A DNA stretch of 64,000 nucleotides, from positions 1-64,000 of the IMG/VR virus record IMGVR_UViG_3300032268_001078. One strand, given 5' to 3'. Numbering within the stretch: the first letter of the stretch is position 1; each line of letters starts with the position of its first letter. This DNA is from a virus. The notes under the pieces were generated by a model. The model worked only from the letters and a program-made list of their open reading frames with translations. It did no database searches and was not told where the DNA came from. Shown here piece by piece: positions 1 to 64,000 of the stretch. The translations under genes and the position numbers were made by a program.

Positions 1-96
1 TAGTGGATCAGTTGGTTTTACTTCAACTGGGTTGAGTTTGTTTAATAGTGTTTGTAACTGTGTTACTTCTTCCTGTGTTAAATTTTCTATTTTCAT
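1..96 (-). CDS. hypothetical protein, partial (runs off window start)
   Basis: ATG at 96 (MKIENLTQEEVTQLQTLLNKL...), preceded by AAAAAGTT and the class I promoter at 114-142. Confidence 0.6.
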   Translation of the reverse strand, partial: MKIENLTQEEVTQLQTLLNKLNPVEVKPTDPL

Positions 97-113
97 AACT
101 TTTTCTTATACTT

Positions 114-142
114 ATTACACAAAATCTTTTATAAAAAACCCC
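114..142 (-). promoter_or_regulatory. class I phage promoter (GGGG-N18-GTGTAAT)
   Basis: Matches a motif seen 17 times in 1-29 kb, always upstream of a start codon. Confidence 0.75.
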
Positions 143-143
143 T

Positions 144-278
144 TTAAAGGTCCCAATCATAAATAATTTGTCCATTTTGATTTATTTTAAGTTTTTTATT
201 TGTTTTTAGTTTTATTAAATACTCAATTATGAGTTTTGATTCAACAGAAATTATACATTCTATATTATAAAGTGTCAT
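144..278 (-). CDS. microprotein, 44 aa
   Basis: MTLYNIEC...IIYDWDL*. Confidence 0.6.
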   Translation of the reverse strand: MTLYNIECIISVESKLIIEYLIKLKTNKKLKINQNGQIIYDWDL

Positions 279-394
279 AAATCTAAATATTTCATTAATC
301 GATAATACTTCTCACTATTGAATTCTTTACGTAGTCCAATAATAACACCTACTTCATGTTTCCACAACATAAATTCCATATTAATTGGTTTCAT
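275..394 (-). CDS. YLDL microprotein, 39 aa
   Basis: MKPINMEF...RLMKYLDL*. Confidence 0.7.
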   Translation of the reverse strand: MKPINMEFMLWKHEVGVIIGLRKEFNSEKYYRLMKYLDL

Positions 395-540
395 AAGTCT
401 AATAAATTAATTATTTCATTTACCATTGCATCTGTGTATTTTTTGTTTTTAGCATAATTGAGTTTTACCCATAATGAATAACCCATTGAGTTGTGAGGTA
501 TTACTTGCATCCATCTTGCTTTAATTTCAGTTAACCACAT
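391..540 (-). CDS. YLDL-type microprotein, 49 aa
   Basis: MWLTEIKARW...IINLLDL*. Confidence 0.7.
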   Translation of the reverse strand: MWLTEIKARWMQVIPHNSMGYSLWVKLNYAKNKKYTDAMVNEIINLLDL

Positions 541-706
541 CTAAATCTAAAAACTTAAATAAATCTTCATTTATATTTTTTTCTATTTCATAAAACAAAT
601 CATTGTTATCAACATCCACATATAAAAAATACATTTCTATGTATAGATAATTAGCGTAGTCTTTAACAACATCGTCTATTGTCCATTCAATTACTCTTCT
701 TATCAT
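527..706 (-). CDS. YLDL-type microprotein, 59 aa
   Basis: MIRRVIEW...FKFLDLDVVN*. Confidence 0.7.
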   Translation of the reverse strand: MIRRVIEWTIDDVVKDYANYLYIEMYFLYVDVDNNDLFYEIEKNINEDLFKFLDLDVVN

Positions 707-879
707 ATGTTTAAATCTAAAAAATAATACAAATCTTCACTTTTATTTTTTGAATCTTTATTAAATAATCCACCCGTACTAACATCACCAAACCCATATC
801 TTAAATATACATTCATATAATCATAGTTTGCATAGTCGTGTATACTATCTTTCATACTCCATTTATAATTCCATTTCAT
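703..879 (-). CDS. YLDL-type microprotein, 58 aa
   Basis: MKWNYKWS...YYFLDLNI*. Confidence 0.7.
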   Translation of the reverse strand: MKWNYKWSMKDSIHDYANYDYMNVYLRYGFGDVSTGGLFNKDSKNKSEDLYYFLDLNI

Positions 880-1004
880 AAGTACAAATAATTTACTAAT
901 ACTTTTATTTTATGTTTAATTGGGTAATCAACAAAAAAATCATACATTACATATAACTCATATTTAGATTTAGTCATATCTTCTATTTGTTCTTTAGTCA
1001 TCAT
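876..1004 (-). CDS. YLDL-type microprotein, 42 aa
   Basis: MMTKEQIE...VLVNYLYL*. Confidence 0.7.
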   Translation of the reverse strand: MMTKEQIEDMTKSKYELYVMYDFFVDYPIKHKIKVLVNYLYL

Positions 1005-1141
1005 AAGTACAAATAATTACACATTACAATATTTCTTACTAAATAAATTCCATGATAATAATTATCATTAAAATGGCTATAAATACCTATTGGTGGGTAT
1101 TTTACATAAGCCATATCATATACTTTACTGTATTCCATCAT
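1001..1141 (-). CDS. YLDL-type microprotein, 46 aa
   Basis: MMEYSKVY...VMCNYLYL*. Confidence 0.7.
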   Translation of the reverse strand: MMEYSKVYDMAYVKYPPIGIYSHFNDNYYHGIYLVRNIVMCNYLYL

Positions 1142-1275
1142 AAGTCTAAATAAGTTATTATTATGTTTGTAAATATTCCATGATGTTTTTTGTATTTGTT
1201 TTTATAGTAAATTAAATTACCTATATTATAATCCCATTTACTCATTAAATTTATATTATTCTTTTTATTCATCAT
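1138..1275 (-). CDS. YLDL microprotein, 45 aa
   Basis: MMNKKNNI...IIITYLDL*. Confidence 0.7.
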   Translation of the reverse strand: MMNKKNNINLMSKWDYNIGNLIYYKNKYKKHHGIFTNIIITYLDL

Positions 1276-1421
1276 ATATCTAAATAATCTAATAAATCAT
1301 CAATGTATTGTGGTTTATTTATAATTGTTTTTTTATAACGTATAATATGTTGTATACTATTTATAACATAATGTGTTTTATAATCATAAAGTCTTCTTAA
1401 CATTAAATCTCGATTTGTCAT
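1272..1421 (-). CDS. YLDL-type microprotein, 49 aa
   Basis: MTNRDLML...DLLDYLDI*. Confidence 0.7.
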   Translation of the reverse strand: MTNRDLMLRRLYDYKTHYVINSIQHIIRYKKTIINKPQYIDDLLDYLDI

Positions 1422-1549
1422 AAGTCTAAATAATATACTGTTGAGTATATATAGTCGGTGTAATATTTACGTGTTTTTTGAATGTGAATTAATACACTAC
1501 AATAAAACTCATCATATGCTATATCTTCTATCTGTAATTCATTCATCAT
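1418..1549 (-). CDS. YLDL microprotein, 43 aa
   Basis: MMNELQIE...STVYYLDL*. Confidence 0.7.
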   Translation of the reverse strand: MMNELQIEDIAYDEFYCSVLIHIQKTRKYYTDYIYSTVYYLDL

Positions 1550-1677
1550 AAGTCTAAATAATCTATTAATTCAATATGTTTTAACCGAATATCAAACCAA
1601 TTCATAACATTAATAGTTGTTGTAAAACCATATTTGTGATGTGCCATACTACTTATTTTAAATGGAACAATTTTCAT
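1546..1677 (-). CDS. YLDL microprotein, 43 aa
   Basis: MKIVPFKI...ELIDYLDL*. Confidence 0.7.
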   Translation of the reverse strand: MKIVPFKISSMAHHKYGFTTTINVMNWFDIRLKHIELIDYLDL

Positions 1678-1802
1678 AAGTCTAAATAATTTGAAAAGTA
1701 TGTTTGTATTTCATAATAATTTGGTTCTTTTGATATTTTCAATAATATTTTTACATTATACTCATAACTTGATATAATATATATTGAATATTTTCCTGTC
1801 AT
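1674..1802 (-). CDS. YLDL microprotein, 42 aa
   Basis: MTGKYSIY...YFSNYLDL*. Confidence 0.7.
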   Translation of the reverse strand: MTGKYSIYIISSYEYNVKILLKISKEPNYYEIQTYFSNYLDL

Positions 1803-1960
1803 ATGTCTAAATATACTGATAAATTATGAATAAGCCATTCTACATTTTGACCACCTAAATTAAATGCTTGAGCATGATCAGTATAATGACGATACACACT
1901 ACTTAAAAGTAATGCAGGTCTGTGTCTGTTTGCTATTGATGTTAATTTATTTTCATTCAT
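1799..1960 (-). CDS. YLDL-type microprotein, 53 aa
   Basis: MNENKLTS...NLSVYLDI*. Confidence 0.7.
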   Translation of the reverse strand: MNENKLTSIANRHRPALLLSSVYRHYTDHAQAFNLGGQNVEWLIHNLSVYLDI

Positions 1961-2088
1961 AAGTCTAAATAATCTATTAATCTATAATATGAATAATCAA
2001 ATCCCTCACTAAAATCTCTACACATTCCAGCAATACTATTCATTTTATACTCATATTTTGCCATATCCGATACTGTAATGCGATTCAT
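1957..2088 (-). CDS. YLDL microprotein, 43 aa
   Basis: MNRITVSD...RLIDYLDL*. Confidence 0.7.
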   Translation of the reverse strand: MNRITVSDMAKYEYKMNSIAGMCRDFSEGFDYSYYRLIDYLDL

Positions 2089-2252
2089 TATATGTCTAAA
2101 TATATTATCATATCACTTACAAAATATTTACGACTTTTATTATAAGTGGGATATTCTTTGTCTTGAAAAGAACTAAATACTTTGTTTATTACAAACACAC
2201 TGTGTTTGTGTGTACCAATGTATTCTATTCTTTCAATTATATTAAATTTCAT
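2088..2252 (-). CDS. YLDL-type microprotein, 54 aa
   Basis: MKFNIIER...MIIYLDI*. Confidence 0.7.
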   Translation of the reverse strand: MKFNIIERIEYIGTHKHSVFVINKVFSSFQDKEYPTYNKSRKYFVSDMIIYLDI

Positions 2253-2359
2253 ATATCAAACCACTCACCTAAACTATTTCTATTAAAATACTTAAATTTC
2301 AAAAAACCATGTGATATATACTCCATGTTTTTGTATGTTGCTATTTGAAACCAACTCAT
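2249..2359 (-). CDS. microprotein, 36 aa
   Basis: MSWFQIAT...GEWFDI*; TAATG overlap with the upstream gene. Confidence 0.6.
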   Translation of the reverse strand: MSWFQIATYKNMEYISHGFLKFKYFNRNSLGEWFDI

Positions 2360-2616
2360 TACAATCTATTTGCAATAGTTTTGATAAATTCTTCTTCAGC
2401 TGGTGTTAGTTGAATTCTATTTGAATGAAGTTTATCAATTGCTTTGTCCCATTCTAAGTCCATTAAGTTTTTACTGCGTTCATTAATAGATGAAGCACGT
2501 AAATAATCATTATAATTTAACCATTTAATAACTTCTTCGATTTCATAATCATTACATTCCTCTAGAAAATCATCTACATCAACGTCTACGTCTGTGTCTA
2601 TGTATACTCTTGCCAT
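2359..2616 (-). CDS. hypothetical phage protein
   Basis: 85 aa ORF in track, coupled to its neighbours. Confidence 0.75.
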   Translation of the reverse strand: MARVYIDTDVDVDVDDFLEECNDYEIEEVIKWLNYNDYLRASSINERSKNLMDLEWDKAIDKLHSNRIQLTPAEEEFIKTIANRL

Positions 2617-2617
2617 A

Positions 2618-2743
2618 TTATTTAAATATAAAATTTGCTAATCCAAATATAACTCTTAAAATTACTACTGCGGCTACTAATGCTGTGATTCCAATTCCTA
2701 AACCAACAGCGATTATGTATAAAACTTTATTTAACTTTTCCAT
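2618..2743 (-). CDS. small membrane protein, 41 aa
   Basis: MEKLNKVLYIIAVGLGIGITALVAAVVIL..., one hydrophobic helix. Confidence 0.6.
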   Translation of the reverse strand: MEKLNKVLYIIAVGLGIGITALVAAVVILRVIFGLANFIFK

Positions 2744-2744
2744 A

Positions 2745-2855
2745 TTATTTACTTAAATCTATTAAATTATATTTAACTAAAATACTTACTACTAATACTA
2801 TAATACATAATACTATAATACCTAAACCATAACTTGAATTTATTACTTTTTTCAT
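2745..2855 (-). CDS. small membrane protein, 36 aa
   Basis: MKKVINSSYGLGIIVLCIIVLVSILV...; first gene after the promoter at 2875-2903. Confidence 0.55.
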   Translation of the reverse strand: MKKVINSSYGLGIIVLCIIVLVVSILVKYNLIDLSK

Positions 2856-2874
2856 ATTTTTATCTTTTATAATT

Positions 2875-2903
2875 ATTACACAAAAACTTTTATTAAATCC
2901 CCC
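2875..2903 (-). promoter_or_regulatory. class I phage promoter
   Basis: GGGGG-N17-GTGTAAT overlapping the sigma gene stop; drives array A. Confidence 0.75.
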
Positions 2904-3411
2904 TTAATAAGAGTTGTTTTTTTAAAAATTTTCTTGCTTTAGCTAATTGTGAACGCGATGTTCCTTCAGTTATATTTAACTCTTTACTAATTAATTTATG
3001 TGATTTTCCTTCAAATACATATGAAGTAAATACTGTTTTATATCCACTAGGTAGTTTTTCTATTTCATTAACAATGTCTTGAAATTCAAGATTATTAAAT
3101 CCGTAGTCGACACATCCAAATATATCTCTATAATCAGTTATGTCGACTTCCGAATTTGATTTGTTGGTTCGAATTTTATTTATGCTATAATTTTTAACTA
3201 TAGAATATAAGTATGAATGAATACTATTATTTGTAATATTAGAACAATTGTTAAATAAAGACATAAACGATTCAACCAACACATCTTCTGTATCTTCAAT
3301 GTTTTTGGTATATCTAATACTCAACTTATACATTGATTCGTAGTAGGTTTTATATACTTGAGCTTGTGCTCGCGAATCGTTTTTAATTAAGTCTTTAATT
3401 AGTTGTTCCAT
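2893..3411 (-). CDS. ECF-type sigma-70 factor (Bacteroidota-like)
   Basis: Region 2 (AQAQVY...EDTEDVLVESF) and region 4 (KLPSGYKTVF...EGKSHKLISKELNITEGTSRSQLAKARK). Confidence 0.9.
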   Translation of the reverse strand: MEQLIKDLIKNDSRAQAQVYKTYYESMYKLSIRYTKNIEDTEDVLVESFMSLFNNCSNITNNSIHSYLYSIVKNYSINKIRTNKSNSEVDITDYRDIFGCVDYGFNNLEFQDIVNEIEKLPSGYKTVFTSYVFEGKSHKLISKELNITEGTSRSQLAKARKFLKKQLLLRGI

Positions 3412-3413
3412 AG

Positions 3414-3671
3414 TTAAAATGTGTGTGTTATTCCTATAGTTTTAACTGTTTGTACAGTATCAACATTTACTGATCTAAATTGACGTTTTTTCATATCATA
3501 AACAGTAATGAGTCCTTTTTCAGCAGCATCATATGGTAAACCTACTCCTGTTACACCTTTTTTAACACCACGTCTAGCATTCATTACTCTAACTGTTCCA
3601 TCTTTTTTAGTAAATGTAACTGTGAAGATTTTATTCCCCATTGCTTTAATAATTTTTTCTCTTTTATTCAT
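3414..3671 (-). CDS. WYL_2/Sm-like SH3-barrel phage protein
   Basis: FTVTFTKKDGTVRVMNAR...VYDM....FRS pattern. Confidence 0.55.
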   Translation of the reverse strand: MNKREKIIKAMGNKIFTVTFTKKDGTVRVMNARRGVKKGVTGVGLPYDAAEKGLITVYDMKKRQFRSVNVDTVQTVKTIGITHTF

Positions 3672-3840
3672 TGTTGTCTATTTTTATAGTGTATTTTACT
3701 TTAATGTCACCACCAAACAATAAATTCATTATGTCATCAAATGTTATGAGTTTTTGTTTTGGTGTAGATATTGGCCCAACAAACAATTCAGTTGATTGTT
3801 GAGGTTGTGTTTCGCCTGTTACTCTGTGAGGTTGTTCCAT
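3664..3840 (-). CDS. hypothetical protein, 58 aa
   Basis: Manual translation, MEQPHRVT... Confidence 0.5.
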   Translation of the reverse strand: MEQPHRVTGETQPQQSTELFVGPISTPKQKLITFDDIMNLLFGGDIKVKYTIKIDNNE

Positions 3841-3841
3841 A

Positions 3842-3973
3842 TTAATCAGTTGTTGTAAATTTATTTAGTGAAGAATTATCCCAGTTATTAGATAATTCTA
3901 TCATTTCTTCATATTCACTAGCACTTACCCAAGTACTGTGGAAGTCATTCCAAACATAATCATCATAAATCAT
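3842..3973 (-). CDS. hypothetical protein, 43 aa
   Basis: Manual translation, MIYDDYVWNDF... Confidence 0.5.
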   Translation of the reverse strand: MIYDDYVWNDFHSTWVSASEYEEMIELSNNWDNSSLNKFTTTD

Positions 3974-4100
3974 TGTTTTTGTCCTTTCTATTATATATTT
4001 TTTTACTTGGTTTTACTTTTTGCAACATATTTCTTCGAATGAGTTGTCTTAAATGACGTTGTTCTTTACTTTGTCTATTCTTTTTAATCTCACTTTTCAT
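3963..4100 (-). CDS. small basic protein, 45 aa (weakly ArfA-like)
   Basis: MKSEIKKNRQSKEQRHLRQLIRRNMLQKVKPSKKIYNRKDKNNDL*; directly after a class I promoter. Confidence 0.55.
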   Translation of the reverse strand: MKSEIKKNRQSKEQRHLRQLIRRNMLQKVKPSKKIYNRKDKNNDL

Positions 4101-4104
4101 ACTT

Positions 4105-4133
4105 ATTACACAAAATAATTTTTAAAATCCCCC
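4105..4133 (-). promoter_or_regulatory. class I phage promoter
   Basis: GGGGG-N17-GTGTAAT. Confidence 0.75.
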
Positions 4134-4137
4134 TTTA

Positions 4138-4326
4138 TTAGAAATTATAAAAATACAAAAACGCAATTATACCACCAATAAGCTGAATGACAACAACATT
4201 AACATCACTACTCCATATTGATTTAGATTCTCTTGTGCTAACTTTATAGCGTTTCTGACCTGTAATTGTAGGTACTTCATACCATTCAATGTCTCTTTGT
4301 TTCCACTTTGTATTCTTATTTGTCAT
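4138..4326 (-). CDS. hypothetical protein with C-terminal TM helix
   Basis: 62 aa ORF, VVVIQLIGGIIAFLYF. Confidence 0.55.
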   Translation of the reverse strand: MTNKNTKWKQRDIEWYEVPTITGQKRYKVSTRESKSIWSSDVNVVVIQLIGGIIAFLYFYNF

Positions 4327-4328
4327 AT

Positions 4329-5081
4329 TTACTGTTTCATAATCTCAATTGCTTTAACTTTTATTGTTCTAACAGACTCTTTAGACATTTTCATTTTTTC
4401 TGCTACTTCTTTTAGTTCTAATTGTTCACAGTCCAACCCAAATAACATATTGACTACTTTCATTTGTTTTTCATCTAATTTAGATGTAAGTCGTTTCATT
4501 ATTAGTTTTTGTTCAAGTTGGTCTTCAGGACTGTCTGCATTTGAATTTTTAACTATATCAATCAACATTCCATCATCACCTATTTTATCATATAAATCAT
4601 ATGTTGATGGTAAACTAGCATACTCATCATCTATATCTATATTTTTTTCATTTTGTAATTTTATTTGTCTGTGTAATTCTTTAGACACATTTTCAGGTAA
4701 TCGAATTAATCTTGAATTAGTGTAAATATTACTGTATAATTCAGCCATCACAAGCCATTTAGCATGTGTTATAAATTTAATATCACGTGTAAAATCAAAT
4801 GAATTCATTGCTTTTACTAGTCCTAAATTACCACTTGAAATCAAGTCTTCTAATTCAATTCCTAATCCAACAAATTTATGTGCTTGTTGAATTACATATC
4901 GTAAGTGACCTTCAATCAATTCATTTTTTAATTTTAATTTTTCACTTTCACTTACATTAGGATCTAATATTAATTTTTTAATTTGATTTTCACGTTTTAA
5001 ATCTACAATTGATGTTTCTCTTACATCTCGTGAATAATTTTGATAACTTTTACTTGTACTAAATATTTTCTTTCCTGCCAT
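4329..5081 (-). CDS. RpoD/RpoS-family sigma-70 factor
   Basis: LIEGHLRYVI, DLISSGNLGLVKAM..FD....KFITHAKW, LIRLP, and a region 4 HTH (LKEVAEKMKMSKESVRTIK). Confidence 0.9.
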   Translation of the reverse strand: MAGKKIFSTSKSYQNYSRDVRETSIVDLKRENQIKKLILDPNVSESEKLKLKNELIEGHLRYVIQQAHKFVGLGIELEDLISSGNLGLVKAMNSFDFTRDIKFITHAKWLVMAELYSNIYTNSRLIRLPENVSKELHRQIKLQNEKNIDIDDEYASLPSTYDLYDKIGDDGMLIDIVKNSNADSPEDQLEQKLIMKRLTSKLDEKQMKVVNMLFGLDCEQLELKEVAEKMKMSKESVRTIKVKAIEIMKQ

Positions 5082-5168
5082 ACTTGTTCGCTTGATTCGC
5101 CTACGAAAGCCGAGTTAAAACCCGGCTGACGTAAGATAAAAAATAAAAATTAAAACAAAAGCATTTCA

Positions 5169-5215
5169 ACACCTAAAGCCCGTAACTTGTTAGTTACGAG
5201 CTGTTGTTTAGGTGT
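5169..5215 (-). terminator. long stem-loop downstream of the MoxR gene
   Basis: ACACCTAAA/TTTAGGTGT outer stem and 10-bp inner stem. Confidence 0.5.
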
Positions 5216-5224
5216 AAATTTAAC

Positions 5225-6397
5225 TTATTTCAAAATATATGTAGCTAAATCTTTGTCTAACAACATCATTTGATATTTCTTTTGGTCTGCATTGTAAATG
5301 CCTTTAACCATATTAAAACAAATATCTGTAGTGAATATGTCTGATTTTACTACTGCTTTGATTCGTTCAATTATTGACTTTTCTACTTTATTTTCTTTAG
5401 AGTATTTGTCTAAGTAGTTAACAAAACGTGTACTAATAGTACTTGCGATATCAGCTCTGTATTTTTCTTTAGTTCCAATTATTTCCTTCAATGTTTTAAG
5501 TACATACTCTTCATTTGATTCAATAATTGATTGTGGTGAAATAATTTTGTCTAATTTGTTATTAATAAACATTGTAAACATACTACTAAATTCACTACCA
5601 ACACTACCTTCACCAATCATTTGGATCAATGGCAAACTATCTTCAAACGATTTAATTGAACTGATTGAATTAAAGAACATAACTGCACTACGACTATTTA
5701 CTTCTTTATTAATTAGTTCTGGATTCATCAACATAAAGTTAATACAACGACCATCAATATTACTATTCTCAGCCCATTTAGACCAGCAATCCATATCGAA
5801 TTTTAATTGTACACTAATGAAACGTGTTTTCTGTGCATTATCAATAGTATTAACTAAATAATCACCATTATCCGGGTTAGCAGTTAATATGATATGCCAA
5901 TCTTTAGGTAATGTCCAACTGATATACTGTTGTCTATCAATTAATTCCATTACAGCTTGAATAAATCTTGTATCAGCTCTGTTCCAGTCATCTAATAACA
6001 AAATTCCGCCTTGTTCTTTGTTTGCAATCCACTCAGGTGGGCAATAACTCATTCGGTTCAATCCAGTTGTTTTAAAACCTTCAGTTCTAGTGTCTTCTAA
6101 TGCTGACTCATCAACATACTTTGTTGTTGTTCCATCAGTAACTTCGAATTGACGAATTGGAAAACCAACTAAATCACCAATTTCTTCAATTTGAGCTAAG
6201 TTCAACTTAACAAAGTTCAAACCTAATTCATCAGCTAACTGAATGATACTTGACGTTTTACCAATTCCCGATTCACCAATTACTTCAATTGATACAGGAC
6301 CTTTACCGTTGTCTTGTAAGTGACGGTTGTTTGAGATTATATGTCCCAAAAACTCTTTTAACTCACTCTGATTGATCGATACTAATTCTTTTTTCAT
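5225..6397 (-). CDS. MoxR-like AAA+ ATPase
   Basis: Walker A GESGIGKT, Walker B LLLDDWNRAD, TANP sensor, AQKTRF. Confidence 0.85.
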   Translation of the reverse strand: MKKELVSINQSELKEFLGHIISNNRHLQDNGKGPVSIEVIGESGIGKTSSIIQLADELGLNFVKLNLAQIEEIGDLVGFPIRQFEVTDGTTTKYVDESALEDTRTEGFKTTGLNRMSYCPPEWIANKEQGGILLLDDWNRADTRFIQAVMELIDRQQYISWTLPKDWHIILTANPDNGDYLVNTIDNAQKTRFISVQLKFDMDCWSKWAENSNIDGRCINFMLMNPELINKEVNSRSAVMFFNSISSIKSFEDSLPLIQMIGEGSVGSEFSSMFTMFINNKLDKIISPQSIIESNEEYVLKTLKEIIGTKEKYRADIASTISTRFVNYLDKYSKENKVEKSIIERIKAVVKSDIFTTDICFNMVKGIYNADQKKYQMMLLDKDLATYILK

Positions 6398-6436
6398 AAC
6401 TTTTATTTTTTCTTAAATGTTTTTTTAATATATTGT

Positions 6437-6465
6437 ATTACACAAAATTTTTTATAAAATCCCCC
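6437..6465 (-). promoter_or_regulatory. class I phage promoter
   Basis: GGGGG-N17-GTGTAAT. Confidence 0.75.
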
Positions 6466-6481
6466 TTTAAAAGGAAAAATT

Positions 6482-7096
6482 TTAAAAAATTTTATTTGAT
6501 TTTTTTATATTTTCTAAATGCCACATTGGTTGGAGATTAGTGTAATTATTTAATAAATACACATCTTCTTCTGTTTTAGCAGAACTAATAGGTATGATAT
6601 GGTCAATACTCCAACACCCAGGTTTATTACCATAATTATCCCAATTCATACCTTTAGTAAATTGAGATTCAATGTGTTTTCTTAATTCATCCCAACTACC
6701 TAACCCAACAATATTTAATGTTGCTTTACTTTTATTTGTTCCAATTTGCTTTAAACGTTCATTTATTCTACTTCTAATAGAATGATGTAACTTTACTTTA
6801 TTATCTTGTCTTCTTTTTTTCTGATGAAGTTTTGCTATTTCATTTATTTTATCTTGATTATCAATTCTATATTGTTTTTGATAATCATCATGTTTTTCTT
6901 TATTATTAGAAACCCAGTTAGATATACATTTATTAACTTTATCTCTATTATTTTCAGCCCATGATTTATCTTTTTTTGCTTTACAAGATTTACAATAAGA
7001 ATTCAATCCATCCTTTTTATGTTTATCTTTATTAAATTCAGCAATTGATTTTGTCTGTTTACATTTAATACAGACTTTAGTCATATTTATACCCAT
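6482..7096 (-). CDS. free-standing HNH endonuclease (putative homing endonuclease)
   Basis: N-terminal CxxC..CxxC; WSIDHIIP...NYTNLQPMW..EN..KSN; paralog of 49492-50058. Confidence 0.8.
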   Translation of the reverse strand: MGINMTKVCIKCKQTKSIAEFNKDKHKKDGLNSYCKSCKAKKDKSWAENNRDKVNKCISNWVSNNKEKHDDYQKQYRIDNQDKINEIAKLHQKKRRQDNKVKLHHSIRSRINERLKQIGTNKSKATLNIVGLGSWDELRKHIESQFTKGMNWDNYGNKPGCWSIDHIIPISSAKTEEDVYLLNNYTNLQPMWHLENIKKSNKIF

Positions 7097-7159
7097 AATA
7101 TTATTATTTTCGTCGATAATAAATATTATTTAGAGCGTCTTTATGACGCTCTTTTTCTA

Positions 7160-7267
7160 TCATTTATTATCTCTGTGGTACTTCACTTTTACCTTATCGC
7201 ATTTAGTGCAATAAACAATAGACCTTTCTCCATCGTAGTCGAATGTTTCCCAATTGTGTTTACACAT
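7160..7267 (-). CDS. small Cys/His protein, 35 aa
   Basis: MCKHNWETFDYDGERSIVYCTKCDKVKVKYHRDNK*. Confidence 0.55.
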   Translation of the reverse strand: MCKHNWETFDYDGERSIVYCTKCDKVKVKYHRDNK

Positions 7268-7793
7268 CTCCGTTATTTTTTTCTAAATTTATCAAAATAT
7301 TATTTAGGGTATTTTCATCTCCATTTTTATATGTGATTTCATCAAAATAATCCATATGTGCTTCAAAATTTTCCCATTGTATAAGTCTAGACATACCTCC
7401 ATCAAGAATTTTAGTTTCTACATTTTTTAAAATGTAACCATTCCCTAATTCATTTACTTCCCCTTTGTTTTTAACTAGGTTAAATACATCCATAAATTTT
7501 TTATAAGATGTAGTTTGGGTTGGTGATTCTTCATTTGTTAATTTAGAATTAGTAGTTACTTTGTTTTCTACTAAGTACTTTTTTAAATTAAAATTATCCA
7601 TGTTAATAAATATTCCTTTACTTTGTTTATTGTTGCTCATTTGCTTCTCCTCTATTTCTAATAAGATCTCTGCAAGTTCAATAGATGTTTCAAGTGTAGC
7701 TACAGATTCATACATTTCAGCCTTTTGATAAACATCTCGTTTGTATAATAAATGATTATACATTTGCCTCATTGCCGTTTGTTGTTTATTCAT
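7260..7793 (-). CDS. hypothetical protein, probable in-frame fusion with an internal start at 7601
   Basis: ATATTTAT motif at 7606-7613 precedes the internal Met (MDNFNLKKYLVENK). Confidence 0.6.
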   Translation of the reverse strand: MNKQQTAMRQMYNHLLYKRDVYQKAEMYESVATLETSIELAEILLEIEEKQMSNNKQSKGIFINMDNFNLKKYLVENKVTTNSKLTNEESPTQTTSYKKFMDVFNLVKNKGEVNELGNGYILKNVETKILDGGMSRLIQWENFEAHMDYFDEITYKNGDENTLNNILINLEKNNGDV

Positions 7794-7954
7794 TTGTTAA
7801 CTCCGTTTAATTTTATTAAATTTTCTGTTATTTCCTTCAATAAATTAATTATATAATCTTTATTAAAATAAATTAAACTATTGTTTGTGTCCGTTCTTGG
7901 AGCATCATCCTCAACAATAAATTCAGTTTCTTTATGTTTTACTCTTATTTTCAT
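7790..7954 (-). CDS. hypothetical protein, 54 aa
   Basis: MKIRVKHKET...LNGVNK*; ATGA overlaps at both ends. Confidence 0.6.
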   Translation of the reverse strand: MKIRVKHKETEFIVEDDAPRTDTNNSLIYFNKDYIINLLKEITENLIKLNGVNK

Positions 7955-8319
7955 TTGTTACCTCCGTATTTTTTTTCGTAGTAATCTTGCCCATCATTAA
8001 ATTCTTGATAGTGTTCTTGCCCATCATCCAAATCATTACCCGTTTGGATCGAACAATAGTAGTTGTAATCACCATCATCAAACGCTTTGGCAATTGTATT
8101 CCTTTCAATTTCTTCTAATGAATTTTTATTCTCCCATAGCCATTCAGTAAAACCGCTTCTTCCGCTTTTTGTGAATGCTTCGTAAATTAACCCAACTGCT
8201 GTTTTTTGTTTACTGTTTGTCATTCTTTTATCGTTTAAAAATTTGGTTAGTGTTTCACTTGTTTCATTGCGTAATGCTTTATCAAGTTTGCTTTCAAGTT
8301 TGTTTAAGTCAAGGCTCAT
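7951..8319 (-). CDS. hypothetical phage protein
   Basis: 122 aa, ends YGGNK*. Confidence 0.7.
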   Translation of the reverse strand: MSLDLNKLESKLDKALRNETSETLTKFLNDKRMTNSKQKTAVGLIYEAFTKSGRSGFTEWLWENKNSLEEIERNTIAKAFDDGDYNYYCSIQTGNDLDDGQEHYQEFNDGQDYYEKKYGGNK

Positions 8320-8573
8320 TGTGTATCTCCTTGTATTTTATCACGCATCCATTTTGCACCGTCAATGAATTGTTCATCACAAAAATCATCAAATGCCTTT
8401 TTGCCTATCTCCTCATCACTTGGTAGTTCAATGTTTTTAGTCGGTTTGAGAGATGCAATAAATTCTATCATTTCTATCATTTCTTTATTAAATGGTGCTC
8501 TATCTTCTTTGTGACATACTCCAAAACCAAAAGCAATTGCTTTAATTAAGTCTTCTTCTGTGTATAGTTTCAT
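8316..8573 (-). CDS. hypothetical phage protein (near-identical copy at 19431-19673)
   Basis: MKLYTEEDLIKAIAFGFGVCHKEDRAPFN... in both copies. Confidence 0.75.
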   Translation of the reverse strand: MKLYTEEDLIKAIAFGFGVCHKEDRAPFNKEMIEMIEFIASLKPTKNIELPSDEEIGKKAFDDFCDEQFIDGAKWMRDKIQGDTQ

Positions 8574-8962
8574 TTATGTTTGTTGTTTATTGTTTTTTTT
8601 TGTATTTGAATTAGTTTTTTAAGACAAATAAGTTCAGCTTCTTCGTAAGTTCCGGATCCAATTGAAACCCAAGCCACTCCTGACCAGTAAAATCCAATGT
8701 AGAATTCTTTGGATTCCATTTCGATTTTTACGTCACAGTTGTGGTTCTCTCTAAACCATCTAAATGCTTGAGAATATGATGGTGCTGATACCCGTGATTC
8801 TAATATGTTATGATTTTGACCAAATGGTGTAAGCATTTCAAATGTGGGGTTAGAAGAATGTTTACCTTCATTGTTCTTTTTGTAATGGTAAATACACTCT
8901 TCATCAAATTGAAGTTGCTTTAACTCTAAAGCAGGTTCATATGGTACAAATTCTTTTTTCAT
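8570..8962 (-). CDS. conserved hypothetical phage protein
   Basis: EFVPYE.ALELK.L.FDE...SAP.YSQAFRWFRE...TYEEAEL.CL motif set. Confidence 0.7.
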   Translation of the reverse strand: MKKEFVPYEPALELKQLQFDEECIYHYKKNNEGKHSSNPTFEMLTPFGQNHNILESRVSAPSYSQAFRWFRENHNCDVKIEMESKEFYIGFYWSGVAWVSIGSGTYEEAELICLKKLIQIQKKTINNKHK

Positions 8963-9004
8963 AACTTTTGTTTTATATTTTTCTTAATTTTTCTTATTAT
9001 ACTT

Positions 9005-9033
9005 ATTACACAAACTTTTATTTAAAATTCCCC
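9005..9033 (-). promoter_or_regulatory. class I phage promoter
   Basis: GGGG-N18-GTGTAAT. Confidence 0.75.
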
Positions 9034-9036
9034 TTT

Positions 9037-10047
9037 TTATTTAAAGAGAATGTCTTGAACTAATGCTACATCGTCTTTAGCTAGTTTCTTAAAGTGCTCA
9101 TTCATATTAGCAATAAAGTATGTTTTAATACTATCAGCGTGTTCAGTGTCTTTGAACTTATTCCACATACTCATTCCATATATTTCCCACTTTTTATTCC
9201 ATCTAATTCTATTAGCGTCTAGATATGCAAGCAATGATTTAAAGTTTTTATTATTATACTGTGACATAGCATTGAATCTACCTGTTTGGTTGAATACTGT
9301 ATTCATCAATAAACTAATTTTAAACAAATTGTTTTCAACATTAATATTACTTAACATTTCAATTCCTAAATTAAATGTAGCTGTGTCTTTAGCTAGTAAC
9401 ATTCCTTGTAGTGTTTCATAAATTTCCTCATCTAAATCTAGTCCATCTTTATTTAATGTACTAACTAAGGCATCATCATATACTATAGTAGCATTTATTC
9501 CTACTAATGAATAAAGAAACTCTAATGATTCGTTTTGTTTTTTATTTCTATAACCACGTAATGACCAACCTTGCATTGTTGTACAACGACTTTTTACATC
9601 GAAGTATTCTTGATCCATGTTTTGTTCATAAGGTGCATAATCAGCATTATATAATGTAGTGTTTTCATTGCCATTAGCTAATGTTTTAGCATCATTTTTA
9701 TCAAGTAAATATACTTGTGTAAGTTCTTCTTTCAATAAAGACTGAATTGTGTCTCTTCTAATAACAATTACATCTGCTTTACTTAGTAAAGTAACTTTTT
9801 TTAATTTATTATCTTCAATAAATTCTTTTAATTTAGGTCTGGGTACATCACTAGTTTTATCAATCAAAATACCTGCGTTTGGTTTTAGTGTAGGCATTTT
9901 GTCTTTGATATTACCAATAAAAGTTAGTAATGTGTTAACGTCTGTTTCTTCGATGAAATCTACTTGATTCCAAGTACTGTTTTGATACCTCCAAGCTAAA
10001 GTGTTCCATCCATTTCTTGATACTGATGATAATGTTGTTGTTTTCAT
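9037..10047 (-). CDS. hypothetical protein (possible BRCT-like N-terminal region; helical C-terminal domain shared with 19983-20258)
   Basis: 336 aa; LDEEIYETLQGM..KD....NLGI motif. Confidence 0.7.
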   Translation of the reverse strand: MKTTTLSSVSRNGWNTLAWRYQNSTWNQVDFIEETDVNTLLTFIGNIKDKMPTLKPNAGILIDKTSDVPRPKLKEFIEDNKLKKVTLLSKADVIVIRRDTIQSLLKEELTQVYLLDKNDAKTLANGNENTTLYNADYAPYEQNMDQEYFDVKSRCTTMQGWSLRGYRNKKQNESLEFLYSLVGINATIVYDDALVSTLNKDGLDLDEEIYETLQGMLLAKDTATFNLGIEMLSNINVENNLFKISLLMNTVFNQTGRFNAMSQYNNKNFKSLLAYLDANRIRWNKKWEIYGMSMWNKFKDTEHADSIKTYFIANMNEHFKKLAKDDVALVQDILFK

Positions 10048-10066
10048 AACTTTATTTTTTATACTT

Positions 10067-10095
10067 ATTACACAAATTTATAATTAAAATTCCCC
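10067..10095 (-). promoter_or_regulatory. class I phage promoter
   Basis: GGGG-N18-GTGTAAT. Confidence 0.75.
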
Positions 10096-10097
10096 TT

Positions 10098-10796
10098 TTA
10101 AACAAAATACTTTATTAAGTTTCTTAAGGTTTCTTCACTTGCTCTTGATGATTGAGCTTTAATTGTTTTATCACTATTTAAAAGTTGAATTGAATATGTT
10201 CCTGTTGTGTTTTTAGTAAAACTCAATCCATAAACACCTACTTCCTTGTAATCAAATGATTGAACATAAATTATATTTGGACCGTGAAAGTGTCCTTTAT
10301 AGAATATTTCATCTTGTTTTGTTTCTCTATCAACTTCCTTCAACAAATTATAAACCCATTCTAGTGTTTTACATAGTTGTTTTTTACTTAGAACACTAAC
10401 AAGATGTTCATTTACATTATTTTGATAAGTAAGAAAAATATCACTTTGATTTTTCATAACTTCATAAATCATTTGATTAATACTAAAGCAATACATATCA
10501 TTTTTTAGACTTGAATTACTATGGTCTACAACTAAAGTCATACTTCTAAATTGAAAGCCTTGAAATAAATAATCATTAATTATTACATCACCAATTGCCA
10601 TACCACTAGATCTATGCATAAAAATAATATTACCATAGTAATTATCAATATAAATATCCTTTGTGTCTACATCAAACATTTTACCTAAATCATCTATAAA
10701 AGTTTTTGTTAGTGATATTATTTTATCATAGTAACCATCCATACCTTTAGTTAGAGTATTTAGGTGTTTTTCTACTTCTTGAATTTTTTCAACCAT
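10098..10796 (-). CDS. hypothetical protein
   Basis: 232 aa ORF after a class I promoter. Confidence 0.7.
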   Translation of the reverse strand: MVEKIQEVEKHLNTLTKGMDGYYDKIISLTKTFIDDLGKMFDVDTKDIYIDNYYGNIIFMHRSSGMAIGDVIINDYLFQGFQFRSMTLVVDHSNSSLKNDMYCFSINQMIYEVMKNQSDIFLTYQNNVNEHLVSVLSKKQLCKTLEWVYNLLKEVDRETKQDEIFYKGHFHGPNIIYVQSFDYKEVGVYGLSFTKNTTGTYSIQLLNSDKTIKAQSSRASEETLRNLIKYFV

Positions 10797-10808
10797 TGTT
10801 TTTATATT

Positions 10809-10837
10809 ATTACACAGAAGATTTATTAAGATTCCCC
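10809..10837 (-). promoter_or_regulatory. class I phage promoter
   Basis: GGGG-N18-GTGTAAT. Confidence 0.75.
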
Positions 10838-10992
10838 TTCTTTTTAATATTTTCTTTTAAAAGTTGTTGTTCTAAAGATAATACGTAACATACTCGACCT
10901 ATTGCCCCTTTAGACATTGCTTCTAACATAAGTAGTTCCTCGTCTTTGCAGTTAATAAACCACTTACTCAATTTACCTTCACCTATACGCAT
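10810..10992 (-). CDS. hypothetical protein
   Basis: 60 aa ORF. Confidence 0.5.
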   Translation of the reverse strand: MRIGEGKLSKWFINCKDEELLMLEAMSKGAIGRVCYVLSLEQQLLKENIKKKGNLNKSSV

Positions 10993-10999
10993 TATTTTA

Positions 11000-11740
11000 T
11001 TATTTGCATTTCCAAATAAATTTATTAGCTGATTTTGATTTTCCTTTTAAACACATACTGATTCCACCATGATTTGTTCCTGTTTGTCTAGAAGCTTCTG
11101 CTCCTGATGGCCACTCTTTAATAAATTTACCATTAATATCATATTGTTGTACTGGTGTACTATTTTTATCTCCTATTTTCTTTCCACGTTCTGGATCTTT
11201 ATAACATATATGTCCTATTTTTTTGTTTGTTATTTTATTACCCCACTCATGTTTTGCTTCTTTAGTCATATTATTATGATTTTCACTTATTTTAGCACCC
11301 CATTGTTCTTTTTCTTCTCTGGTCATGTTAGCGTGACCAATACTGATGTTATTACTTATTTCTTGTCTTTGTTCATCAGTCATTGATTGTTTAGCTTTTT
11401 TTATACCTACAGACATTTTATCTTTAGTATGTTGTTCTCTAGGTCCACCCCCACTATCATATAAACCTAAAAATAATACTTTATTCCAATCACCATCCAC
11501 TTGATCTAAATAGTACTGTTTCCAGTGTGTTTCTCTTTCGTCTAATAATTCAACACTACATTCTTCAATTATTTCAAAATTATGTTTATCCCATCCATAT
11601 TTGTTTAATGAGTTAAATATTTTTACTTGCTTTTTAACAGCGTTTATGTTTATGTAATGTTTTTTTCTTTCATTAATATCAAGAGATTGGCCTATATATA
11701 CCTTACCGCTTGGTGATGTTATTTTATATATGCCAATCAT
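11000..11740 (-). CDS. GIY-YIG homing endonuclease with NUMOD-type C-terminus
   Basis: GIYKITSPSGKVYIGQS; C-terminal PVQQYDINGKFIKEWPS...ISMCLKGKSKSANKFIW. Confidence 0.9.
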   Translation of the reverse strand: MIGIYKITSPSGKVYIGQSLDINERKKHYININAVKKQVKIFNSLNKYGWDKHNFEIIEECSVELLDERETHWKQYYLDQVDGDWNKVLFLGLYDSGGGPREQHTKDKMSVGIKKAKQSMTDEQRQEISNNISIGHANMTREEKEQWGAKISENHNNMTKEAKHEWGNKITNKKIGHICYKDPERGKKIGDKNSTPVQQYDINGKFIKEWPSGAEASRQTGTNHGGISMCLKGKSKSANKFIWKCK

Positions 11741-11752
11741 CTTATATAAATA

Positions 11753-13105
11753 TTATTTATTGTTATTTTTGATTTGAATAACAGTACCTGGAAAATTCTC
11801 ACTATTAGCAGTTGTTCCATTACTACAAACAACAAATAACATTGGAATTAATGGTGTTCTAACTGGAGGTGGAACATAAAGGTCAGTTAAATAAATTAAA
11901 TTTTGATATTTGCCTGGTGTTTTAAATATTTCTTCCATTACTGGGTCCATACTTGTTCCTCCACGACCTTGAACCCTTAGAGCTTCTTCTTTTAGTCCTT
12001 TATATTCATAAGTTCTGTGTACATAGCTATCACATTCCATAATAGTCACTTCAGTACCTGATTTAAAAATATGTTCAATTTCATGAAAAAACTCAACTAA
12101 ATCTTGATCACTTACTGACCCTGATGTGTCAATGGCTACTAAGGTTTTACGTTTAGGATTAATTTTAATTGCAGGTCCTGAACCGAAACGAATATTTGGT
12201 TTTTTACGAGTCTTTTTAGTTTCGATTTTACTTGCTCTAGCTCCAAAACGTCTTAGATATGACTTCCAATCAATTACAGCTTCGGTTTTTTCAAATAACT
12301 TATTAATATAAGTACTCAATTCACCAGGTATTGTTCCTCTTGAACGTTGTACTTGTTCAGCCACTTCTTTCATTTGGTGGTCGATTTGTTTCTTAATAAG
12401 TTTCTTTTCTGCTTCAGACATGTTTTCAAATTCTTCCCACAATGAATGCTCATCAGCGTGTCCCTGACCTCTGAACCACTCAGCGAAGTTCTCACTATTT
12501 GAACCAGATCCACCCATACCATCCTCTCCATTTCCCTCATCATTCTCTCCAGAGCCATTTTCTCCATTATTTCCATTACCATTTCCAGATCCAGATCCAC
12601 CTGTTCCTTGACCTTGACCTTGTCCTTGACCTTGTTGTTGTTGCTGTTTATCATATTCATCAAGTTCTTTTTGTAATAAGTTGTAATATACTCTTGTTCC
12701 TGCTTTAGGTGGTAATTTAACACCTTTAAACTCACCATTTTCAATTTCTAATCCTTCCCACGTTTCACCTTTCCAATGATCTTCAATGTATTGATTAATT
12801 TCTAAGTCAGCAGCTACGTTTAGTAGTTGTTTATCTTTAAAATCATCAAACATTCCTAAATGTTCAAATGCAACGTGTAGTAATTCGTGTTTCAAAATAG
12901 CTACTTTAGTATTAGTGTCTTGTTTGTCATAATACTCTGGGTTAACTACTAATTTAATGTTAATTCCATCTTTAGCTACACAGGCGGTAGGTATTGATTT
13001 GCTAAATTCTTTGTTTAGTCCTACTAAAAAGTAACCATAAAATGGTTCTTTCAACATTAATGTACGACCTGCTTTTGCTACGTCTTGTTGTGTGTTTGTG
13101 CTCAT
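11753..13105 (-). CDS. VWA-like protein with N-terminal metallopeptidase domain (DUF2201 type), MoxR partner
   Basis: HELLH (HExxH), MIDAS DTSGS, GRGGTS, IYLTD; Gly/Gln/Asn linker; likely start MSTNTQQ. Confidence 0.85.
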   Translation of the reverse strand: MSTNTQQDVAKAGRTLMLKEPFYGYFLVGLNKEFSKSIPTACVAKDGINIKLVVNPEYYDKQDTNTKVAILKHELLHVAFEHLGMFDDFKDKQLLNVAADLEINQYIEDHWKGETWEGLEIENGEFKGVKLPPKAGTRVYYNLLQKELDEYDKQQQQQGQGQGQGQGTGGSGSGNGNGNNGENGSGENDEGNGEDGMGGSGSNSENFAEWFRGQGHADEHSLWEEFENMSEAEKKLIKKQIDHQMKEVAEQVQRSRGTIPGELSTYINKLFEKTEAVIDWKSYLRRFGARASKIETKKTRKKPNIRFGSGPAIKINPKRKTLVAIDTSGSVSDQDLVEFFHEIEHIFKSGTEVTIMECDSYVHRTYEYKGLKEEALRVQGRGGTSMDPVMEEIFKTPGKYQNLIYLTDLYVPPPVRTPLIPMLFVVCSNGTTANSENFPGTVIQIKNNNK

Positions 13106-13129
13106 AACTTTGTCTTTTTTATTATACTT

Positions 13130-13158
13130 ATTACACAAACTAAAGTAAACTTCCCCCC
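13130..13158 (-). promoter_or_regulatory. class I phage promoter
   Basis: GGGGGG-N16-GTGTAAT. Confidence 0.75.
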
Positions 13159-13608
13159 TTAAACTTGGGAGAAAGCTTCTAAAGTTTGTTTTAGTTTATT
13201 ATACTGTTGTGTATTAATAGATAATGATTCGTGTTTACGTTTGATAAAGTCTAATGCTTTATCTAAACCTAATAAATCTAATTTTAACATTGCATCATAT
13301 CCAACTCGTTCAAACATTTGTTGTGAACCAACAAATGATGTTGAACAACCCACATCAATTTTACGACTAAATTCAGTGTGTCCACCTTTACCTATTTGAC
13401 CTAAATTAGACCCATAAGTATTTCTTCGTGCAGCTTTATTGATGTTTTTTGCTGTAGCTTTGTCTACGTGTTGTACTGTGTTTCCGGTTTTATGGTATGT
13501 AATATCAACCGTTCCATACGCGTCTTCTGTGCTGCAATCAACACAGTGCTTGAATCCTAATTCAATGCGTTTTTGTGGTAACTTATTATAACAACTTTTA
13601 CAATTCAT
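13159..13608 (-). CDS. hypothetical protein with N-terminal TraR/DksA-like C4 zinc finger
   Basis: CKSC...LPQKRIELGFKHCVDC. Confidence 0.6.
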   Translation of the reverse strand: MNCKSCYNKLPQKRIELGFKHCVDCSTEDAYGTVDITYHKTGNTVQHVDKATAKNINKAARRNTYGSNLGQIGKGGHTEFSRKIDVGCSTSFVGSQQMFERVGYDAMLKLDLLGLDKALDFIKRKHESLSINTQQYNKLKQTLEAFSQV

Positions 13609-13614
13609 ATAAAT

Positions 13615-13643
13615 ATGACACAAAAGGGGATTTAAAATCCCCC
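13615..13643 (-). promoter_or_regulatory. class I promoter variant overlapping a terminator-like hairpin
   Basis: GGGGG-N17-GTGTCAT; AAAAGGGGGATTT/AAATCCCCTTTT inverted repeat. Confidence 0.6.
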
Positions 13644-13652
13644 TTTTTTTAA

Positions 13653-13763
13653 TTAATCTTCTTCTTCAACTACAACAACCTTTTTCTTTGGTCGTTTAGT
13701 TGCTAACTCAGCTAACCATACTTTAAGTACAGCTAGTTTTTGTTGATTAGTTGTTTTGCTCAT
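13653..13763 (-). CDS. hypothetical protein, 36 aa
   Basis: MSKTTNQQKLAVLKVWL... Confidence 0.45.
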   Translation of the reverse strand: MSKTTNQQKLAVLKVWLAELATKRPKKKVVVVEEED

Positions 13764-14004
13764 CTGTAATTTCTCCTGTGTTGATGTTTAATTTACCTAA
13801 ACCATATTTACTTTGTAAATCGGCTTGAATCGTTTCACGTAGTGTTAATGCTTGTTCTGCTTTTTCAAGCCATACACGACGTTCTTTCTTCATGTTTTCA
13901 ATTTCCAATGTGAATTGACCCACATTGAATGATGCTTGTTCGTACTCGCCTACTGATTTTTGTAGTGCTGCGAGTTCTTCCTGTGTGATTTGTTTATTTG
14001 ACAT
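13747..14004 (-). CDS. hypothetical coiled-coil phage protein
   Basis: 85 aa, ...LQSKYGLGKLNINTGEI. Confidence 0.7.
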   Translation of the reverse strand: MSNKQITQEELAALQKSVGEYEQASFNVGQFTLEIENMKKERRVWLEKAEQALTLRETIQADLQSKYGLGKLNINTGEITDEQNN

Positions 14005-14006
14005 TA

Positions 14007-14378
14007 TTAATTTCTGTTATTTCCTTCATATAATCCATAAAACCAATTATTAAACCAATTTTTAAATTTTCTAATTGATTTAGTAATTTCAATTTTAGTT
14101 TTACGTTTAGCACAACTGATTAAAATAAAATCATCAGTTTCTTCTTTAGATCTCCAATATGCTTTAAATGCTCTGTGGAATGATTTTGAATCCATTTTTA
14201 ACATAGTAAAGAATGCTGTGCGTTGAATATCATCTTCAAATTTCCACTTATAGTTTTCATAATTGGCTATTTTGATTTCTTTGCTTGCTTCGCCTTTACT
14301 AAACAATTCAAATCCATTTTTAAATGGTTTAAATATTAAACTGTCGTCTTCATTAATGTGATAGTAAAAATTATTCAT
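14007..14378 (-). CDS. hypothetical protein
   Basis: 123 aa ORF after a class I promoter. Confidence 0.65.
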   Translation of the reverse strand: MNNFYYHINEDDSLIFKPFKNGFELFSKGEASKEIKIANYENYKWKFEDDIQRTAFFTMLKMDSKSFHRAFKAYWRSKEETDDFILISCAKRKTKIEITKSIRKFKNWFNNWFYGLYEGNNRN

Positions 14379-14393
14379 ATTTTTTTATATAAT

Positions 14394-14422
14394 ATTACAC
14401 AAAATCTTTTTTTAAAAACCCC
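14394..14422 (-). promoter_or_regulatory. class I phage promoter
   Basis: GGGG-N18-GTGTAAT. Confidence 0.75.
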
Positions 14423-15080
14423 TTAAATTAAGATCTTTAATTACTTTATTAGCGATTTTTTTATGACCTGTTGGATTCATATGACATAAACCATCCCAAC
14501 AATCAGTTCTTGCTACTACTCTAGTGTCAATTACTTGAGCAAATTCCATAGGTTCAGTTAGTAGTAGTCTTTGAAACGTAGCATACCTGCCAGCATAGTA
14601 TTTATTAGGTGTTCTTGTACAAGTTACAGGATCAAATCCAGTTATAACAACACATTTAACTCCTAACCCATTACACATCTTAGCAATACCTTTAATATTG
14701 TCTACAGCTTCTTTAGGTGTAATTGAACTTATATACATATCATTTGCTCCACCATACACAAAACAATAGTCTATTTTATTATTTAGTTTAAGATGTGCTT
14801 GTTCTAACATCCAATAAGTTGTTTTACCTAATACAGATACATTAATCATATTAAAACCAACTTTATTACTTAATTGTGTTTGCCAACCATTTCTGTAATT
14901 GGCTGTATGTGAATCACCTATAAATAATGCTGTTTTACCTTTAACATTAATTATTACTGGAGTATCTACTACAGTTGAATCAGTTTGTGATTGAATAGGT
15001 GTTGGAGTTGTAGCCGAAACTACAACCCAACCTAAACCTAAACTTAATACAGTTAATATTAAACCGTCTTTTAAGATCAT
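14412..15080 (-). CDS. SGNH/GDSL hydrolase, N-terminally anchored
   Basis: FIGDSHT (block I), GGAND (block III), DGLCHMN (block V). Confidence 0.85.
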   Translation of the reverse strand: MILKDGLILTVLSLGLGWVVVSATTPTPIQSQTDSTVVDTPVIINVKGKTALFIGDSHTANYRNGWQTQLSNKVGFNMINVSVLGKTTYWMLEQAHLKLNNKIDYCFVYGGANDMYISSITPKEAVDNIKGIAKMCNGLGVKCVVITGFDPVTCTRTPNKYYAGRYATFQRLLLTEPMEFAQVIDTRVVARTDCWDGLCHMNPTGHKKIANKVIKDLNLRGF

Positions 15081-15967
15081 TTTGTTCTAATTATTTTTTT
15101 ACGTTGTCCATTATCATATAAAAATATGTATGGAACATTGTCTTCAACATGATTGACAGGTCTACCTAACATATCATATGTTCCAATTAATTTAGGTTCA
15201 CGATAAGTTACAATTAAGTCTTCTACTTTAAGAGTTACACAAGGGTCAATAGTTAATCTTATATACATTGTAGTATCATTGCCAATACAATAATGTTGCC
15301 AAAATACTCTTAATACATATCTACCAGGCTTTCTGAATTTATAGTTTAGTTTTCTAGCAAAATCTAAAGTATCTGACTTTCTATAAACAACATCTTTCGT
15401 GTCATAACTAAAACCACCATTAAACAATGTAGGATCATTTTTCCATCGGTCTTCACTAATACTATCTAAATTAACATTACCAATTGAAATATTTTTAATT
15501 AAGTCAAATCCATACCACCAACACCAATTGGCAGGTTCTGCTGTCATTTTAGTTAATTCACCAGCTAAACTATCTATACAACTAGAGTCGTAAGTTGATA
15601 ACATTCTATAATTAAGAACACATTTGTTAAAGTAATGGTAGTCAACATAGTCATAGATAGTTGTATCACAACCGGTACAAGTGTTTCTTAATTTAAGATT
15701 GAATCGATATTTACCTTTATGTGGAAGATAAATTCGTGGGAAAAGATCAGTTCTTTGTAAGTTGGTTAGAACTTTATTTGTTGATAGGTCGATAACGTTG
15801 TATTCGTATTTAACGCAAGTGTCTTTGAACGTATTTCCGGTTATTCTCCACAGGTAGTAATTTTCACTACTCATTTGTTCAATGTTAACTGAAGCCCATG
15901 TACATTTTGCATTTGCTGTTGCTAAGGAGGCCAAAAGCATTAACAGCGTTAGTATTTTTTTCATCAT
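15077..15967 (-). CDS. secreted protein with a T9SS-like C-terminal sorting segment
   Basis: Signal peptide MKKILTLLMLLASLATANA; PKD-like GKYRFNLKL.NTC and PGRYVLRV; C-terminal TYDMLGRPV...YIFLYDNGQRKKII. Confidence 0.6.
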   Translation of the reverse strand: MMKKILTLLMLLASLATANAKCTWASVNIEQMSSENYYLWRITGNTFKDTCVKYEYNVIDLSTNKVLTNLQRTDLFPRIYLPHKGKYRFNLKLRNTCTGCDTTIYDYVDYHYFNKCVLNYRMLSTYDSSCIDSLAGELTKMTAEPANWCWWYGFDLIKNISIGNVNLDSISEDRWKNDPTLFNGGFSYDTKDVVYRKSDTLDFARKLNYKFRKPGRYVLRVFWQHYCIGNDTTMYIRLTIDPCVTLKVEDLIVTYREPKLIGTYDMLGRPVNHVEDNVPYIFLYDNGQRKKIIRTK

Positions 15968-15977
15968 AACTTTTTGT

Positions 15978-16202
15978 TTAATCAAATTTTAATCCTTGTT
16001 CAGACATTTGTTCGTGTAAGAAATCTCTAATTTCGTGTAATGCTTTATATGTTTCTTCTGACATAGTGTCTGGAGCGTATTTGGTTTTAGCTCTTAATTC
16101 TTGATCTACTTTCCACATTGCAAATGACCATTTACCTCCATTAACAGCATCGTTAAATTCTGGTTGTTCTTCTGGTAAGTTAAATTCTAATATTGCTTTC
16201 AT
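15978..16202 (-). CDS. conserved hypothetical phage protein
   Basis: MKAILEFNLPEEQ.EF..A..G..W. Confidence 0.7.
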   Translation of the reverse strand: MKAILEFNLPEEQPEFNDAVNGGKWSFAMWKVDQELRAKTKYAPDTMSEETYKALHEIRDFLHEQMSEQGLKFD

Positions 16203-16211
16203 ATTTTTATT

Positions 16212-16748
16212 TTATGGTTGTACTTGGTATGATGTACCATATGGTGTAGGTACATTGTGTATAAAACTATTAGTAATATTAGTAATAGTACCTGTTGTAG
16301 CATATATATTTGAACCAACTGCAATACTATTACTAGTTCCTGCCATTAAGTTAATTTTATGTTCTTTTATTTTAAAACACTTAACATTTTTAGGATGAAT
16401 TACTTGTTTAATAGTTAAGTTATTGCTTGATAGTGCGAGTGTTTTTTTTTGTCTATTCCAATCTCTAATCTTCCTTTTGTCGTCGTGTTTTTCTTTAACA
16501 TTATTCCATATTAGTCTTGTGATTACATGTAAATCAGCTTTATCTATATAACCACTTATGAAATCAGTAACAGAATAGTATATACCTGCTTCATTTGTTT
16601 TTTTATTAAAAACTCTAATGTTAACACTTCCCATATCCCAGTTTGTTTGAGGTGTAATGCGCCAATAATAATCGTAACGTTGTCTAATTTTTTTCAATAG
16701 TTTTACTTTCATCTTATATAATATAATAAAGTTTAAATTAAAAGCCAA
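16212..16748 (-). CDS. hypothetical protein
   Basis: 178 aa ORF; true start may be an internal MKVKLLKK. Confidence 0.55.
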   Translation of the reverse strand: MAFNLNFIILYKMKVKLLKKIRQRYDYYWRITPQTNWDMGSVNIRVFNKKTNEAGIYYSVTDFISGYIDKADLHVITRLIWNNVKEKHDDKRKIRDWNRQKKTLALSSNNLTIKQVIHPKNVKCFKIKEHKINLMAGTSNSIAVGSNIYATTGTITNITNSFIHNVPTPYGTSYQVQP

Positions 16749-17889
16749 TCTTTTTAGTAGAAGGAGCTAAATACTCTTCTTCGTCAATGTTGTAGATTTG
16801 AGCTAATGTTAATGGTTTATCTGTAGTTGATTTACTTCCCAATTTACTTAACAGTTTATTGCTGTGTTCAATGTCTAAGGCATCAAACTTATGTTCAGCA
16901 ATCAATCTACCTTTACGTAGTAATGCTGAGTCGATTTTGTTTCGGTTCATATTGAAACTACAAATGATTTGGATTTTCATAATGTCACCCATAATACCAT
17001 CAGTCATATTCAAAATATTACTTACACCAACTGCACTTCCACCATTGCCTCTTTCACTTACTACTCGTTCTGCGTCTTCAATGACTAATACACTGTTACT
17101 GTTTTGAGCTAAAAACGGAATAAATTCAGGTGATGTAATAGCTTCAGTCAAAAATGGTGGAACAAAAATAACATTCTTGTCTTTGATTTGACTTACTAGC
17201 CACTTGATATATGTTGTTTTACCTGTTCCCGGTTCACCGTGTAATAATACTAAACCTCTGTTATTGTTTTTATTTAGTTCTTCAACAATCTTTTCACTTA
17301 CAGGAACAAACTCACTACCATAATTTGATTCTAGTTCAAGTTCGGGATTATTAATGTCAAATTCTTCTAAGTCAAAACCATTACGATCTTGTGACACTAA
17401 GTAAATTTGAGACATAGTAACATCTTCATTTTTGTATTCATATTGATTCAACGATTCCATCAATTCAAATACTTCACTTTCATTACTACTGTCATATGTA
17501 ACCATAATACCTACTGAACCTAAAATTTTAGGATTTTCAAGAATTTCATCAATTTTATCACTACTTATGTTTCCTTTTCCTTTAGGCCATTGCACTTCAG
17601 TATTAGTACTTAATGTTAAACAAATTGCTCCTTCATTTTGAAACTTAATAAAGTGTTTTTCACGAACACTTAATTTTTTATCACTGTCTATTCTGTGTGA
17701 TTGAGTAACTAATTCATAGTCCTTTTCAAATATTTCAAGTATTTTAGTGTCATATGTTAAACTTGACTTAAATGTATGTGGAACAACTCCAAATGTCATT
17801 TGAATTAAGTGGTCCGGTTTAAAATTACCTCCATCTAAAACACCGTCTGTGTTGTGTTTAATAATTTCTTTTATATTTTCTAATTTCAT
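16738..17889 (-). CDS. AAA+ ATPase (BCS1/FtsH-type AAA domain)
   Basis: GLVLLHGEPGTGKT, LVIEDAE, ILNMTDG, IDSALLRKGRL. Confidence 0.9.
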   Translation of the reverse strand: MKLENIKEIIKHNTDGVLDGGNFKPDHLIQMTFGVVPHTFKSSLTYDTKILEIFEKDYELVTQSHRIDSDKKLSVREKHFIKFQNEGAICLTLSTNTEVQWPKGKGNISSDKIDEILENPKILGSVGIMVTYDSSNESEVFELMESLNQYEYKNEDVTMSQIYLVSQDRNGFDLEEFDINNPELELESNYGSEFVPVSEKIVEELNKNNNRGLVLLHGEPGTGKTTYIKWLVSQIKDKNVIFVPPFLTEAITSPEFIPFLAQNSNSVLVIEDAERVVSERGNGGSAVGVSNILNMTDGIMGDIMKIQIICSFNMNRNKIDSALLRKGRLIAEHKFDALDIEHSNKLLSKLGSKSTTDKPLTLAQIYNIDEEEYLAPSTKKIGF

Positions 17890-17900
17890 ATTTTTTGTTT

Positions 17901-18068
17901 TTAATAAAGTTCATAGTAATTTAATAACATTCTAAATGTTGATTCATCTATCTTCGTTTTTTTAGCAGTATCTATAAACTCAATAATTCGACCTATAGGG
18001 CGGATATAAGCATCGTTACTATAATTTTTTATATCATGAATGAATTCTTTAATATCTTTTTCTACCAT
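17901..18068 (-). CDS. YYEL microprotein, 55 aa
   Basis: MVEKDIKE...LLNYYELY*. Confidence 0.7.
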   Translation of the reverse strand: MVEKDIKEFIHDIKNYSNDAYIRPIGRIIEFIDTAKKTKIDESTFRMLLNYYELY

Positions 18069-18073
18069 ATTTT

Positions 18074-18244
18074 TTAAAGTTCATAATAATGAAGTATTTC
18101 CTCTAATTCAATGATTTTGGTGGATTGTTGTTGGTATTTACTAATTTTGTTTATATTAAAAATAATACTACGTACATTACTAATATACGTGCCATTAGTA
18201 TAATACCTCATATCTGTACATTTTTGGTAAAAATTATAGTTCAT
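18074..18244 (-). CDS. YYEL microprotein, 56 aa
   Basis: MNYNFYQK...ILHYYEL*. Confidence 0.7.
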   Translation of the reverse strand: MNYNFYQKCTDMRYYTNGTYISNVRSIIFNINKISKYQQQSTKIIELEEILHYYEL

Positions 18245-18392
18245 AATAGTCTAATATCCAATCATAATTTATTTGTGGTGAGTCGCTATTTTTGATAGCA
18301 TCTATTGATTCAATAATATTATTTATATGTTCGATGTAAATATACCTGTTGTATTTTACTATTTGTTGTATTTGTACTTCAATATAGTTCAT
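18234..18392 (-). CDS. YYEL microprotein, 52 aa
   Basis: MNYIEVQI...ILDYYEL*. Confidence 0.7.
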   Translation of the reverse strand: MNYIEVQIQQIVKYNRYIYIEHINNIIESIDAIKNSDSPQINYDWILDYYEL

Positions 18393-18531
18393 AATAATCT
18401 AATAAATCATCAACAGCATCCTTATCTTTGTCTTGTTTAATATCATTTATTAAATCAATAACATTATGTCTAAATTTGATATAAACATCATTGTTGTATT
18501 CTAATATATCTAATATTTCATATATAGTCAT
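18379..18531 (-). CDS. YYEL microprotein, 50 aa
   Basis: MTIYEILD...LLDYYELY*. Confidence 0.7.
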   Translation of the reverse strand: MTIYEILDILEYNNDVYIKFRHNVIDLINDIKQDKDKDAVDDLLDYYELY

Positions 18532-18674
18532 AATACTAATCTATTTGATAATAGAGTTAAATAAAATCTATAACCACGAACTACATCAGATGGAGTGAAA
18601 TTTTTTAGATGTTCTACATGATCATTTTGATGTAATCTTACTATTCTTAACATCATACGGTATTCTCTAGTCAT
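18528..18674 (-). CDS. microprotein, 48 aa
   Basis: MTREYRMMLRI...YLTLLSNRLVL*; paralog of the next ORF. Confidence 0.65.
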   Translation of the reverse strand: MTREYRMMLRIVRLHQNDHVEHLKNFTPSDVVRGYRFYLTLLSNRLVL

Positions 18675-18823
18675 AATTGTAACCTTAATACTAATCCGTT
18701 TAAATAAGTTTTTAAATCACAATCTAAATCATATGGATAATAGTTTATCATATAATTCAAGTAATAGTTATTGTCTTGATAACAATTTAATATTCTTAAC
18801 ATTGAATAATAGTCTCTAGTCAT
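18671..18823 (-). CDS. microprotein, 50 aa
   Basis: MTRDYYSMLRI...YLNGLVLRLQL*. Confidence 0.65.
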   Translation of the reverse strand: MTRDYYSMLRILNCYQDNNYYLNYMINYYPYDLDCDLKTYLNGLVLRLQL

Positions 18824-18957
18824 ATTCTCATCCAAATTTTTATCCAAGTGTTTATATCTGACGATTTACGATTGAAAGGACATATTATTTCATGTGAACG
18901 TTCTACAAGTTTGTTTACTGTACATTTGTGAATATATGATTCCATCCTATATTTCAT
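18820..18957 (-). CDS. microprotein, 45 aa
   Basis: MKYRMESY...KIWMRI*. Confidence 0.6.
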   Translation of the reverse strand: MKYRMESYIHKCTVNKLVERSHEIICPFNRKSSDINTWIKIWMRI

Positions 18958-19127
18958 AATATAAATCTACTTATTAATGCGGTATTCATTTGACCACTGA
19001 GTGTTATACCATTTGTTAATGCGTTTCTCCACATAACAATTTCTATAATATTCTTATATCCTATTCCATAAGTAGAACAACATTTCATTTTAATCATATT
19101 ATGATATTTTAAGTTGTAGTCTGTCAT
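18954..19127 (-). CDS. microprotein, 57 aa
   Basis: MTDYNLKY...LISRFIL*. Confidence 0.6.
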   Translation of the reverse strand: MTDYNLKYHNMIKMKCCSTYGIGYKNIIEIVMWRNALTNGITLSGQMNTALISRFIL

Positions 19128-19291
19128 TATAGTTCCATTACATCACGTAAACTCGCATTAGCACTATTTGACATAATAATAAATCTTCTATTATCTATAA
19201 TATTTCTAACTCTCATCATTCTAAAATGATTTGCTTGAAATGAAAAACTAGCCAACCTTACTATATAAAGTGTCGTATTATGTTTACCCAT
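19127..19291 (-). CDS. microprotein, 54 aa
   Basis: MGKHNTTL...RDVMEL*. Confidence 0.6.
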   Translation of the reverse strand: MGKHNTTLYIVRLASFSFQANHFRMMRVRNIIDNRRFIIMSNSANASLRDVMEL

Positions 19292-19434
19292 TATTTTACC
19301 ACAAACACTCTTAATCTAAATAATAAATGGTCTTTAACATTAAACATACTAATATTTGGATTTACTAAATAAATATAATATTCAGTAAAATCTGTATATG
19401 CCATTATTCTAGCATTAAAACTATTCAGCATCAT
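19291..19434 (-). CDS. microprotein, 47 aa
   Basis: MMLNSFNA...FRLRVFVVK*. Confidence 0.55.
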   Translation of the reverse strand: MMLNSFNARIMAYTDFTEYYIYLVNPNISMFNVKDHLLFRLRVFVVK

Positions 19435-19673
19435 CTCCTTTGTATTTTATCACGCATCCATTTTGCACCGTCAATAAATTGTCCATCACAAAAATCATCA
19501 AATGCCTTTTTACCTATCTCCTCATCACTTGGTAGTTCGATAAGGGTAGTCGGTTCGAGAGATGCAATAAATTCTATCATTTCTATATTGAATGGTGCTC
19601 TATCTTCTTTGTGACAGACCCCAAATCCAAAAGCAATTGCTTTAATTAAATCTTCTTCTGTGTATAGTTTCAT
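19431..19673 (-). CDS. hypothetical protein (duplicate of 8316-8573)
   Basis: Near-identical nucleotide and protein sequence. Confidence 0.75.
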   Translation of the reverse strand: MKLYTEEDLIKAIAFGFGVCHKEDRAPFNIEMIEFIASLEPTTLIELPSDEEIGKKAFDDFCDGQFIDGAKWMRDKIQRR

Positions 19674-19735
19674 AACTTTTATTTTTTTATCTTATAAAAT
19701 AAATATTATATTGGAGCGTCTAAGACGCTCCTTTT

Positions 19736-19981
19736 TTATTCAGCATCGTAAGGTATTAATAGTAAAGCAGCAATAGCAGCATTGTGTTTCATAATCTGTT
19801 TTTCTAACTCAGTTTTACGTTCGTCAGTAGTAGTGTCTTCTAACCATTCAATAGCTAATAAGCGTCTTGCATCTAACTCAATTTCAATTAAAACTAAGAT
19901 TTTAATAGTTAATTCATAGTCAGCATACTTTGCTGCTAATTCTTCTAATTCTGCGTCTGTTAAATCTCTTCTACCTGCCAT
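19736..19981 (-). CDS. hypothetical helical protein
   Basis: 81 aa ORF. Confidence 0.6.
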   Translation of the reverse strand: MAGRRDLTDAELEELAAKYADYELTIKILVLIEIELDARRLLAIEWLEDTTTDERKTELEKQIMKHNAAIAALLLIPYDAE

Positions 19982-19982
19982 A

Positions 19983-20258
19983 TTACAACTTAATTAAACC
20001 GTTAGACATAAGACCTTTATAAAAGTCCAAAATACTTCTCATTGTTTCAGTAGGCAATTCACTCAAATTACTTACACTACTATTAGCTAGTTGATCTAAA
20101 TAATCTAAAGTTTGTTTGTCACTAGTATCACAATTTACTAGCAATGCAATTCCTAAATTCACAGACGACTCATCTTTAGATGTAATCATACCTTTTAATG
20201 TTTCAAATGACTCCGCGTCTAATTGATGTACATTTTGATTTTTAACTAATTCTTCCAT
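19983..20258 (-). CDS. hypothetical protein; stand-alone copy of a domain of 9037-10047
   Basis: LDAESFETLKGMITSKDESSVNLGIALLVN. Confidence 0.7.
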   Translation of the reverse strand: MEELVKNQNVHQLDAESFETLKGMITSKDESSVNLGIALLVNCDTSDKQTLDYLDQLANSSVSNLSELPTETMRSILDFYKGLMSNGLIKL

Positions 20259-20274
20259 AACTTTTATTTTATAT

Positions 20275-20303
20275 ATTATAATAATTTTCTTTTTTAAAAC
20301 CCT
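20275..20303 (-). promoter_or_regulatory. class I promoter variant (AGGG-N18-TTATAAT)
   Basis: Same architecture with a different -10 element; also at 28667-28695. Confidence 0.55.
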
Positions 20304-20311
20304 TTTTATAC

Positions 20312-20539
20312 TTATTTCACAAAATCTTTTATAAAATTCCCCTCTTTTCTTAATTCTCTTAAATCTTCTAAATCAAACCTACTTACTAGTTCATCTAACT
20401 GATATCTTTTTTCAAAACATGTAGGTTTACTAATAATTTTATCAGTAGTAATATAGTATTCTAATACAGCACTACAAACACCACAATACCATTTACTTAC
20501 GTGGTATCCTATTATTTCATCTTTTGAAAAACACGACAT
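20312..20539 (-). CDS. array C small protein (LDE-x5-DLE-x-L)
   Basis: YQLDELVSRFDLEDL. Confidence 0.65.
   Translation of the reverse strand: MSCFSKDEIIGYHVSKWYCGVCSAVLEYYITTDKIISKPTCFEKRYQLDELVSRFDLEDLRELRKEGNFIKDFVK
20314..20342 (-). promoter_or_regulatory. class I promoter variant
   Basis: GGGG-N18-GTGAAAT. Confidence 0.6.
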
Positions 20540-20544
20540 ATTAT

Positions 20545-20573
20545 ATTACACAAAACCTTTTTTTTAAAACCCT
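20545..20573 (-). promoter_or_regulatory. class I phage promoter
   Basis: AGGG-N18-GTGTAAT. Confidence 0.7.
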
Positions 20574-20574
20574 T

Positions 20575-20778
20575 TTATCTCATTTTAAATAAATTTTCTA
20601 AATCCATAGAACAAATTACTTCATCTAACCAATACATACAAGGATCATTTTTAAAATCAACAATATCATTTTTAATAGTGTAAAAAATATCAAAATCAAT
20701 ATATTCCTTTTCATCAAGATAAATATACCATTTGTCTCTATAGTATTCCATCATTTCTTCTTTAGTGTATGCTGCCAT
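20575..20778 (-). CDS. array C small protein
   Basis: CMYWLDEVICSMDLENL. Confidence 0.7.
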   Translation of the reverse strand: MAAYTKEEMMEYYRDKWYIYLDEKEYIDFDIFYTIKNDIVDFKNDPCMYWLDEVICSMDLENLFKMR

Positions 20779-20941
20779 TTTCTAATTCCTCTAAATCTAA
20801 ATAAATACACATTTCATCTAACCAAAAATTACATCTATCATCTAAAAAACTATTTATGTCTTCTGTTAATTTTAAAATATCATTGTATTTATCAGTTGCT
20901 TGATAATCAATTATCGTTTTTTTAATATTGGATATCATCAT
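20762..20941 (-). CDS. array C microprotein, 59 aa (paralog of 20575-20778)
   Basis: MMISNIKK...CNFWLDEMCIYLDLEELENGSIH*. Confidence 0.7.
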   Translation of the reverse strand: MMISNIKKTIIDYQATDKYNDILKLTEDINSFLDDRCNFWLDEMCIYLDLEELENGSIH

Positions 20942-21114
20942 AATAAATTGTCTAAGTCTAAGTCTCTAACTGCTGAATTAAGTGCGAATTCGTTCATTGA
21001 GTAACTGTATCTTGGATGATGAATTTTATACATAAACCAAATTATTTGTCCAATATAATGATCATTACCTGCGACTTGACTCATAATAATTATTGCCTTA
21101 TTATTATCTTCCAT
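20938..21114 (-). CDS. array C microprotein, 58 aa
   Basis: MEDNNKAI...VRDLDLDNLL*. Confidence 0.65.
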   Translation of the reverse strand: MEDNNKAIIIMSQVAGNDHYIGQIIWFMYKIHHPRYSYSMNEFALNSAVRDLDLDNLL

Positions 21115-21280
21115 TTATGTATATAGGCGTTTTAATCTCATCTAAGCCAAAATAGTTTAAAAACATAGGTGATCTGTATCTTGATTTGTTCCACATATCT
21201 ACTACTGATAGTATTTCTTTTATATTGTATCCTCTTCTTGAATAAAACTCTATAAATGATGTTATTTCAAAATTTTTCAT
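21104..21280 (-). CDS. array C microprotein, 58 aa
   Basis: MKNFEITS...NYFGLDEIKTPIYINGR*. Confidence 0.6.
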   Translation of the reverse strand: MKNFEITSFIEFYSRRGYNIKEILSVVDMWNKSRYRSPMFLNYFGLDEIKTPIYINGR

Positions 21281-21281
21281 C

Positions 21282-21461
21282 TTAATTTTTATACTTTCCT
21301 ATTCTTACCTCATCTTCAAATTCTTCTAAGTCTAAATATTCTTCCACCATATCCACATAACTCTCAACATCTAAATAAAGTCTACGATATTTTAGTACTT
21401 TTTGCATATTATATGCAAAATGTGCATGGTCTTTAATTAAAAATTCTCTAAGTACTTTCAT
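21282..21461 (-). CDS. array C microprotein, 59 aa
   Basis: MKVLREFL...EEYLDLEEFEDEVRIGKYKN*. Confidence 0.65.
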   Translation of the reverse strand: MKVLREFLIKDHAHFAYNMQKVLKYRRLYLDVESYVDMVEEYLDLEEFEDEVRIGKYKN

Positions 21462-21649
21462 AATAGTTTATCTAAATCTAAATAGGACGATGCTCTACGT
21501 TGAAATGTTTTTATTGTATCTGTACTACACGAAGTAGGAGTTGATTGTTTGTAAACATCTAATAACCACAGTATAAAATACTTATGGTCTTTCACTGTGT
21601 CTTCCATACGCATTTTACGTATACCTAAATCTATTGGTTTTTGTCTCAT
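21458..21649 (-). CDS. array C small protein
   Basis: ...SSYLDLDKLL*. Confidence 0.65.
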   Translation of the reverse strand: MRQKPIDLGIRKMRMEDTVKDHKYFILWLLDVYKQSTPTSCSTDTIKTFQRRASSYLDLDKLL

Positions 21650-21843
21650 AGTGGTTCTAAGTCTAACATAGCTTCACATCTATTTATGTACTTCAATGTG
21701 GTTACAATAGTACTTTCTCCTTTAGAAAACTGTATACCTCTCACAAGTAAAAGAAAATATTTTACATAATTACCATTTATTGTTTGACCATCTTGTAGTC
21801 TAACCATATTTCCAATCAACTCAGTTTTTTCGATGTACATCAT
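21646..21843 (-). CDS. array C small protein
   Basis: ...EAMLDLEPL*. Confidence 0.65.
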   Translation of the reverse strand: MMYIEKTELIGNMVRLQDGQTINGNYVKYFLLLVRGIQFSKGESTIVTTLKYINRCEAMLDLEPL

Positions 21844-21860
21844 TGAAATTTTATTTTATC

Positions 21861-22055
21861 TTATGCAAAATGTAAATCTAATTTATGATATGGATTAACG
21901 TGTCTAATAGCAACTCTATTAGGCATACTTAGTTTAGGTGAATTTTCTACTTTTATAACATAAAGTTCTTCATCCATTACTACTAAGTCTTTAATAGTAA
22001 ACAAATCAGTTACATATGTTTCTATAAAGTAGGGTTCGTATTCTCTTGGTTCCAT
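21861..22055 (-). CDS. hypothetical protein
   Basis: 64 aa ORF overlapping the end of the phosphoesterase gene. Confidence 0.45.
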   Translation of the reverse strand: MEPREYEPYFIETYVTDLFTIKDLVVMDEELYVIKVENSPKLSMPNRVAIRHVNPYHKLDLHFA

Positions 22056-22744
22056 ATAAATTCTACTGGTTTGTTTAATGGTTCGTAGTTTAAGTTACAC
22101 GTTGCTGCGTTGATATATGTTATTTTACCATCTGTAGAATATCCATAACCTTCGTGGATATGACCACATAAAAACAACTTACACGTCGTTTCATTGAGTT
22201 TATTATATAATTGAATATCACCAACGTTTTCACCGCGAGCTACATAATCATTGTGTCCGTGTGCTGGACCGTGAGTAATAACTATATCTACATCATTTGG
22301 TATTTGAGACCAATGTTCATATGCAGCGGAGCCTCGATCAACATTAAATGCCCATCGAGTTCCAAATCGTGCTGACTGTGGACTACCAAAAAACTTAATA
22401 CCTTCTAATGTGATTGAATTATTCTCTAAATAAAATACATCTAATGGTAAGTTGTTTAACATATTAACTAACCAATATGGTTTTGAACCTTCAACATACT
22501 TGTCTTTATCAACTTCTTTGATGTATTCGTTTTGAAATTTAGGGTCAAAACTGCGATCGTGATTACCAGCAATGAATATTTTGTGTTTGTGAGGATGTTT
22601 TGAAAACCAATCGATAAATGATTTTACTTCATCTTTGTAACCATAAGATGTAAGGTCTCCACAGTGAATAAGAATATCACCATCCGGCACTTCTACTCGT
22701 TTGTGTTTGTTGTGAGTGTCACTAATAACAATTATTTTTTTCAT
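22022..22744 (-). CDS. calcineurin-like metallophosphoesterase
   Basis: ISDTH, HCGD, IAGNHD, VITHGP, CGHIH. Confidence 0.9.
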   Translation of the reverse strand: MKKIIVISDTHNKHKRVEVPDGDILIHCGDLTSYGYKDEVKSFIDWFSKHPHKHKIFIAGNHDRSFDPKFQNEYIKEVDKDKYVEGSKPYWLVNMLNNLPLDVFYLENNSITLEGIKFFGSPQSARFGTRWAFNVDRGSAAYEHWSQIPNDVDIVITHGPAHGHNDYVARGENVGDIQLYNKLNETTCKLFLCGHIHEGYGYSTDGKITYINAATCNLNYEPLNKPVEFIWNQENTNPTL

Positions 22745-22760
22745 AACCTATCTTATAATA

Positions 22761-22789
22761 ATATCACAAAAGGTTTTTTAAAAACCCCC
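22761..22789 (-). promoter_or_regulatory. class I promoter variant
   Basis: GGGGG-N17-GTGATAT. Confidence 0.65.
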
Positions 22790-22797
22790 TTTAAAAA

Positions 22798-23556
22798 TTA
22801 ACCTTTATTAATAATTTCTTTCAACTTAGCTTCAATAATGGCTTTGGCTTTTCTAACCCATTCTTGAGACTTTCCTAAGGCCGTTGCTATTTCTGAATTA
22901 GTTACTTTAACCTTTTGGTATCTTTCATCAGTCATAAATGTAAATACAGCACCTGCTAATTCTTTAATTTTTGGATCTTTGATGTCTCTAATATAACTTT
23001 TCATTTTATCTAAGTAAAACTTAGAGTCTTGTACATTACTTATATCAAATTCAGGTGTAGAAAAGTCTAAACTGGTATCTGCTACTGATTGGGCATCATC
23101 ATCATCTCCACCAGCTGGTTGGTTTATACTAGTAAATTTTTGTTTAACTTTACGTTCTTTCTTAGTTAAATTAGAAAGATGATTTCTCATTGCTCCTTGA
23201 ACGAAAGAATTAAATGTTGCTCTTCTATCATTGAAATCAAATCTATCAAACAATACATCTAAATATGCTAAACCTTCTTGAAATAAATCAGGTGCAGCAC
23301 TGTCAGCGCCTACATTACCAAATTGTTTTGCTAATGTCCAAACTGTTCTCCAACTAGCATTTTTGATTTTTTCTTTTACTTCGTCTTTTCTGTCTTCAGA
23401 CGCATCTGAATCTGTAAATTCATCTGCTAATGAGTCATACTCAGCTCTAGTAAGTGGGTTGTATTTTGGGTTACGAATATATTGATCAATTACTCTTAAT
23501 GATTCGTAGTCTTCATTTAATAATGATTCTAATAGTATAAATTTTAGAGATAACAT
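22798..23556 (-). CDS. divergent sigma-70-family factor with an N-terminal extension
   Basis: Region 2: DLFQEGL...DRFD.....FNSFVQGAMRNHLSN; region 4: TNSEIATALGKSQEWVRKAK. Confidence 0.75.
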   Translation of the reverse strand: MLSLKFILLESLLNEDYESLRVIDQYIRNPKYNPLTRAEYDSLADEFTDSDASEDRKDEVKEKIKNASWRTVWTLAKQFGNVGADSAAPDLFQEGLAYLDVLFDRFDFNDRRATFNSFVQGAMRNHLSNLTKKERKVKQKFTSINQPAGGDDDDAQSVADTSLDFSTPEFDISNVQDSKFYLDKMKSYIRDIKDPKIKELAGAVFTFMTDERYQKVKVTNSEIATALGKSQEWVRKAKAIIEAKLKEIINKG

Positions 23557-23571
23557 GTGACGATAAATATG

Positions 23572-24315
23572 TTAATTTAATTTATTTCTAAATTCTTCTT
23601 TAAGATATTCTATACTTAGAATATAATATTCCTCATCAACCTTATCAGCCCATTTGTTATTTTTGGTTTTATTGTATATAGGTTCCACAGGTTGGAGATT
23701 TCTCAAATCACTAACAATATGAGGAGGTGTATTTTCACTAAACCATGTTACTGGTATTTTGTGGTCTATTTCATGGTTAAACCAATCCATACCTTGTTTG
23801 TCTAAATGTTCTTTTAGTTGTAATGCTGAATATCCTAGCATCAATGTAGTAGAATTTTCTTTATTTTTTCCTAATCTTTTAAGAGTATTTTCTAGCAATA
23901 TTCTCCATTTTACTATATGTTTATTGTTTTCTCTATATTGTGTTTGGTTTAAATTTCTTTTTTTTCTTCTTGTTTCTTTTGTTTTATTAAAATAATCTTT
24001 TTGATAATCTTTCATATAATTAGGATTACTTTGATTCCATTTTTGAATATTATCTTTAACTCTTTCTTTATTATTTAAATACCATTCTTTTGTTTTTTGA
24101 GCAATTATATCTTTATTATTTTCTCTGTATTTAATATTACTTTGTTTATTTTTTTCTAAATTATTTAATTTCCATTTTTTAGAAGCAGCTAATATACAAC
24201 TTTTGCACCAAAATGTTAAACCATCTTTTGTAGTTTTTCTTTTATTAAATTCAGTAATTGATTTTTCTTGTTTACAATTTGTATTACTACAAGTCTTAGT
24301 CATATTTATATTCAT
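23572..24315 (-). CDS. free-standing HNH endonuclease
   Basis: N-terminal zinc finger; HEIDHKIP...DLRNLQPV...N..K.NK. Confidence 0.75.
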   Translation of the reverse strand: MNINMTKTCSNTNCKQEKSITEFNKRKTTKDGLTFWCKSCILAASKKWKLNNLEKNKQSNIKYRENNKDIIAQKTKEWYLNNKERVKDNIQKWNQSNPNYMKDYQKDYFNKTKETRRKKRNLNQTQYRENNKHIVKWRILLENTLKRLGKNKENSTTLMLGYSALQLKEHLDKQGMDWFNHEIDHKIPVTWFSENTPPHIVSDLRNLQPVEPIYNKTKNNKWADKVDEEYYILSIEYLKEEFRNKLN

Positions 24316-24360
24316 ATTATTATTGTTTTGGTTAATAATAAATATTATGTAGTGGGCGCT

Positions 24361-25272
24361 TTAGCGCCCATCTTTATCAAAGTCTTCTCTATATTTTAAC
24401 AATGCTAATTCCTTAGCTTTACATTCCATCATAATATCTACATCAAGACCATATGTCTCTATTTTATTTTTAAAATAATCACTATGTGCTTGCATTTTAA
24501 CCTTTAGACCCTCATTTAAAGCCTTAGATTCGCTATAATGAATTACAGGTTTTATATTATCCCATGTTGTAGCTGCTAACTTCATAGCATCCTCATCAGT
24601 TAGATCACCTGTACAGAATTGGTGATGATGAATATCATATACGATAGGAATTCCTATTTCACTGTAGATCATATTATATAAATCGTTTGTTGAATACATA
24701 ACCGATTTATCATCATTTTCAATAGTAAGTCTGTTCTTGATTTCATTTGGCAGTGTTTTAAAGTTTTTAATAAATGTTTTAACAGCAGATTCTTTGTCTC
24801 CATAAGCAGCACCCATATGAATGTTGATTTTATTGTATGGTGTTTCACTCAATCCCATCCAATCCATCATATCACTGTGCATTTTCAAATCTGCTACTGA
24901 GTTGTCAATAACGTGTTGGTGTGGACTAGTCAAAATACAGTATTGTCCAGGATGCATAGTTAAACGCATATCATTTTGCTTTGCATACGTTCCACATCTT
25001 TGAAGTATTTCTTTAATTTCATCAACGTCTTTCAACGAATTTGTGTCAATTTTATTACCCCACGGAATAATGTTTGATGACATTCTAAAAAACATAATGT
25101 TGTTTTCTAAATTCCATTTCAAGTATTTTTCTAAGTCTCTAACATTTTCCAATGCTAATTCACTTACATACTCTAGTCCTTTTTTGTCTAAAGTTGCTTT
25201 TTTCAAACTACGATTTGTAGTTATTCCGTCTTTTTTTAACGTTTCGTTGATGCATGCATATCCTAAGTTCAT
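24361..25272 (-). CDS. uvsE: UV-damage endonuclease (UvdE/UvsE)
   Basis: LGYACIN, FFRMSS, RLTMHPGQY, INIHMG, RLTIENDD, PIVYDIHHH, HYSES, AHSDY, MMECKAKELA. Confidence 0.92.
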   Translation of the reverse strand: MNLGYACINETLKKDGITTNRSLKKATLDKKGLEYVSELALENVRDLEKYLKWNLENNIMFFRMSSNIIPWGNKIDTNSLKDVDEIKEILQRCGTYAKQNDMRLTMHPGQYCILTSPHQHVIDNSVADLKMHSDMMDWMGLSETPYNKINIHMGAAYGDKESAVKTFIKNFKTLPNEIKNRLTIENDDKSVMYSTNDLYNMIYSEIGIPIVYDIHHHQFCTGDLTDEDAMKLAATTWDNIKPVIHYSESKALNEGLKVKMQAHSDYFKNKIETYGLDVDIMMECKAKELALLKYREDFDKDGR

Positions 25273-25288
25273 AACCTTTATTTTTATA

Positions 25289-26377
25289 TTATTCGTAATC
25301 TCTAATTCCTACAACTTTTGGAAATCTTGGTATTCCATCAGCTGTTAGTTCAAAGTACTTTACTGTTGCTTTTTTACCTATTAATTCTTGTTTTTGTGAC
25401 CATAACTCAGTTAAATACTCTTGAGTACCATTTACTGTACTAAAGAACATATCACCATTTTTATTTTTAAATAACATTTGGCCTACCATACCAGTTAATC
25501 GACCTTGACCTTCATATACATCTAAAATTTCAAATTCATCGTCTTCAAATGTTTTGTATTTCAATAATGTTTTACTTCGTTTATTTTCATAGTCACCTGT
25601 TATAGTACGAATCATTAAACCTTCATAACCATTTTCAATATATTCACTATACTTTTTTAACATATCAGCTTCACTTTGAGCTAAATGTGTTTCAACCATT
25701 ACAATATGTTCGTCATGAAAGTATTTATATAATTCAATCTTTCTAACATCAAATCGGCCGACACTTGAGGGTACATCGTAGATCCAGTATTGTATGAGTT
25801 TTTTAGATTCTTCCAAGTCTTGGCTAGTTGGCTTCGTTTTTTTAACGAGACTACATATTGTGTTGAAATTATTTCTGTCTTTGTAATATAATTCTCCATC
25901 TAATACTAAATCCGGATTTGCTAAAAAATGATGTTTTAATGATTCAAAAATATGAGGTGCACTAACAATTTGCTTTCCATTACGAGTCCACATTCCATCA
26001 CTTTTTACAATACATCTAATTCCATCTAATTTTGGTTGTACATTTACTGGGTATGTTAATTTTGATTTATAGTCTTCATACTTGTGAGCTAACATTGGTT
26101 TGAATGGGGTTGGATTATCAATATCATTAATATTTTCAACATTTCCAACTTCCATACGTTTGCGTTTCATAGCAGTTGCTTCAGCCAATGCTTGTTCTTC
26201 AGCTGTAGTTGCGTTTTTCTTACCAGTATTTTTAGGATAACAAACAGTCCATTCACTTGTTGTTTTAATTCCATCTGTGTAGCCAGTAATAGTACGGTAT
26301 TTATTACCTTCTACTTCAATGGTCCACTCAAGCGCTTTTCCGCTTACGGCCTTTTTGTACAGTGTGTTTAACTTCAT
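25289..26377 (-). CDS. ATP-dependent DNA ligase
   Basis: PMLA, VQPKLDGIRC (KxDG), LDGELY, YEGLMIR, LLKYK, PRFP. Confidence 0.92.
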   Translation of the reverse strand: MKLNTLYKKAVSGKALEWTIEVEGNKYRTITGYTDGIKTTSEWTVCYPKNTGKKNATTAEEQALAEATAMKRKRMEVGNVENINDIDNPTPFKPMLAHKYEDYKSKLTYPVNVQPKLDGIRCIVKSDGMWTRNGKQIVSAPHIFESLKHHFLANPDLVLDGELYYKDRNNFNTICSLVKKTKPTSQDLEESKKLIQYWIYDVPSSVGRFDVRKIELYKYFHDEHIVMVETHLAQSEADMLKKYSEYIENGYEGLMIRTITGDYENKRSKTLLKYKTFEDDEFEILDVYEGQGRLTGMVGQMLFKNKNGDMFFSTVNGTQEYLTELWSQKQELIGKKATVKYFELTADGIPRFPKVVGIRDYE

Positions 26378-26615
26378 CTTTATCTTTAAAAAATTTATTT
26401 TGACTTTTTTCTTGTTTATTTATATCTTTAGCTGCTTTTGCTTCTTGTTCAAATTGTTTTTCTGTTTTATGGTATTTAATACTTACAGATATAGGTCCAG
26501 TTGTTGTAACATCTAAATCATATGTCCAAGTTGTATCTAAATCTTCACCTTTAAATACTCTTGTAAATCTACGTAATAATTCTTCTTTTGGGATTTCTTT
26601 AGGTCTACCTCTCAT
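26328..26615 (-). CDS. hypothetical protein
   Basis: 95 aa ORF after a class I promoter. Confidence 0.65.
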   Translation of the reverse strand: MRGRPKEIPKEELLRRFTRVFKGEDLDTTWTYDLDVTTTGPISVSIKYHKTEKQFEQEAKAAKDINKQEKSQNKFFKDKDEVKHTVQKGRKRKSA

Positions 26616-26620
26616 ATAAT

Positions 26621-26649
26621 ATTACACAAAATCTTTTATAAAATTCCCC
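26621..26649 (-). promoter_or_regulatory. class I phage promoter
   Basis: GGGG-N18-GTGTAAT. Confidence 0.75.
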
Positions 26650-26811
26650 TTAAAATAATTTTTTGAATTTATCAATGTCAACATTTTTACCCATTTGTTT
26701 TAATTTTTGGGCTTCTTCGTCTTTACGAAGCATTTCGTCAGCTAAACGTTCTAATTTACGTTGTGTGGCGTTAATTTGTTTTTGGTGTTTTTTGAGTTCT
26801 TTATTGTTCAT
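26650..26811 (-). CDS. hypothetical protein
   Basis: Likely start MNNKELKK, after a hairpin and ATATTTAT. Confidence 0.55.
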   Translation of the reverse strand: MNNKELKKHQKQINATQRKLERLADEMLRKDEEAQKLKQMGKNVDIDKFKKLF

Positions 26812-26849
26812 AATAAAGATAAATATGGGCTCTTTCGAGCCCATATCAA

Positions 26850-27134
26850 TTACTTAGTCGTAGTTGGTGTTTTTGGTTTTGGTTTACGATAAGGTTTTTT
26901 CTTAGCAGGAGCTTTAGGTGCCGGTGTTTCAGCAACTGGCTCTGCTTTTGGAGTTTCAGTTTTAGTTTCTACAACTACGTTGTTTACTACTACAACTGGT
27001 TCTTCTTCAATTACTGGTGTTTGTTCAACAACTACATGTGAATCGTCATTCACATCTTCATTCTTTTCAGTTAAGAAGCGATAAACGCCTACTACTAGTA
27101 GAATGGCACCGATGATTATAATTATATTAGTCAT
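26850..27134 (-). CDS. membrane-anchored protein with a Pro/Lys-rich tail
   Basis: N-terminal TM helix; PKAPAKKKPYRKPKPK. Confidence 0.7.
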   Translation of the reverse strand: MTNIIIIIGAILLVVGVYRFLTEKNEDVNDDSHVVVEQTPVIEEEPVVVVNNVVVETKTETPKAEPVAETPAPKAPAKKKPYRKPKPKTPTTTK

Positions 27135-27135
27135 G

Positions 27136-27702
27136 TTAAAATTTAGATTTTAAATTATAGTTATTTACGATTTGTTTTATTTTTTGTGAATATGTATTAT
27201 TTCCTTCACAGTAAATTTTATCTAATATTGCATAGTATTGTTGTTCAGTAACATTAACATTATTACCAAATACTGATTCTTGCCATAGTTTATAGTCTAA
27301 TGTTGATTCTTTCCAAGACTCAAATACGGCAAATCCATTTTCTTCACCTAATGCTAAAGTACTGCGTGTGTGTGCATATCTCATTCCATATAAATTTTTA
27401 TTTGATTTACCAACACCACTACGACCTAAATTAGTTTCAGCATATGCTTGTGCTGCTACAATATATGGATATTTAATATCATAACATTTAAGTAAATTAA
27501 TTAAATTATCTTGTGTTAATATTGAGTCTTGTCTTTTATATTCTAAGTACTTAACTTCAATATTATCTAAAATAGTTGATTGAACATATCTTCCTAAGAT
27601 AAAACTACCAATAATAATTAATAAAATTGATCCAGATAGTAGTCTCATTTTACGTTTATCTTTGACAAATTGTAATGTATTTCTATCAAATTTATATATC
27701 AT
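27136..27702 (-). CDS. GH73 glucosaminidase with an N-terminal TM helix
   Basis: AAQAYAET..G.S.....N.NLYGMR...FAVFESWKES..DY. Confidence 0.8.
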   Translation of the reverse strand: MIYKFDRNTLQFVKDKRKMRLLSGSILLIIIGSFILGRYVQSTILDNIEVKYLEYKRQDSILTQDNLINLLKCYDIKYPYIVAAQAYAETNLGRSGVGKSNKNLYGMRYAHTRSTLALGEENGFAVFESWKESTLDYKLWQESVFGNNVNVTEQQYYAILDKIYCEGNNTYSQKIKQIVNNYNLKSKF

Positions 27703-27707
27703 ACTTT

Positions 27708-27735
27708 ATTACACAAACTTTTTTTAAAATCCCCC
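27708..27735 (-). promoter_or_regulatory. class I phage promoter
   Basis: GGGGG-N16-GTGTAAT. Confidence 0.7.
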
Positions 27736-27744
27736 TTAAAAAAC

Positions 27745-28140
27745 TTATTTAATTTGGTCAATCCAATAATTTTTCATCACATTAACATCAAATGTTACTT
27801 CTTTTCCTAAATTAGACATAGTCCAATCTAACAACGCTCCATAACATTCGTCTCTGTTTTGAATTTTAGCTTCAAGTGTTTTTACATCTTTGTTTGCTTC
27901 TATTTGTTTATGTAATTTAGTAATATCATTAGTTAATTTATAAACTTGTCTAACTAACTGATCATTACCATCATTACTTAACCTTAATTTAGCTTCTAAA
28001 TCAGATATTTTTATCAGTAGATTGCTTTGATTTACGACCTCGTTTTGTTTCTGTGGTTTTAGAAGTTGATTGATTTGATTCCAATAGTTTTTTAATTTCA
28101 TAATCATGACTAATTTTTTGTATTTCAGAACATTTTTCAT
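27745..28140 (-). CDS. hypothetical coiled-coil protein (start uncertain)
   Basis: 131 aa ORF overlapping its upstream neighbour. Confidence 0.55.
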   Translation of the reverse strand: MKNVLKYKKLVMIMKLKNYWNQINQLLKPQKQNEVVNQSNLLIKISDLEAKLRLSNDGNDQLVRQVYKLTNDITKLHKQIEANKDVKTLEAKIQNRDECYGALLDWTMSNLGKEVTFDVNVMKNYWIDQIK

Positions 28141-28387
28141 ATTGTTCGGTTTTAATAAATGCTTTCATACAGCCTTGTAATGCTGTGGGCCAATCTTCTT
28201 GTGTTGAATAGAGTCTAAATACTTCTTGCTCTTCTTTTATCATCACATCACATACTGCTACTTTTTTAGTATTTTTAGCTATACCTTTTTTAATTGCTTC
28301 AAATAAGGCATCTGCTAATTCTGTTGCTTCACTATCCGCTAAACGTTTAGTGAAATCAGCCATTGATTTAACAGTTATTGTTTTCAT
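28001..28387 (-). CDS. hypothetical protein with a UVR-like motif
   Basis: AFIKTEQYEKCSEIQKI. Confidence 0.65.
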   Translation of the reverse strand: MKTITVKSMADFTKRLADSEATELADALFEAIKKGIAKNTKKVAVCDVMIKEEQEVFRLYSTQEDWPTALQGCMKAFIKTEQYEKCSEIQKISHDYEIKKLLESNQSTSKTTETKRGRKSKQSTDKNI

Positions 28388-28656
28388 TTCTTTTTTCTTT
28401 CTGCTTTAAGTTGAGCTTCTTTTTCTCGTTGTTCAATCGCAAATTTAGCTCCGGCCATAGGTGAGAAACGTTTTTTATTATCTTCTTCTCTAGCTTTAAA
28501 ACGTTCTTGTCTTTGTTTTTCTTCTAAAATATCAACCTGAGCAATTTGTTCAGCTAATGTTAGTGTTCGAGTTTGAGTTTTGTTTTGACGATTTAACTTG
28601 TCAAATTTTTTCATTGCTCTATCGAATTCATCTTGTGCACACGTTTTAAATCCCAT
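28384..28656 (-). CDS. hypothetical protein
   Basis: 90 aa ORF. Confidence 0.6.
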   Translation of the reverse strand: MGFKTCAQDEFDRAMKKFDKLNRQNKTQTRTLTLAEQIAQVDILEEKQRQERFKAREEDNKKRFSPMAGAKFAIEQREKEAQLKAERKKK

Positions 28657-28666
28657 ATTCTATAAT

Positions 28667-28695
28667 ATTATAATAAACAAAATTTAAAAAACCCT
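28667..28695 (-). promoter_or_regulatory. class I promoter variant (AGGG-N18-TTATAAT)
   Basis: Matches 20275-20303. Confidence 0.55.
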
Positions 28696-28697
28696 TT

Positions 28698-29330
28698 TTA
28701 AAGTCGAGAAATATACTGATTTTCATCTGTATCATCCTCAAATAATCCCAAGTCTTTAAAGTGATCTAACTGCCATCCTTCTAAGTCCCAAGTTGGTTCT
28801 TGATTTTCAGTTGGTTGATAATCATCTTCAATAAATTGAATTTGTTTAGCATTGAATACTTCATCTACATGTAAATAAAAACAATTATAACAAAGAACTT
28901 CTAGATTTTCAAGTTTCCAATTACTTTTATTTTTATCTTTAAAATTAAGTAATAATGGTTGTTTCATGTCAGATGCTCTACGTTCGTGAAATCCACATTT
29001 ATAACATTCTGATTTTAACAGTACTTCATTAAGTAATCTTGATTTAAGTTTTTCTACTGAGAATGATTTGCGAGGAATCCTTCCTTCTAATAAATCAATT
29101 AATGGTGGATTTTTACCTTTATTAGGTAAAAACTTACTAATTCCTTTTCCTGATGGATTTAAGTGTTTGTCAAACAATGTTTGGCCTGTAATTTCATCAG
29201 TATACATCATTGCGTAACGCTTATAGTGTTGATAACAACAACTTAAATATCTAGCAGCAGCTCTATTTGAACGCGTAGCGTTTTGTGCGTTAATAATTTG
29301 TTGTTTGGTAAAAGGTTTGGCTAATGGCAT
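28698..29330 (-). CDS. HTH plus HNH-like (zinc-binding) protein
   Basis: SNRAAARYL; CYKCG...NFKDKNKSNWKLENLEVLCYNC. Confidence 0.6.
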   Translation of the reverse strand: MPLAKPFTKQQIINAQNATRSNRAAARYLSCCYQHYKRYAMMYTDEITGQTLFDKHLNPSGKGISKFLPNKGKNPPLIDLLEGRIPRKSFSVEKLKSRLLNEVLLKSECYKCGFHERRASDMKQPLLLNFKDKNKSNWKLENLEVLCYNCFYLHVDEVFNAKQIQFIEDDYQPTENQEPTWDLEGWQLDHFKDLGLFEDDTDENQYISRL

Positions 29331-29331
29331 G

Positions 29332-29709
29332 TTACGAATTAATTAAATTCCACAAGTCTTCAGGTGTATTACAAAGTATTATTTTACCATCATTATCCAT
29401 AAGTTGGTTTTCAGTTCCATCTGGATTTAATCTGCCATAAATGTAAAAATCAATTAAATCCATTCCACCATCTCCAAATTGCATTAACATTAAGTCTTCT
29501 ATTATTTTATAATAAAGTTCATTGTATGTTGAATAATCTAGTCTTAAATCACTAAATAATTTTTCTTGGCGTTCTAGTGCTTCTTCTAAATTAGTAATAA
29601 TACTAATAAAAATTGCCTTTTTGTTTGAAGAAATAGTTCTGGTTTTACGTTTTATTTCAACGTTACCAAACGTTTTATTCTTCACCGGGTTTAGTTTCTT
29701 CTGTGTCAT
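29332..29709 (-). CDS. hypothetical protein
   Basis: ORF in track; start shortened to avoid overlap. Confidence 0.6.
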   Translation of the reverse strand: MTQKKLNPVKNKTFGNVEIKRKTRTISSNKKAIFISIITNLEEALERQEKLFSDLRLDYSTYNELYYKIIEDLMLMQFGDGGMDLIDFYIYGRLNPDGTENQLMDNDGKIILCNTPEDLWNLINS

Positions 29710-30076
29710 TTGTAACCTTTGTTTGTTTTTTATTTCCAATTAAATCACTCATAACCCATTGTGATAGAGAATCAAGTGGAACAATAAATCCAATTGCTGT
29801 GAGTTTATCTTTAAAGTCCTTATCACGATCAATAACAATATCGTAATTAGAAAATCGTTTTTGTAAAAAGGCGGCTAATTGATTTCCAACATCATTCAAA
29901 CGAGTTCCATCCACTTGAGAACTATCCTTAGGAATAAATTGAATTTTAACGCCTACCTTTGTTGGGTTTTTATTTACATCAAATTTTACTGACCAATCAA
30001 CACCGCCAAATTTTGTTGAGTATCTTACTGGACCAGTAATGTTTGAAACTTCTAATATAGTGTTTAGGTTGATCAT
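29675..30076 (-). CDS. hypothetical late-type protein
   Basis: ATATTTAT at 30083-30090; N-terminus MINLNTILE. Confidence 0.65.
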   Translation of the reverse strand: MINLNTILEVSNITGPVRYSTKFGGVDWSVKFDVNKNPTKVGVKIQFIPKDSSQVDGTRLNDVGNQLAAFLQKRFSNYDIVIDRDKDFKDKLTAIGFIVPLDSLSQWVMSDLIGNKKQTKVTNDTEETKPGEE

Positions 30077-30079
30077 TTA

Positions 30080-31345
30080 TTAATAAATATGATAAAGATC
30101 TTGTTCTTTAATAGTTGGATTTACTACTATGATTTTACTAGAACTAATATCTTCTAATTTATTTACTGTAATTTTAAATATATCATATTCATAATTACCT
30201 TCTTCGTCTATTGATGTTGAAATAATATCTTGTAAGTTAATAAGAAAACTACTAAAATTGTTATGATTGATTTTACTTATATCAAACTCAACAACAATAT
30301 CATCTTCTACTTCATCAACAAATTGTGGTAGCTCTTGTCTAAACATATAACTGTATTTATTCCAATCTTCATTTGTTATGTTATATAATTCATTGGCAAC
30401 ATTATGTTGTTTATTTAAATTATCTAAAAATGGTATTACTAGTCCAATTGGTGCTGATATTTTATTAAAACACATTTGAACTGAATCAAATATGTCTAAA
30501 CTATTTGTTCCTGTAATTTTGGCTGATATGTTATAATATTTTATTTTGTCAGTTGAATGATTAAATTTACCCCACTTTTTAATAAATCTAGACATTTCAA
30601 TACTATCAGCTTGTTGTTGTAACTGTACTCTCAATTGTGCTTCTTTATTATTTTTATCAAACCAATTTTTACCTCTACTTGATGTACAAGTAAAATGATA
30701 AACTAATGCTTCCCATGTTTGAATAATTTGAGTATCATTCAATACTAAACGAGTCAATACATCACTGTCTTCTCTAGACCGTCTAAATTGAGTATCGTGA
30801 CCACCTATTGAATTCCAAGTTTGTTTATATAAAGTAAATGGGGCAAAGAAATAATTAGTTTCTGTGTTTTTCTTTAGAGTTTGCGCGTAATTTGTGAATG
30901 CCTCTAAGTCAAACGTGTTTGGGTCCAAACCAAAATCGGCTGTGTGTTTTTCGCCACTAGATGGATGAAGTGGTGGTTCAATTCTAGTTGAACATAAAAT
31001 CATATTCGGTTCAACATGTTTAAGTACTTCTAAATCATAGTCCTTACATACAACCATGTCTGATTGTAAGTAAGAAACTATTTCATTAGTAGCTTGAAGA
31101 AACATTTCATTAATATTTCTTTGATAACCATAAGGAATAGGTAAATGATTTTTAAGTATTTTTAGGTTATTAAATACTTGTTTTTGAGTCATTAACCATT
31201 CAAATGTGTTTTCATTGTCACTATCAATAAACACTAGTACTTCGTGAGTTAGTGTAGATAAGTTTTGTTCTAATGATTTAAATAATAGTTTTAAATTATC
31301 TAATTCATTACGTGACGTATTAATGCAAAACGTTAAATTTTTCAT
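30080..31345 (-). CDS. GT2-family glycosyltransferase
   Basis: FCINTSRNE, VFIDSD, YLQSDMVV, REDSD, YHF. Confidence 0.8.
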   Translation of the reverse strand: MKNLTFCINTSRNELDNLKLLFKSLEQNLSTLTHEVLVFIDSDNENTFEWLMTQKQVFNNLKILKNHLPIPYGYQRNINEMFLQATNEIVSYLQSDMVVCKDYDLEVLKHVEPNMILCSTRIEPPLHPSSGEKHTADFGLDPNTFDLEAFTNYAQTLKKNTETNYFFAPFTLYKQTWNSIGGHDTQFRRSREDSDVLTRLVLNDTQIIQTWEALVYHFTCTSSRGKNWFDKNNKEAQLRVQLQQQADSIEMSRFIKKWGKFNHSTDKIKYYNISAKITGTNSLDIFDSVQMCFNKISAPIGLVIPFLDNLNKQHNVANELYNITNEDWNKYSYMFRQELPQFVDEVEDDIVVEFDISKINHNNFSSFLINLQDIISTSIDEEGNYEYDIFKITVNKLEDISSSKIIVVNPTIKEQDLYHIY

Positions 31346-32141
31346 ATGTTTCTTTAATTCCTTGTTTTAAACCAATTAAATCAATTTTAAGTACTTCTAA
31401 TGGCATTTTACTACCAAAATAAGCATAATCATTGTCTTTACCTACTTTTACTTCTACTTTATGAGTGTCTAAACTATTAATAATATCAGCAATTTCACTT
31501 AACATCAATGTATTTTCATAAGTACAATCAAGTGTTTTAGGTAAGTTTTTATTTGTTAAATAGTATTTTATCACTTCAATAAAGTCTTTCATATAAAAGA
31601 AATCCATTAAACGATCTTTATGAACTGACATTGGTTCGTTATTGATATAGCGTTGAATGTTTGATTTAATAAATCTTGTGTCTAACTCATTTTCATCAAA
31701 TACAGCAAATACTCTAATATTATAAAAATTTTCTTCTTGTTCTACTAGTTTACTGATGATACTTTTACTCATTCCATATGGGTCTGTAGGAAATCGTTTT
31801 CCATCTTCAGTCCATATAGGTGCTATGTTTTGACTTCTGTCAAACTCAGCTCCAGAAGCAATGTTTATTAGTTTATTAAAGCGACTTTTGTTTCTTAGTA
31901 AGTTATAAAACATTTGTAGATTCTGATGAGTCACATTTGCTCCGTCAGCTTGTGTTCTTGATCCACCTGTTGTTGCACAATGAATTACTACATCAAATCG
32001 TTTGTCTTTGAACCATTCATCTACTTTTGTTTGATTTGTTAAATCTACTACATCACGAGTTAACTTAACTGTGTTGTATGGTAATTGTTTACAAATTGTT
32101 GAACCAATATAACCATTTGCTCCTGTAACTAGAATTTTCAT
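31320..32141 (-). CDS. NAD-dependent epimerase/dehydratase (sugar-nucleotide reductase-like)
   Basis: ILVTGANGYIG, YGMSK (YxxxK). Confidence 0.9.
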   Translation of the reverse strand: MKILVTGANGYIGSTICKQLPYNTVKLTRDVVDLTNQTKVDEWFKDKRFDVVIHCATTGGSRTQADGANVTHQNLQMFYNLLRNKSRFNKLINIASGAEFDRSQNIAPIWTEDGKRFPTDPYGMSKSIISKLVEQEENFYNIRVFAVFDENELDTRFIKSNIQRYINNEPMSVHKDRLMDFFYMKDFIEVIKYYLTNKNLPKTLDCTYENTLMLSEIADIINSLDTHKVEVKVGKDNDYAYFGSKMPLEVLKIDLIGLKQGIKETYEKFNVLH

Positions 32142-32142
32142 A

Positions 32143-32679
32143 TTATTTTTCTTTTGCGAAATCTCCAAACTCAACTAAAATTGTACTTCTACCATCTGTT
32201 CTATTCAATGCTTTTTCATAAGCAGGAACAATGTCTTCTGGTTTGTGAAGTTCAATTACTTCTATTGTTTTACACATAGATCTAAAAGCATCACTAAAAT
32301 TTCCTTTATGTTGATCTTGGGGATCTACTGGTCTTTCACTACCTACTGCTACTCTAATGATTACTTTAGGAGTACATCTTCCATCAGACATTAATGGATA
32401 TTTATCTAAGTGATTTACTATTTGATCAGTTCCCATCAATAAAAAATTCCAACGTGGAATCACAGATACAGGAATCCAACCTTGAATAGCTAATCCATTT
32501 ACTACTCCACTTTGTAGATACTCAGCTACAGGAAATTCCATTCTTTTTTCTGATGGGATATGTTCCAATGTATCATATAATCCCGTTCCAGCAAATTCAA
32601 CGGCTTGACCTATAAAGATAACCTTTTCGTTTTCAGCTAAAAGAGACATTGCTCTTTGTAATTCTTCAAAATATTTCAT
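32143..32679 (-). CDS. TPP-dependent dehydrogenase E1 beta-like subunit (transketolase pyrimidine-binding domain)
   Basis: FIGQAV, EFPVAE...GLAIQG..PV, PQHKG-like motif. Confidence 0.85.
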   Translation of the reverse strand: MKYFEELQRAMSLLAENEKVIFIGQAVEFAGTGLYDTLEHIPSEKRMEFPVAEYLQSGVVNGLAIQGWIPVSVIPRWNFLLMGTDQIVNHLDKYPLMSDGRCTPKVIIRVAVGSERPVDPQDQHKGNFSDAFRSMCKTIEVIELHKPEDIVPAYEKALNRTDGRSTILVEFGDFAKEK

Positions 32680-32683
32680 AAAA

Positions 32684-33337
32684 TTAAAATTGAACTCTCA
32701 TACCAGCACCTGCGTGAGGGTATTTTGTGTTTTTATATTGGTAATACATTAAATTAGGTTGAGTGTAAATTTCTTTATTTTCCATTTTTTGTTTCCACAT
32801 TTCTTTATCATCTATAAAATATGGAATTGTTCTTTTCCAAATATCATTAGTAGGTGTTAATACTGATAACTCATTACTTTCTACTACAAATGTTATTGGT
32901 AATTCACTATTTCTAGCATACTTATATGCTTCATGGAAATGACCCGTTTCAGCAGACATATCACCGACAAAACACCAAACGTGATTATTAGTACCTGCTA
33001 ATTTTTCACCTAAAGCTAATCCTGTAGCTATAGATGGAATACCACCAACAATTGAACTACAAATAAATTTATACTCAGGCATCGTTTGTACCATAGATTT
33101 ACCTTTAAGAATTTCAGCTTCTAAAATATCTGCTGGAATGCCTTTTAATAAGGCTTGGTAATGATTTCTCCACGTGCAACAAATCCAATCATTTGTATTA
33201 TCTACTTGTTCAAAGATTTCTATCATCTTTTCTTCATTATTATGATAAAGATGAATAGGTGCTTTGATGTGTTTTTGATTGAATAATTCACCAATTCTGG
33301 TTTCAAATTCTATTAGTTGTTCTTTATTCATTACCAT
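32684..33337 (-). CDS. TPP-dependent dehydrogenase E1 alpha-like subunit
   Basis: APIHL, TWRNHY, SIVGGIPSIA.G.A, TPP motif GD...N (VGDMSAETGHFHEA...VVESN). Confidence 0.85.
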   Translation of the reverse strand: MVMNKEQLIEFETRIGELFNQKHIKAPIHLYHNNEEKMIEIFEQVDNTNDWICCTWRNHYQALLKGIPADILEAEILKGKSMVQTMPEYKFICSSIVGGIPSIATGLALGEKLAGTNNHVWCFVGDMSAETGHFHEAYKYARNSELPITFVVESNELSVLTPTNDIWKRTIPYFIDDKEMWKQKMENKEIYTQPNLMYYQYKNTKYPHAGAGMRVQF

Positions 33338-34281
33338 ATAAATCTATTTCTGTAGTATTCTACTATATTTGGAAGTGCATCATCAAAATTCATTTGTGGT
33401 TTCCATCCTAATGCTCTTAATTTATTATCATTTAAAGCATAACGAACATCTTGACCAGGTCTAGAATAAGATAAATCTAAATACTTTTCAAAATTTTCTT
33501 CTTTCGTATATAATGTAATAATTTTTTTTACAGTAGCCAAATTTGATTGTTCAAACCCTCCACAAATGTTGTAAATTTCATTTTTTACTCCTGCTTCAAT
33601 AATTATAATAACAGCTTGAGCAGTATCATAAGCGTGTAACCAGTTTCTAACTGGAGTTCCATTATTGTGAAGTGGAATTTGTCTTCCTAATTCTAAATAT
33701 TTTAATGTTTTAGGAATTAATTTTTCTACATATTGACCACTCCCATAATTATTAGTTGGTCTAATAATGATATATGGTAAATTATAAGTACGACCCCAAG
33801 CAGTAATCAATTGATCTGCTGCTGCTTTTGTTGCGGAGTATGGATTACTTGGTTTTAATAAATCAGTTTCAATGTGTTCACCTTCATTAATGTCTCCATA
33901 TACTTCATCAGTACTAAAGTGTAATAATACTGGTACGTGTTGACCTTCTTGTCTGTGGTTGCGAATTAATTCTAATAAGTTGTGAACACCATTAATATTT
34001 GAATGAATAAAGTCATCACTTCCTACAATACTGTTTCCAACGTGAGTTTCAGCAGCTGTGTTGATAACATAATCACAATCATACAAAAAATCAATATCAT
34101 AAATATCTTTTTCTTCAAAAATGAAATTGTTATAACCTAAAAATTCATCTAATAAATCTTTATTAGCAGCATAAGTCATTTTATCAATTCCTCTAACTTG
34201 CCAACCTTTCTTTAAACACTCTCGTGTTACATAGGATCCAATAAATCCTAAACAACCTGTTATATATACTACTTTTGTCAT
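33331..34281 (-). CDS. rfbB: dTDP/NDP-glucose 4,6-dehydratase
   Basis: TGCLGFIG, AAETHV, STDEVYG, PSNPYSATKA, NNYG..Q..EKLIP, DRPGQD.RY-like. Confidence 0.88.
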   Translation of the reverse strand: MTKVVYITGCLGFIGSYVTRECLKKGWQVRGIDKMTYAANKDLLDEFLGYNNFIFEEKDIYDIDFLYDCDYVINTAAETHVGNSIVGSDDFIHSNINGVHNLLELIRNHRQEGQHVPVLLHFSTDEVYGDINEGEHIETDLLKPSNPYSATKAAADQLITAWGRTYNLPYIIIRPTNNYGSGQYVEKLIPKTLKYLELGRQIPLHNNGTPVRNWLHAYDTAQAVIIIIEAGVKNEIYNICGGFEQSNLATVKKIITLYTKEENFEKYLDLSYSRPGQDVRYALNDNKLRALGWKPQMNFDDALPNIVEYYRNRFIW

Positions 34282-34284
34282 ATT

Positions 34285-34953
34285 CTATTTATATAAATTT
34301 TCATCATAACTTACAGCGGTTAAAAAATCATCATATACATTAAATACACTTTTATATTTTGATTCATTATTTGATCCTATCCAAAATTCACATTTGTGTC
34401 TCACATCATAAATTACAGGTAACATTTGTGGATCTTGTAATGTATTAATATGACTAGCTCTAGCCCACCAGAAATTATTAGAATAGTGTCTCACTGGATT
34501 GTAAATAAGTTCTGCTCCACATACATCAAATTCTTCTAACCATTTTAAACTGTCTTTGTATTTAGTAATATTCCAATATGATTGATATTTTCTAATATCC
34601 TCAATATATTTAAATTCTTTAACATATTTACTACTACTTGAACCTTTAGTATGTAAATATAAAATATTATCGTTTGGATTATTTTTACAATGTTCTATTA
34701 TTTTATATAAAGTTGGAAATTCCCACTGATATATATCTTCACCATTATAATTTAATTTACCTTTAGGTACATCAAATTTTATATTAGGGTCTCCAATTAA
34801 TTCTAGATTAATTTGATCAACATCTTCATATAATTTAGAATCAAGTATATTTTTAGAAATTTCATCAATTATAGATTGACATCTATCTTCATTAGGGGTA
34901 CCAAATTTATCTATAATTAAATTACCCGCGTGTATAAATACTACATTTCCCAT
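34285..34953 (-). CDS. glycosyltransferase-like protein
   Basis: ILYLHTKG, HYSNNFWWARASHI. Confidence 0.65.
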   Translation of the reverse strand: MGNVVFIHAGNLIIDKFGTPNEDRCQSIIDEISKNILDSKLYEDVDQINLELIGDPNIKFDVPKGKLNYNGEDIYQWEFPTLYKIIEHCKNNPNDNILYLHTKGSSSSKYVKEFKYIEDIRKYQSYWNITKYKDSLKWLEEFDVCGAELIYNPVRHYSNNFWWARASHINTLQDPQMLPVIYDVRHKCEFWIGSNNESKYKSVFNVYDDFLTAVSYDENLYK

Positions 34954-34954
34954 A

Positions 34955-35803
34955 TTAATTGTTTTTATAATAATTTACTAATTTTTTAACAGCGTCTTCA
35001 GCACTGTATTTATTTTGGAATCCATATGATTTCAATTTAGTTATGTCTAGCCACGAATGTTCTACCTGAACTACATTGTGAAAATGAGGAGGATCCATTT
35101 TGGTTATGATTGATGTTGAATTAGATTCTTTTACAGCTAATTCTATCGCATCTATCAAAGCAGTTGGAGTACCAGTTCCAATATTAATGATTTCATTTGT
35201 TGGAGCTTTATCAATACAATGGATTATTGCATCACATACATCATCTACATAAATGTAATCACGTTTAGCAGTTCCACCATTATACAATAACAATTCTTCT
35301 CCTTCAACTGATTGTTTTAGTAAAAATTGCATAGCATTTTTCTTTCTAGATATTTTATTATCACCTTCTCCAATAACATTAGCTAATCTAAATATTCTGT
35401 ATTTAATTCCAAATGTTTCACAGTAACTGATTAACATTTGTTCAGCACAACGTTTTGTAATACTATAGAATCCTGTTGGGTTACAGTGAGTTGTGTCTTC
35501 ACTAAATGGTACATTTTCATTTTTACCATAAACAAACCAACTACTAACAAAGTTAAATACTAAATTAGGATCATTTTTATCTATGTTTTTTAATACATCC
35601 ATCAATACATTTAAATTAGTATTAATATCAATATGTAAATTATTATGTATATTATAATTATCTACTGTACTAATAAAATACAGTATATTATTTGATTTAG
35701 GGATATAATCATCCCTATCAATTTTGATAATTTGATCTTGATTCATTTCACAAAATCTACTACCTATAAAACCTGTTCCTCCAAAAATTGATATTTTATT
35801 CAT
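34955..35803 (-). CDS. NAD-dependent epimerase/dehydratase
   Basis: GGTGFIG, SSWFVYG, YSITK, RDYIYVDD. Confidence 0.9.
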   Translation of the reverse strand: MNKISIFGGTGFIGSRFCEMNQDQIIKIDRDDYIPKSNNILYFISTVDNYNIHNNLHIDINTNLNVLMDVLKNIDKNDPNLVFNFVSSWFVYGKNENVPFSEDTTHCNPTGFYSITKRCAEQMLISYCETFGIKYRIFRLANVIGEGDNKISRKKNAMQFLLKQSVEGEELLLYNGGTAKRDYIYVDDVCDAIIHCIDKAPTNEIINIGTGTPTALIDAIELAVKESNSTSIITKMDPPHFHNVVQVEHSWLDITKLKSYGFQNKYSAEDAVKKLVNYYKNN

Positions 35804-36468
35804 TATATTGTTTTTAATAATTTTATTTTATCTTTAAATTGTTGTCCTTCTCCTTGGAATATCCAAGCGTCTCCTTTACCATGAAAACCAAAACAATTAT
35901 CTAAGTTGTATTCACATTCTGGTATTTTTGATTCTAATGAAAAATTCATAGCTACATCTACTGGTGCGTATTTACATCCATTTGATATAAAATAATCATA
36001 GTGAGTATTAGTTACATATATATCATCATGTTGATTATTAATAGGTAAGTTTAAAGCTAAATCTAAAAACTTTTTACTTTTAAGTACAAATCCACCATTT
36101 CCTACTCTATTATTAGGACACCAAGTTGCTTCTAATGGCCATGGTGCCCCAATATAATCATATTCAAACCACTCATCATCCCATAAATGTGGATTAATAA
36201 TAAATCCATCATCGTGTATAGTAATACAATAGTCATTATTAACATATTTAACTAGTTCAAAAACCATAAAACTGTTAATACTATCGTGAGTTTGATTTCC
36301 TATATTATGAAATTCAATATGATCAGGACAATTATCTGGTTTATAGTGTGCTAATAATTTAATACTACCAAACTCAATGTCTTTAGAACTATACAACAAT
36401 GCTTTAACAGACTGTTCTGGATTAACACAATTAATTGATATTAAATCTATATTTTTTAATTGTTTCAT
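35803..36468 (-). CDS. glycosyltransferase-like protein (DUF5672 type)
   Basis: IHDDGFIINP..W...YDYIGAPW...VGNGGF.L.SKK...FGFHG. Confidence 0.8.
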   Translation of the reverse strand: MKQLKNIDLISINCVNPEQSVKALLYSSKDIEFGSIKLLAHYKPDNCPDHIEFHNIGNQTHDSINSFMVFELVKYVNNDYCITIHDDGFIINPHLWDDEWFEYDYIGAPWPLEATWCPNNRVGNGGFVLKSKKFLDLALNLPINNQHDDIYVTNTHYDYFISNGCKYAPVDVAMNFSLESKIPECEYNLDNCFGFHGKGDAWIFQGEGQQFKDKIKLLKTI

Positions 36469-37436
36469 AGTTTGTTAAAAAAATTATTTATGTAGTAATC
36501 TTCAATATGTTTTTGATTTTCAGTACAACCATAAGCCATATGAATTCCATAACAGTTTCTAACATAAATTGGAGATTTATTTGTATTATTTGCTAACTTT
36601 GTTAATTGACCTTCATCCCAATGATCAAAAAATAGTGTTTGTGCTTCTTTATAAAATTCAGTTGTTGAAATAAATAAATTATTACAAACATAAGGAGTAG
36701 TGTATTTTTCTAAATAACAATTACTATTATTTAATACTAAATGTTTATTGTTTATCGCATGGTTAGCTATATACATATTATAATCATATGAAAATCTAGC
36801 TGGGTGGACACCTTTGACAATATCAAAATACCAAGGCAAATTTCTATTTTCAGTTGGATCAACCGAATTAACAAACTCCCAATATTTGTCTCCATCCCAA
36901 CTATCTAATTGATTAATATAATTAATAATTTTAGTGTAATTACAACCCCAAATATCTGGTGTTATATTATCTTTCATAAAGATATTATTTACAATTTCTT
37001 TTTCGCTTTTATTTAAGAAATCTTTAATAAATAATTCAACAGTTGGAATACCGTTAGATAATGTAGGTACTAAAATAGATACTGATGAGTCTTTTAATAC
37101 ATCAACATTTTCAATCATGTAATCCCACACATATCTATTTATAAAAACATCATCATCCCATTTACATAAATACTCAGAATCTAAATTTTTAGTAATTTCC
37201 ATTTTTTCTGAGTATTCGTCTGTTTTCAATGGTGCTAAAAATACTTCAATGTTTTTATTTGATACTTGTTTTAACATTTCAATCCATACATCTTCATTAG
37301 AATGATGAATACATGCTACTAAACGTACTTTAGATTTATTTTCTTCTTTTATATTAGAAAATTCATTTAAAGCTGCTTTTACTAAAGATAGTCTATATTG
37401 ATTTGTTGAACTATTAAATAGATTGATTTGTATCAT
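36465..37436 (-). CDS. putative GT-A-fold glycosyltransferase
   Basis: YLCKWDDDVF (DxD), WDEGQL. Confidence 0.6.
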   Translation of the reverse strand: MIQINLFNSSTNQYRLSLVKAALNEFSNIKEENKSKVRLVACIHHSNEDVWIEMLKQVSNKNIEVFLAPLKTDEYSEKMEITKNLDSEYLCKWDDDVFINRYVWDYMIENVDVLKDSSVSILVPTLSNGIPTVELFIKDFLNKSEKEIVNNIFMKDNITPDIWGCNYTKIINYINQLDSWDGDKYWEFVNSVDPTENRNLPWYFDIVKGVHPARFSYDYNMYIANHAINNKHLVLNNSNCYLEKYTTPYVCNNLFISTTEFYKEAQTLFFDHWDEGQLTKLANNTNKSPIYVRNCYGIHMAYGCTENQKHIEDYYINNFFNKL

Positions 37437-38212
37437 AGGTATGAGTATGGTAAATTTAAATTTAATGCTCGTACAAAATAATTAACATTAGATCCTGTGC
37501 AACAAAGTAACATATCAACTTTAGATAATAAATACGCTTCAATTATAACATCTTCTCCAATATAATATTTACTACATTGATATGAATTTTGATAATGTAA
37601 TGGAGATTCTGAAGTACTTCTAAATGTTACATCATATTCTATAACTTTGTCTCCATATGCTTGTTTGATACAATCAACACGATATTGTTCATCCGACGCA
37701 ATAAAGATATAATCATAATCATTGACATATTTTGAAATTTGTTCAATATAATATGACATATTTTTTTTATCTGGATGATCTGTGCCACGAGCATGAATTC
37801 CTAATATTTTTTTATCTTTAAAATATTGTTTGTGAAAATTATCAATCTTTTCTGTTACATGTGGTAATAGTTGTACATGTTGTTTAATAATCTCATGATA
37901 TTCTATTCTTCGTTGTTCGTATAATTCTGGTGTTAGATATATATCTCTGAATTCACTCCATTCATCATATAATAATCCAACTTCTGATAATATTTCAGTT
38001 GGCATTTTATTAATATGAGGTTGTTCAAAATAATAATCCCACACATTTTCGATACCTTGTTGAAGATACATTTCTTCATCGAAATAACAAGATTCTCTAC
38101 CAAAATATACATAATATTTATCGTTGGGAAAATGGTACATTGCTCTAATTGTTTGCCATATAAATGCAAACATTCCAGAATTAGGTTGGGTTGGGTGTAA
38201 ATATCTATACAT
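37433..38212 (-). CDS. NodZ/O-fucosyltransferase-like glycosyltransferase
   Basis: NSGMF, LGIHARGTD, IFIASD, DVIIEAYLLSK.D.L...GSNV. Confidence 0.75.
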   Translation of the reverse strand: MYRYLHPTQPNSGMFAFIWQTIRAMYHFPNDKYYVYFGRESCYFDEEMYLQQGIENVWDYYFEQPHINKMPTEILSEVGLLYDEWSEFRDIYLTPELYEQRRIEYHEIIKQHVQLLPHVTEKIDNFHKQYFKDKKILGIHARGTDHPDKKNMSYYIEQISKYVNDYDYIFIASDEQYRVDCIKQAYGDKVIEYDVTFRSTSESPLHYQNSYQCSKYYIGEDVIIEAYLLSKVDMLLCCTGSNVNYFVRALNLNLPYSYL

Positions 38213-39860
38213 TGTTATTAAAAATTAAATCTTTTAAAAATTTGTTAAATAATATATCATTATTATAATAATAATCTTTAGCTTTGCCAAAATTACTTTT
38301 AATAAATTCTAAACGAGAGTTATAGTCTTCCTCAGTTAAATTATCTAATATATTAACTAATTCTTCACTTGTATTGAAAATAATAAAACCTCGTGTATCA
38401 AAGAATTCTATTATATTTTGACAACCTTTATAAATTGGTACCGTACCGGTTAAAAAACAATCTAAGATTTTTTCTGTAAAGTAATTATCGTATATACCAT
38501 TTTCAATTGCTACTGAAAATCTATAGTCTTTTAAACCTTCAATTTTACCTTTAATTTCACGAATGCCAACTCCATAAAAATCAACATTATCATAGTTTTT
38601 ACTATGAACAGCATTAGCACATTCTAATCTAACTCTGTGTCCTTCAGTCATTACTTTATTAGATGTAATAAATGAAACTTGTTTGGATTTAGTGTAGATT
38701 TGTTGTAATGAATCATCTTGCAAAATTGGATATTCTTGCTTATGTATGTTTTTATTAAGTACTACTTCATATCCTCCATTTCTAAACACAGCATTTGGTA
38801 ATTTCAATAGTTCTGGGTCAAATGTAAGTATTCTATCAAATTTAGTATAATTATCTTTAACAGCTTTATAAACTTCATTTTGACTTAATAAATGTGGTGC
38901 TTCGTGAATATCAGCTATTATTTTACCTCGTTTGATTGGAATTTCACCATTAATAAATCTTATAATGTCCATATCTTGAATTAAGGTAATATCAAATTCG
39001 CCATCTAATTGATTGTAAACATATGAAAATTCTTTAGGAATACTATTACGTTCTCTAAAGTCTCCAATTACATTTACTTGAGGTAATTTTTCACCACTTA
39101 AACCTTCTTTATAGTGTTTACGATTTCTAACTTCTTCCTCAAATTTAGAATTGTCAACATGTTCACGTTCTTGTGTTCTAGTAGCGTTTTTAGGTGCTTG
39201 GTTGTAAATACAAGTTGGAAAATCAACTGCTCCTACTTTATTTTTAGGACACATTTCTAAATAAGGATACTGAAATGCTAAATCAACAGCGTGCCAATAT
39301 AATTTATTATCTAATTTTGATATTAAATCATTTGTATCAAGTTTTTTAAATAAGAATGTTCTGTATGTTCTCATATGAGAAGCACGCCAAGTATCTTGTC
39401 TAAACAATTTATGTTCTAAAACAAAATCTGGATGTGGTGTACTTTGAGGGTAACCTAATGTTAGGTTATCAGTCCCATCATAGCAATAAAACTTACCATA
39501 TGTCATCCATACATCTTTTTCATTGTAATAATCATTTAAATTTTTTAAAACGTTGTTATCAAATAACCAATCGTCTCCATCTAAATGAACAATAATATCA
39601 TTGTCATTGTCTAAATACTCGTCTAATTCAAAAAAGTAGTTGTATGCTGCTCCTTTATTTTCAGTTCTATTGATTAATTTGAACTGTGGATTGTTTCCTA
39701 CAATACTTTCAACTTTACTGAATGTATTATCTGTTGAATTATCATTAATATATAATACTTCATAGTTAGTATATGTTTGATTTAATATACTAGCTAAGTT
39801 GTATTCTACAAATTCTTCATTATTATATGAAGGTGTAATTATTTTAAATTTGTTTTCCAT
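38205..39860 (-). CDS. bifunctional GT2 plus GT10-like glycosyltransferase
   Basis: ITPSYN, YINDNSTD, HLDGDDW; C-terminal YRFSVAIEN...YFTEKILDCFLTGTVPIY.G. Confidence 0.85.
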   Translation of the reverse strand: MENKFKIITPSYNNEEFVEYNLASILNQTYTNYEVLYINDNSTDNTFSKVESIVGNNPQFKLINRTENKGAAYNYFFELDEYLDNDNDIIVHLDGDDWLFDNNVLKNLNDYYNEKDVWMTYGKFYCYDGTDNLTLGYPQSTPHPDFVLEHKLFRQDTWRASHMRTYRTFLFKKLDTNDLISKLDNKLYWHAVDLAFQYPYLEMCPKNKVGAVDFPTCIYNQAPKNATRTQEREHVDNSKFEEEVRNRKHYKEGLSGEKLPQVNVIGDFRERNSIPKEFSYVYNQLDGEFDITLIQDMDIIRFINGEIPIKRGKIIADIHEAPHLLSQNEVYKAVKDNYTKFDRILTFDPELLKLPNAVFRNGGYEVVLNKNIHKQEYPILQDDSLQQIYTKSKQVSFITSNKVMTEGHRVRLECANAVHSKNYDNVDFYGVGIREIKGKIEGLKDYRFSVAIENGIYDNYFTEKILDCFLTGTVPIYKGCQNIIEFFDTRGFIIFNTSEELVNILDNLTEEDYNSRLEFIKSNFGKAKDYYYNNDILFNKFLKDLIFNNNV

Positions 39861-40798
39861 TTTTCTATATCGTAATATCTTCTATAATTTTCTTTTGCGT
39901 GTTCACTGCAAGTTTTATAAAATAACTCATCTGTTTTTAGTCTTTTTGCTAAGTACACAGCTTGTTCAACATCGTCTACATCTACAGACAAATAAGGATG
40001 ACATATTATTTGTGTATCAACTTTTTTATTACCTATACAAGGTATTCCAAAATATGCACAATTCAAACTAAATGTTCCTGCTGCTATTGTAGGCATTAAA
40101 TGAACTGCGTATTTAAATTCACTTAGTTGTTTCATCCAATCAGTCCACATAACTCTAGGTAAATGATGAATTATTTGTTCTTCTTGTTCACGTTGAGCAT
40201 GAGAACTAATAGTATAACAAATGTTATTAAATTCTTGAGCAACCATATAAGAAGACATTCCTCCATACCAACGACTAAAATTACCACCAATAATAGTTTT
40301 ATCTTGGGGTTTCCACTCAATTCCTTGAATAGGTTCTTCAATCATTAAAGTAGGTATTACAAATACTTTATCTGTGTAACCTTTCCAAAATTTAGTATCA
40401 TATTCATTATGAGCGTAAATTCCATCTGATTGTCTAATCATATTAATAAAGTTAATTTGATCAGCCATTTCATAGTTATGAAACCACCAAGTAGGACCTT
40501 CTTGAATTATAAATACTTCAGTATTATATTTTTTTAATACAGCGATAAAATTTGAAGTTAATAAATCAGAAACAGGATTTGAGTCATTAATTAATTTACT
40601 TCCAGCGGAATCTAAAAATACTCTACCTTTAGGAAAAATAACAAATACCTTGTCATATTGTAATACATGATTAGTATTTCTAATGTTGAAATGATCTGCA
40701 TCTAGTGCGTACATCCAAGCGAATTCAGTTCGCATATTATGGTGGTTTGAAGGTATTTTACCCTCAAACCCCATTTCTGTCAAAAATGCTATTTTCAT
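39839..40798 (-). CDS. GT-B glycosyltransferase-like protein
   Basis: AAGTFSLNCAYFGIPCIG; locus context. Confidence 0.6.
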   Translation of the reverse strand: MKIAFLTEMGFEGKIPSNHHNMRTEFAWMYALDADHFNIRNTNHVLQYDKVFVIFPKGRVFLDSAGSKLINDSNPVSDLLTSNFIAVLKKYNTEVFIIQEGPTWWFHNYEMADQINFINMIRQSDGIYAHNEYDTKFWKGYTDKVFVIPTLMIEEPIQGIEWKPQDKTIIGGNFSRWYGGMSSYMVAQEFNNICYTISSHAQREQEEQIIHHLPRVMWTDWMKQLSEFKYAVHLMPTIAAGTFSLNCAYFGIPCIGNKKVDTQIICHPYLSVDVDDVEQAVYLAKRLKTDELFYKTCSEHAKENYRRYYDIEKWKTNLK

Positions 40799-41943
40799 TT
40801 ACTAAAGAATTCTTTGATTTTATCGCAAACGTAATCTACGTCTTCAATTGTCATTCCGTGATGTGCTCCTAATAAGAAACCATTTTTCATAATAGTATCG
40901 GAATTTTCGAATTCTTGTAAGTATTCCCTGTAAACAGGATGGCGAGTCACGTTACCGGCAAACGTTACACGGGTCTGCACATTGTTTTCTTCTAAGAAGT
41001 TTAATAATTCAAAACGACTTTCAGATTGTAGAGGAATTGCTAACCAATTTGGTTTAATTGAATCATCTGGTAATACAATATCACCTACACCTTGAAGATT
41101 TGTGATGTATCTTTCAGCATTAGCTCTTCTAATTCCTTCAAAGTCTTTAAATCTTTCTAATTGAACTAAACCAAATGCTGCATTCATTTCACTTGATTTA
41201 AAGTTGTAACCTAACACATCATATAAAAACTTATGATCGTATGGTATACCGTCAACTACATGATTAAAACGATCAGCCATGATTTCTGAATTATCACCCA
41301 TTCTTCCCCAATCTCTGAATTGTAAAATAATGTCTCTTAATTTAATATCATTTACCATCACCATTCCACCAGCTCCACCTGCTGTAATAACATGTGATGC
41401 ATAGAAACTAGTAGTTGCTATATCTGTCTCAGGTGTATTAGTCACTGTGTCAGCACTATCTTCAATAATAACGATATCTGCACGACCCATTGCTACTAAA
41501 CCTTCTTTCAATGCTTTCCAATCTGGTTTATTGCCAATCAAATTAGGAACCATAATTGCTTTTACTTCATCAGTAACTGCTGTTAACATATCTTCTACTT
41601 TAGCTACATAAGTATCTAATCCAACATCTACAAATACAGGTCTTAAACCTAATTGAATAATTGGTGCTAATGTAGTTGAAAATGTGCACGCTGGAGTAAT
41701 TACTTTAGTTCCTTTAGGTAATTTTAAACAAGCTAAAGCTAATAAACACGCAGATGAACCTGAGTTGACGAATACGCCATATTTTTTACCGAAGAATTTA
41801 GCTACTTTTTCTTCAAACTCGATTGACTTAGGTCCAAAACCAGCCAACCACCCTGAACGCAAACAGTCTACAACTGCTTGGATTTCTTCCTCACCATAAG
41901 ATTCAAACTTATTAGGAGCATACCAAACTTTTTTATTTGTCAT
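40795..41943 (-). CDS. rfbH: DegT/DnrJ family PLP enzyme, RfbH (NDP-4-keto-6-deoxyglucose 3-dehydrase)-like
   Basis: VNSGSSA, IEDSAD, SFYASHVIT.G.GG with His at the usual Lys position, RDWGR, LGYNFK. Confidence 0.75.
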   Translation of the reverse strand: MTNKKVWYAPNKFESYGEEEIQAVVDCLRSGWLAGFGPKSIEFEEKVAKFFGKKYGVFVNSGSSACLLALACLKLPKGTKVITPACTFSTTLAPIIQLGLRPVFVDVGLDTYVAKVEDMLTAVTDEVKAIMVPNLIGNKPDWKALKEGLVAMGRADIVIIEDSADTVTNTPETDIATTSFYASHVITAGGAGGMVMVNDIKLRDIILQFRDWGRMGDNSEIMADRFNHVVDGIPYDHKFLYDVLGYNFKSSEMNAAFGLVQLERFKDFEGIRRANAERYITNLQGVGDIVLPDDSIKPNWLAIPLQSESRFELLNFLEENNVQTRVTFAGNVTRHPVYREYLQEFENSDTIMKNGFLLGAHHGMTIEDVDYVCDKIKEFFSK

Positions 41944-42557
41944 AATGTATTATAAAAATTATTTTGTTTTTCTTGTTTTTGAATTGTTTTGTGGTGACCT
42001 AAAGCATAAACATCTTCAGATGGAAGTTTTGTTACGGTTTCATATCCCACTAAACGTTCATGTACTTTATTTACCCAATGAATTTCAGGTTTGTTTTTAC
42101 AAACTCTAAATTGATAATCAGGCCAATTTACTCTTTGGTGTTGATCTACTCTCCAACCCCATTGTGCTATATGTTTTTGTGTTAAACCAGTTACTGTATT
42201 GATACGTGGTACTAAGAAACATTCAATTTTTGGGTTAAGTCTTAAAACTTCACGAATCATATAAATTTGATCTTCATTTACTTCTTCATCAGCATCAATA
42301 AAAAAAATATATTTTTTCTTACAGTGTTTTTTTAAGTTATTTTTAAAAGTAGAAAAGTCACCATTTAATTCACTAAATACTCTTTCAATTTTTTCAAAAC
42401 TACTTATTAAATCTAACATTTCTTGAGAAGCATTGGGTGTATCAATTTGAATAATGATTTCATCACCATCAACTTTACATTTATTAAGCTGATCTATTAA
42501 ACGTTTTAATTCTGCTGTTTCATTGCAGGCGGTGATGGCAAAACTAATGTTTATCAT
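41940..42557 (-). CDS. GT2-family glycosyltransferase
   Basis: AITACNE, FFIDADE, WPDYQFR, VHE. Confidence 0.85.
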   Translation of the reverse strand: MINISFAITACNETAELKRLIDQLNKCKVDGDEIIIQIDTPNASQEMLDLISSFEKIERVFSELNGDFSTFKNNLKKHCKKKYIFFIDADEEVNEDQIYMIREVLRLNPKIECFLVPRINTVTGLTQKHIAQWGWRVDQHQRVNWPDYQFRVCKNKPEIHWVNKVHERLVGYETVTKLPSEDVYALGHHKTIQKQEKQNNFYNTL

Positions 42558-42997
42558 ACAGCATTAATATAAGAAATTGCCTCAAGAAAACCAACTTTTC
42601 CAAAATTTCTTTTAGTTGTCGTGTCTGATTTATGTTTAGGTATTTCTTTATTTTGCTCAACATAAATTTTCTTTTCTTCTTCTGTTAGTACTCTATTTTT
42701 GATTGCTGACCAAGTCCAATTGTCTTTAGTTGCACCATCAATGAATACAATACCTTCTTCATTTTCAATAACAAGTGGATACCATACTCTACCTTCAGTG
42801 TCTATTGATTTTAGATCTTTATAAAGTTCAGGCATTGTTTCTTCAAACTTTTCTACATCATACTCACCGTCTTTGATAAAATCATTAGCGGTAAATCCAC
42901 AACTTGGGCAGTTGTATGCCCAAGCTGTTTCATTTATTGGAGTAGCGTAACACATTTCACTTTCACAGTGACTACATTTTACTAATTTATCTTCCAT
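42554..42997 (-). CDS. zinc-ribbon hypothetical protein
   Basis: CSHC...CPSCGF. Confidence 0.65.
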   Translation of the reverse strand: MEDKLVKCSHCESEMCYATPINETAWAYNCPSCGFTANDFIKDGEYDVEKFEETMPELYKDLKSIDTEGRVWYPLVIENEEGIVFIDGATKDNWTWSAIKNRVLTEEEKKIYVEQNKEIPKHKSDTTTKRNFGKVGFLEAISYINAV

Positions 42998-44286
42998 TAT
43001 ATTTTCTTTAATTTAGGTAATTGTGGTAATACTAGTTTAGGTTGTTCTTTAACATATTGTTTATAATACTCACCTAATTTTTCTGTCATTTTTTCAAAAC
43101 TAAAATTAGTTTTACTGTAAAATGATTGACGATTTGCTTTATCTATGTATTTTTTATAATTAATATGAATATCAACTAATAACTGTCCAGCTTGAACATA
43201 ATCAGCAGTGTACCAACTACTTTCAGCTAAAATAATATTAGGAACAACAGCTGATGGATGAATTTGAGTTAATCTACCTCCAATTAAATTTGTAAATTCA
43301 GGATTTAAAAAGTCTATTTGGCCTGACCATCCTGAACAAATAATTGGTTTTTTAGTCATACTAAATTCTAATAGTGGGCGGCCAAATCCTTCACCTTTAG
43401 TTAAATTAACCATCGCTTTAATTTTTGGATGATTATAAAGATAATTAATTTCTTTTTCTTCTAAATCACCATGAATTAAATAAATGTTAGGTAATGTACC
43501 TTTTACTGTTTTTCTAACTTCATTGATTTTATTTAAAATACTATTTTTATCTAAAATACTTCCACCAGCACTTGATGTTTTTAAAATTAAACAAGGAGCA
43601 TTTTTCTTATTTTTAAATGTTTCTAAAAATACTTTAATTGTCATTCCTACATTTTTACGATCTTCACCTAAAACTCCACCTAACCAATGACCAACAAATA
43701 AATACGCAAAATTCTCGGGGATTTCATCGAGATACGTTACTAAATCATTTTCAGGTATGTCTTTATCATCCATGTGAAAGTATGTGTTTAAATCAACACC
43801 TTCAAAAATAACTTCAATTGGTTTTTCAATTTTAATTATTCTAACAACATTACCTTGTTGATCACGTTGTTCTGCTTGAGTTTGTAAAAATACTTGTTTT
43901 GAATGTTCTGATGAAATTAAATTCAAATCCATTCGATTACAACCATCAATCCAAGATGGATCACAAATAGTTGTTTCAATACCCGCTGTTACACCAATGT
44001 TGTATTTTCCTATAGGTTGAAATTCATTTGGAATTGTAATTTGCATCCAAACATCAGGCTGTTGTGTTAATTGGTTACCTTGAATCAAATGTTTTTTCAT
44101 CCAATTCCATTCTTCATGATCATCTAAATAACCATAAGGTGTGTTTCCCCAACGTTGAGATAAAATCCACACATCCCACTCGTCTTTTTTTGCTTCTATT
44201 GTTGCTTTAACAAAATCTCTTGCTCTAGCACCATACCCACTATATGTTTCTACTGGGCAACTTATAACTACATATTGTTTACTCAT
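42997..44286 (-). CDS. GT4-family glycosyltransferase
   Basis: SGYG, RKNVG, TKGEGFGRPLLEF. Confidence 0.85.
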   Translation of the reverse strand: MSKQYVVISCPVETYSGYGARARDFVKATIEAKKDEWDVWILSQRWGNTPYGYLDDHEEWNWMKKHLIQGNQLTQQPDVWMQITIPNEFQPIGKYNIGVTAGIETTICDPSWIDGCNRMDLNLISSEHSKQVFLQTQAEQRDQQGNVVRIIKIEKPIEVIFEGVDLNTYFHMDDKDIPENDLVTYLDEIPENFAYLFVGHWLGGVLGEDRKNVGMTIKVFLETFKNKKNAPCLILKTSSAGGSILDKNSILNKINEVRKTVKGTLPNIYLIHGDLEEKEINYLYNHPKIKAMVNLTKGEGFGRPLLEFSMTKKPIICSGWSGQIDFLNPEFTNLIGGRLTQIHPSAVVPNIILAESSWYTADYVQAGQLLVDIHINYKKYIDKANRQSFYSKTNFSFEKMTEKLGEYYKQYVKEQPKLVLPQLPKLKKI

Positions 44287-44289
44287 AAC

Positions 44290-45735
44290 TTAATATACTA
44301 ATTTGTGTCTTAATTTTTTAACTGGTAGTTCTTCTACTTTGGTAAATGTAAATGGTTTTTTAGGTGTCCATTTTTCTAATGTAGCTTCAATTCCTTCAAT
44401 AATATTTTTACTCATATTATCAGCAGTCATCATAGCTTCAGTTGATGTAACCCACTCACGAGCTAATTCACCTCTACGTTTTCTTTCATCTGCTCCCATT
44501 TCATAACATTCTACTAAACGTTTAGCTACATCTCTAAAATCACAACGATCATCAAAAATATATGGAGTTAATGGAGAACCTTGTATACTCATATTTGTAG
44601 GCCAAACAGGTAAAGCCCATTCACCACATTTTTTATATGTTCCAAAATGATTAGAACAAAAATCTGAGTCAAATTTAATCCAATTTCCATCTTCGTCTTC
44701 AAAACGCATTTGATCTTGCATACCACCAGTTGAATTAGCAATAATCATTTTACCACACATCATAGCTTCTGTTAAACTTAAACCCCATCCTTCATTAGAT
44801 GAAATTAAAGCAGTCACATCACACATATTATATAGTCTTCTCATATCATCTACTGATACTAATTTATCCCAGTAAATAATATTCATATAATCTTCACTGC
44901 ACAATAAATCTTCTACAGCTTTCATGTCTGTTCCATTATCATCCACAATTTGAGTATGCATTAAAAAAGCACAATTTTTAGCTTTTTCTTCACCAATTTG
45001 TTCACAAAACAATCTGTAAGCAGCCATTAAATCAGGCAATGATTTACGACGAATATTACGAGCATTATAATAAACAACATACTCATATTCTTTACCTCCA
45101 AAAACTTCACTTTTTAAACGTTTGAATTCAATGTAATCTGGATCTGTAGGTGTAATAGGTCTAAAATTATTTTCATTAATACCATGAGGTACATATTTAA
45201 TAACTTTGTTGTGAGCTTTGTCACCTAATACAATTTTGTTAATATTCTCTGTTTGTTTAGAAATAGCCAATAATCCATCACAAGAATCATAATAATCTTC
45301 ATTATACATTGGTGCTGGATAATCATCCCAAATGTTTAAATAAATCATTGGTATTTTACGACGAACTTCATTTTCAATATCAAACAACCAAATCCAATAA
45401 CGTGGATCTGTAAAAAACATTAAAGCGTCTGGTTTCTCGTATTTTAAAAGATCTCTAATTAATTGAGCATCTCCATATCCATTAATAGGTAATAATTCAA
45501 CTTTAGCATCATCAATGTCTAATAATTTATTAGTTTCTGGTGATAAATCAAATTTTTTACCTTGATCTGGATGTTGAATAGCTCCTCCAATATTTAACCA
45601 ATTAAATCGATGAGCTGATCCTATTACAAATTCACGAGCCATAGTAGCAATACCACTATGCATTCTCATATCATCTGATAATAGAATAATTTTTTTACGT
45701 TTGTTTTGTGGAATATAACCTTCTTTTGTATTCAT
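44290..45735 (-). CDS. GT4-family glycosyltransferase
   Basis: SGIA, RNIRRK, SNEGWGLSLTEAMMCG. Confidence 0.88.
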   Translation of the reverse strand: MNTKEGYIPQNKRKKIILLSDDMRMHSGIATMAREFVIGSAHRFNWLNIGGAIQHPDQGKKFDLSPETNKLLDIDDAKVELLPINGYGDAQLIRDLLKYEKPDALMFFTDPRYWIWLFDIENEVRRKIPMIYLNIWDDYPAPMYNEDYYDSCDGLLAISKQTENINKIVLGDKAHNKVIKYVPHGINENNFRPITPTDPDYIEFKRLKSEVFGGKEYEYVVYYNARNIRRKSLPDLMAAYRLFCEQIGEEKAKNCAFLMHTQIVDDNGTDMKAVEDLLCSEDYMNIIYWDKLVSVDDMRRLYNMCDVTALISSNEGWGLSLTEAMMCGKMIIANSTGGMQDQMRFEDEDGNWIKFDSDFCSNHFGTYKKCGEWALPVWPTNMSIQGSPLTPYIFDDRCDFRDVAKRLVECYEMGADERKRRGELAREWVTSTEAMMTADNMSKNIIEGIEATLEKWTPKKPFTFTKVEELPVKKLRHKLVY

Positions 45736-45744
45736 AAATCTAAT

Positions 45745-45945
45745 TTAAATTGATCCTGTTAATTCATGTTTATAATTATGCATTGTTTTTCTGAAATCTT
45801 CATTATTAATATAATAATGCATTGCACGATCTACCAACTTTGATAAACTAAATTTTGTTCTTACACACATAACTTTGAAATCTTCAAACATTTGTGGTTC
45901 GAGTTTTAAACTTGTTAAACTCTTGTCTTTACTTGCTGTTGTCAT
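45745..45945 (-). CDS. ribbon-helix-helix-like DNA-binding protein
   Basis: LTSLKLEPQMFEDFK......SLSKLVDRAM; heads the glycan locus. Confidence 0.55.
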   Translation of the reverse strand: MTTASKDKSLTSLKLEPQMFEDFKVMCVRTKFSLSKLVDRAMHYYINNEDFRKTMHNYKHELTGSI

Positions 45946-45995
45946 AATTTTATTGTCGATAATAAATATGTATATATTATATAAAAATATACGTA

Positions 45996-46937
45996 TTATG
46001 AAAAAAATGTTGTTTTACTTTCACCTTTAGTACATAGTCCGTTATTATATGGACACCATGTGCAAGATTCTTTACTAATATTCATTGGGTATTCTTTATG
46101 AATATAAATTCCATCTTCAGTAAAACAAGTATTTAAAAAATCATTAAATTGATCTTCAGCTTGTTTCATTTTAATTTTTCCAGCAGCTGGTTTTACACTT
46201 TGTGTTCTAGGAATAACAAAGTCTGCATTTTCATAGAGTTTGCGTTTTACTACAATAAATTCAACTTCTATTTTTTCTAGAGGAATATTATATAATTCAC
46301 TAAAGTATTTTTTATATAATAAAATTTGTTGTAATTTAGTATCGTTTTTCTTTTCTTTATCACCCCAACCTCTAGTTGATGTTTTGAAATCATAAATATA
46401 ATAAGTGTCGTATGTTTTATCATAAACAACGACATCAATAAATCCTTTCATATAAAGATTTTGTTTTTGTGATAATTTAGCTATAATAGGAACTTCAATT
46501 CCTACTAATTCCCAATTTCTAACACCAAACCATTTTACTTTGTCTTTTTTAAAAGCTTTAATGATTTCTAATCCATCTTGGTGGAACTCTCTCATTTCAT
46601 CTGGTGATGAAAAGTGAATATCTTTATTTTGGTTTAAGGTTTTCTTATATTCTTCTGTAAATTGAATTTTAAAAAAAGCTTCCCAATCTTCTTCATCTGC
46701 TTTTTTATTAGAAACATTGTATACTTTGTCTAAGTATGTTTGTAAAGTAGTATGAATCGCTGTTCCAAAAACAGCATGAATAGAAGGAGAAAAAACATAA
46801 TTACCTAAGGCATAATTAAGATACCATTGGTGTTGACAACTTCTCCAAGTTGAGTACTGAGAATAAGATACTGTTTTGTCTGTAGCGTAATTTATCTCAT
46901 GTAATTTAATCTTGGTTGGATTTTTAAATTTTGCCAC
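45996..46937 (-). CDS. PD-(D/E)XK nuclease (RecB/Cas4-like exonuclease)
   Basis: SYSQ...C, GTAIH, KGFID, IYDFKTS, Q..LY, C-terminal CTWCPY..C. Confidence 0.85.
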   Translation of the reverse strand: MAKFKNPTKIKLHEINYATDKTVSYSQYSTWRSCQHQWYLNYALGNYVFSPSIHAVFGTAIHTTLQTYLDKVYNVSNKKADEEDWEAFFKIQFTEEYKKTLNQNKDIHFSSPDEMREFHQDGLEIIKAFKKDKVKWFGVRNWELVGIEVPIIAKLSQKQNLYMKGFIDVVVYDKTYDTYYIYDFKTSTRGWGDKEKKNDTKLQQILLYKKYFSELYNIPLEKIEVEFIVVKRKLYENADFVIPRTQSVKPAAGKIKMKQAEDQFNDFLNTCFTEDGIYIHKEYPMNISKESCTWCPYNNGLCTKGESKTTFFS

Positions 46938-47268
46938 TTAGTTCTTTTTTAATTTTGTTTAAGTATAAAATAGCATCCATATGTTCTTCAATAGCGTGTT
47001 CTAACCATTGTTCAATAGTTAAATCAGTTCTATCCATATCATTGTTGTATTTTTGCTTACCAAAACTAGCTCTACTAATAAATTTATCTACTACACCATC
47101 TACAATTGAGTCTGTTTTACGAACTAAACGATGAGTGTCTTCACCACTCATAATACGCTCATATTCTTCATAACTTTTCCTAAAAGCTTTTTCTGTTCTT
47201 TCTTGAATATAACTATAATCAACTTGATCAGTTGGGTGTGGTTCGTATTTATTTTTTTCGTTTTCCAT
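46924..47268 (-). CDS. all-alpha NTP pyrophosphatase (MazG-like) family protein
   Basis: G.QKY..........WLEHAIEEHMDAILYL. Confidence 0.55.
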   Translation of the reverse strand: MENEKNKYEPHPTDQVDYSYIQERTEKAFRKSYEEYERIMSGEDTHRLVRKTDSIVDGVVDKFISRASFGKQKYNNDMDRTDLTIEQWLEHAIEEHMDAILYLNKIKKELSGKI

Positions 47269-47683
47269 TTTTCTTTTTCTTTTCAAAACCTTTTATCTCA
47301 TTTAATATAATAACCTTATCGTCTAAAGCCAAAAGATCTAGTAAGTCTTTTGCTTCACGAGTTCCACATTCAAAATAAGTGGCTATTGATTGTAATTCTT
47401 CTTCATCCCATTTTACGTTCGATTTTACCCATTTATTCCACATTGGTTTTTTAGGAATAACATCTTTGTAAAAATCATAAAGTTTATTTGGAGGCATTGG
47501 GTACAACATAGCCATTTCAACTACCTGAATGTATTCTTTATTGAAACTCAATGCCTTATTAATAATAAAACTATTAAAACCAGACTGTTCTTCTTCAGTA
47601 AAAGATGACCAATCACGTTTTTCAACCGTGATCTGTTTTAACCAATCGAATGGTGTGAGTGTCTTTTTTATTTGTTTTTCCAT
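47249..47683 (-). CDS. clamp loader small subunit (T4 gp62-like)
   Basis: PFDWL..I, FIINKALS, YDFY...IPKK...KW.K, YFECG.REA. Confidence 0.8.
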   Translation of the reverse strand: MEKQIKKTLTPFDWLKQITVEKRDWSSFTEEEQSGFNSFIINKALSFNKEYIQVVEMAMLYPMPPNKLYDFYKDVIPKKPMWNKWVKSNVKWDEEELQSIATYFECGTREAKDLLDLLALDDKVIILNEIKGFEKKKKNGKRKK

Positions 47684-48327
47684 ATATAACCTCCTGCTGT
47701 TTTTGTTTTTCCTTCTAAACATGCTCTAATGTCTCCTTTACTAATGGATCTTTTAGCATTAGATATACTATCCCATTCCTTAATAAAATTTCCTTCTAAA
47801 TCATACTGAATTATGGGTTTTGGTGTTTTACCAGCATTTTTTGCTCTTGGTCTGCCTTTAATGCTTTTTCTTGTTGTATAATTAATTCCTGTAGGTTTAC
47901 CTTTTCTAGATTTAGCTATTTTATTTCCCCAAGTGACTTTTCTTCCTTTTAAGACTTCACTTTGTTTTTGCTTTGACTCTTCATTCCATCCACTATTAGG
48001 TTTTCTAGTATTGATTGATTTATCCCACCATGTGTTTTTTCTACCTTTATGGACATCTTTTGGACATCCATAACTAACATTATGACAATTATAAAAATTA
48101 GTATTATTAGCGGCGTCATAATAATTTAACCAATATTCTTCTCTTTCTCTTAGATGGATTTCATTATTACAATACTCTAATATTTCCTTTTTAAAATTTT
48201 CTTTTCCGTATTTAACAATAGCCTGTTTTAAGAATTTTCCACTTCCTAAATAAGAATTTTTATTTTTAGTATCTTTTCCAATATACTTCTTCCCATTAAT
48301 GACATTAGTAGTCAAGTAAATAACCAT
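47668..48327 (-). CDS. GIY-YIG (Seg-like) homing endonuclease
   Basis: VIYLTTNVINGKKYIGK...YLGSG; NUMOD1-type C-terminus. Confidence 0.9.
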   Translation of the reverse strand: MVIYLTTNVINGKKYIGKDTKNKNSYLGSGKFLKQAIVKYGKENFKKEILEYCNNEIHLREREEYWLNYYDAANNTNFYNCHNVSYGCPKDVHKGRKNTWWDKSINTRKPNSGWNEESKQKQSEVLKGRKVTWGNKIAKSRKGKPTGINYTTRKSIKGRPRAKNAGKTPKPIIQYDLEGNFIKEWDSISNAKRSISKGDIRACLEGKTKTAGGYIWKNK

Positions 48328-48368
48328 ACGCTAATAAATATTAGTGTAGTCACATAAATGATGAAGAT

Positions 48369-48593
48369 TTAATCCTTCTTTTTTAATTCAGCTGGGAGAA
48401 ATTCCTCGTTAACATTTCCGCATTTTTGACAAGAAAATACTGGAATTGGTACTAGTCCATCTTGAGCATTACCTGTTAAAAATTTACTTACTTTTCTTAA
48501 CATCATTCCTTCTTGGAATACTTCATGTCCACACTCATCACAAGTCATGGCAACTGTTTTATCTAACGAAACGTTTAATTTTGGTGCTTGCAT
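48369..48593 (-). CDS. zinc-ribbon hypothetical protein
   Basis: CDECG...CQKCG. Confidence 0.7.
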   Translation of the reverse strand: MQAPKLNVSLDKTVAMTCDECGHEVFQEGMMLRKVSKFLTGNAQDGLVPIPVFSCQKCGNVNEEFLPAELKKKD

Positions 48594-48604
48594 ATATATA
48601 AATA

Positions 48605-49495
48605 TTAAATTAATTTAGCTATTGTACTCATAAATGTAATTTCTTTATCTGGTGAATTCATTGAGTTGTGAATTCCTTCAGCAATTGTAATAATAGATTT
48701 AGCATCAGTTGTATTATCATATAATGCTTTATAAATTTCAGTGAAATCTTTTACTCCATTATCTGCTACAATTTGTCTAATTTCAATAAACGCGTCTTTA
48801 GTTTGTAATTTATCAATAATGTCTTGAACATAATTTGACTTAGTAAAACTTTTACCTTGAATACTCAATTTTCCATTTTTAACACACGCTTGTAAGTTGT
48901 TAAGAGTTTTACGAATATCAGGATGAAATGTTTTTACAATTGATACTACTTCTTTTTTATCATATTCAACTGTTTCTTGGTCGAGTATACTCAAACAATG
49001 TTCATAAAGTTGTTTGGGAGTAAGCGAATTTAACGCATAACTTGCTAGTCTCGAATGGAGTGGTGAAATAATTCTATCTGCAAAATTACACGTAAATACA
49101 AAACGAGTTTGTAAACTAAATGTTTCAATAATATTACGTAAAGCAGCTTGAGCATTTAATGTCAAGAAATCAGCTTCATCTAAAATAACTACTTTAAGTT
49201 TTCTAAAGGTAGCAGCACTTGCAAATTGTTTTACTTTATCACGAATAGCATCAATTCCATTTTCATCACTACAATTCAAATACAAATAATCACAGTCAAT
49301 GTTAGATGTAATGATTTTAGCAGCAGTTGTTTTACCTGTACCTGGACCACCGTGAAGTAGTAAGTTAGGAAAGTCTTGATGTGAAATCCATTCTTCTAAG
49401 TCTTCTACCAATGCTTCATTTCCAATATATGTGTCTAAGTTTTTAGGTCTGTACTTCTCTACGTATAGAGTGTGTTTTTTATTTGTTTTTATCAT
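48605..49495 (-). CDS. clamp loader AAA+ subunit (T4 gp44/RFC small-like)
   Basis: EKYRP, GGPGTGKT, LNCSDENGID.IR, ILDEAD.L...AQAALR, SPLHSR. Confidence 0.92.
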   Translation of the reverse strand: MIKTNKKHTLYVEKYRPKNLDTYIGNEALVEDLEEWISHQDFPNLLLHGGPGTGKTTAAKIITSNIDCDYLYLNCSDENGIDAIRDKVKQFASAATFRKLKVVILDEADFLTLNAQAALRNIIETFSLQTRFVFTCNFADRIISPLHSRLASYALNSLTPKQLYEHCLSILDQETVEYDKKEVVSIVKTFHPDIRKTLNNLQACVKNGKLSIQGKSFTKSNYVQDIIDKLQTKDAFIEIRQIVADNGVKDFTEIYKALYDNTTDAKSIITIAEGIHNSMNSPDKEITFMSTIAKLI

Positions 49496-50058
49496 AACTT
49501 ATTACTTTTTCTTATATTATCACTACACCACATTGGTCTCAAATTGGTATAGTGATTTAGTTTATAAACTTCTTCTTCTGTTGTTGCAGAGCTAGCAGGT
49601 ATGATGTGGTCAATATGCCAAGTTGAATTGTCTTTTCCTATACCCCAATTATCCCAATTCATACCTTCTGTAAATTGTTTTTCTAAATGTTCTTTTAATA
49701 GTTCCCAATTTTCTAAACCAACTATTTTTAATGAATTTTTATTTTTTATAAAGTTTTGTTTATTTAAATAAGTATTAATTTGAGTTGATAAATGATGTTG
49801 AATTTGAAATATTTTATTGTTTTTTCTTTTTTCTTTCATCCAGTTATTCATATAATTTGGGTTAGTTTTGAACCATTCTTGGACTTGCTTTTTTTGTTTT
49901 TCAACAAACTCAGGATTATTTTCTTTATATTGTTTTGAATATAATAATCTTTTTTCTTTGTTTTTATGGTAACTTTTTAAATCAATAGCATTTTTACAAT
50001 CAGTACAATATATTCGATGGTTAGTTATTTCGTTTGTTTTACATTTTGAACATTTCAT
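49492..50058 (-). CDS. free-standing HNH endonuclease
   Basis: WHIDHIIP...HYTNLRPMW..DN..KSN; paralog of 6482-7096. Confidence 0.8.
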   Translation of the reverse strand: MKCSKCKTNEITNHRIYCTDCKNAIDLKSYHKNKEKRLLYSKQYKENNPEFVEKQKKQVQEWFKTNPNYMNNWMKEKRKNNKIFQIQHHLSTQINTYLNKQNFIKNKNSLKIVGLENWELLKEHLEKQFTEGMNWDNWGIGKDNSTWHIDHIIPASSATTEEEVYKLNHYTNLRPMWCSDNIRKSNKL

Positions 50059-50111
50059 AGGTCGGTATTTTTTCTAATAAATATTAACCTAAGTTTATTT
50101 TCTTACTCATA

Positions 50112-50870
50112 TTAGTCTATATCTAAATTTAAACTTAAATCGTTTGAAATATATCTCAAATCTTCTAATTTTGCTGATTTTACTCGTAATGCTTGTTGAA
50201 ATTTTCTTTTAATTCCACTCAACTGTTGTAAACGTTTCATTATTTTATCGTGGTTTTTACATAAGAAATCAATACAATCGTCTTTATGTTTTTTATTTTT
50301 CCTATAACTTTCATAAAATGCATAACGTACTTTATATGAAATTGTTTTAGATGGATGTTGAACATAAATAATATGAGGATCATCGTGTGATCTAAAATTA
50401 AGTGGATATAAATTTTCTTGTTTTGAATCAAAGTTATTATCATATTGTGAATTGAAAATATCAATATGAATTTTCAACTTATAATCATATAATCTAATTA
50501 AATTCAGTTTAAGTATATCTTTAGTTGGTATTTTAGCCATATCATCAACTGAAATAATTTCATCATCCGCATATACATCACATACTACTTCTAATTCAAA
50601 TAATGACTTCATAATGTCAAATTCTTCTTCAGTTAATGGTTCTGTTAAAGCAAAGTCTAAATCAGCACTTCTAGTTTTAAAGTCTAATTTAACTAAATCC
50701 AATGCGTGTAATGAAACTGAACCTGCTAATACTAATTTAGGACAAACACTAGTCATTGTAATAAGTCTATTATATAGATCTTCGTTATCAATAAATTGAT
50801 GCGTAGTTGCATAAGCACTTTGTGCTTTTTTTGAATATGATCTTAAATCATAATTAAATTTTTCTTCCAT
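50112..50870 (-). CDS. Pol-beta-superfamily nucleotidyltransferase
   Basis: LVLAGSVSL...SADLDFAL (GS + DxD), third Asp in HIDIF, KHKDD. Confidence 0.65.
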   Translation of the reverse strand: MEEKFNYDLRSYSKKAQSAYATTHQFIDNEDLYNRLITMTSVCPKLVLAGSVSLHALDLVKLDFKTRSADLDFALTEPLTEEEFDIMKSLFELEVVCDVYADDEIISVDDMAKIPTKDILKLNLIRLYDYKLKIHIDIFNSQYDNNFDSKQENLYPLNFRSHDDPHIIYVQHPSKTISYKVRYAFYESYRKNKKHKDDCIDFLCKNHDKIMKRLQQLSGIKRKFQQALRVKSAKLEDLRYISNDLSLNLDID

Positions 50871-50885
50871 AACCTTTTATTTTGA

Positions 50886-50916
50886 ATAATATAAGAAAAA
50901 AAGCTTGGAAAACCAA
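50886..50916 (-). promoter_or_regulatory. class II promoter (TTGG-N17-CTTATATTAT) overlapping a hairpin
   Basis: Three copies around the tRNA cluster with identical spacing. Confidence 0.6.
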
Positions 50917-50933
50917 GCTTCTTTAAATTTTAG

Positions 50934-51008
50934 TGGGCCCTACAGGGATCGAACCTGTGTATCTCTTCGTTATGAGCGAAGTGCCTTTACCTACTTGGCG
51001 AAAGGCCC
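50934..51008 (-). tRNA. tRNA with CAT anticodon, probably Ile2 (lysidine)
   Basis: Full cloverleaf GGGCCTT/AGGGCCC, anticodon arm CTTCG-CTCATAA-CGAAG, C4:G69 and C5:G68. Confidence 0.8.
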
Positions 51009-51013
51009 AGAAG

Positions 51014-51085
51014 TACTCCCAACGGGATTCGAACCCGTGACTTGTCCGTGAAAGGGACATGACTTAACCGCTTGTCGATAGGAGC
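51014..51085 (-). tRNA. tRNA-Glu(TTC)
   Basis: GCTCCTA/TGGGAGT acceptor stem; TGTCC-CTTTCAC-GGACA; GGTTCGAATCC. Confidence 0.9.
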
Positions 51086-51166
51086 GTGGTAGGTGCACCC
51101 TCCCGGGATTCGAACCCGTGACTTGTCCGTGAAAGGGACATGACTTAACCGCTTGTCGATAGGAGC
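51023..51166. repeat. 63-bp exact tandem direct repeat (51023-51085 and 51104-51166), 81-bp period
   Basis: Direct sequence comparison. Confidence 0.9.
51095..51166 (-). pseudogene. chimeric tRNA-Glu(TTC) copy with a non-pairing 3' acceptor strand
   Basis: 5' 63 nt identical to tRNA-Glu; 3' strand GAGGGTG mispairs with GCTCCTA at three positions. Confidence 0.7.
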
Positions 51167-51171
51167 AATTG

Positions 51172-51242
51172 TTACCTCCCAAGGATTCGAACCTCAATTA
51201 ATTGGACCAAAACCAATTGTCCTGCCGTTAGACGAGGAGGTA
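51172..51242 (-). tRNA. tRNA-Gln(TTG)
   Basis: TACCTCC/GGAGGTA (U1-A72); ATTGG-TTTTGGT-CCAAT. Confidence 0.88.
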
Positions 51243-51254
51243 ATTTATTTTTTG

Positions 51255-51400
51255 TAGTCAGGACAGGACTCGAACCTGTATGGTCTACATTTCTCCTAGC
51301 TGGCCCAATTACCGGGACTCGAACCCGAATGTGTGTGACCTCAATCCAGCTCTAGCGTCTACCACGTCAGGGGACACCCCTAACCTTCCGCCACCTGACT
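51255..51400 (-). ncRNA. 146-nt tRNA-like RNA with an expanded D-loop and a second T-arm in place of the anticodon loop
   Basis: AGTCAGG/CCTGACT acceptor stem, ACAGG-TTCGAGT-CCTGT T-arm, inserted hairpins. Confidence 0.65.
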
Positions 51401-51416
51401 AATTTTAAACCAAAGT

Positions 51417-51593
51417 AGAGTAGAGTTAAACTTTTGCTGAAAAGTCTTAAGTGTTGAGTTTTTCTGGTTTTGAATCTTGGATTTTGAATCTTAAGGCGTT
51501 CATCAATATCAATATCAAAGCATCATGTTATCGTTAGATAGTAATCTCTATCAGAGACGTCCGAAGACGGTGCTACTCATTCAACTCTACTCT
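51417..51593 (-). ncRNA. candidate structured RNA downstream of the DIP1984-like gene
   Basis: 14-bp closing stem AGAGTAGAGTTGAA/TTTAACTCTACTCT; CGTC-TTCG-GACG hairpin. Confidence 0.5.
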
Positions 51594-51602
51594 TTAAATT
51601 GG

Positions 51603-52028
51603 TTATATCATTGTGAGAGCATTATATGCCTCAATTTCTTCTTGAAGAGTTTCAATCTGCTCTTCTATTTCTTTTATTTTAGAATCCTTAGTGAATAAGT
51701 TCATATGAGCTACATACTCAGAAGTAGTATCAGCATAACGATCCTTAATGGTCCCTTCCTGAGTTGATACAATGCGAAGTTTTGCAGCTATACTTTTCAA
51801 TTCTCCTAATTTAAAAATTTTATCAGCAATACCCACATTAGCAATATGAATCTTAGTTTTCAAATCAACCAATTGGTCTGTTAAATTAATCCAACTTTCA
51901 AATGCTTCGCCTGCATCATATCCTACACTTCCTTTTTCTGTTGAGTTGAATTTGCTGAAACGGATGTACATTTCATCGATTTGCTTTACAAGTTTCTTTT
52001 TGTGCTTTAATGCTTTAGTTAAGTTCAT
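51603..52028 (-). CDS. DIP1984-like (DUF6847-type) coiled-coil protein
   Basis: MNLTKALKHKKKL...LKTKIHIAN...IFKLGELK...IETLQEEIEAYNA; true start 52028. Confidence 0.6.
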   Translation of the reverse strand: MNLTKALKHKKKLVKQIDEMYIRFSKFNSTEKGSVGYDAGEAFESWINLTDQLVDLKTKIHIANVGIADKIFKLGELKSIAAKLRIVSTQEGTIKDRYADTTSEYVAHMNLFTKDSKIKEIEEQIETLQEEIEAYNALTMI

Positions 52029-52048
52029 ATACTTTATTTTTATTTTAG

Positions 52049-52123
52049 TAATCAGGACAGGACTCGAACCTGTAAATGCGCTCCACTTGCTGTGGGTGTG
52101 TCTATCCATTCCACCACCTGATT
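52049..52123 (-). ncRNA. tRNA-like RNA (pseudo-tRNA) with a degenerate anticodon arm
   Basis: AATCAGG/CCTGATT acceptor stem and the same T-arm as 51255-51400; loop lacks U33. Confidence 0.65.
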
Positions 52124-52205
52124 ATTTTTTGCTCTTTATTCTATTACCCTTTTATTTCAGAGCTAACCTGCTTTACTTAAACGAGTTTTTCAAGGGTACA
52201 GGTTT

Positions 52206-52277
52206 TGGGAGCGGACCACGACTCGAACGTGAATTAAAGGTTATGAGCCTTTTGTGTTACCATTACACTAATCCGCT
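52206..52277 (-). tRNA. tRNA-Met(CAT) with encoded CCA
   Basis: AGCGGAT/GTCCGCT acceptor stem; AAAGG-CTCATAA-CCTTT. Confidence 0.8.
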
Positions 52278-52279
52278 AG

Positions 52280-52352
52280 AGCCACCTGCAAGACTCGAAC
52301 TTGCGACCATCTGATTACAAATCAGAAGCTCTACCAACTGAGCTAAGGGGGC
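52280..52352 (-). tRNA. tRNA-Thr(TGT)
   Basis: GCCCCCT/AGGTGGC acceptor stem; TCTGA-TTTGTAA-TCAGA. Confidence 0.9.
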
Positions 52353-52364
52353 TTTTGTGCTCTT

Positions 52365-52395
52365 ATAATATAAGAAAAAATATTATAAAAGCCAA
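52365..52395 (-). promoter_or_regulatory. class II promoter for the tRNA cluster
   Basis: TTGG-N17-CTTATATTAT, 12 nt upstream of tRNA-Thr. Confidence 0.65.
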
Positions 52396-52399
52396 TTTT

Positions 52400-52588
52400 T
52401 TAGTATCTTTCTGGATGTTTATCCATTTCGACTACTTGTCTAACTCCAATTGAATCATTTAAAGTTAATGAATCTTTACATTGTGTTGAATCACATTTTG
52501 TTGAATCACAAGCTGAAGTTGAAGTTGTTTGGTTTGAGGTACAAGCTATAAAACCTACGATTGCTAAAACAATAAATATTTTTTTCAT
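52400..52588 (-). CDS. small lipoprotein
   Basis: MKKIFIVLAIVGFIAC lipobox; CDSTKCDSTQC. Confidence 0.75.
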   Translation of the reverse strand: MKKIFIVLAIVGFIACTSNQTTSTSACDSTKCDSTQCKDSLTLNDSIGVRQVVEMDKHPERY

Positions 52589-52594
52589 ATATTC

Positions 52595-52625
52595 ATATTA
52601 TAAGAAAAAGAGCTTGGAAAACCAA
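52595..52625 (-). promoter_or_regulatory. class II promoter overlapping a terminator-like hairpin
   Basis: TTGG-N17-CTTATAATAT; GAGCTTGG-TTTT-CCAAGCTC. Confidence 0.6.
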
Positions 52626-52652
52626 GCTCTCTTATTTAAAGTCTTTAGTTTT

Positions 52653-53030
52653 TTACCCAATATGATCATCTAAGTGATCAGGAATGCCATCACCATCTAT
52701 ATCTGCTATTTCATTATAACCTAATGCTTTAAAGAAATTAGCTACTCTAGCTTTTAAATCTCCATCAGTATCAGCAAACCAATCTTCTTTGATATTGTCG
52801 TGACTTAATAACACTGTTAGTGCTTCATAAAAAACATCAACATCATTGACAAGATAAATGTCTGGTGTATGAAAATCTAAACTAAATGCAAAATCATCGA
52901 TTTGAGGTATTTTTAACAAATCATCTGTTTTACCTATTTTCTTTTCAGTAGGTACTATACCTCCGAATTTATGGAAATACTCACCAACGTAAATATAACC
53001 TTGTTTTTCTTTTAATTGAAACTCACTCAT
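52653..53030 (-). CDS. GIY-YIG-like (T5orf172-type) protein with an acidic DxDxDG tail
   Basis: GYIYVG...KKIGKT...EDWF; DIDGDGIPD. Confidence 0.45.
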   Translation of the reverse strand: MSEFQLKEKQGYIYVGEYFHKFGGIVPTEKKIGKTDDLLKIPQIDDFAFSLDFHTPDIYLVNDVDVFYEALTVLLSHDNIKEDWFADTDGDLKARVANFFKALGYNEIADIDGDGIPDHLDDHIG

Positions 53031-53896
53031 TATTTTAATAAATTATAGTATTCATTGAAATGTTTAATACGATCAGGTAGTCCAATTGTTCCACCATTAA
53101 CTCTTTTAGTTACTGCTGTTATTGTAGCTTGATCTGCTCCTTTGTCACAAATACTCCAAAGTTTATTTTTATCAAAAAACCAAGCAGCACTTGCTAAAGC
53201 ATACTTAGTTGATACTAAATCTGGGTTAGATAGAATATCTTCTAGAACTGTTTTATCAAATTGAGTATAGTTGTCTTTACCTGTTAATTGAATATAGCCT
53301 CTACCTCTGAATTTAAAACCGTCGCCTGTAGCTTCAGCGCCATTACCCATTCTTCCACCATAAACTCTATTAGCTATTTTTTGAGGTTGACGAGCATAAG
53401 ATTCTGCTAAAGCTGGAGTGAAGTATTTTGGAAAAATACCTAATAAGCCTTTTGAACTGTAGTTTAAATTTTCACTAGTTGCTTTGAATTGACCTGATTC
53501 ATGTCCTGCTTGTGCGAGGAAATGAGCTAAGCGCAATGTATTTGTGATGTTGAATTTAGCTGCGGTGTCAGGAATTGCTGCGATTACCGCATCTGGGATG
53601 TGACCTTTTAGTTTGTCTAACTTGAATGAGGTTGTAGAAATTGGCGCAGGTATCGTAGCTACAGCTGGAACAGCTACTACAGGAGTTACTGTTGGAAATA
53701 ATTTCTTCCAAGTATCATCACTTATTACACCATCATCGTTTAATCCATTTGCTTTTTGCCAAGCTTTTACAGCTATTTCAGTTTTAGGACCAAATGTTCC
53801 TATTGCTTCTACGCCTAACTTGATTTGTAATTTTTTGACGTCTTCACTTACGTCACCTCTTTTTAATAACATATTATTTTTCTTTATGATTGTCAA
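53030..53896 (-). CDS. endolysin: peptidoglycan-binding domain plus GH19 domain
   Basis: LKRGD.SEDVKKLQ..LG...GTFGPKTE; AHFLAQAGHES, ENLNYS, FRGRGYIQLTGKDNY, VTKRVNGGTIGL.DR. Confidence 0.92.
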   Translation of the reverse strand: MTIIKKNNMLLKRGDVSEDVKKLQIKLGVEAIGTFGPKTEIAVKAWQKANGLNDDGVISDDTWKKLFPTVTPVVAVPAVATIPAPISTTSFKLDKLKGHIPDAVIAAIPDTAAKFNITNTLRLAHFLAQAGHESGQFKATSENLNYSSKGLLGIFPKYFTPALAESYARQPQKIANRVYGGRMGNGAEATGDGFKFRGRGYIQLTGKDNYTQFDKTVLEDILSNPDLVSTKYALASAAWFFDKNKLWSICDKGADQATITAVTKRVNGGTIGLPDRIKHFNEYYNLLK

Positions 53897-54281
53897 TTTT
53901 GCTAAGAAGCATTGTCAATAACTCATTTTGTACTAACCCTGCTCTATTTGCATTTTTTAAGGCACTTATTAATTGAAATACAATAAATGGTGCCATTATA
54001 GTTTCACTTAACCAACTTGTTCCTTTAAATCCTATTTCAATCATAAGAATACAAGTTAACATTATAGTCCAAACTACTAATGTTTGAATAACTTTAATAG
54101 CTTTTCTAGTTTGAAATCCTTCTGTTTTAGTACCAGCCCACACTCCTAAAAAACCATCAGCAAATATTACTGCGACTAATGCTAAATACTGTTCAACATT
54201 GTCTGCTGTTAATTTCATGAAATATGTGCCTATAAAAGCACATACAGTGGTAAGCGATATTACTAATAAACTAGATTTCAT
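53874..54281 (-). CDS. phage holin (holin_4-like)
   Basis: Three TM helices, D...G...G, E/Q..S..EN pattern; adjacent to the endolysin. Confidence 0.75.
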   Translation of the reverse strand: MKSSLLVISLTTVCAFIGTYFMKLTADNVEQYLALVAVIFADGFLGVWAGTKTEGFQTRKAIKVIQTLVVWTIMLTCILMIEIGFKGTSWLSETIMAPFIVFQLISALKNANRAGLVQNELLTMLLSKIDNHKEK

Positions 54282-54544
54282 CCTTTTTCTTCTTTGTCTT
54301 CAGGTTTATCTGTTGGTTTGTTTTTATGAACAAATTTATCTACAGAACCAATAGCAAAACTTCCCAACACAATTACCATAAATCCATCAAATATCATTCT
54401 GTTAATAACTAATTCTTTTCCCATGTAGCCAGTTATAATATCTACAAGAAATGCAATACACATTAATGAAAAAGCCACAAATCCAACTACTGATTTCTCA
54501 TTAATTGAATTACTATCATCAAATAAATTTTTAAACCAGCTCAT
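54278..54544 (-). CDS. two-TM membrane protein (holin-like)
   Basis: SINEKSVVGFVAF...; two hydrophobic helices. Confidence 0.65.
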   Translation of the reverse strand: MSWFKNLFDDSNSINEKSVVGFVAFSLMCIAFLVDIITGYMGKELVINRMIFDGFMVIVLGSFAIGSVDKFVHKNKPTDKPEDKEEKG

Positions 54545-54546
54545 AC

Positions 54547-55014
54547 TTACTTATTTAATAATAAATATGTATTTTCAAATGACTTTTGTAGTGTTTTAGA
54601 AAATGTTTTTCTATTTAATGGAACCTCATTATTAGTCACATCTAAAAAAGCAGCAAATACATACGCTGTTTTCTTAGCTTTTCCTTTAAAACACTTTGTT
54701 CCAATACAAATACTTGTTTCTATAATATAGTCTTTCTTAAACCACTTTAAACCAAATATATTTAATTCTTGAGCTGGAGAATAAATACTGTCTATACTCA
54801 CTTGTACATCCATTCCATTTGAGTCTAAAAAATATCCATCATTTACAAATATTTCTTCTATATTTTCTTTTACTCCAAAAGTAACATCTCTGTCTTCTAC
54901 TTTTTTAATAGTTGAGTAATTTGAAACCTCATTTATTTTAATATGAATAGGTTCATTTTGTGGTGATAACAGCATTGCCGCTGCTATGTAAATTGTTTTT
55001 ATGTCAAATATCAT
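54547..55014 (-). CDS. secreted hypothetical protein (possible CsgG/LptE-like fold)
   Basis: N-terminal hydrophobic signal; alpha/beta pattern. Confidence 0.5.
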   Translation of the reverse strand: MIFDIKTIYIAAAMLLSPQNEPIHIKINEVSNYSTIKKVEDRDVTFGVKENIEEIFVNDGYFLDSNGMDVQVSIDSIYSPAQELNIFGLKWFKKDYIIETSICIGTKCFKGKAKKTAYVFAAFLDVTNNEVPLNRKTFSKTLQKSFENTYLLLNK

Positions 55015-55025
55015 GTTTATAAATA

Positions 55026-56090
55026 TTAATTGTTAAATCCAGTTCTTATTAAATAATAATTTGATGATCCTTTATTTGTTAATCCAGTTATTGTTATTGA
55101 TTGTGTCCCTACATAAGTTGTTTTTAAATTTATTGTAGATGAATTTATTGTAGTATATTCTGTTGGACTAAATATTCTATAATACAATGTACCATTTTTC
55201 CAAGAATTTCCCAAAACTCTTCTGTAAGTTAAGTAAACGTCTGTTATTGTAAAATTGTTATCTCCATTTATGTCCATTCTATAATAATCTTTTGATACAA
55301 TAGATGGGTATAGTATTTTTTGATTAAATGTTTGAGCGTCACTTACTAATGGAGATGTAATAGTTAGTGCGTCTATTGTCATTTGAAAATCATAAGTATT
55401 AGCGTCTTGTGAAGATGTTAAAGAGTATTTTCCAGTAGCGTCTGTATTATTTGTACTTAGTAAAGTATATGTTGTAGCTGATTTTAACTTACTGTAAAGT
55501 TTTACAGGTATATTAGATATTCCTATTCCATTTGCTCCATAAATATAACCTGTGTAACTGAATGGATCTTGAGCTCCTGTAATAGTTGTTGAAAAATCAA
55601 ATGTATTTCCGTAAGCATATGTTCCACAAATAACAGGACTTCCTGAATACTGCATAACAAATCTCATATAAACTTTTCCATTATAAACTGATGTTGGTAC
55701 TGTAAATGTTGCCGTCATTGTTTTTGTTCCTGTCCAAGCAACATTGTAACTATGAACTAATTCACCAGCATCTGTTAAACTACCATTTCCATTAAAATCA
55801 ATCCACAGTTTAAAATACTCCATATAGTTTCCATTTGTAACTCCAGTATATGAAATAGAAATATTTTGACCTGCTGTAATTGTAGGAACTGCATTACTTG
55901 TGTAGTCATAGTATCCTGCTGGACTTCCTCCTGATGATGCCGCATATCCTGTTGAACCACCATATGTTTTTCCATTTATTGTAACACTATTAACATATTC
56001 ACAACAAAAATTTGTTGGTCTACTAGCACATAAAGGAGACTGAGCCTTTAATGTATTAAAAAATAATAATATAATCGTAATCCACCTCAT
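55026..56090 (-). CDS. secreted GEVED-domain protein with an Ig-like domain and a dockerin-like motif
   Basis: EY...VTING; KLWIDFNGNGSLTDAGELV; MRFVMQY; DINGDNNFTITDV. Confidence 0.75.
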   Translation of the reverse strand: MRWITIILLFFNTLKAQSPLCASRPTNFCCEYVNSVTINGKTYGGSTGYAASSGGSPAGYYDYTSNAVPTITAGQNISISYTGVTNGNYMEYFKLWIDFNGNGSLTDAGELVHSYNVAWTGTKTMTATFTVPTSVYNGKVYMRFVMQYSGSPVICGTYAYGNTFDFSTTITGAQDPFSYTGYIYGANGIGISNIPVKLYSKLKSATTYTLLSTNNTDATGKYSLTSSQDANTYDFQMTIDALTITSPLVSDAQTFNQKILYPSIVSKDYYRMDINGDNNFTITDVYLTYRRVLGNSWKNGTLYYRIFSPTEYTTINSSTINLKTTYVGTQSITITGLTNKGSSNYYLIRTGFNN

Positions 56091-57439
56091 AATAACAACT
56101 TAGCTCCTAGTAAGATTTGAAAGTTTAAAATGTCTTGTTTTGCTACATATGTTCCACCAGCTGTTAAACCCATTCCAAAACTTTTTGTCATTTTATAAGT
56201 TAAATTTAAAAACGGTATAATTATAGGTTTGTTAGTTAAAAAGCTTTCTGTATAGTATTTCATGTAAGGTGCATAAATAGCTGCCATAATAACAGTAGAT
56301 TCTATTTTTTTAGTTAATTTTCCTTTATACATAAAACCACCAATAGCTAATGTTGAAATAAGCGGTTCTTCGTTCATTATTCCGTAAGTTCCTGCACATC
56401 CATATAAAGCGGTGAAAGATTTGATTGAGTTAACTCTAACAAACAAAGCTGTTGTACTCCACGTACCAGGCAATAATGAACCTGAACCAGAAACCACATT
56501 TATATGTTTATTACCTGCTTTATTAGTTCCTATCCAAGAACGCATTACACTTAAATTTCCTATTTTAGCATTTACCATATAATCAGCTGAGAAGCCTAAA
56601 CTAGCCGTTCCATCTCCTTTTACTCTTGTAAAGGACATTGTAGCTCTTGCGTCTTGAGCTCCATCTGCTTTAGATTGTATACCAACTATATCTCCAGTTA
56701 CTAAAATAGCTGGTTTTGCTACTTCTGCTTTTGCTTTACTTGTTGATTTAGCAACTGAATTAGAAGTAGTTTTGTTTTGTTCAGTTTTTTGTTCTTCTAC
56801 TTTTTGTTCATCAGGCTTTTTATCATCGGGTTTAGTTTCTGTTTTAGTTTCACTGCCTTTTCCTGAGTTGCCACCATTAGTTCCACCATTAGACCCAGAA
56901 CTACTAGACCCACTGTTATTAGACCCGCCATTATTATCGGAGTGATTGTCATTTGTATTGTCTCCATTATTTTTTGTTTCTTGTTTTTGTTCACTATTAT
57001 TATCAGATTTACTGTTGTTATCACCCCCAACATTAGTTCCAGAGGATGTTGCTCCTCCTACATTTATGTTACTCCCTACATTTGTTACACTACTAAAGTC
57101 TAAACTGGTTAGATTCATTACATTTCCAACTATATTTAAAGTTTGGTTTGTAGTTGTTGTTGTAGTTGTTGTTATTGCGGCTCCTTGACATGGACTTGTT
57201 GTTCTGTATTTATTATATAAATCATTCATCCAAATTTCTAAATTTCCTGTTTGAAGATCATTATAACTAAATGTTTTTGCTTGTCCATAATAAACTACAA
57301 CTATAGGGCTGTTCATATCAGCATATATAGTCTTCATATCCTTAGTACAAGGATCTACATATGTGTAAGTGAAGGACTGTCCCTTTAAGGACAGTCCCAC
57401 TAACATGAATAAAAATAATATTTTAATTTTTAAATACAC
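56087..57439 (-). CDS. secreted protein with a low-complexity linker and a putative C-terminal beta-barrel
   Basis: Signal peptide; Thr/Asn/Gly/Ser-rich middle; about 200 aa of alternating beta-strands. Confidence 0.6.
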   Translation of the reverse strand: MYLKIKILFLFMLVGLSLKGQSFTYTYVDPCTKDMKTIYADMNSPIVVVYYGQAKTFSYNDLQTGNLEIWMNDLYNKYRTTSPCQGAAITTTTTTTTNQTLNIVGNVMNLTSLDFSSVTNVGSNINVGGATSSGTNVGGDNNSKSDNNSEQKQETKNNGDNTNDNHSDNNGGSNNSGSSSSGSNGGTNGGNSGKGSETKTETKPDDKKPDEQKVEEQKTEQNKTTSNSVAKSTSKAKAEVAKPAILVTGDIVGIQSKADGAQDARATMSFTRVKGDGTASLGFSADYMVNAKIGNLSVMRSWIGTNKAGNKHINVVSGSGSLLPGTWSTTALFVRVNSIKSFTALYGCAGTYGIMNEEPLISTLAIGGFMYKGKLTKKIESTVIMAAIYAPYMKYYTESFLTNKPIIIPFLNLTYKMTKSFGMGLTAGGTYVAKQDILNFQILLGAKLLL

Positions 57440-58106
57440 CGGCTTTGATTAAGTTTTCTATAACCTTAACCGTAGCTGTTTCCAGTGATTTACGAGTTGC
57501 TTTACCTACTGTAGATTGACTAAATTTCATATCAAGAGACTTTAAAAAACTTTCTCCTGTTTTTGTTGCTTCACCATCTCCTGAACCTATAAAAATTTGT
57601 CCAGTTTGAGCATTTACAAATCTTACTTGTAATCTAATAAACGTTGTAACAACAACTTTACCTTTGGCACCACTAACTTCCTCGTCTTCATCAACAGCGA
57701 AATCAGCCACAGTGACATAAACAAAATACTGAGCAGCTTTAATTTTACCTTTTCCATCAATTGGTTCTTCAAATATACCTTTTTTAGATGCCTTAAACTG
57801 TGCTGCCATTTTATTTTTTATTTCTGCTTTTTCTTCAGTAAAAATAAAACGACCAGTTTCATCTAAATAATCTAATGTTGATTCAGCAAATCCTAAACCT
57901 ACATTTTTTTCTTGTAATGAAGGATAAAGTTTTAAGATTTTTTCTAAATCAATATTGATTACTTGAACAGTTTTCTTAATACTATCAGTATAGCCAGACA
58001 CTGAAGAAATACTTTTCTTTTCAGTTACTTCTGTTTCAGTAGTAGTTTTCATTGTACCACATCCAACTAACAATACTGTTAATAATAGACTACCAAGGAC
58101 CCTCAT
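57423..58106 (-). CDS. CsgG-family lipoprotein
   Basis: Lipobox LLVGC; YLDETGRF.FTE...; KAAQYFVYVTVADF; LQVRFVNAQTGQI..GSGDGEA. Confidence 0.75.
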   Translation of the reverse strand: MRVLGSLLLTVLLVGCGTMKTTTETEVTEKKSISSVSGYTDSIKKTVQVINIDLEKILKLYPSLQEKNVGLGFAESTLDYLDETGRFIFTEEKAEIKNKMAAQFKASKKGIFEEPIDGKGKIKAAQYFVYVTVADFAVDEDEEVSGAKGKVVVTTFIRLQVRFVNAQTGQIFIGSGDGEATKTGESFLKSLDMKFSQSTVGKATRKSLETATVKVIENLIKAGVFKN

Positions 58107-58410
58107 CTTCTGGTTTTTCGGTTTTAGCTGGTTTAGATTCTACAGTTGCTGGAGCTGCTTTCTCTTTAATAATAACTGTGTTAGTACCACCTGCTGCTTG
58201 TTGTTTTTGTTGATTTTCATTACTATTAGTAATGTTAATAACAGGAGCAGGAGCTGTAACAGCTGCTGGGGTTTCTACTTTTGGTTCTTCTCCACCACCT
58301 AAGTGGGTAGCAAACCATGCACCACCGGCAGTTACCGCGGTGGTAATAGCTCCGATGATGGCTTTTTTAACAGCGGACATTCCGCCTTCTTCTTTTTGTT
58401 CTTCTGACAT
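58090..58410 (-). CDS. single-TM protein
   Basis: AIIGAITTAVTAGGAWF; Pro/Ala-rich tail. Confidence 0.7.
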   Translation of the reverse strand: MSEEQKEEGGMSAVKKAIIGAITTAVTAGGAWFATHLGGGEEPKVETPAAVTAPAPVINITNSNENQQKQQAAGGTNTVIIKEKAAPATVESKPAKTEKPEDEGPW

Positions 58411-58414
58411 GATA

Positions 58415-58771
58415 TTAACCTATTGTGTTTGACATTGATTGACCATCTTCTTCATCAACTTTTTGGATCAACATTTTGTCTCTGTCTTCAGAATTGAACC
58501 AGTAGTCAACTACTTTATTTAAATTTCCTACAAATGCACCTAAAAGAATAAGTAACATTTCTTTCCAGTTTTCAGCAATTTCAATATTAAACATTACTGC
58601 CATATTAATACCAAAAATAATGAAAAAGAATAAAAATAAAACGATGCCCGTAATTTTCCAACGGTTGTTTTGCATTTGTTGTAACATAAAGTAAAAGCGA
58701 TTCTTATCGTCTACTTCTACAAACTCTGATTTTCCACCCACAGCTTGTTTGATTTTGTCTTTTATACTCAT
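58415..58771 (-). CDS. two-TM membrane protein (holin-like)
   Basis: LLILLGAFVGNLNKVVDYWFNS. Confidence 0.65.
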   Translation of the reverse strand: MSIKDKIKQAVGGKSEFVEVDDKNRFYFMLQQMQNNRWKITGIVLFLFFFIIFGINMAVMFNIEIAENWKEMLLILLGAFVGNLNKVVDYWFNSEDRDKMLIQKVDEEDGQSMSNTIG

Positions 58772-58774
58772 AAT

Positions 58775-60664
58775 TTATTTATTTACTATAATTTTTGTAG
58801 TTGAATTACTATACTCAGTTTTGATTGATAATAAATACAAACCATTATTTAGTTTATGTAAATCAGTAACATATTTATATTTACCAGCAGGTAGTCTTTC
58901 ATTTAATAATTCTTTTATTTTTCTACCAACCATATCATCAATTACTATTAATGTATTAGTTTCTTGTTTAATTCCAAATTCTATTACTATTTCACCTTCT
59001 GTTGGATTTGGAAATATTAGTACTTTACTTAAATCACTAATTGCAATAGGAGATTTTACTTTTCTAACTTCAATAATACCCATAGTTGGAGTAATATTAA
59101 TGTCTCTAGAATCACTTCCACCTACATATTTTTCTGCTGTCCACAATGCTGCTGTTCCCCATTCTGCTTGAGGTTTTTTAGCGATAAATTGAATTGTAAA
59201 AGCTTGATCACCATTATTAATAAAGTTTTGATTAGTTAAATCAGCTGAACCCCAAGTAATATATCCATTTGAAGGATTAATAAATGTAGTCCATTTCATT
59301 ACTTTTTCACTGTTTACAATATTTTTAAATTCTAACAATGAAGTATCGTATTTTAGGTTTAATTGTAAAGCACCAATTGATTGGCCTTGAGTAGTCATTG
59401 ATACTGGAACTTTAACTAAGTTACCATCTTCAACTTTTACTTTAGGCATTGTCATTTCAACTGTTTCTGTTATATTGTCATAACTTACAGTATTATCAAT
59501 AATGTGTTTATTAGCATTTGAAGGATTAATAATTTTAATTGGAGTTAAACGAGCCATTTTAAATCCTGTTCCATTTGCATCACCTTTAACATTTACATAA
59601 TAAGTAATACTATCTTTACCATCTATATAATAGTAAAAGTTTGTAACACCCGGAATAGTAGAAACATTATTTGTTGCTGAACCATTAATTGAATTAAATT
59701 CTGCTACTGTAAAGAATTTTACATCATTTTGTGAATTAGGCCAAGCAGTAAATCTACCTGCTAAACGACCATAAACTGAGTAAACATCTGAAATAGTAAT
59801 TGTTCCATCAGCTCCATTTACATCCATTGAATAAAAATCAAATCCTTTTGGAGTATATTGACCCAATACTGTTTGGTTGATTTTTTGAGCATCTGCTGTT
59901 GAGAATACTGAACCTGGTGTCATTGTATCACCTTTAACAGCCATTCTAACATCCCAATATGATGTATCAATGTTTTTAAAGAAAACTACATGACCTAAGT
60001 TATTTGTTTGTTGAGTTAATACTGTAGTCCAAGATCCACCTGGTGCTTTCTTTTCTAAACTAACCCATAAGTTTTTAGCATTAGTTCCAGTTGTATTAAT
60101 AAATTTACCAGCAAATCTTAACATTTTCTGATTAAAACGACCACCATAAGAATAAACAGTTAAAGTAGTATCGTTACCCATGTTAGTTGAAGCTAAATTA
60201 GGAAAACTATTCACACCTGATACTTTTAAACTTTTAATACTATCTAAACTGTTCCATACAGCGTCACTAGCATGAGTAAAAGTTAAATCAAATGTCGCGC
60301 CATCAGCGTAATTAAAAGAACTATTAGTACCTGTGTAAACTACAGTTACTGTTAAACTTCCACCTGTATTATCATCAACATATTGTAGATACTGATCAGA
60401 AGTAGAAATTTTTAAAGTAGGTACAACCGCTGTAAAAGCAGTTTTATCATAAAATACTCTAAATTGCATACCTGTAATTTTATTTACAGTTGAAGTATTA
60501 TGAAAATAAAGAGGCGCAACTGTTTTTCCTGTTGTTGCTGTAGCTACTTGATATCCAGAGTCAATAACAACCCAATGTCCTGTTCCTGGTGATGTAGCTG
60601 ATTTTTGAGCGAAGGCTGATACTGCAACCATAGCAGTAAAAAGCAATAATATTAGTTTTTTCAT
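58775..60664 (-). CDS. secreted cohesin/dockerin-like protein with a T9SS type A sorting domain
   Basis: Signal peptide; two cohesin-like domains (ITGMQFRVFYD; IGALQLNLKYDTSLLEF); DVNGADGTITISD; IFPNPT...DDMVGRKIKEL...NGLYLLSI...TTKIIV. Confidence 0.8.
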   Translation of the reverse strand: MKKLILLLFTAMVAVSAFAQKSATSPGTGHWVVIDSGYQVATATTGKTVAPLYFHNTSTVNKITGMQFRVFYDKTAFTAVVPTLKISTSDQYLQYVDDNTGGSLTVTVVYTGTNSSFNYADGATFDLTFTHASDAVWNSLDSIKSLKVSGVNSFPNLASTNMGNDTTLTVYSYGGRFNQKMLRFAGKFINTTGTNAKNLWVSLEKKAPGGSWTTVLTQQTNNLGHVVFFKNIDTSYWDVRMAVKGDTMTPGSVFSTADAQKINQTVLGQYTPKGFDFYSMDVNGADGTITISDVYSVYGRLAGRFTAWPNSQNDVKFFTVAEFNSINGSATNNVSTIPGVTNFYYYIDGKDSITYYVNVKGDANGTGFKMARLTPIKIINPSNANKHIIDNTVSYDNITETVEMTMPKVKVEDGNLVKVPVSMTTQGQSIGALQLNLKYDTSLLEFKNIVNSEKVMKWTTFINPSNGYITWGSADLTNQNFINNGDQAFTIQFIAKKPQAEWGTAALWTAEKYVGGSDSRDINITPTMGIIEVRKVKSPIAISDLSKVLIFPNPTEGEIVIEFGIKQETNTLIVIDDMVGRKIKELLNERLPAGKYKYVTDLHKLNNGLYLLSIKTEYSNSTTKIIVNK

Positions 60665-61119
60665 TTTATATTCCAAAGTTTTACTTGTTCTTTTGTGAAC
60701 TCAATTAAATCAGGTTCAACATTCGGCAACAATTTTAAAAACTTTAGTTCAAACGAATATGCTTGATACTCTTCTTCATGACCAGATAAAATGTATGGCA
60801 TAGCCATCAAATGTAAATGGTAAGTTTCATGTACTAAAACAGCAGCTATGTTATTTAAACTATTTAGCTTAATGTCTTTTGATGAAACTACTATAACTCC
60901 TTTTCCGTCAACTATATTATTTGATGAATAATCTTCATTCCAAAATTCAATAACATCTACATGATCTACTAACATTTTATAATGTGTAGGAGATGTTTTA
61001 GCTATCAGAAGAATAGCTTGTTTTACTATTGAGTCCCAACCATCTCCAGCTTTATGAATATTAATTTGAGAACATAAAACTTGTGGTAAAAGACACAACA
61101 ATAAAACAAACTTTTTCAT
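60661..61119 (-). CDS. secreted HExxH metallopeptidase-like protein
   Basis: Signal peptide; AAVLVHETYH...EEYQAY. Confidence 0.7.
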   Translation of the reverse strand: MKKFVLLLCLLPQVLCSQINIHKAGDGWDSIVKQAILLIAKTSPTHYKMLVDHVDVIEFWNEDYSSNNIVDGKGVIVVSSKDIKLNSLNNIAAVLVHETYHLHLMAMPYILSGHEEEYQAYSFELKFLKLLPNVEPDLIEFTKEQVKLWNIK

Positions 61120-61140
61120 CTGTAATAAATATGGGAGGGA

Positions 61141-62754
61141 TTAGTATCCCATTCCCATATCCATCATTGATTGTGCATCATCTTTCTTTTCTTCAAAAAT
61201 AACACTTTCTGAAGTTAAAATAGTACTAGCTACTGATAATGCATTTTCTAGTGCTACTCTTGTTACTTTAAATGGATCTAAAATTCCAGCTTCATACGCA
61301 TTAACTACTTCTTGTTTTTTAGCATCATAAGTCAATTCAACGGATTTCATTAAATATCCAACTGTTTCAATATCTACGTCTAATCCTGCGTTGTCCATAA
61401 TTTTCATAAATGGACTACTAATAGCTTTAGCAATGATTTTCTTACCCATTGTTTCTTGAGTCATTCCAAGAGCAATGTTATACAATGGCCATCCACCACC
61501 TGGAATGATACCTTCTGCTAAAGCTGCTTTAGTAGCATACAATGCATCTTCAACACGATCTCTTTTTTCTTTAATTTCAAGATCACTGTTTCCACCAACT
61601 GAAATGATAGCAACTCCACCACTTAATTTAGCTAAACGTTCTTGTAGTTTTTCTTTTTCAAACATTGATTGAGCATTATCGATTTGATTTTTTAGTTCTT
61701 CTGCTCTTATTTCTAATGCTTCACTACTTCCTTTACCATCAACAATAGTTGTTGATTCTTTAGTAATAGTTACCATTCTAGCATTACCTAAACACTGTTC
61801 TAATACAGGACCTACAACTTTTTCAAGTTTAATACCTTGTTTTTTAACACTAACAACTTGTCCACCTGTTAATGTAGCCATGTCTTCTAACAATAATGTT
61901 CTACGATCACCATAGTCTGGTGCTTTAATAGCACATGCTTTAACTACACCTCTTGATTTATTAATTAATAATACTGCTAATGCTTCTTCACCAAATTCTT
62001 CAGCTACAATTACTAATGATTTGTTTTCACCACTTGCTTTTTGTAAAACAGGAACTAATTCAGCTGCTGAATTGATAACACCATCTACTAATAAAATCAT
62101 TGGATCATTTAATACTGCTTTCATTGTAGCATTGTCAGTTACAAAATAAGGTGATTTATAACCTCTTTCAAACTGCATACCTTCAACAAAGTCTAATACT
62201 GTCTCACCAGTTTTACTAGATTCAATAGTAACAATTCCATCATATCCAACTTCTTCAATTGCATCTGCTAATAAACGACCAATTTCTTCATCGTTGTTTC
62301 CTGAAATCGTAGCAATGTTAAATAATTGTTCATTTGAAGTAACAGGAACAGATAATGCTTTTAATTCATTAATAACTTCAGTTACTGCTGTTTCCATTTG
62401 TTGTTTTACTTCAACAACATTAGTACCTTTTTCAATTAACTTCATTCCTTCTTCAATCATAACAGTCGCTAAAAGAGTAGAAGTAGTAGTACCATCACCA
62501 GCTTCATTTGCTGATTTTACAGCTACTTGTTTTACTAGTTGTGCACCAATATTTTCAATATCATCATCTAATTTATGAAAACTTTTAGCTACACTAACAC
62601 CATCTTTAGTTGCTTTAATAGTTCCATCTGCTTCATTAATTAATACATTTCTGCCACCTGGGCCTAAAGTTGAACTTACACTAGCATTCAATTTAAGAAT
62701 GCCATCTAGTAATTTTTGTTTTAATTCGGTTCCGAATAATGTTTTTGTGCTCAT
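61141..62754 (-). CDS. groEL: chaperonin GroEL
   Basis: TLGPGGRNV, TKDGVSVA, AGDGTTT, EGMQFERGY, KLQERLAKLSGGVA, GIIPGGG. Confidence 0.97.
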   Translation of the reverse strand: MSTKTLFGTELKQKLLDGILKLNASVSSTLGPGGRNVLINEADGTIKATKDGVSVAKSFHKLDDDIENIGAQLVKQVAVKSANEAGDGTTTSTLLATVMIEEGMKLIEKGTNVVEVKQQMETAVTEVINELKALSVPVTSNEQLFNIATISGNNDEEIGRLLADAIEEVGYDGIVTIESSKTGETVLDFVEGMQFERGYKSPYFVTDNATMKAVLNDPMILLVDGVINSAAELVPVLQKASGENKSLVIVAEEFGEEALAVLLINKSRGVVKACAIKAPDYGDRRTLLLEDMATLTGGQVVSVKKQGIKLEKVVGPVLEQCLGNARMVTITKESTTIVDGKGSSEALEIRAEELKNQIDNAQSMFEKEKLQERLAKLSGGVAIISVGGNSDLEIKEKRDRVEDALYATKAALAEGIIPGGGWPLYNIALGMTQETMGKKIIAKAISSPFMKIMDNAGLDVDIETVGYLMKSVELTYDAKKQEVVNAYEAGILDPFKVTRVALENALSVASTILTSESVIFEEKKDDAQSMMDMGMGY

Positions 62755-63041
62755 TTTACAATTCCTATAATATCTGTTTCTTTACAAATTACATAATCTT
62801 CATTGTCAAGTGAAATAATTTGGCTACCCATTCTTGGTACCAAAACTATGTCTCCTGATTTCAATTCAGAATCTTTTGACTCGCCTCTGTGGAAGTTATA
62901 TGTAGGACTTACATCAATAACCTCACATACCAAAGATTTTTCTTTTCCCAAGTCTGGAAGATAAATAGCTCCGGCCATTTGTTCTTCTTCCTCAACTTGT
63001 TTTAGGACCATATGTCCATTTACTGGTTTTAGTGTTTTCAT
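62751..63041 (-). CDS. groES: co-chaperonin GroES
   Basis: LKPVNGHMVLK, AGAIYLPD, GDIVL, DIIGIV; adjacent to groEL. Confidence 0.9.
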   Translation of the reverse strand: MKTLKPVNGHMVLKQVEEEEQMAGAIYLPDLGKEKSLVCEVIDVSPTYNFHRGESKDSELKSGDIVLVPRMGSQIISLDNEDYVICKETDIIGIVK

Positions 63042-63325
63042 ATATCGAATTTATTACTTAATTTTGTCATCATTTCATCATATTGTTTGATAAAATCAGC
63101 TATAGTAGTTGTTTTATTGTTATTTACTAATAATTTAACTATAGATTTTAAAGCATGGCTTAAACTATTATAATAGCCAATATTTTCATCATTACCATTT
63201 TCTTTAGGTTTAACTACTGTGTAGCTCATCCCATCAAAGTAAATTACATAAGGATTGATTGCTTCATCTTCAATTTTTGAACTTGATTCTTCTCGTGATT
63301 TTTTTCTCAAAACTTTATTTTCCAT
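63038..63325 (-). CDS. hypothetical protein
   Basis: 95 aa; GYYNSL..AL motif. Confidence 0.7.
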   Translation of the reverse strand: MENKVLRKKSREESSSKIEDEAINPYVIYFDGMSYTVVKPKENGNDENIGYYNSLSHALKSIVKLLVNNNKTTTIADFIKQYDEMMTKLSNKFDI

Positions 63326-63342
63326 GTTTATAATATAATAAT

Positions 63343-63555
63343 TTACTCAGGAAAAACCAAAGAAAGTTGACCATCGTCTATATGTTCAACGTCTTGAATT
63401 TCATTTACAAAATAGTAAAATCCTTGAGCTTGGAAGACTTTATCATAGTCTCCTTTATATTTAAACCATTTAACGTCAATTTCCTTGTGGTCGGCTATTT
63501 TGCGGCCTACTAGGTATAACTGATCTTGTACTTTGATTATTTCCTTTTGTAGCAT
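63343..63555 (-). CDS. hypothetical protein
   Basis: Likely start MLQKEIIKV. Confidence 0.5.
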   Translation of the reverse strand: MLQKEIIKVQDQLYLVGRKIADHKEIDVKWFKYKGDYDKVFQAQGFYYFVNEIQDVEHIDDGQLSLVFPE

Positions 63556-63895
63556 AACTTGTTGATTTATTAGATATAACGGGTGTTGGGTTAAATGTTT
63601 TTGTAGGTTCAGGTTTAACAAATGGAGATTCACTCACATTAAATTTTCTTACTCCAGGAATTTCTGTAATTTCAGCAATAACCTTATCATGAACTTCTTG
63701 CGAAAATTTTCCACCATATGGATATGGATCTACTTTTACTACAGCAGCAATTCTATCTTTATCTAAGTGTCGAGTATTTAATGTAACAACACCAGCAATA
63801 CTTCTAATCTCGCTGTTTATTTCACCTTGGGTTTTTTCTGTATTACTTGTACTTAAAAACAGTGTGCCTTTTATACTATATGTAGTTCTAGCCAT
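63476..63895 (-). CDS. hypothetical late-type protein
   Basis: 139 aa; ATATTTAT at 63901-63908. Confidence 0.65.
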   Translation of the reverse strand: MARTTYSIKGTLFLSTSNTEKTQGEINSEIRSIAGVVTLNTRHLDKDRIAAVVKVDPYPYGGKFSQEVHDKVIAEITEIPGVRKFNVSESPFVKPEPTKTFNPTPVISNKSTSYATKGNNQSTRSVIPSRPQNSRPQGN

Positions 63896-64000
63896 TTGTA
63901 ATAAATATATACTAATCAGCTAGTTTTACAACAAAATACACAGATGTTGTATTATCTTCAGTAAATTCTAATTTTAGTAAACCAGCTTCATTGATTTTTG

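Follow-up and report, generated by a model that had tools for sequence, protein, structure and literature searches.

The source of array A is an uncultured lake phage with a genome of 180 kb, and the host of this freshwater phage is probably a member of the Bacteroidota. In the 64,000-nucleotide stretch of the genome that was analysed, referred to here as the window, the minus strand of positions 144–2359 carries 16 back-to-back open reading frames (ORFs) of 36–59 amino acids chained by their stop and start codons, as originally predicted; the accompanying remark that this region has no minus-strand ORF reflects a limit of the ORF track, the minus strand carrying all 16. Thirteen of the 15 junctions are four-base ATGA overlaps, and the other two are overlaps of one base and of 14 bases, so that no intergenic DNA remains between the cassettes. 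Array A appears to be a single polycistronic operon, because a promoter-like motif occurs in this stretch only at 2884 and 123, bracketing the array as had been claimed, and because sigma-70-like sites are not in excess and terminator-like sites are absent within the array (both strands scanned). The operon consists, in order, of the promoter-like motif, two tiny membrane ORFs, an acidic 85-residue protein, 15 paralogous microgenes and an unrelated 44-residue ORF:

2866–2912 (about 2884), minus strand: promoter-like motif AAGGGG-N15-TTTGTGTAATA, heading the operon
2745–2855, minus strand: 36-residue ORF with one hydrophobic segment, the first gene of the operon, present in all relatives
2618–2743, minus strand: 41-residue ORF with one hydrophobic segment, present in all relatives
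2359–2616, minus strand: conserved acidic 85-residue protein (dN/dS 0.10–0.35), its stop overlapping the start of cassette a
2249–2359, minus strand: cassette a, 36 residues, tail WFDI, of the divergent subfamily a/b/d
2088–2252, minus strand: cassette e, 54 residues, tail YLDI
1957–2088, minus strand: cassette i, 43 residues, tail YLDL, with TAA as the stop upstream and the second ATG as the shifted start
1799–1960, minus strand: cassette f, 53 residues, tail YLDI, with a chimeric junction
1674–1802, minus strand: cassette j, 42 residues, tail YLDL, missing in some lake contigs
1546–1677, minus strand: cassette l, 43 residues, tail YLDL
1418–1549, minus strand: cassette m, 43 residues, tail YLDL, the first member given a structure prediction
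1272–1421, minus strand: cassette n, 49 residues, tail YLDI
1138–1275, minus strand: cassette p, 45 residues, tail YLDL
1001–1141, minus strand: cassette r, 46 residues, tail YLYL
876–1004, minus strand: cassette s, 42 residues, tail YLYL
703–879, minus strand: cassette t, 58 residues, tail FLDLNI
527–706, minus strand: cassette u, 59 residues, tail FLDLDVVN, skipped together with cassette v by some lake contigs
391–540, minus strand: cassette v, 49 residues, tail LLDL, with the 14-base overlap with cassette u
275–394, minus strand: cassette w, 39 residues, tail YLDL
144–278, minus strand: terminal 44-residue ORF 16 (group y/z), ending WDL, of a different small family
100–150 (about 123), minus strand: next copy of the promoter-like motif, marking the end of the operon

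The genome has 15 exact copies of TTTGTGTAATA, which without exception are minus-strand and lie at 175–180 kb or 0–28 kb. The array adjoins two sigma-factor genes, within a region of small genes delimited by promoters, a setting compatible with the early expression that had been proposed; its position and promoter class suggest this timing. A look through the listed sequencing runs turned up no RNA run containing this DNA. Sigma factors, a WYL_2 protein and small unknown proteins flank the array in five related phages. The Pfam families found within 6 kb on each side are only sigma-70 domains and WYL_2, joined at one locus by an RNA ligase about 1.5 kb, and a weak acetyltransferase match about 2.7 kb, past the end of the array. 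The acidic 85-residue protein has no PHROG match, and its matches in the ESM Atlas are unnamed viral clusters only, while the neighbouring ATPase has only distant matches (<28% identity) among cultured phages.

The comparison of orthologs shows that the microgenes are real coding genes. No new stop codon was seen in any ortholog pair, against 5.5–13.8 expected per pair under random placement of substitutions (P ≤ 0.004 each), and all ortholog length differences are in frame. The ORFs are kept open and no frameshifted copy of the motif was found, contrary to the outcomes that had been named as speaking against the prediction. The bodies have dN/dS values of 0.57–1.40, compared with 0.04–0.35 for flanking genes by the same method, and so change at a near-neutral or diversifying rate, although weak residue constraint also fits a ratio near 1. 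The last five codons, on the other hand, have a dN/dS of 0.17–0.75 at a dS similar to that of the bodies, the tail dN being two to five times below the body dN in most pairs at equal dS. The tail is therefore conserved as a peptide, which bears out the proposed selection at the peptide level, and the last four to eight residues (hydrophobic-x-x-Y-L-D-L) are under purifying selection. Translation of the cassettes most likely proceeds by termination–reinitiation at the ATGA overlaps, since every cassette has kept its own ATG. Programmed −1 frameshifting into a polyprotein was considered and ruled out: the junction lacks a slippery heptamer and each of about 100 cassettes has an ATG.

The bodies had been described as mutually unrelated, a view that does not hold: most are recognizable paralogs even with the tail removed, 10 of the 16 tail-less bodies outscoring at least 97.5% of their shuffled versions against a leave-one-out HMM of the others. 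The paralogs are about 22% identical to each other (33–39% for the best pairs), with conserved positions distributed along the whole protein length and Ile7 and Tyr15 common to the bodies. Adjacent genes of the array are homologous, and the microgenes are old, diverged copies of one gene, a unit of about 130 bp having been duplicated in tandem. Cassette orthologs were all that came up when 5.8 billion proteins were searched and when an HMM was run exhaustively over 1.84 billion representatives, and no member had a significant Pfam or PHROG family (best E values of 0.0094 for PHROGs and 0.057 for Pfam, for one member each) or a usable match in the ESM Atlas. The phage collection held no near-identical DNA, the neighbouring sigma factor led to no relatives in IMG/VR and the paired-junction DNA pattern recovered only the phage's own record from IMG/VR; the family alignment is too variable to serve in a pattern search. 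As far as these searches reach, the family seems restricted to one phage lineage.

The same operon is present in five distinct related lake phages, with 16, 20, 22, 22 and 22 cassettes that fall into 26 orthogroups. Cassette order is collinear between relatives, but individual arrays lack, repeat or relocate entire cassettes; instead of an identical array throughout, content differs between relatives, in agreement with the cassette-like layout originally proposed. Cassettes have come and gone, been copied and changed place as complete units, with breakpoints inside the repeated junction of 15–17 bases, which comprises the tail codons, the stop codon and the start codon that follows. The f>j junction of the window combines the body of f with the h>j junction of the relatives, and lake-metagenome contigs join 390 to 703, 1679 to 1805 and 2087 to 1674, with 9–11 bases common at the joint. 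A canonical 15-mer is common to the central cassettes, the site of most changes, and the junctions of the array-edge cassettes have diverged. Because the breakpoints fall inside the repeated junction, and the chimeric junction and contig joints lie at cassette borders, the earlier idea of the junction as a recombination point is supported. Recombination between junctions would both shuffle cassettes and homogenize the junction DNA.

A YLDL-type tail (YLDL/I, YLYL, LLDL, FLDLNI, FLDLDVVN or WFDI) ends 15 of the 16 ORFs. The list of variants in the original prediction was thereby recovered, except that ORF 16, with its WDL end, falls outside the family, its orthologs in three relatives ending in NPFY. 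The reported 17-mer ATTATTTAGACTTATGA was also recovered as exact copies at 1418, 1546, 1674 and 1957, and ten copies exist within two mismatches, every one of them minus-strand and at a junction, compared with a chance expectation of 0.1. Elsewhere in the genome the tail is found on a single ORF at 21458–21649. Cluster B (17901–18531), with YYEL tails, has no profile relation to the array.

Two AlphaFold models agree on a helix in the C-terminal half (pLDDT 70–84) that continues into the tail, and disagree on the tertiary fold, which comprises three helices in one and one long helix in the other (pLDDT 73 and 67). The tail is placed at the end of the only consistently predicted helix. Foldseek found no match in the PDB, and a wide VIA-align search gave generic helical matches that are uninformative (best Z of 5.2). 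A homodimer prediction for cassette m, run without controls, scored 0.00 and weighs neither way on self-association.

Taken together, array A is probably best explained as one operon of tandem-duplicated, fast-changing coding microgenes with a helix-end tail, exchanged as cassettes through their junctions. The tail would form the end of a predicted C-terminal amphipathic helix that all members require in order to fold or to contact a partner. The products may be pre-replicative accessory proteins that the phage can dispense with and that are aimed at variable targets in the host, for takeover or counter-defence; position, turnover and evolutionary rate suggest such an anti-defence or host-takeover role.

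The tail could instead be a free C-terminal tag, as originally proposed, with YLDL-COOH docking on one hub or marking the protein for a protease in the manner of an ssrA-like degron, and the bodies acting as effectors. Of 98 copies, 93 have the motif as the very last residues of the protein, the tail is the sole part under clear purifying selection and nine further small proteins encoded at 20312–22055 have a related motif, YLDL[ED]xL, close to their C-terminus. An exact end at the motif is, however, also expected from tandem duplication of a unit bounded by ATGA junctions, and extensions of 2–15 residues past the motif are tolerated. The conserved tail positions are hydrophobic, and several groups carry Tyr, Asn, His or Ala in place of the Asp; owing to this hydrophobic conservation, the replaceable Asp and the helix-end position, the tail is at least as compatible with a structural helix as with a tag. 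Large phage proteins lack the tail, no protein of more than 100 residues ending in the motif. Clamp-binding C-terminal tails are known from the partners of T4 gp45 and from the bacterial QL[SD]LF motif, but no clamp-type hub was recognized in the phage genome, where a DnaN-type match is absent and the one match to the gp45 family scores 16 bits, a weak value short of the cut-off, and falls on a 235-residue ORF at 77442–78149 that is not clamp-like. We therefore consider a free tag rather unlikely.

A more far-reaching reading makes the array a phage-encoded cassette library in which the coding junction serves at once as contact motif, translational coupler and recombination site, and in which the effectors share one host hub through the YLDL helix. 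Such an arrangement, which we regard as doubtful, would enable a phage population to reshuffle and renew diversifying effector microproteins.

Conservation of the junction chiefly at the nucleic-acid level, with the sequence serving in re-initiation of the next cistron or in recombination and the YLDL peptide as its by-product, is improbable. The synonymous GAC/GAT and TTA/TTG variation described earlier is indeed present in the tails, and the tail codons depart from genome usage: Asp is encoded by GAC in 59 cases and GAT in 21 (74% GAC, against 22% genome-wide), 13 of 20 orthogroups having GAC in the majority of copies (21% expected, P = 2.6e-5), Tyr is always TAT (69/69) and Leu is TTA or TTG only, never CTN. 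This bias implies some constraint, or gene conversion, on the DNA itself, and the tail codons are situated 12–25 bases upstream of the next ATG. However, the equal dS and lower dN of the tails described above argue against nucleic acid as the main object of conservation, as does the free switching between GAC and GAT within four orthogroups. Moreover, cassette a starts with no motif upstream, the motif is missing from the 34 further ATGA junctions in the genome, and the cluster at 20312–22055 carries the peptide motif 3–15 codons away from the junction.

Peptides without function, whose ORFs stay open merely to let ribosomes or transcription reach downstream genes, would account for body dN/dS values of about 1 and for the dispensability of whole cassettes between relatives. 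Yet the operon contains nothing essential downstream, only one 44-residue ORF preceding the next promoter motif, deletion would cost less than upkeep, and paralogs whose identity is otherwise about 22% have all kept the tail and two N-terminal positions, which makes this explanation very improbable. An array of precursors of ribosomally made, post-translationally modified peptides (RiPPs) with a C-terminal 'follower' recognition sequence would likewise combine many tandem small genes with a short conserved and a variable part, but it is extremely unlikely given that the 6 kb to each side of the array in the five relatives contain no recorded modifying-enzyme family, that Cys, Ser and Thr are not enriched, that conserved positions extend along the whole length and that the bodies are predicted to be helical.

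The preferred reading, an operon of fast-changing microgenes exchanged at their junctions, places array A among known forms of viral gene turnover. In the multigene families of large DNA viruses, such as the MGFs of ASFV and the gene accordions of poxviruses, unequal recombination changes the copy number of fast-evolving paralogs that interact with the host. Array A resembles these in copy-number change and fast evolution; unlike it, they belong to eukaryotic viruses, encode much larger proteins and lack translational chaining. Tiny unannotated genes take up a sizeable share of large phage genomes, and array A provides a clean and quantified case of microgene evolution, being coding, changing at an approximately neutral rate except in the terminal motif and exchanging units through a repeat that is itself part of the coding sequence. 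The 26 orthogroups would, if their products are directed at the host, constitute a panel of natural variants for finding what such a phage needs to neutralize in early infection. A literature search on the YLDL motif and on comparable arrays returned nothing specific. The statement that no described system has such a layout was nevertheless too strong, as arrangements of the same kind exist in T4-type and jumbo phages (PMC2839356; PMC5646251). The hyperplastic regions of T4-type phages consist of small, non-essential, mostly ORFan genes of the early region, and relatives differ by whole gene units inserted, deleted or replaced through recombination between short flanking repeats (Arbiol et al., 2010; PMC2839356). 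Array A is similar in that its relatives differ by whole gene units at repeats, as is evident from the five array maps, the f>j chimera and the contig joints. The T4-type repeat is an intergenic PeSL cassette composed of a sigma-70-like promoter and a terminator stem-loop, and the genes it separates are mutually unrelated (PMC2839356). In contrast, the repeat of array A is itself the coding junction, made up of tail codons, stop codon and the ATG that follows, its genes are paralogous and a single promoter serves the whole array; a promoter and hairpin flanking each gene were not found. The jumbo phages G and 121Q contain many-copy arrays of one gene that are read as products of tandem duplication (Hua et al., 2017; PMC5646251). 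Array A likewise comprises many tandem-duplicated copies of one gene, but set against those arrays its copies are about 22% identical, evolve at a dN/dS of about 1 and have kept only the terminal motif.

The minus-strand run of short ORFs at 144-2359 (the array) is a real, well defined, lineage-specific and tandemly duplicated family of microgenes (cassettes) with a conserved C-terminal helix end, and its cassette turnover happens at the repeat formed by the coding junctions. The closest described phenomena are the T4-type hyperplastic regions, in which shuffling is mediated by PeSL (PMC2839356), and jumbo-phage tandem arrays (PMC5646251).

As the original prediction had it, the array consists of 16 chained ORFs of 36-59 aa. 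Of the 15 junctions, 13 are four-base stop/start overlaps (ATGA); at the other two the overlap is one base (TAATG) and 14 bases long, respectively. The ending said to be common to all of the ORFs holds for 15, whose tails follow the pattern hydrophobic-x-x-[Y/W/F/L]-[L/F]-[D/Y]-[L/I]; in two cases a further 2-4 residues come after it. The 16th ORF (144-278) is a member of another small family, and its orthologues in three relatives (related phage contigs with the same array) terminate in NPFY. The 17-mer reported at the junctions (tail codons, stop and next ATG) is indeed found in four exact copies, and at two or fewer mismatches there are ten, every one at a junction, against 0.1 expected. 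Genome-wide, the tail is confined to the array and a single further ORF (21458-21649), and the motif is absent from the remaining 34 ATGA junctions of the genome. At the junction between cassettes e and i (2086-2092; letters denote orthogroups) the stop is TAA in place of the usual TGA, and translation of cassette i begins with the second ATG of a pair, ATGATG, that relatives use. Double-methionine starts, which are frequent, may buffer stop/start changes of this kind.

There is strong, if indirect, evidence that the cassettes are translated, since stops are absent, the frame is kept in length changes and each ATG is retained. When the substitutions observed between orthologue pairs were placed at random in the same sequences, 5.5-13.8 new in-frame stops were expected per pair and none was observed (P <= 0.004 in each of eight pairs); all length differences between orthologues are in frame, and every cassette retains its own ATG. 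Using the Nei-Gojobori method throughout, dN/dS was 0.57-1.40 for the cassette bodies (the proteins without their tails) and 0.04-0.35 for flanking genes. The bodies thus change at about the neutral rate with their frames kept open, a pattern consistent with selection on residues that is either diversifying or very relaxed, combined with selection for an intact product. In the last five codons dN/dS was 0.17-0.75 (<=0.35 in seven of ten pairs) at a dS similar to that of the bodies, and the tail is therefore conserved as a peptide, as had been suggested.

The bodies are not mutually unrelated, contrary to the earlier claim. With the tail cut off, 10 of the 16 scored in the top 2.5% of their own shuffles (200 per body) against a leave-one-out HMM of the other 15, and an isoleucine near position 7 and a tyrosine near position 15 are kept besides the tail in alignments of 16, 96 and 107 members. 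Mean identity between paralogues in the window is 22%, the best pairs reaching 33-39%. AlphaFold2 predictions with the family alignment gave three helices for cassette m (4-11, 14-26 and 30-40; pLDDT 73) and a single long helix for cassette l (6-42; pLDDT 67), the two models agreeing only on a helical C-terminal half (pLDDT 70-84) that continues into the tail. Within the tail, conservation is strongest at hydrophobic positions (Leu/Met/Ile at -3, Tyr at 0, Leu at +1 and Leu/Ile at +3), spaced as an amphipathic helix would require along one face; several groups have Tyr, Asn, His or Ala in place of the aspartate at +2. Fold searches returned nothing specific. Nine further chained ORFs of 58-75 aa (20312-22055, minus strand), whose profile shows a weak relation to that of the array (hhalign probability 52%, E 1.4e-4), carry YLDL[ED]xL near but not at the C-terminus; there the peptide motif is independent of the stop/start junction, and this speaks for a role of the motif at the protein level. 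The docking or degradation tag proposed for the tail, and the effector function proposed for the products, are conjectural.

A profile search of 5.8 billion proteins retrieved 41 small proteins, each the orthologue of an individual cassette (~50-98% identity), whose contigs yielded six further loci and, with the window, five distinct arrays. The window array has 16 cassettes, as does a near-identical copy carried by a 182-kb contig; one relative has 20, and three others, one of which was found on two contigs, have 22 each. All arrays are chained alike, and in each case the neighbours are a 135/136-aa gene on one side and, on the other, an 85-aa gene common to all. When 1.84 billion cluster representatives were searched exhaustively with an HMM, only 18 proteins were returned at E <= 0.001, all in these same orthogroups, so the family is confined to this phage lineage; neither Pfam nor PHROG gave a match. 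In the near-identical relative (L010:7454-9930), a four-gene block just past the array (135, 63, 89 and 74 aa) occurs twice in tandem.

Cassette content was expected to vary between relatives, and clustering into 26 orthogroups (a to z) revealed a collinear order in which the five arrays differ by whole cassettes in every case. Orthogroups d, g, h, k, o and q have no counterpart in the window, some phages have local duplicates of j and w, and cassette i, displaced in one phage, is found twice in another. The proposal that the junction serves as a recombination point is supported by these whole-cassette differences, by a chimeric junction and by contig joints. In the window j directly follows f, and their junction comprises the f sequence up to TATTTAGAC and then ATATGACAG, which is found after h in relatives; this is the product that would be expected if a crossover within the repeat had removed g and h. 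Joints of 390 to 703 (u and v missing; two runs), 1679 to 1805 (j missing; two runs) and 2087 to 1674 (j ahead of i) occur in contigs from other lake metagenomes, each with 9-11 bases compatible with both sides.

Codon choice in the tail also departs from the prediction of genome usage. Of 80 copies, 59 have GAC as the aspartate codon, where its share is 22% genome-wide and 21% ahead of TTA; with each orthogroup counted once, GAC is the more frequent codon in 13 of 20 (P 2.6e-5); tyrosine is TAT in 69 of 69 copies and leucine is never CTN. Both GAC and GAT occur within each of four orthogroups. A canonical 15-mer, TATTTAGAC[T/A]TATGA, is common to the central groups e, f, h, i, j, k, l, m, n, p, q and x, and diverged junctions are those of the array-edge groups a, b, d, t, u, v and w. 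We read this as concerted evolution, the junctions being homogenised by recombination among them; the junction bases could conceivably also act in re-initiation at the next ATG.

The IMG/VR phage record (179,715 bp, 29.7% GC, graded complete by CheckV), of which the window is the initial 64 kb, has nearly all of its genes on the minus strand. Contigs with parts of the window DNA come from aquatic metagenomes (lake, pond and other), no RNA run was found to contain this DNA, and no close cultured phage was found. Genome-wide there are 15 exact copies of a promoter-like motif, AAGGGG-N15-TTTGTGTAATA (agTATAA), on the minus strand only and restricted to 175-180 kb and 0-28 kb, a region rich in genes of <=70 aa and in sigma-factor genes. 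The copies in the window and the genes just upstream of the array operon are as follows.

123, 2884, 4114, 6446, 9014, 10076, 13139, 14403, 20554, 26630 and 27717, minus strand: promoter-like motif
2893-3411, minus strand: sigma-factor-like gene, ECF-type (172 aa)
3414-3671, minus strand: WYL_2-domain protein (85 aa)
4329-5081, minus strand: sigma-factor-like gene (250 aa)

The sigma-factor-like pair and the WYL_2 gene are kept in all relatives. The motif matches neither the sigma-70 nor the Bacteroidota -33/-7 consensus. In several copies an ATG lies only 3-5 bases past the motif, a gap that would mean leaderless or very short-leader mRNAs. The predicted bracketing was borne out for the promoter-like motif, copies at 2884 and 123 flanking the operon with none within; inside the array, sigma-70-like sites are not in excess and terminator-like sites are absent. 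The operon runs from two one-helix micro-ORFs through an acidic 85-aa protein under purifying selection and the 15 cassettes to the terminal 44-aa ORF. From this setting of motif, small genes and sigma factors we infer early or pre-replicative expression of the array.

Elsewhere on the minus strand, four paralogues of 50-56 aa (17901-18531), 33-42% identical to the first, make up another small tandem family whose C-terminus is fixed, as YYEL or YYELY; no profile relation of this family to the array was found. Another run of ATGA-chained ORFs (18528-19434, minus strand; 45-58 aa) has no obvious shared motif. The phage also encodes a GroEL-type chaperonin (61141-62754, minus strand; PHROG 5725, E 5.6e-138).

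Follow-up and report, generated by a model that had tools for sequence, protein, structure and literature searches.

An uncultured phage of lake origin, with a 180-kb genome, carries ten chained ORFs of 45-57 aa each on the minus strand at positions 17901-19434 of the window, the 64,000-nucleotide stretch of DNA that we have analyzed. We consider it probable that these are real, lineage-specific microgenes linked in a chain, that the characteristic tail of four of them is kept by selection on the protein as a docking peptide, that whole genes are gained and lost from the array, and that the AAA ATPase gene at its end is a neighbor through recent rearrangement. Phage genomes encode millions of small proteins, and the mechanism is known for very few of them (review PMC11323111). 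The array offers a clean, testable case: the family is tiny, its three-residue ending does not vary, its four paralogs are stable, and variants that gain or lose whole genes occur in nature.

The array is composed of four paralogs ending in YYEL (g1 to g4), two paralogs of a second family (MTR) and four singletons (S1 to S4). The ten ORFs tile the coding strand without gaps, and every gene of the phage genome lies on that strand. The location is the variable (accessory) part of a T4-like freshwater phage. The features are listed here with their counterparts in the closest relative, L085.

19713..19731: G+C-rich hairpin, then an AT-rich stretch with TATAAT, closely preceding the inserted 80-aa gene
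19431..19673, minus strand: 80-aa gene heading the chain, a 91% identical copy of 8316-8573, missing at the corresponding place in L085
19291..19434, minus strand: singleton S1, 47 aa, opening the run of ten and overlapping the 80-aa gene upstream of it by ATGA; ortholog intact in L085 at 3502-3642 (72% aa identity, dN/dS 0.91)
19127..19291, minus strand: singleton S2, 54 aa, tail VMEL; L085 ortholog at 3344-3505 (51% identity, one-codon in-frame indel, dN/dS 1.6)
18954..19127, minus strand: singleton S3, 57 aa, tail RFIL; L085 ortholog at 3171-3344 (88% identity)
18820..18957, minus strand: singleton S4, 45 aa; L085 ortholog at 3037-3174 (71% identity)
18671..18823, minus strand: MTR paralog a, 50 aa when counted from the ATG at 18823; DNA repeat D2
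18528..18674, minus strand: MTR paralog b, 48 aa; unit skipped exactly in a lake contig
18379..18531, minus strand: YYEL member g4, 50 aa, tail DYYELY, which contains the ATG of g3 (14-nt overlap)
18234..18392, minus strand: YYEL member g3, 52 aa, tail DYYEL, which contains the ATG of g2 (11-nt overlap)
18074..18244, minus strand: YYEL member g2, 56 aa, tail HYYEL, 5-nt spacer to g1; L085 ortholog 93% identical
17901..18068, minus strand: YYEL member g1, 55 aa, tail NYYELY; its spacer, start and first codons recur at the ATPase gene
16738..17889, minus strand: AAA ATPase of the classical clade, 383 aa, core BCS1-like, outside the conserved context of the YYEL family

The original prediction had described ten coupled ORFs, four with YYEL tails and two that are clear paralogs of another kind, and all were found where it had placed them. 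The YYEL members (endings NYYELY, HYYEL, DYYEL and DYYELY) are paralogs at 33-42% identity, and the two MTR proteins are 36% identical (E = 6e-8); L085 has a single MTR gene only. MTR paralog a had been listed as 18671-18847 with a TTG start. The ATG at 18823 is more likely to be the true start, since it yields both an ATGA overlap and the MTR N-terminus. The hairpin at 19713-19731 and the AT-rich stretch that follows it likely mark the boundary of a transcription unit. Within the array promoter-like sites are no commoner than in shuffled sequence, and a search of 16500-20500 against Rfam gave no RNA family.

Judged by comparison with relatives, the ten ORFs are real genes. L085 was located by a two-motif DNA pattern (95 hits, mostly chance) followed by an HMM search. 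It carries intact orthologs of nine of the ten array genes at 51-96% amino acid identity, with indels that are all in frame. Against L085 the YYEL orthologs and MTR paralog b have dN/dS ratios of 0.14-0.77; among four flanking genes compared, three lie at 0.11-0.22 and the fourth at 0.61. MTR paralog a, whose nearest counterpart is the lone MTR gene of L085 (46%), gives 1.04. For the singletons the range is 0.6-1.6, with values close to 1 in three of them that come from few substitutions. The array genes evolve rapidly. Public gene callers predict array proteins too (P0001-P0005 among the protein matches).

The singleton ratios of about 1 are what might be expected if these were chance open frames in AT-rich DNA, and the database searches could be read in the same way. 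There was no match in Pfam or PHROGs at a curated cut-off or meaningful E-value (best E 0.04-0.6): a Pfam search with six of the ten ORFs (four YYEL, two MTR) gave one row, DUF3839, at E = 0.041 and 13.8 bits, below the cut-off, and PHROGs searched with all ten gave rows at E = 0.24-0.59 only. RNA runs containing the region were absent from the sequencing runs listed. Against this, the frames all stay open in a relative that has diverged to 51-96% identity, many independent contigs carry family members, and the ORFs tile the one strand used by the whole genome. Chance frames are extremely improbable.

Of the eleven junctions in the chain, nine are overlaps (1-14 nt) and two are short A-rich spacers, one of 5 nt and one of 11 nt. 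The overlaps are either the 4-nt ATGA, the 1-nt TAATG, or the two longer ones of 14 and 11 nt. In the longer overlaps the ATG lying inside the TAT-GAA codons of the tail starts the next ORF (MNY...) at 18244 and 18392, just as had been predicted, and two junctions in L085 have the same arrangement. One stretch of the tail motif therefore codes for both Y-E-L-stop and M-N-Y in two frames. The DNA motif TAYTATGAACT is observed four times compared with 0.31 expected. By eye we find no Shine-Dalgarno sequence at the junctions, except for an AGGAG-like run just before the first of them (19434). The overlap or abutment of stop and start codons on one strand is that of translationally coupled cistrons, with reinitiation putative; the array differs from these in that its two overlaps of 11-14 nt lie inside a motif conserved for protein-level reasons. 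We infer that the array genes are translationally coupled by termination-reinitiation. The ATG in TAT-GAA could be a by-product of the junction, such that each copy would carry the start of the next gene, and this would fit such coupling.

The array grows and shrinks by whole genes, probably through tandem duplication and deletion at the conserved junctions. Contigs from the lake contain three unit-precise joints, 17901->18070, 18511->18671 and 18053->18233. The first lacks g1 and the second MTR paralog b, and both come from sequencing run X10; small-share DNA runs were used solely for contig joints. The gene content of the array also differs from that of L085. The g1 gene is missing from L085 and from one lake variant, and has orthologs elsewhere. 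Repeat D3 (17860-17907 / 18039-18086) links the starts of g1 and the ATPase gene, and protein P0026 contains MKLENIKE, the N-terminus of the ATPase; the co-residence of P0010 and P0026 is deduced solely from equal contig sizes. From these repeats g1 looks like a chimera with the initiation region and first codons of the ATPase gene, that is, a duplication scar.

T4-type phages have hyperplastic regions with PeSL cassettes, in which small variable genes lie between conserved core blocks (Comeau, Arbiol, Krisch 2014, PMC4122927). The array resembles these in its cluster of small variable genes and in the whole-gene indels between close relatives. In the array, however, units are linked through stop codons that overlap start codons, and composite early promoters and stem-loops are absent from the junctions, which are overlaps or spacers of 5-11 nt. 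A hairpin and promoter-like stretch flank only the inserted 80-aa gene at 19431-19673, and in the array it is the conserved coding junction that seems to serve for recombination.

After an 11-nt spacer the array runs into the AAA ATPase gene at 16738-17889, as had been reported. The protein matches PF00004 at E = 9.5e-10, above the cut-off, and belongs with the classical AAA proteins, having Walker A (GEPGTGKT), Walker B (VIEDAE) and SALLRKGRL in an arginine-rich second region of homology. Its matches in the PDB are Afg2, Rpt3 and BCS1 chains, and it is a member of PHROG 14322. The earlier description of it as BCS1-like holds for the core, where the Walker motifs, the second region of homology and the SNILNMTDG segment are shared with BCS1 and classical AAA proteins (PDB 6sh3, 7wd3), but it does not extend to the BCS1 subfamily. 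No BCS1_N domain was present among the Pfam hits, and the BCS1 chains match at E = 1e-5, more weakly than Afg2 at 1e-11. A further difference from BCS1 is that the protein has one AAA module only, together with ~190 aa of N-terminal domain for which no known family gives a match.

It had been suggested that this ATPase is the cognate handler of the array proteins, an unfoldase or release factor recognizing the YYEL tails. Classical AAA proteins can recognize terminal peptides, and the ATPase gene lies directly downstream of the array both here and in the X10 lake variant that lacks g1. A contig of 2069 nt is listed both for P0004, of g1 type, and for P0044, a fragment of the ATPase, although co-residence is taken from equal size alone, and in one ATPase lineage at 55% identity (L112, L111) the ATPase gene also follows a microgene array, which is unrelated and has aromatic tails. 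But the synteny that the suggestion requires is not conserved, and YYEL genes and the ATPase are unlinked in relatives. In L085, where the ATPase is 91% identical, the array and the ATPase gene are separated by four genes (~3.3 kb). In 80 metagenome ATPase loci there was no clear YYEL gene, with two marginal hits on the opposite strand near E = 0.001, and in the 52 loci with upstream sequence the neighbors are unrelated larger genes. PA5oct and XacN1 have no YYEL gene. The ATPase family, with at least 2,670 members against ~40 YYEL proteins, is more than 100 times wider. An SGNH hydrolase gene precedes the ATPase gene in the 91% relative and in relatives at 52-55%, so that this order looks ancestral, and the duplication scar explains the adjacency of g1 and the ATPase gene here. 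Between GEPGTGKT and VIEDAE we see, by eye, no canonical aromatic pore-loop motif (K-[YFW]-x-G). A handler role for the ATPase is accordingly quite unlikely. On the comparative evidence the ATPase looks like a recent neighbor and not a partner, and its proximity gives no ground for assigning a function to the array.

Protein searches for the YYEL family first gave 22 hits; at 50% identity the family has 17 clusters among 1.84 billion representatives. There are 39 distinct sequences, and nearly all cluster members are 38-64 aa in length. We found no convincing fused form; the sole hit of 636 aa (P0032) matched in eight short stretches, by search only. We define the family by a length of 38-64 aa, an N-terminal helix with a Y-x-N-D-x-Y-I stretch, and [YF]YEL no more than one residue from the C-terminus. 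All four window members conform to this, and they match the family profile at E = 1e-22 to 2e-26. The public hits fall into four recurring orthologous groups, some of them listed on contigs of 171-188 kb. No loci were found with YYEL protein queries against viral and metagenome contigs, a megablast search against isolated phages gave no match, Foldseek against viral and PDB libraries gave nothing under E = 4, and the ESM Atlas gave nothing usable beyond a single 0.75 lead. On the extent of these searches the family is tiny, lineage-specific and undescribed. An AF2 model of g3 (pLDDT 75) has helices at 3-35 and 40-49, with YEL non-helical. YYEL proteins are ~50 aa in length; in the model a long helix leads through a loop into a short one, and the family keeps [YF]-Y-E-L at or next to the C-terminus. 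The four YYEL paralogs of the array are probably old, and stand beside the two paralogs of the second family and the four singletons.

The tail is not confined to this family. The original prediction had supposed that the family is built on the same tail logic (aromatic-x-acidic-Leu) as another array, and the YYEL tails do match the pattern of the YLDL array at 144-2359 in the same genome. When 248 ORFs are scored with a position matrix of YLDL tails, those of the four YYEL genes take ranks 3, 4, 8 and 17, and the test in the opposite direction is concordant. The shared pattern is hydrophobic, hydrophobic, Asp/Asn, aromatic, Tyr/Leu, acidic, Leu, or [LI][LI][DN]Y[LY][DE][LI], in the same register at the C-terminus, and the arrays are also alike in size class and chaining. 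Yet the bodies of the YLDL proteins have no detectable homology to those of the YYEL proteins (hhalign probability 0.7%; tests all <1%), and the YLDL proteins form one hypervariable swarm whereas the YYEL family comprises four stable orthologous groups. A further microprotein family, LDLExL, is encoded at 20312-22055.

In 38 of the 39 distinct sequences [YF]YEL lies within one residue of the C-terminus. YEL is invariant even in the last gene of each array, where there is no overlapping gene, while its leucine codon may be CTA, CTT or TTA and that for tyrosine TAT or TAC. Conservation in the absence of overlap together with this variation of codons indicates that selection acts on the protein. 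Some members have Phe in place of Tyr. The tail might instead be retained for reasons of DNA or RNA only, as the start codon of the next gene and a ribosome landing site, or as a recombination site, with the residues incidental. The ATG within TAT-GAA at two junctions here and two in L085, the MNY start of 20 of the 39 members and the unit-precise deletions ending at the repeated junction would all fit. This reading leaves the invariance of YEL in terminal members, ahead of a spacer and an unrelated gene, and the synonymous codon changes unexplained. Moreover some junctions are plain ATGA (L085 2748/2751), and MNY, which unlike YEL is variable, is dispensable, g1 starting with MVEK or MEEK. 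We regard it as very unlikely.

A purely structural tail is harder to dismiss, and is possible if rather doubtful. As a hydrophobic closing piece the tail would complete either a tiny helical hairpin or an oligomeric bundle (homomeric or heteromeric), with no dedicated partner. The order hydrophobic-hydrophobic-x-hydrophobic-hydrophobic-x-hydrophobic is also that of any amphipathic helix packed in a hairpin, and so the tail could be purely structural and the likeness to other arrays a common amphipathic-helix pattern. In the AF2 model helix 40-49 is paired with the long helix, which bears a heptad-like Tyr/Ile stripe, and the conserved columns of the family are Y19, I27, L47, Y50, E51 and L52. 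A closing piece accounts less well for a motif held so strictly at the C-terminus, for last residues that are modeled as non-helical with lower pLDDT, and for an identical seven-residue pattern in the same register in a family without detectable homology. Should the tail have a structural role alone, the array would exemplify the ordinary turnover of accessory genes in T4-like phages.

We therefore prefer a docking tail: a small helical hairpin would expose a hydrophobic-acidic peptide at its C-terminus. Through this tail the paralogs, as they diversify, would all engage the same partner, whether from host or phage, probably early in infection, and we infer a role in interaction with the host. 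One partner could then apply to ~30 phage genes at once, and the array would illustrate the diversification of phage effectors around a fixed anchor. Other known types of terminal peptide were considered. The tails end in YEL, YELY or YELF, and so are not Ala-Ala-type ssrA-like degrons for ClpXP. We discarded RiPP precursors, there being no Cys/Ser/Thr-rich core and no modifying enzyme nearby, an LxE site for prohead protease, because the L/I at P3 is not matched by the tail, and analogy with ER-type KDEL or PDZ ligands, there being no relevant compartment or partner.

A lead to the nature of a partner comes from analogy with the polymerases of T4 and RB69, whose clamp-binding tails the array tails resemble. 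In the T4 family gp43, gp55 and gp33 have C-terminal epitopes that bind the sliding clamp (PMC2988020). The gp43 tail is LFDMFDF in RB69 and SLDFLFG in T4, and the array tails include LIDYLDL and ILDYYEL; residue classes agree with RB69 at seven of seven positions. The array tails have the hydrophobic and acidic C-terminal character of T4-type clamp ligands, as a resemblance of pattern only, and they differ from the end of this phage's own polymerase, VERFFSF. Conceivably, though this is unlikely, at least three unrelated microprotein families (YLDL at 144-2252, LDLExL and YYEL; ~30 genes) share an interchangeable docking peptide of the T4/RB69 clamp-tail class. They would then form a toolkit of tail-tagged microproteins plugging into one hub, the sliding clamp or another phage or host protein, with the variable helices bringing different activities or blocking different competitors. 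A set of ~30 clamp ligands in a single genome would, to our knowledge, be without precedent. P0012 and P0017 bear the JGI name 'DNA polymerase elongation subunit (family B)', which was set aside, there being no similarity to the polymerase of T4 or of this phage. Searches of the phage with PF02916 and PF09116 did not find a gp45-type clamp gene. A candidate clamp at 50112-50870 looks from its conserved motifs to be of nucleotidyltransferase type rather than a clamp, and the region 77442-78149, a weak hit of PF02916, appears to encode a glycosyltransferase. Homologs of the clamp loader are present in the phage.

The ten ORFs of 45-57 aa described from the sequence are all present, tiling the coding strand. 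Their positions, with those of the neighboring genes and of two other microgene arrays in the same genome, are:

17901-19434, minus strand: array of ten ORFs, with four YYEL paralogs (g4, g3, g2 and g1 in downstream order), two MTR paralogs (a and b) and four singletons
17901-18068, minus strand: g1, adjoining the ATPase gene
16738-17889, minus strand: AAA ATPase, 383 aa
19431-19673: 80-aa gene, heading the chain
144-2359: YLDL array
20312-22055: LDLExL array

The eleven junctions are, in downstream order, ATGA, TAATG, TAATG, four of ATGA, overlaps of 14 nt and 11 nt, and spacers of 5 nt and 11 nt, the last of which leads directly into the ATPase gene in this genome, as had been noted. One MTR ORF was listed from a TTG at 18847; the ATG at 18823 is a more plausible start, yielding an ATGA overlap and the MTR N-terminus of its paralog. 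DNA repeats confirm that g3 and g4 are paralogs, as are the two MTR ORFs. Four ORFs do end as described, in NYYELY, HYYEL, DYYEL and DYYELY, with mutual identities of 33-42%, and the DNA word TAYTATGAACT is observed four times where 0.31 are expected. The next ORF does take its ATG, at 18392 and again at 18244, from the A and T of TAT plus the G of GAA, and therefore a single stretch encodes Y-E-L-stop in one frame and M-N-Y in a second.

One syntenic relative (L085), a terminal part of an IMG/VR contig of 42 kb, was found with a two-motif DNA pattern and a local profile. Counterparts of all the window ORFs except g1 are intact there, with 51-96% amino acid identity and length changes of whole codons only; MTR a shares 46% identity with the single MTR gene of L085, the only counterpart it has there.

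dN/dS ratios against the syntenic relative L085
YYEL orthologs and MTR b: 0.14-0.77
Four singletons: 0.6-1.6, from few substitutions
MTR a, against the single MTR gene: 1.04
Three of the four flanking genes: 0.11-0.22
Fourth flanking gene, 16212-16748: 0.61

Members of the YYEL family are also found on many independent metagenome contigs. Among the sequencing runs listed as containing the region, none was of RNA. From these comparisons we take all ten ORFs to be real, fast-evolving genes.

A word-indexed search returned 22 YYEL-family proteins, and 17 clusters matched when HMMER was run in full against 1.84 billion cluster representatives. Nearly all the matches are 38-64 aa long; the sole long one, P0032, has 636 aa and aligns over eight short segments, which probably reflect low complexity. 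The C-terminus is [YF]YEL with at most one further residue (Y, F or R) in 38 of 39 distinct sequences. The exception is P0013, a g3-type protein on an 876-nt ENA contig, where the stop codon has apparently been lost and the protein runs 18 residues into the region of the next gene. Among the public matches, several of them listed on contigs of 171-188 kb, the same four orthologous groups appear repeatedly, and the order g4, g3, g2, g1 is the same in the window and in L085, which has one extra paralog and lacks g1. The paralogs are therefore old and have been retained next to one another, with members gained or lost now and then. The family has no meaningful match in Pfam, PHROGs, ESM Atlas or Foldseek. 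An AlphaFold2 model from a 22-row alignment (pLDDT 75) has helices at residues 3-35 and 40-49, the second being short, with the last three residues non-helical. On this evidence we regard the family as real, previously undescribed and lineage-specific, set in a phage accessory-gene array of an ordinary type.

Conservation of the tail could in principle be caused by the dual-coding junction. MNY starts occur in 20 of 39 family members, so that the self-coupling junction is old and copied along with the unit. Yet the terminal gene of every array retains YEL unchanged (the g1 group, and L085 2282-2452), upstream of a spacer and an unrelated gene. The tail codons vary, with CTA, CTT or TTA for Leu, TAT or TAC for Tyr and GAT or GAC for Asp, and Phe sometimes replaces Tyr. 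Moreover, the MNY reading is dispensable, as some phages have a g1 that begins MVEK or MEEK where others have one that begins MNYNEK, and one L085 junction is a plain ATGA. The invariant terminal YEL, the codon variation and the dispensable MNY thus indicate that the tail itself is under clear protein-level selection, and that the embedded ATG rides on it.

The original prediction of a second family on the logic of the YLDL array holds for the tails, with no body homology detected among the YYEL, YLDL and LDLExL families. When 248 ORFs were scored with a matrix built on the seven C-terminal residues of the YLDL genes, the YYEL tails ranked 3, 4, 8 and 17 and the MTR tails 2 and 10; with the reverse matrix built from YYEL tails, YLDL genes ranked 2, 3, 5 and 7. 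The C-terminal pattern common to YYEL and YLDL is [LI][LI][DN]Y[LY][DE][LI]. The top non-family match of the YYEL tail matrix is an 809-aa multi-domain protein at 145538-147967 of the complete record, which ends KYEL; this may be chance, with odds near 1 in 20 across the genome.

A clamp-binding C-terminal epitope is common to, and interchangeable among, gp43, gp55 and gp33 (PMC2988020).

C-terminal sequences compared
T4 gp43: SLDFLFG
T4 gp55: SLDFLYEAND
RB69 gp43: LFDMFDF
YYEL family consensus: ILDYYEL
YLDL family consensus: LIDYLDL
Polymerase of this phage: VERFFSF

At 7/7 positions from the C-terminus the residue classes of the RB69 gp43 tail agree with those of both consensus tails, whereas the tail of this phage's own polymerase shares only its last four residue classes with the pattern. 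That the array tails are a docking peptide of the T4/RB69 clamp-binding class is in our view improbable, because no clamp gene was found in a genome profile search with PF02916 and PF09116, and because any amphipathic helix would give the same pattern. The phage encodes a family B DNA polymerase of the gp43 type and clamp-loader subunits of the gp44 and gp62 types. A 252-aa protein near the clamp-loader genes (50112-50870) was considered as a clamp; its conserved motifs LAGS..SLH and R..DLDF instead suggest a nucleotidyltransferase fold, and it is kept in relatives and has no Pfam or PHROG match. Two sigma factors, one ECF-like and the other sigma-70-like, and another protein that is weakly sigma-like are encoded at 2893-3411, 4329-5081 and 22798-23556; the transcription program is therefore unlike the T4 gp55/gp33 scheme.

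The ATPase is a classical-clade AAA protein with a PF00004 match above cut-off. Among solved structures it matches Afg2, Rpt subunits and BCS1 best; the core motifs are BCS1-like in appearance, and the N-terminal domain of ~190 aa matches no known family. It belongs to PHROG 14322 (function unassigned), and its family has at least 2,670 proteins at E 1e-10, including those of the jumbo phages PA5oct and XacN1. It had been proposed as the cognate handler (unfoldase or release factor) of the YYEL tails, which neither synteny nor distribution supports. L085 and L001, the contig carrying the ATPase of the same relative, overlap at their ends by exactly 123 nt (1-123 of each; IMG/VR 3300009180_000080 and _000041, from the same metagenome), and are probably one phage genome split inside an SGNH hydrolase gene just upstream of the ATPase. 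The joined order is YYEL array, 164-aa gene, 74-aa gene, 385-aa gene, SGNH-type hydrolase, ATPase. The break falls where the gene order departs from that of the window. In the synteny check set beforehand the array and ATPase are thus unlinked, with four genes between them in the joined relative, which is the closest one, and a clear YYEL gene in 0 of 80 metagenome loci with ATPase homologs, where there were only two marginal opposite-strand matches near E 0.001. The same hydrolase precedes the ATPase in relatives with 52-55% ATPase identity (L113-L117); by this comparison, that order is probably ancestral, the window's arising from a swap of the ATPase with the four-gene block.

In the 52 loci that extend 700 nt or more upstream of the ATPase homolog the neighbors are unrelated larger genes. 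The exception is a different tandem microgene array directly upstream in L112 (1-815) and L111 (1-283), at 55% ATPase identity. Its genes encode 45-82 aa, with aromatic tails YLFY, WMYE, WLFE and EFLFDKK and an internal EFLYD; EFLFD and EFLYD are similar to LDFLF and LDFLY, the clamp-binding sequences of T4.

A stretch of 48 nt (the upstream tail of g1, spacer, ATG and first nine codons) repeats that before the ATPase with 71% identity, and a g1-type protein of another sample contains MKLENIKE, exactly the ATPase N-terminus. This is most simply explained by a tandem duplication whose two breakpoints lay within a YYEL gene and just within the ATPase gene. Such an event would have made g1 a chimera, placing it next to the ATPase without a functional tie. 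A second adjacency is seen in one lake variant that joins g2 directly to the ATPase.

Contigs from other lakes carry joints deleting exactly one array unit.

Joints in lake contigs
17901 to 18070: g1 removed
18511 to 18671: one MTR gene removed
18053 to 18233: roughly g2 removed, low depth

In L085 a single MTR gene takes the place of the window's two, and there are three LDLExL genes (4203-4794) against about nine in the window (20312-22055), where lake contigs also skip units by a joint of 20764 to 21309. Whole-gene turnover of this kind has been described for the hyperplastic regions of T4-type phages (PMC4122927), which the array resembles in behavior, although its units have no promoter or stem-loop between them. 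The 80-aa gene looks like a PeSL-type mobile cassette. It is a 91% identical copy of 8316-8573, is missing at this position in L085, and has a contig depth far above its surroundings in lake metagenomes. Upstream lie the only hairpin of the region, which is G+C-rich (19713-19731), and an AT-rich stretch with TATAAT. The source record is 179,715 bp and rated complete, the window being its first 64 kb, with ~29% G+C and nearly every gene on the minus strand; sequencing runs with related DNA are labeled as lake, pond and river metagenomes.
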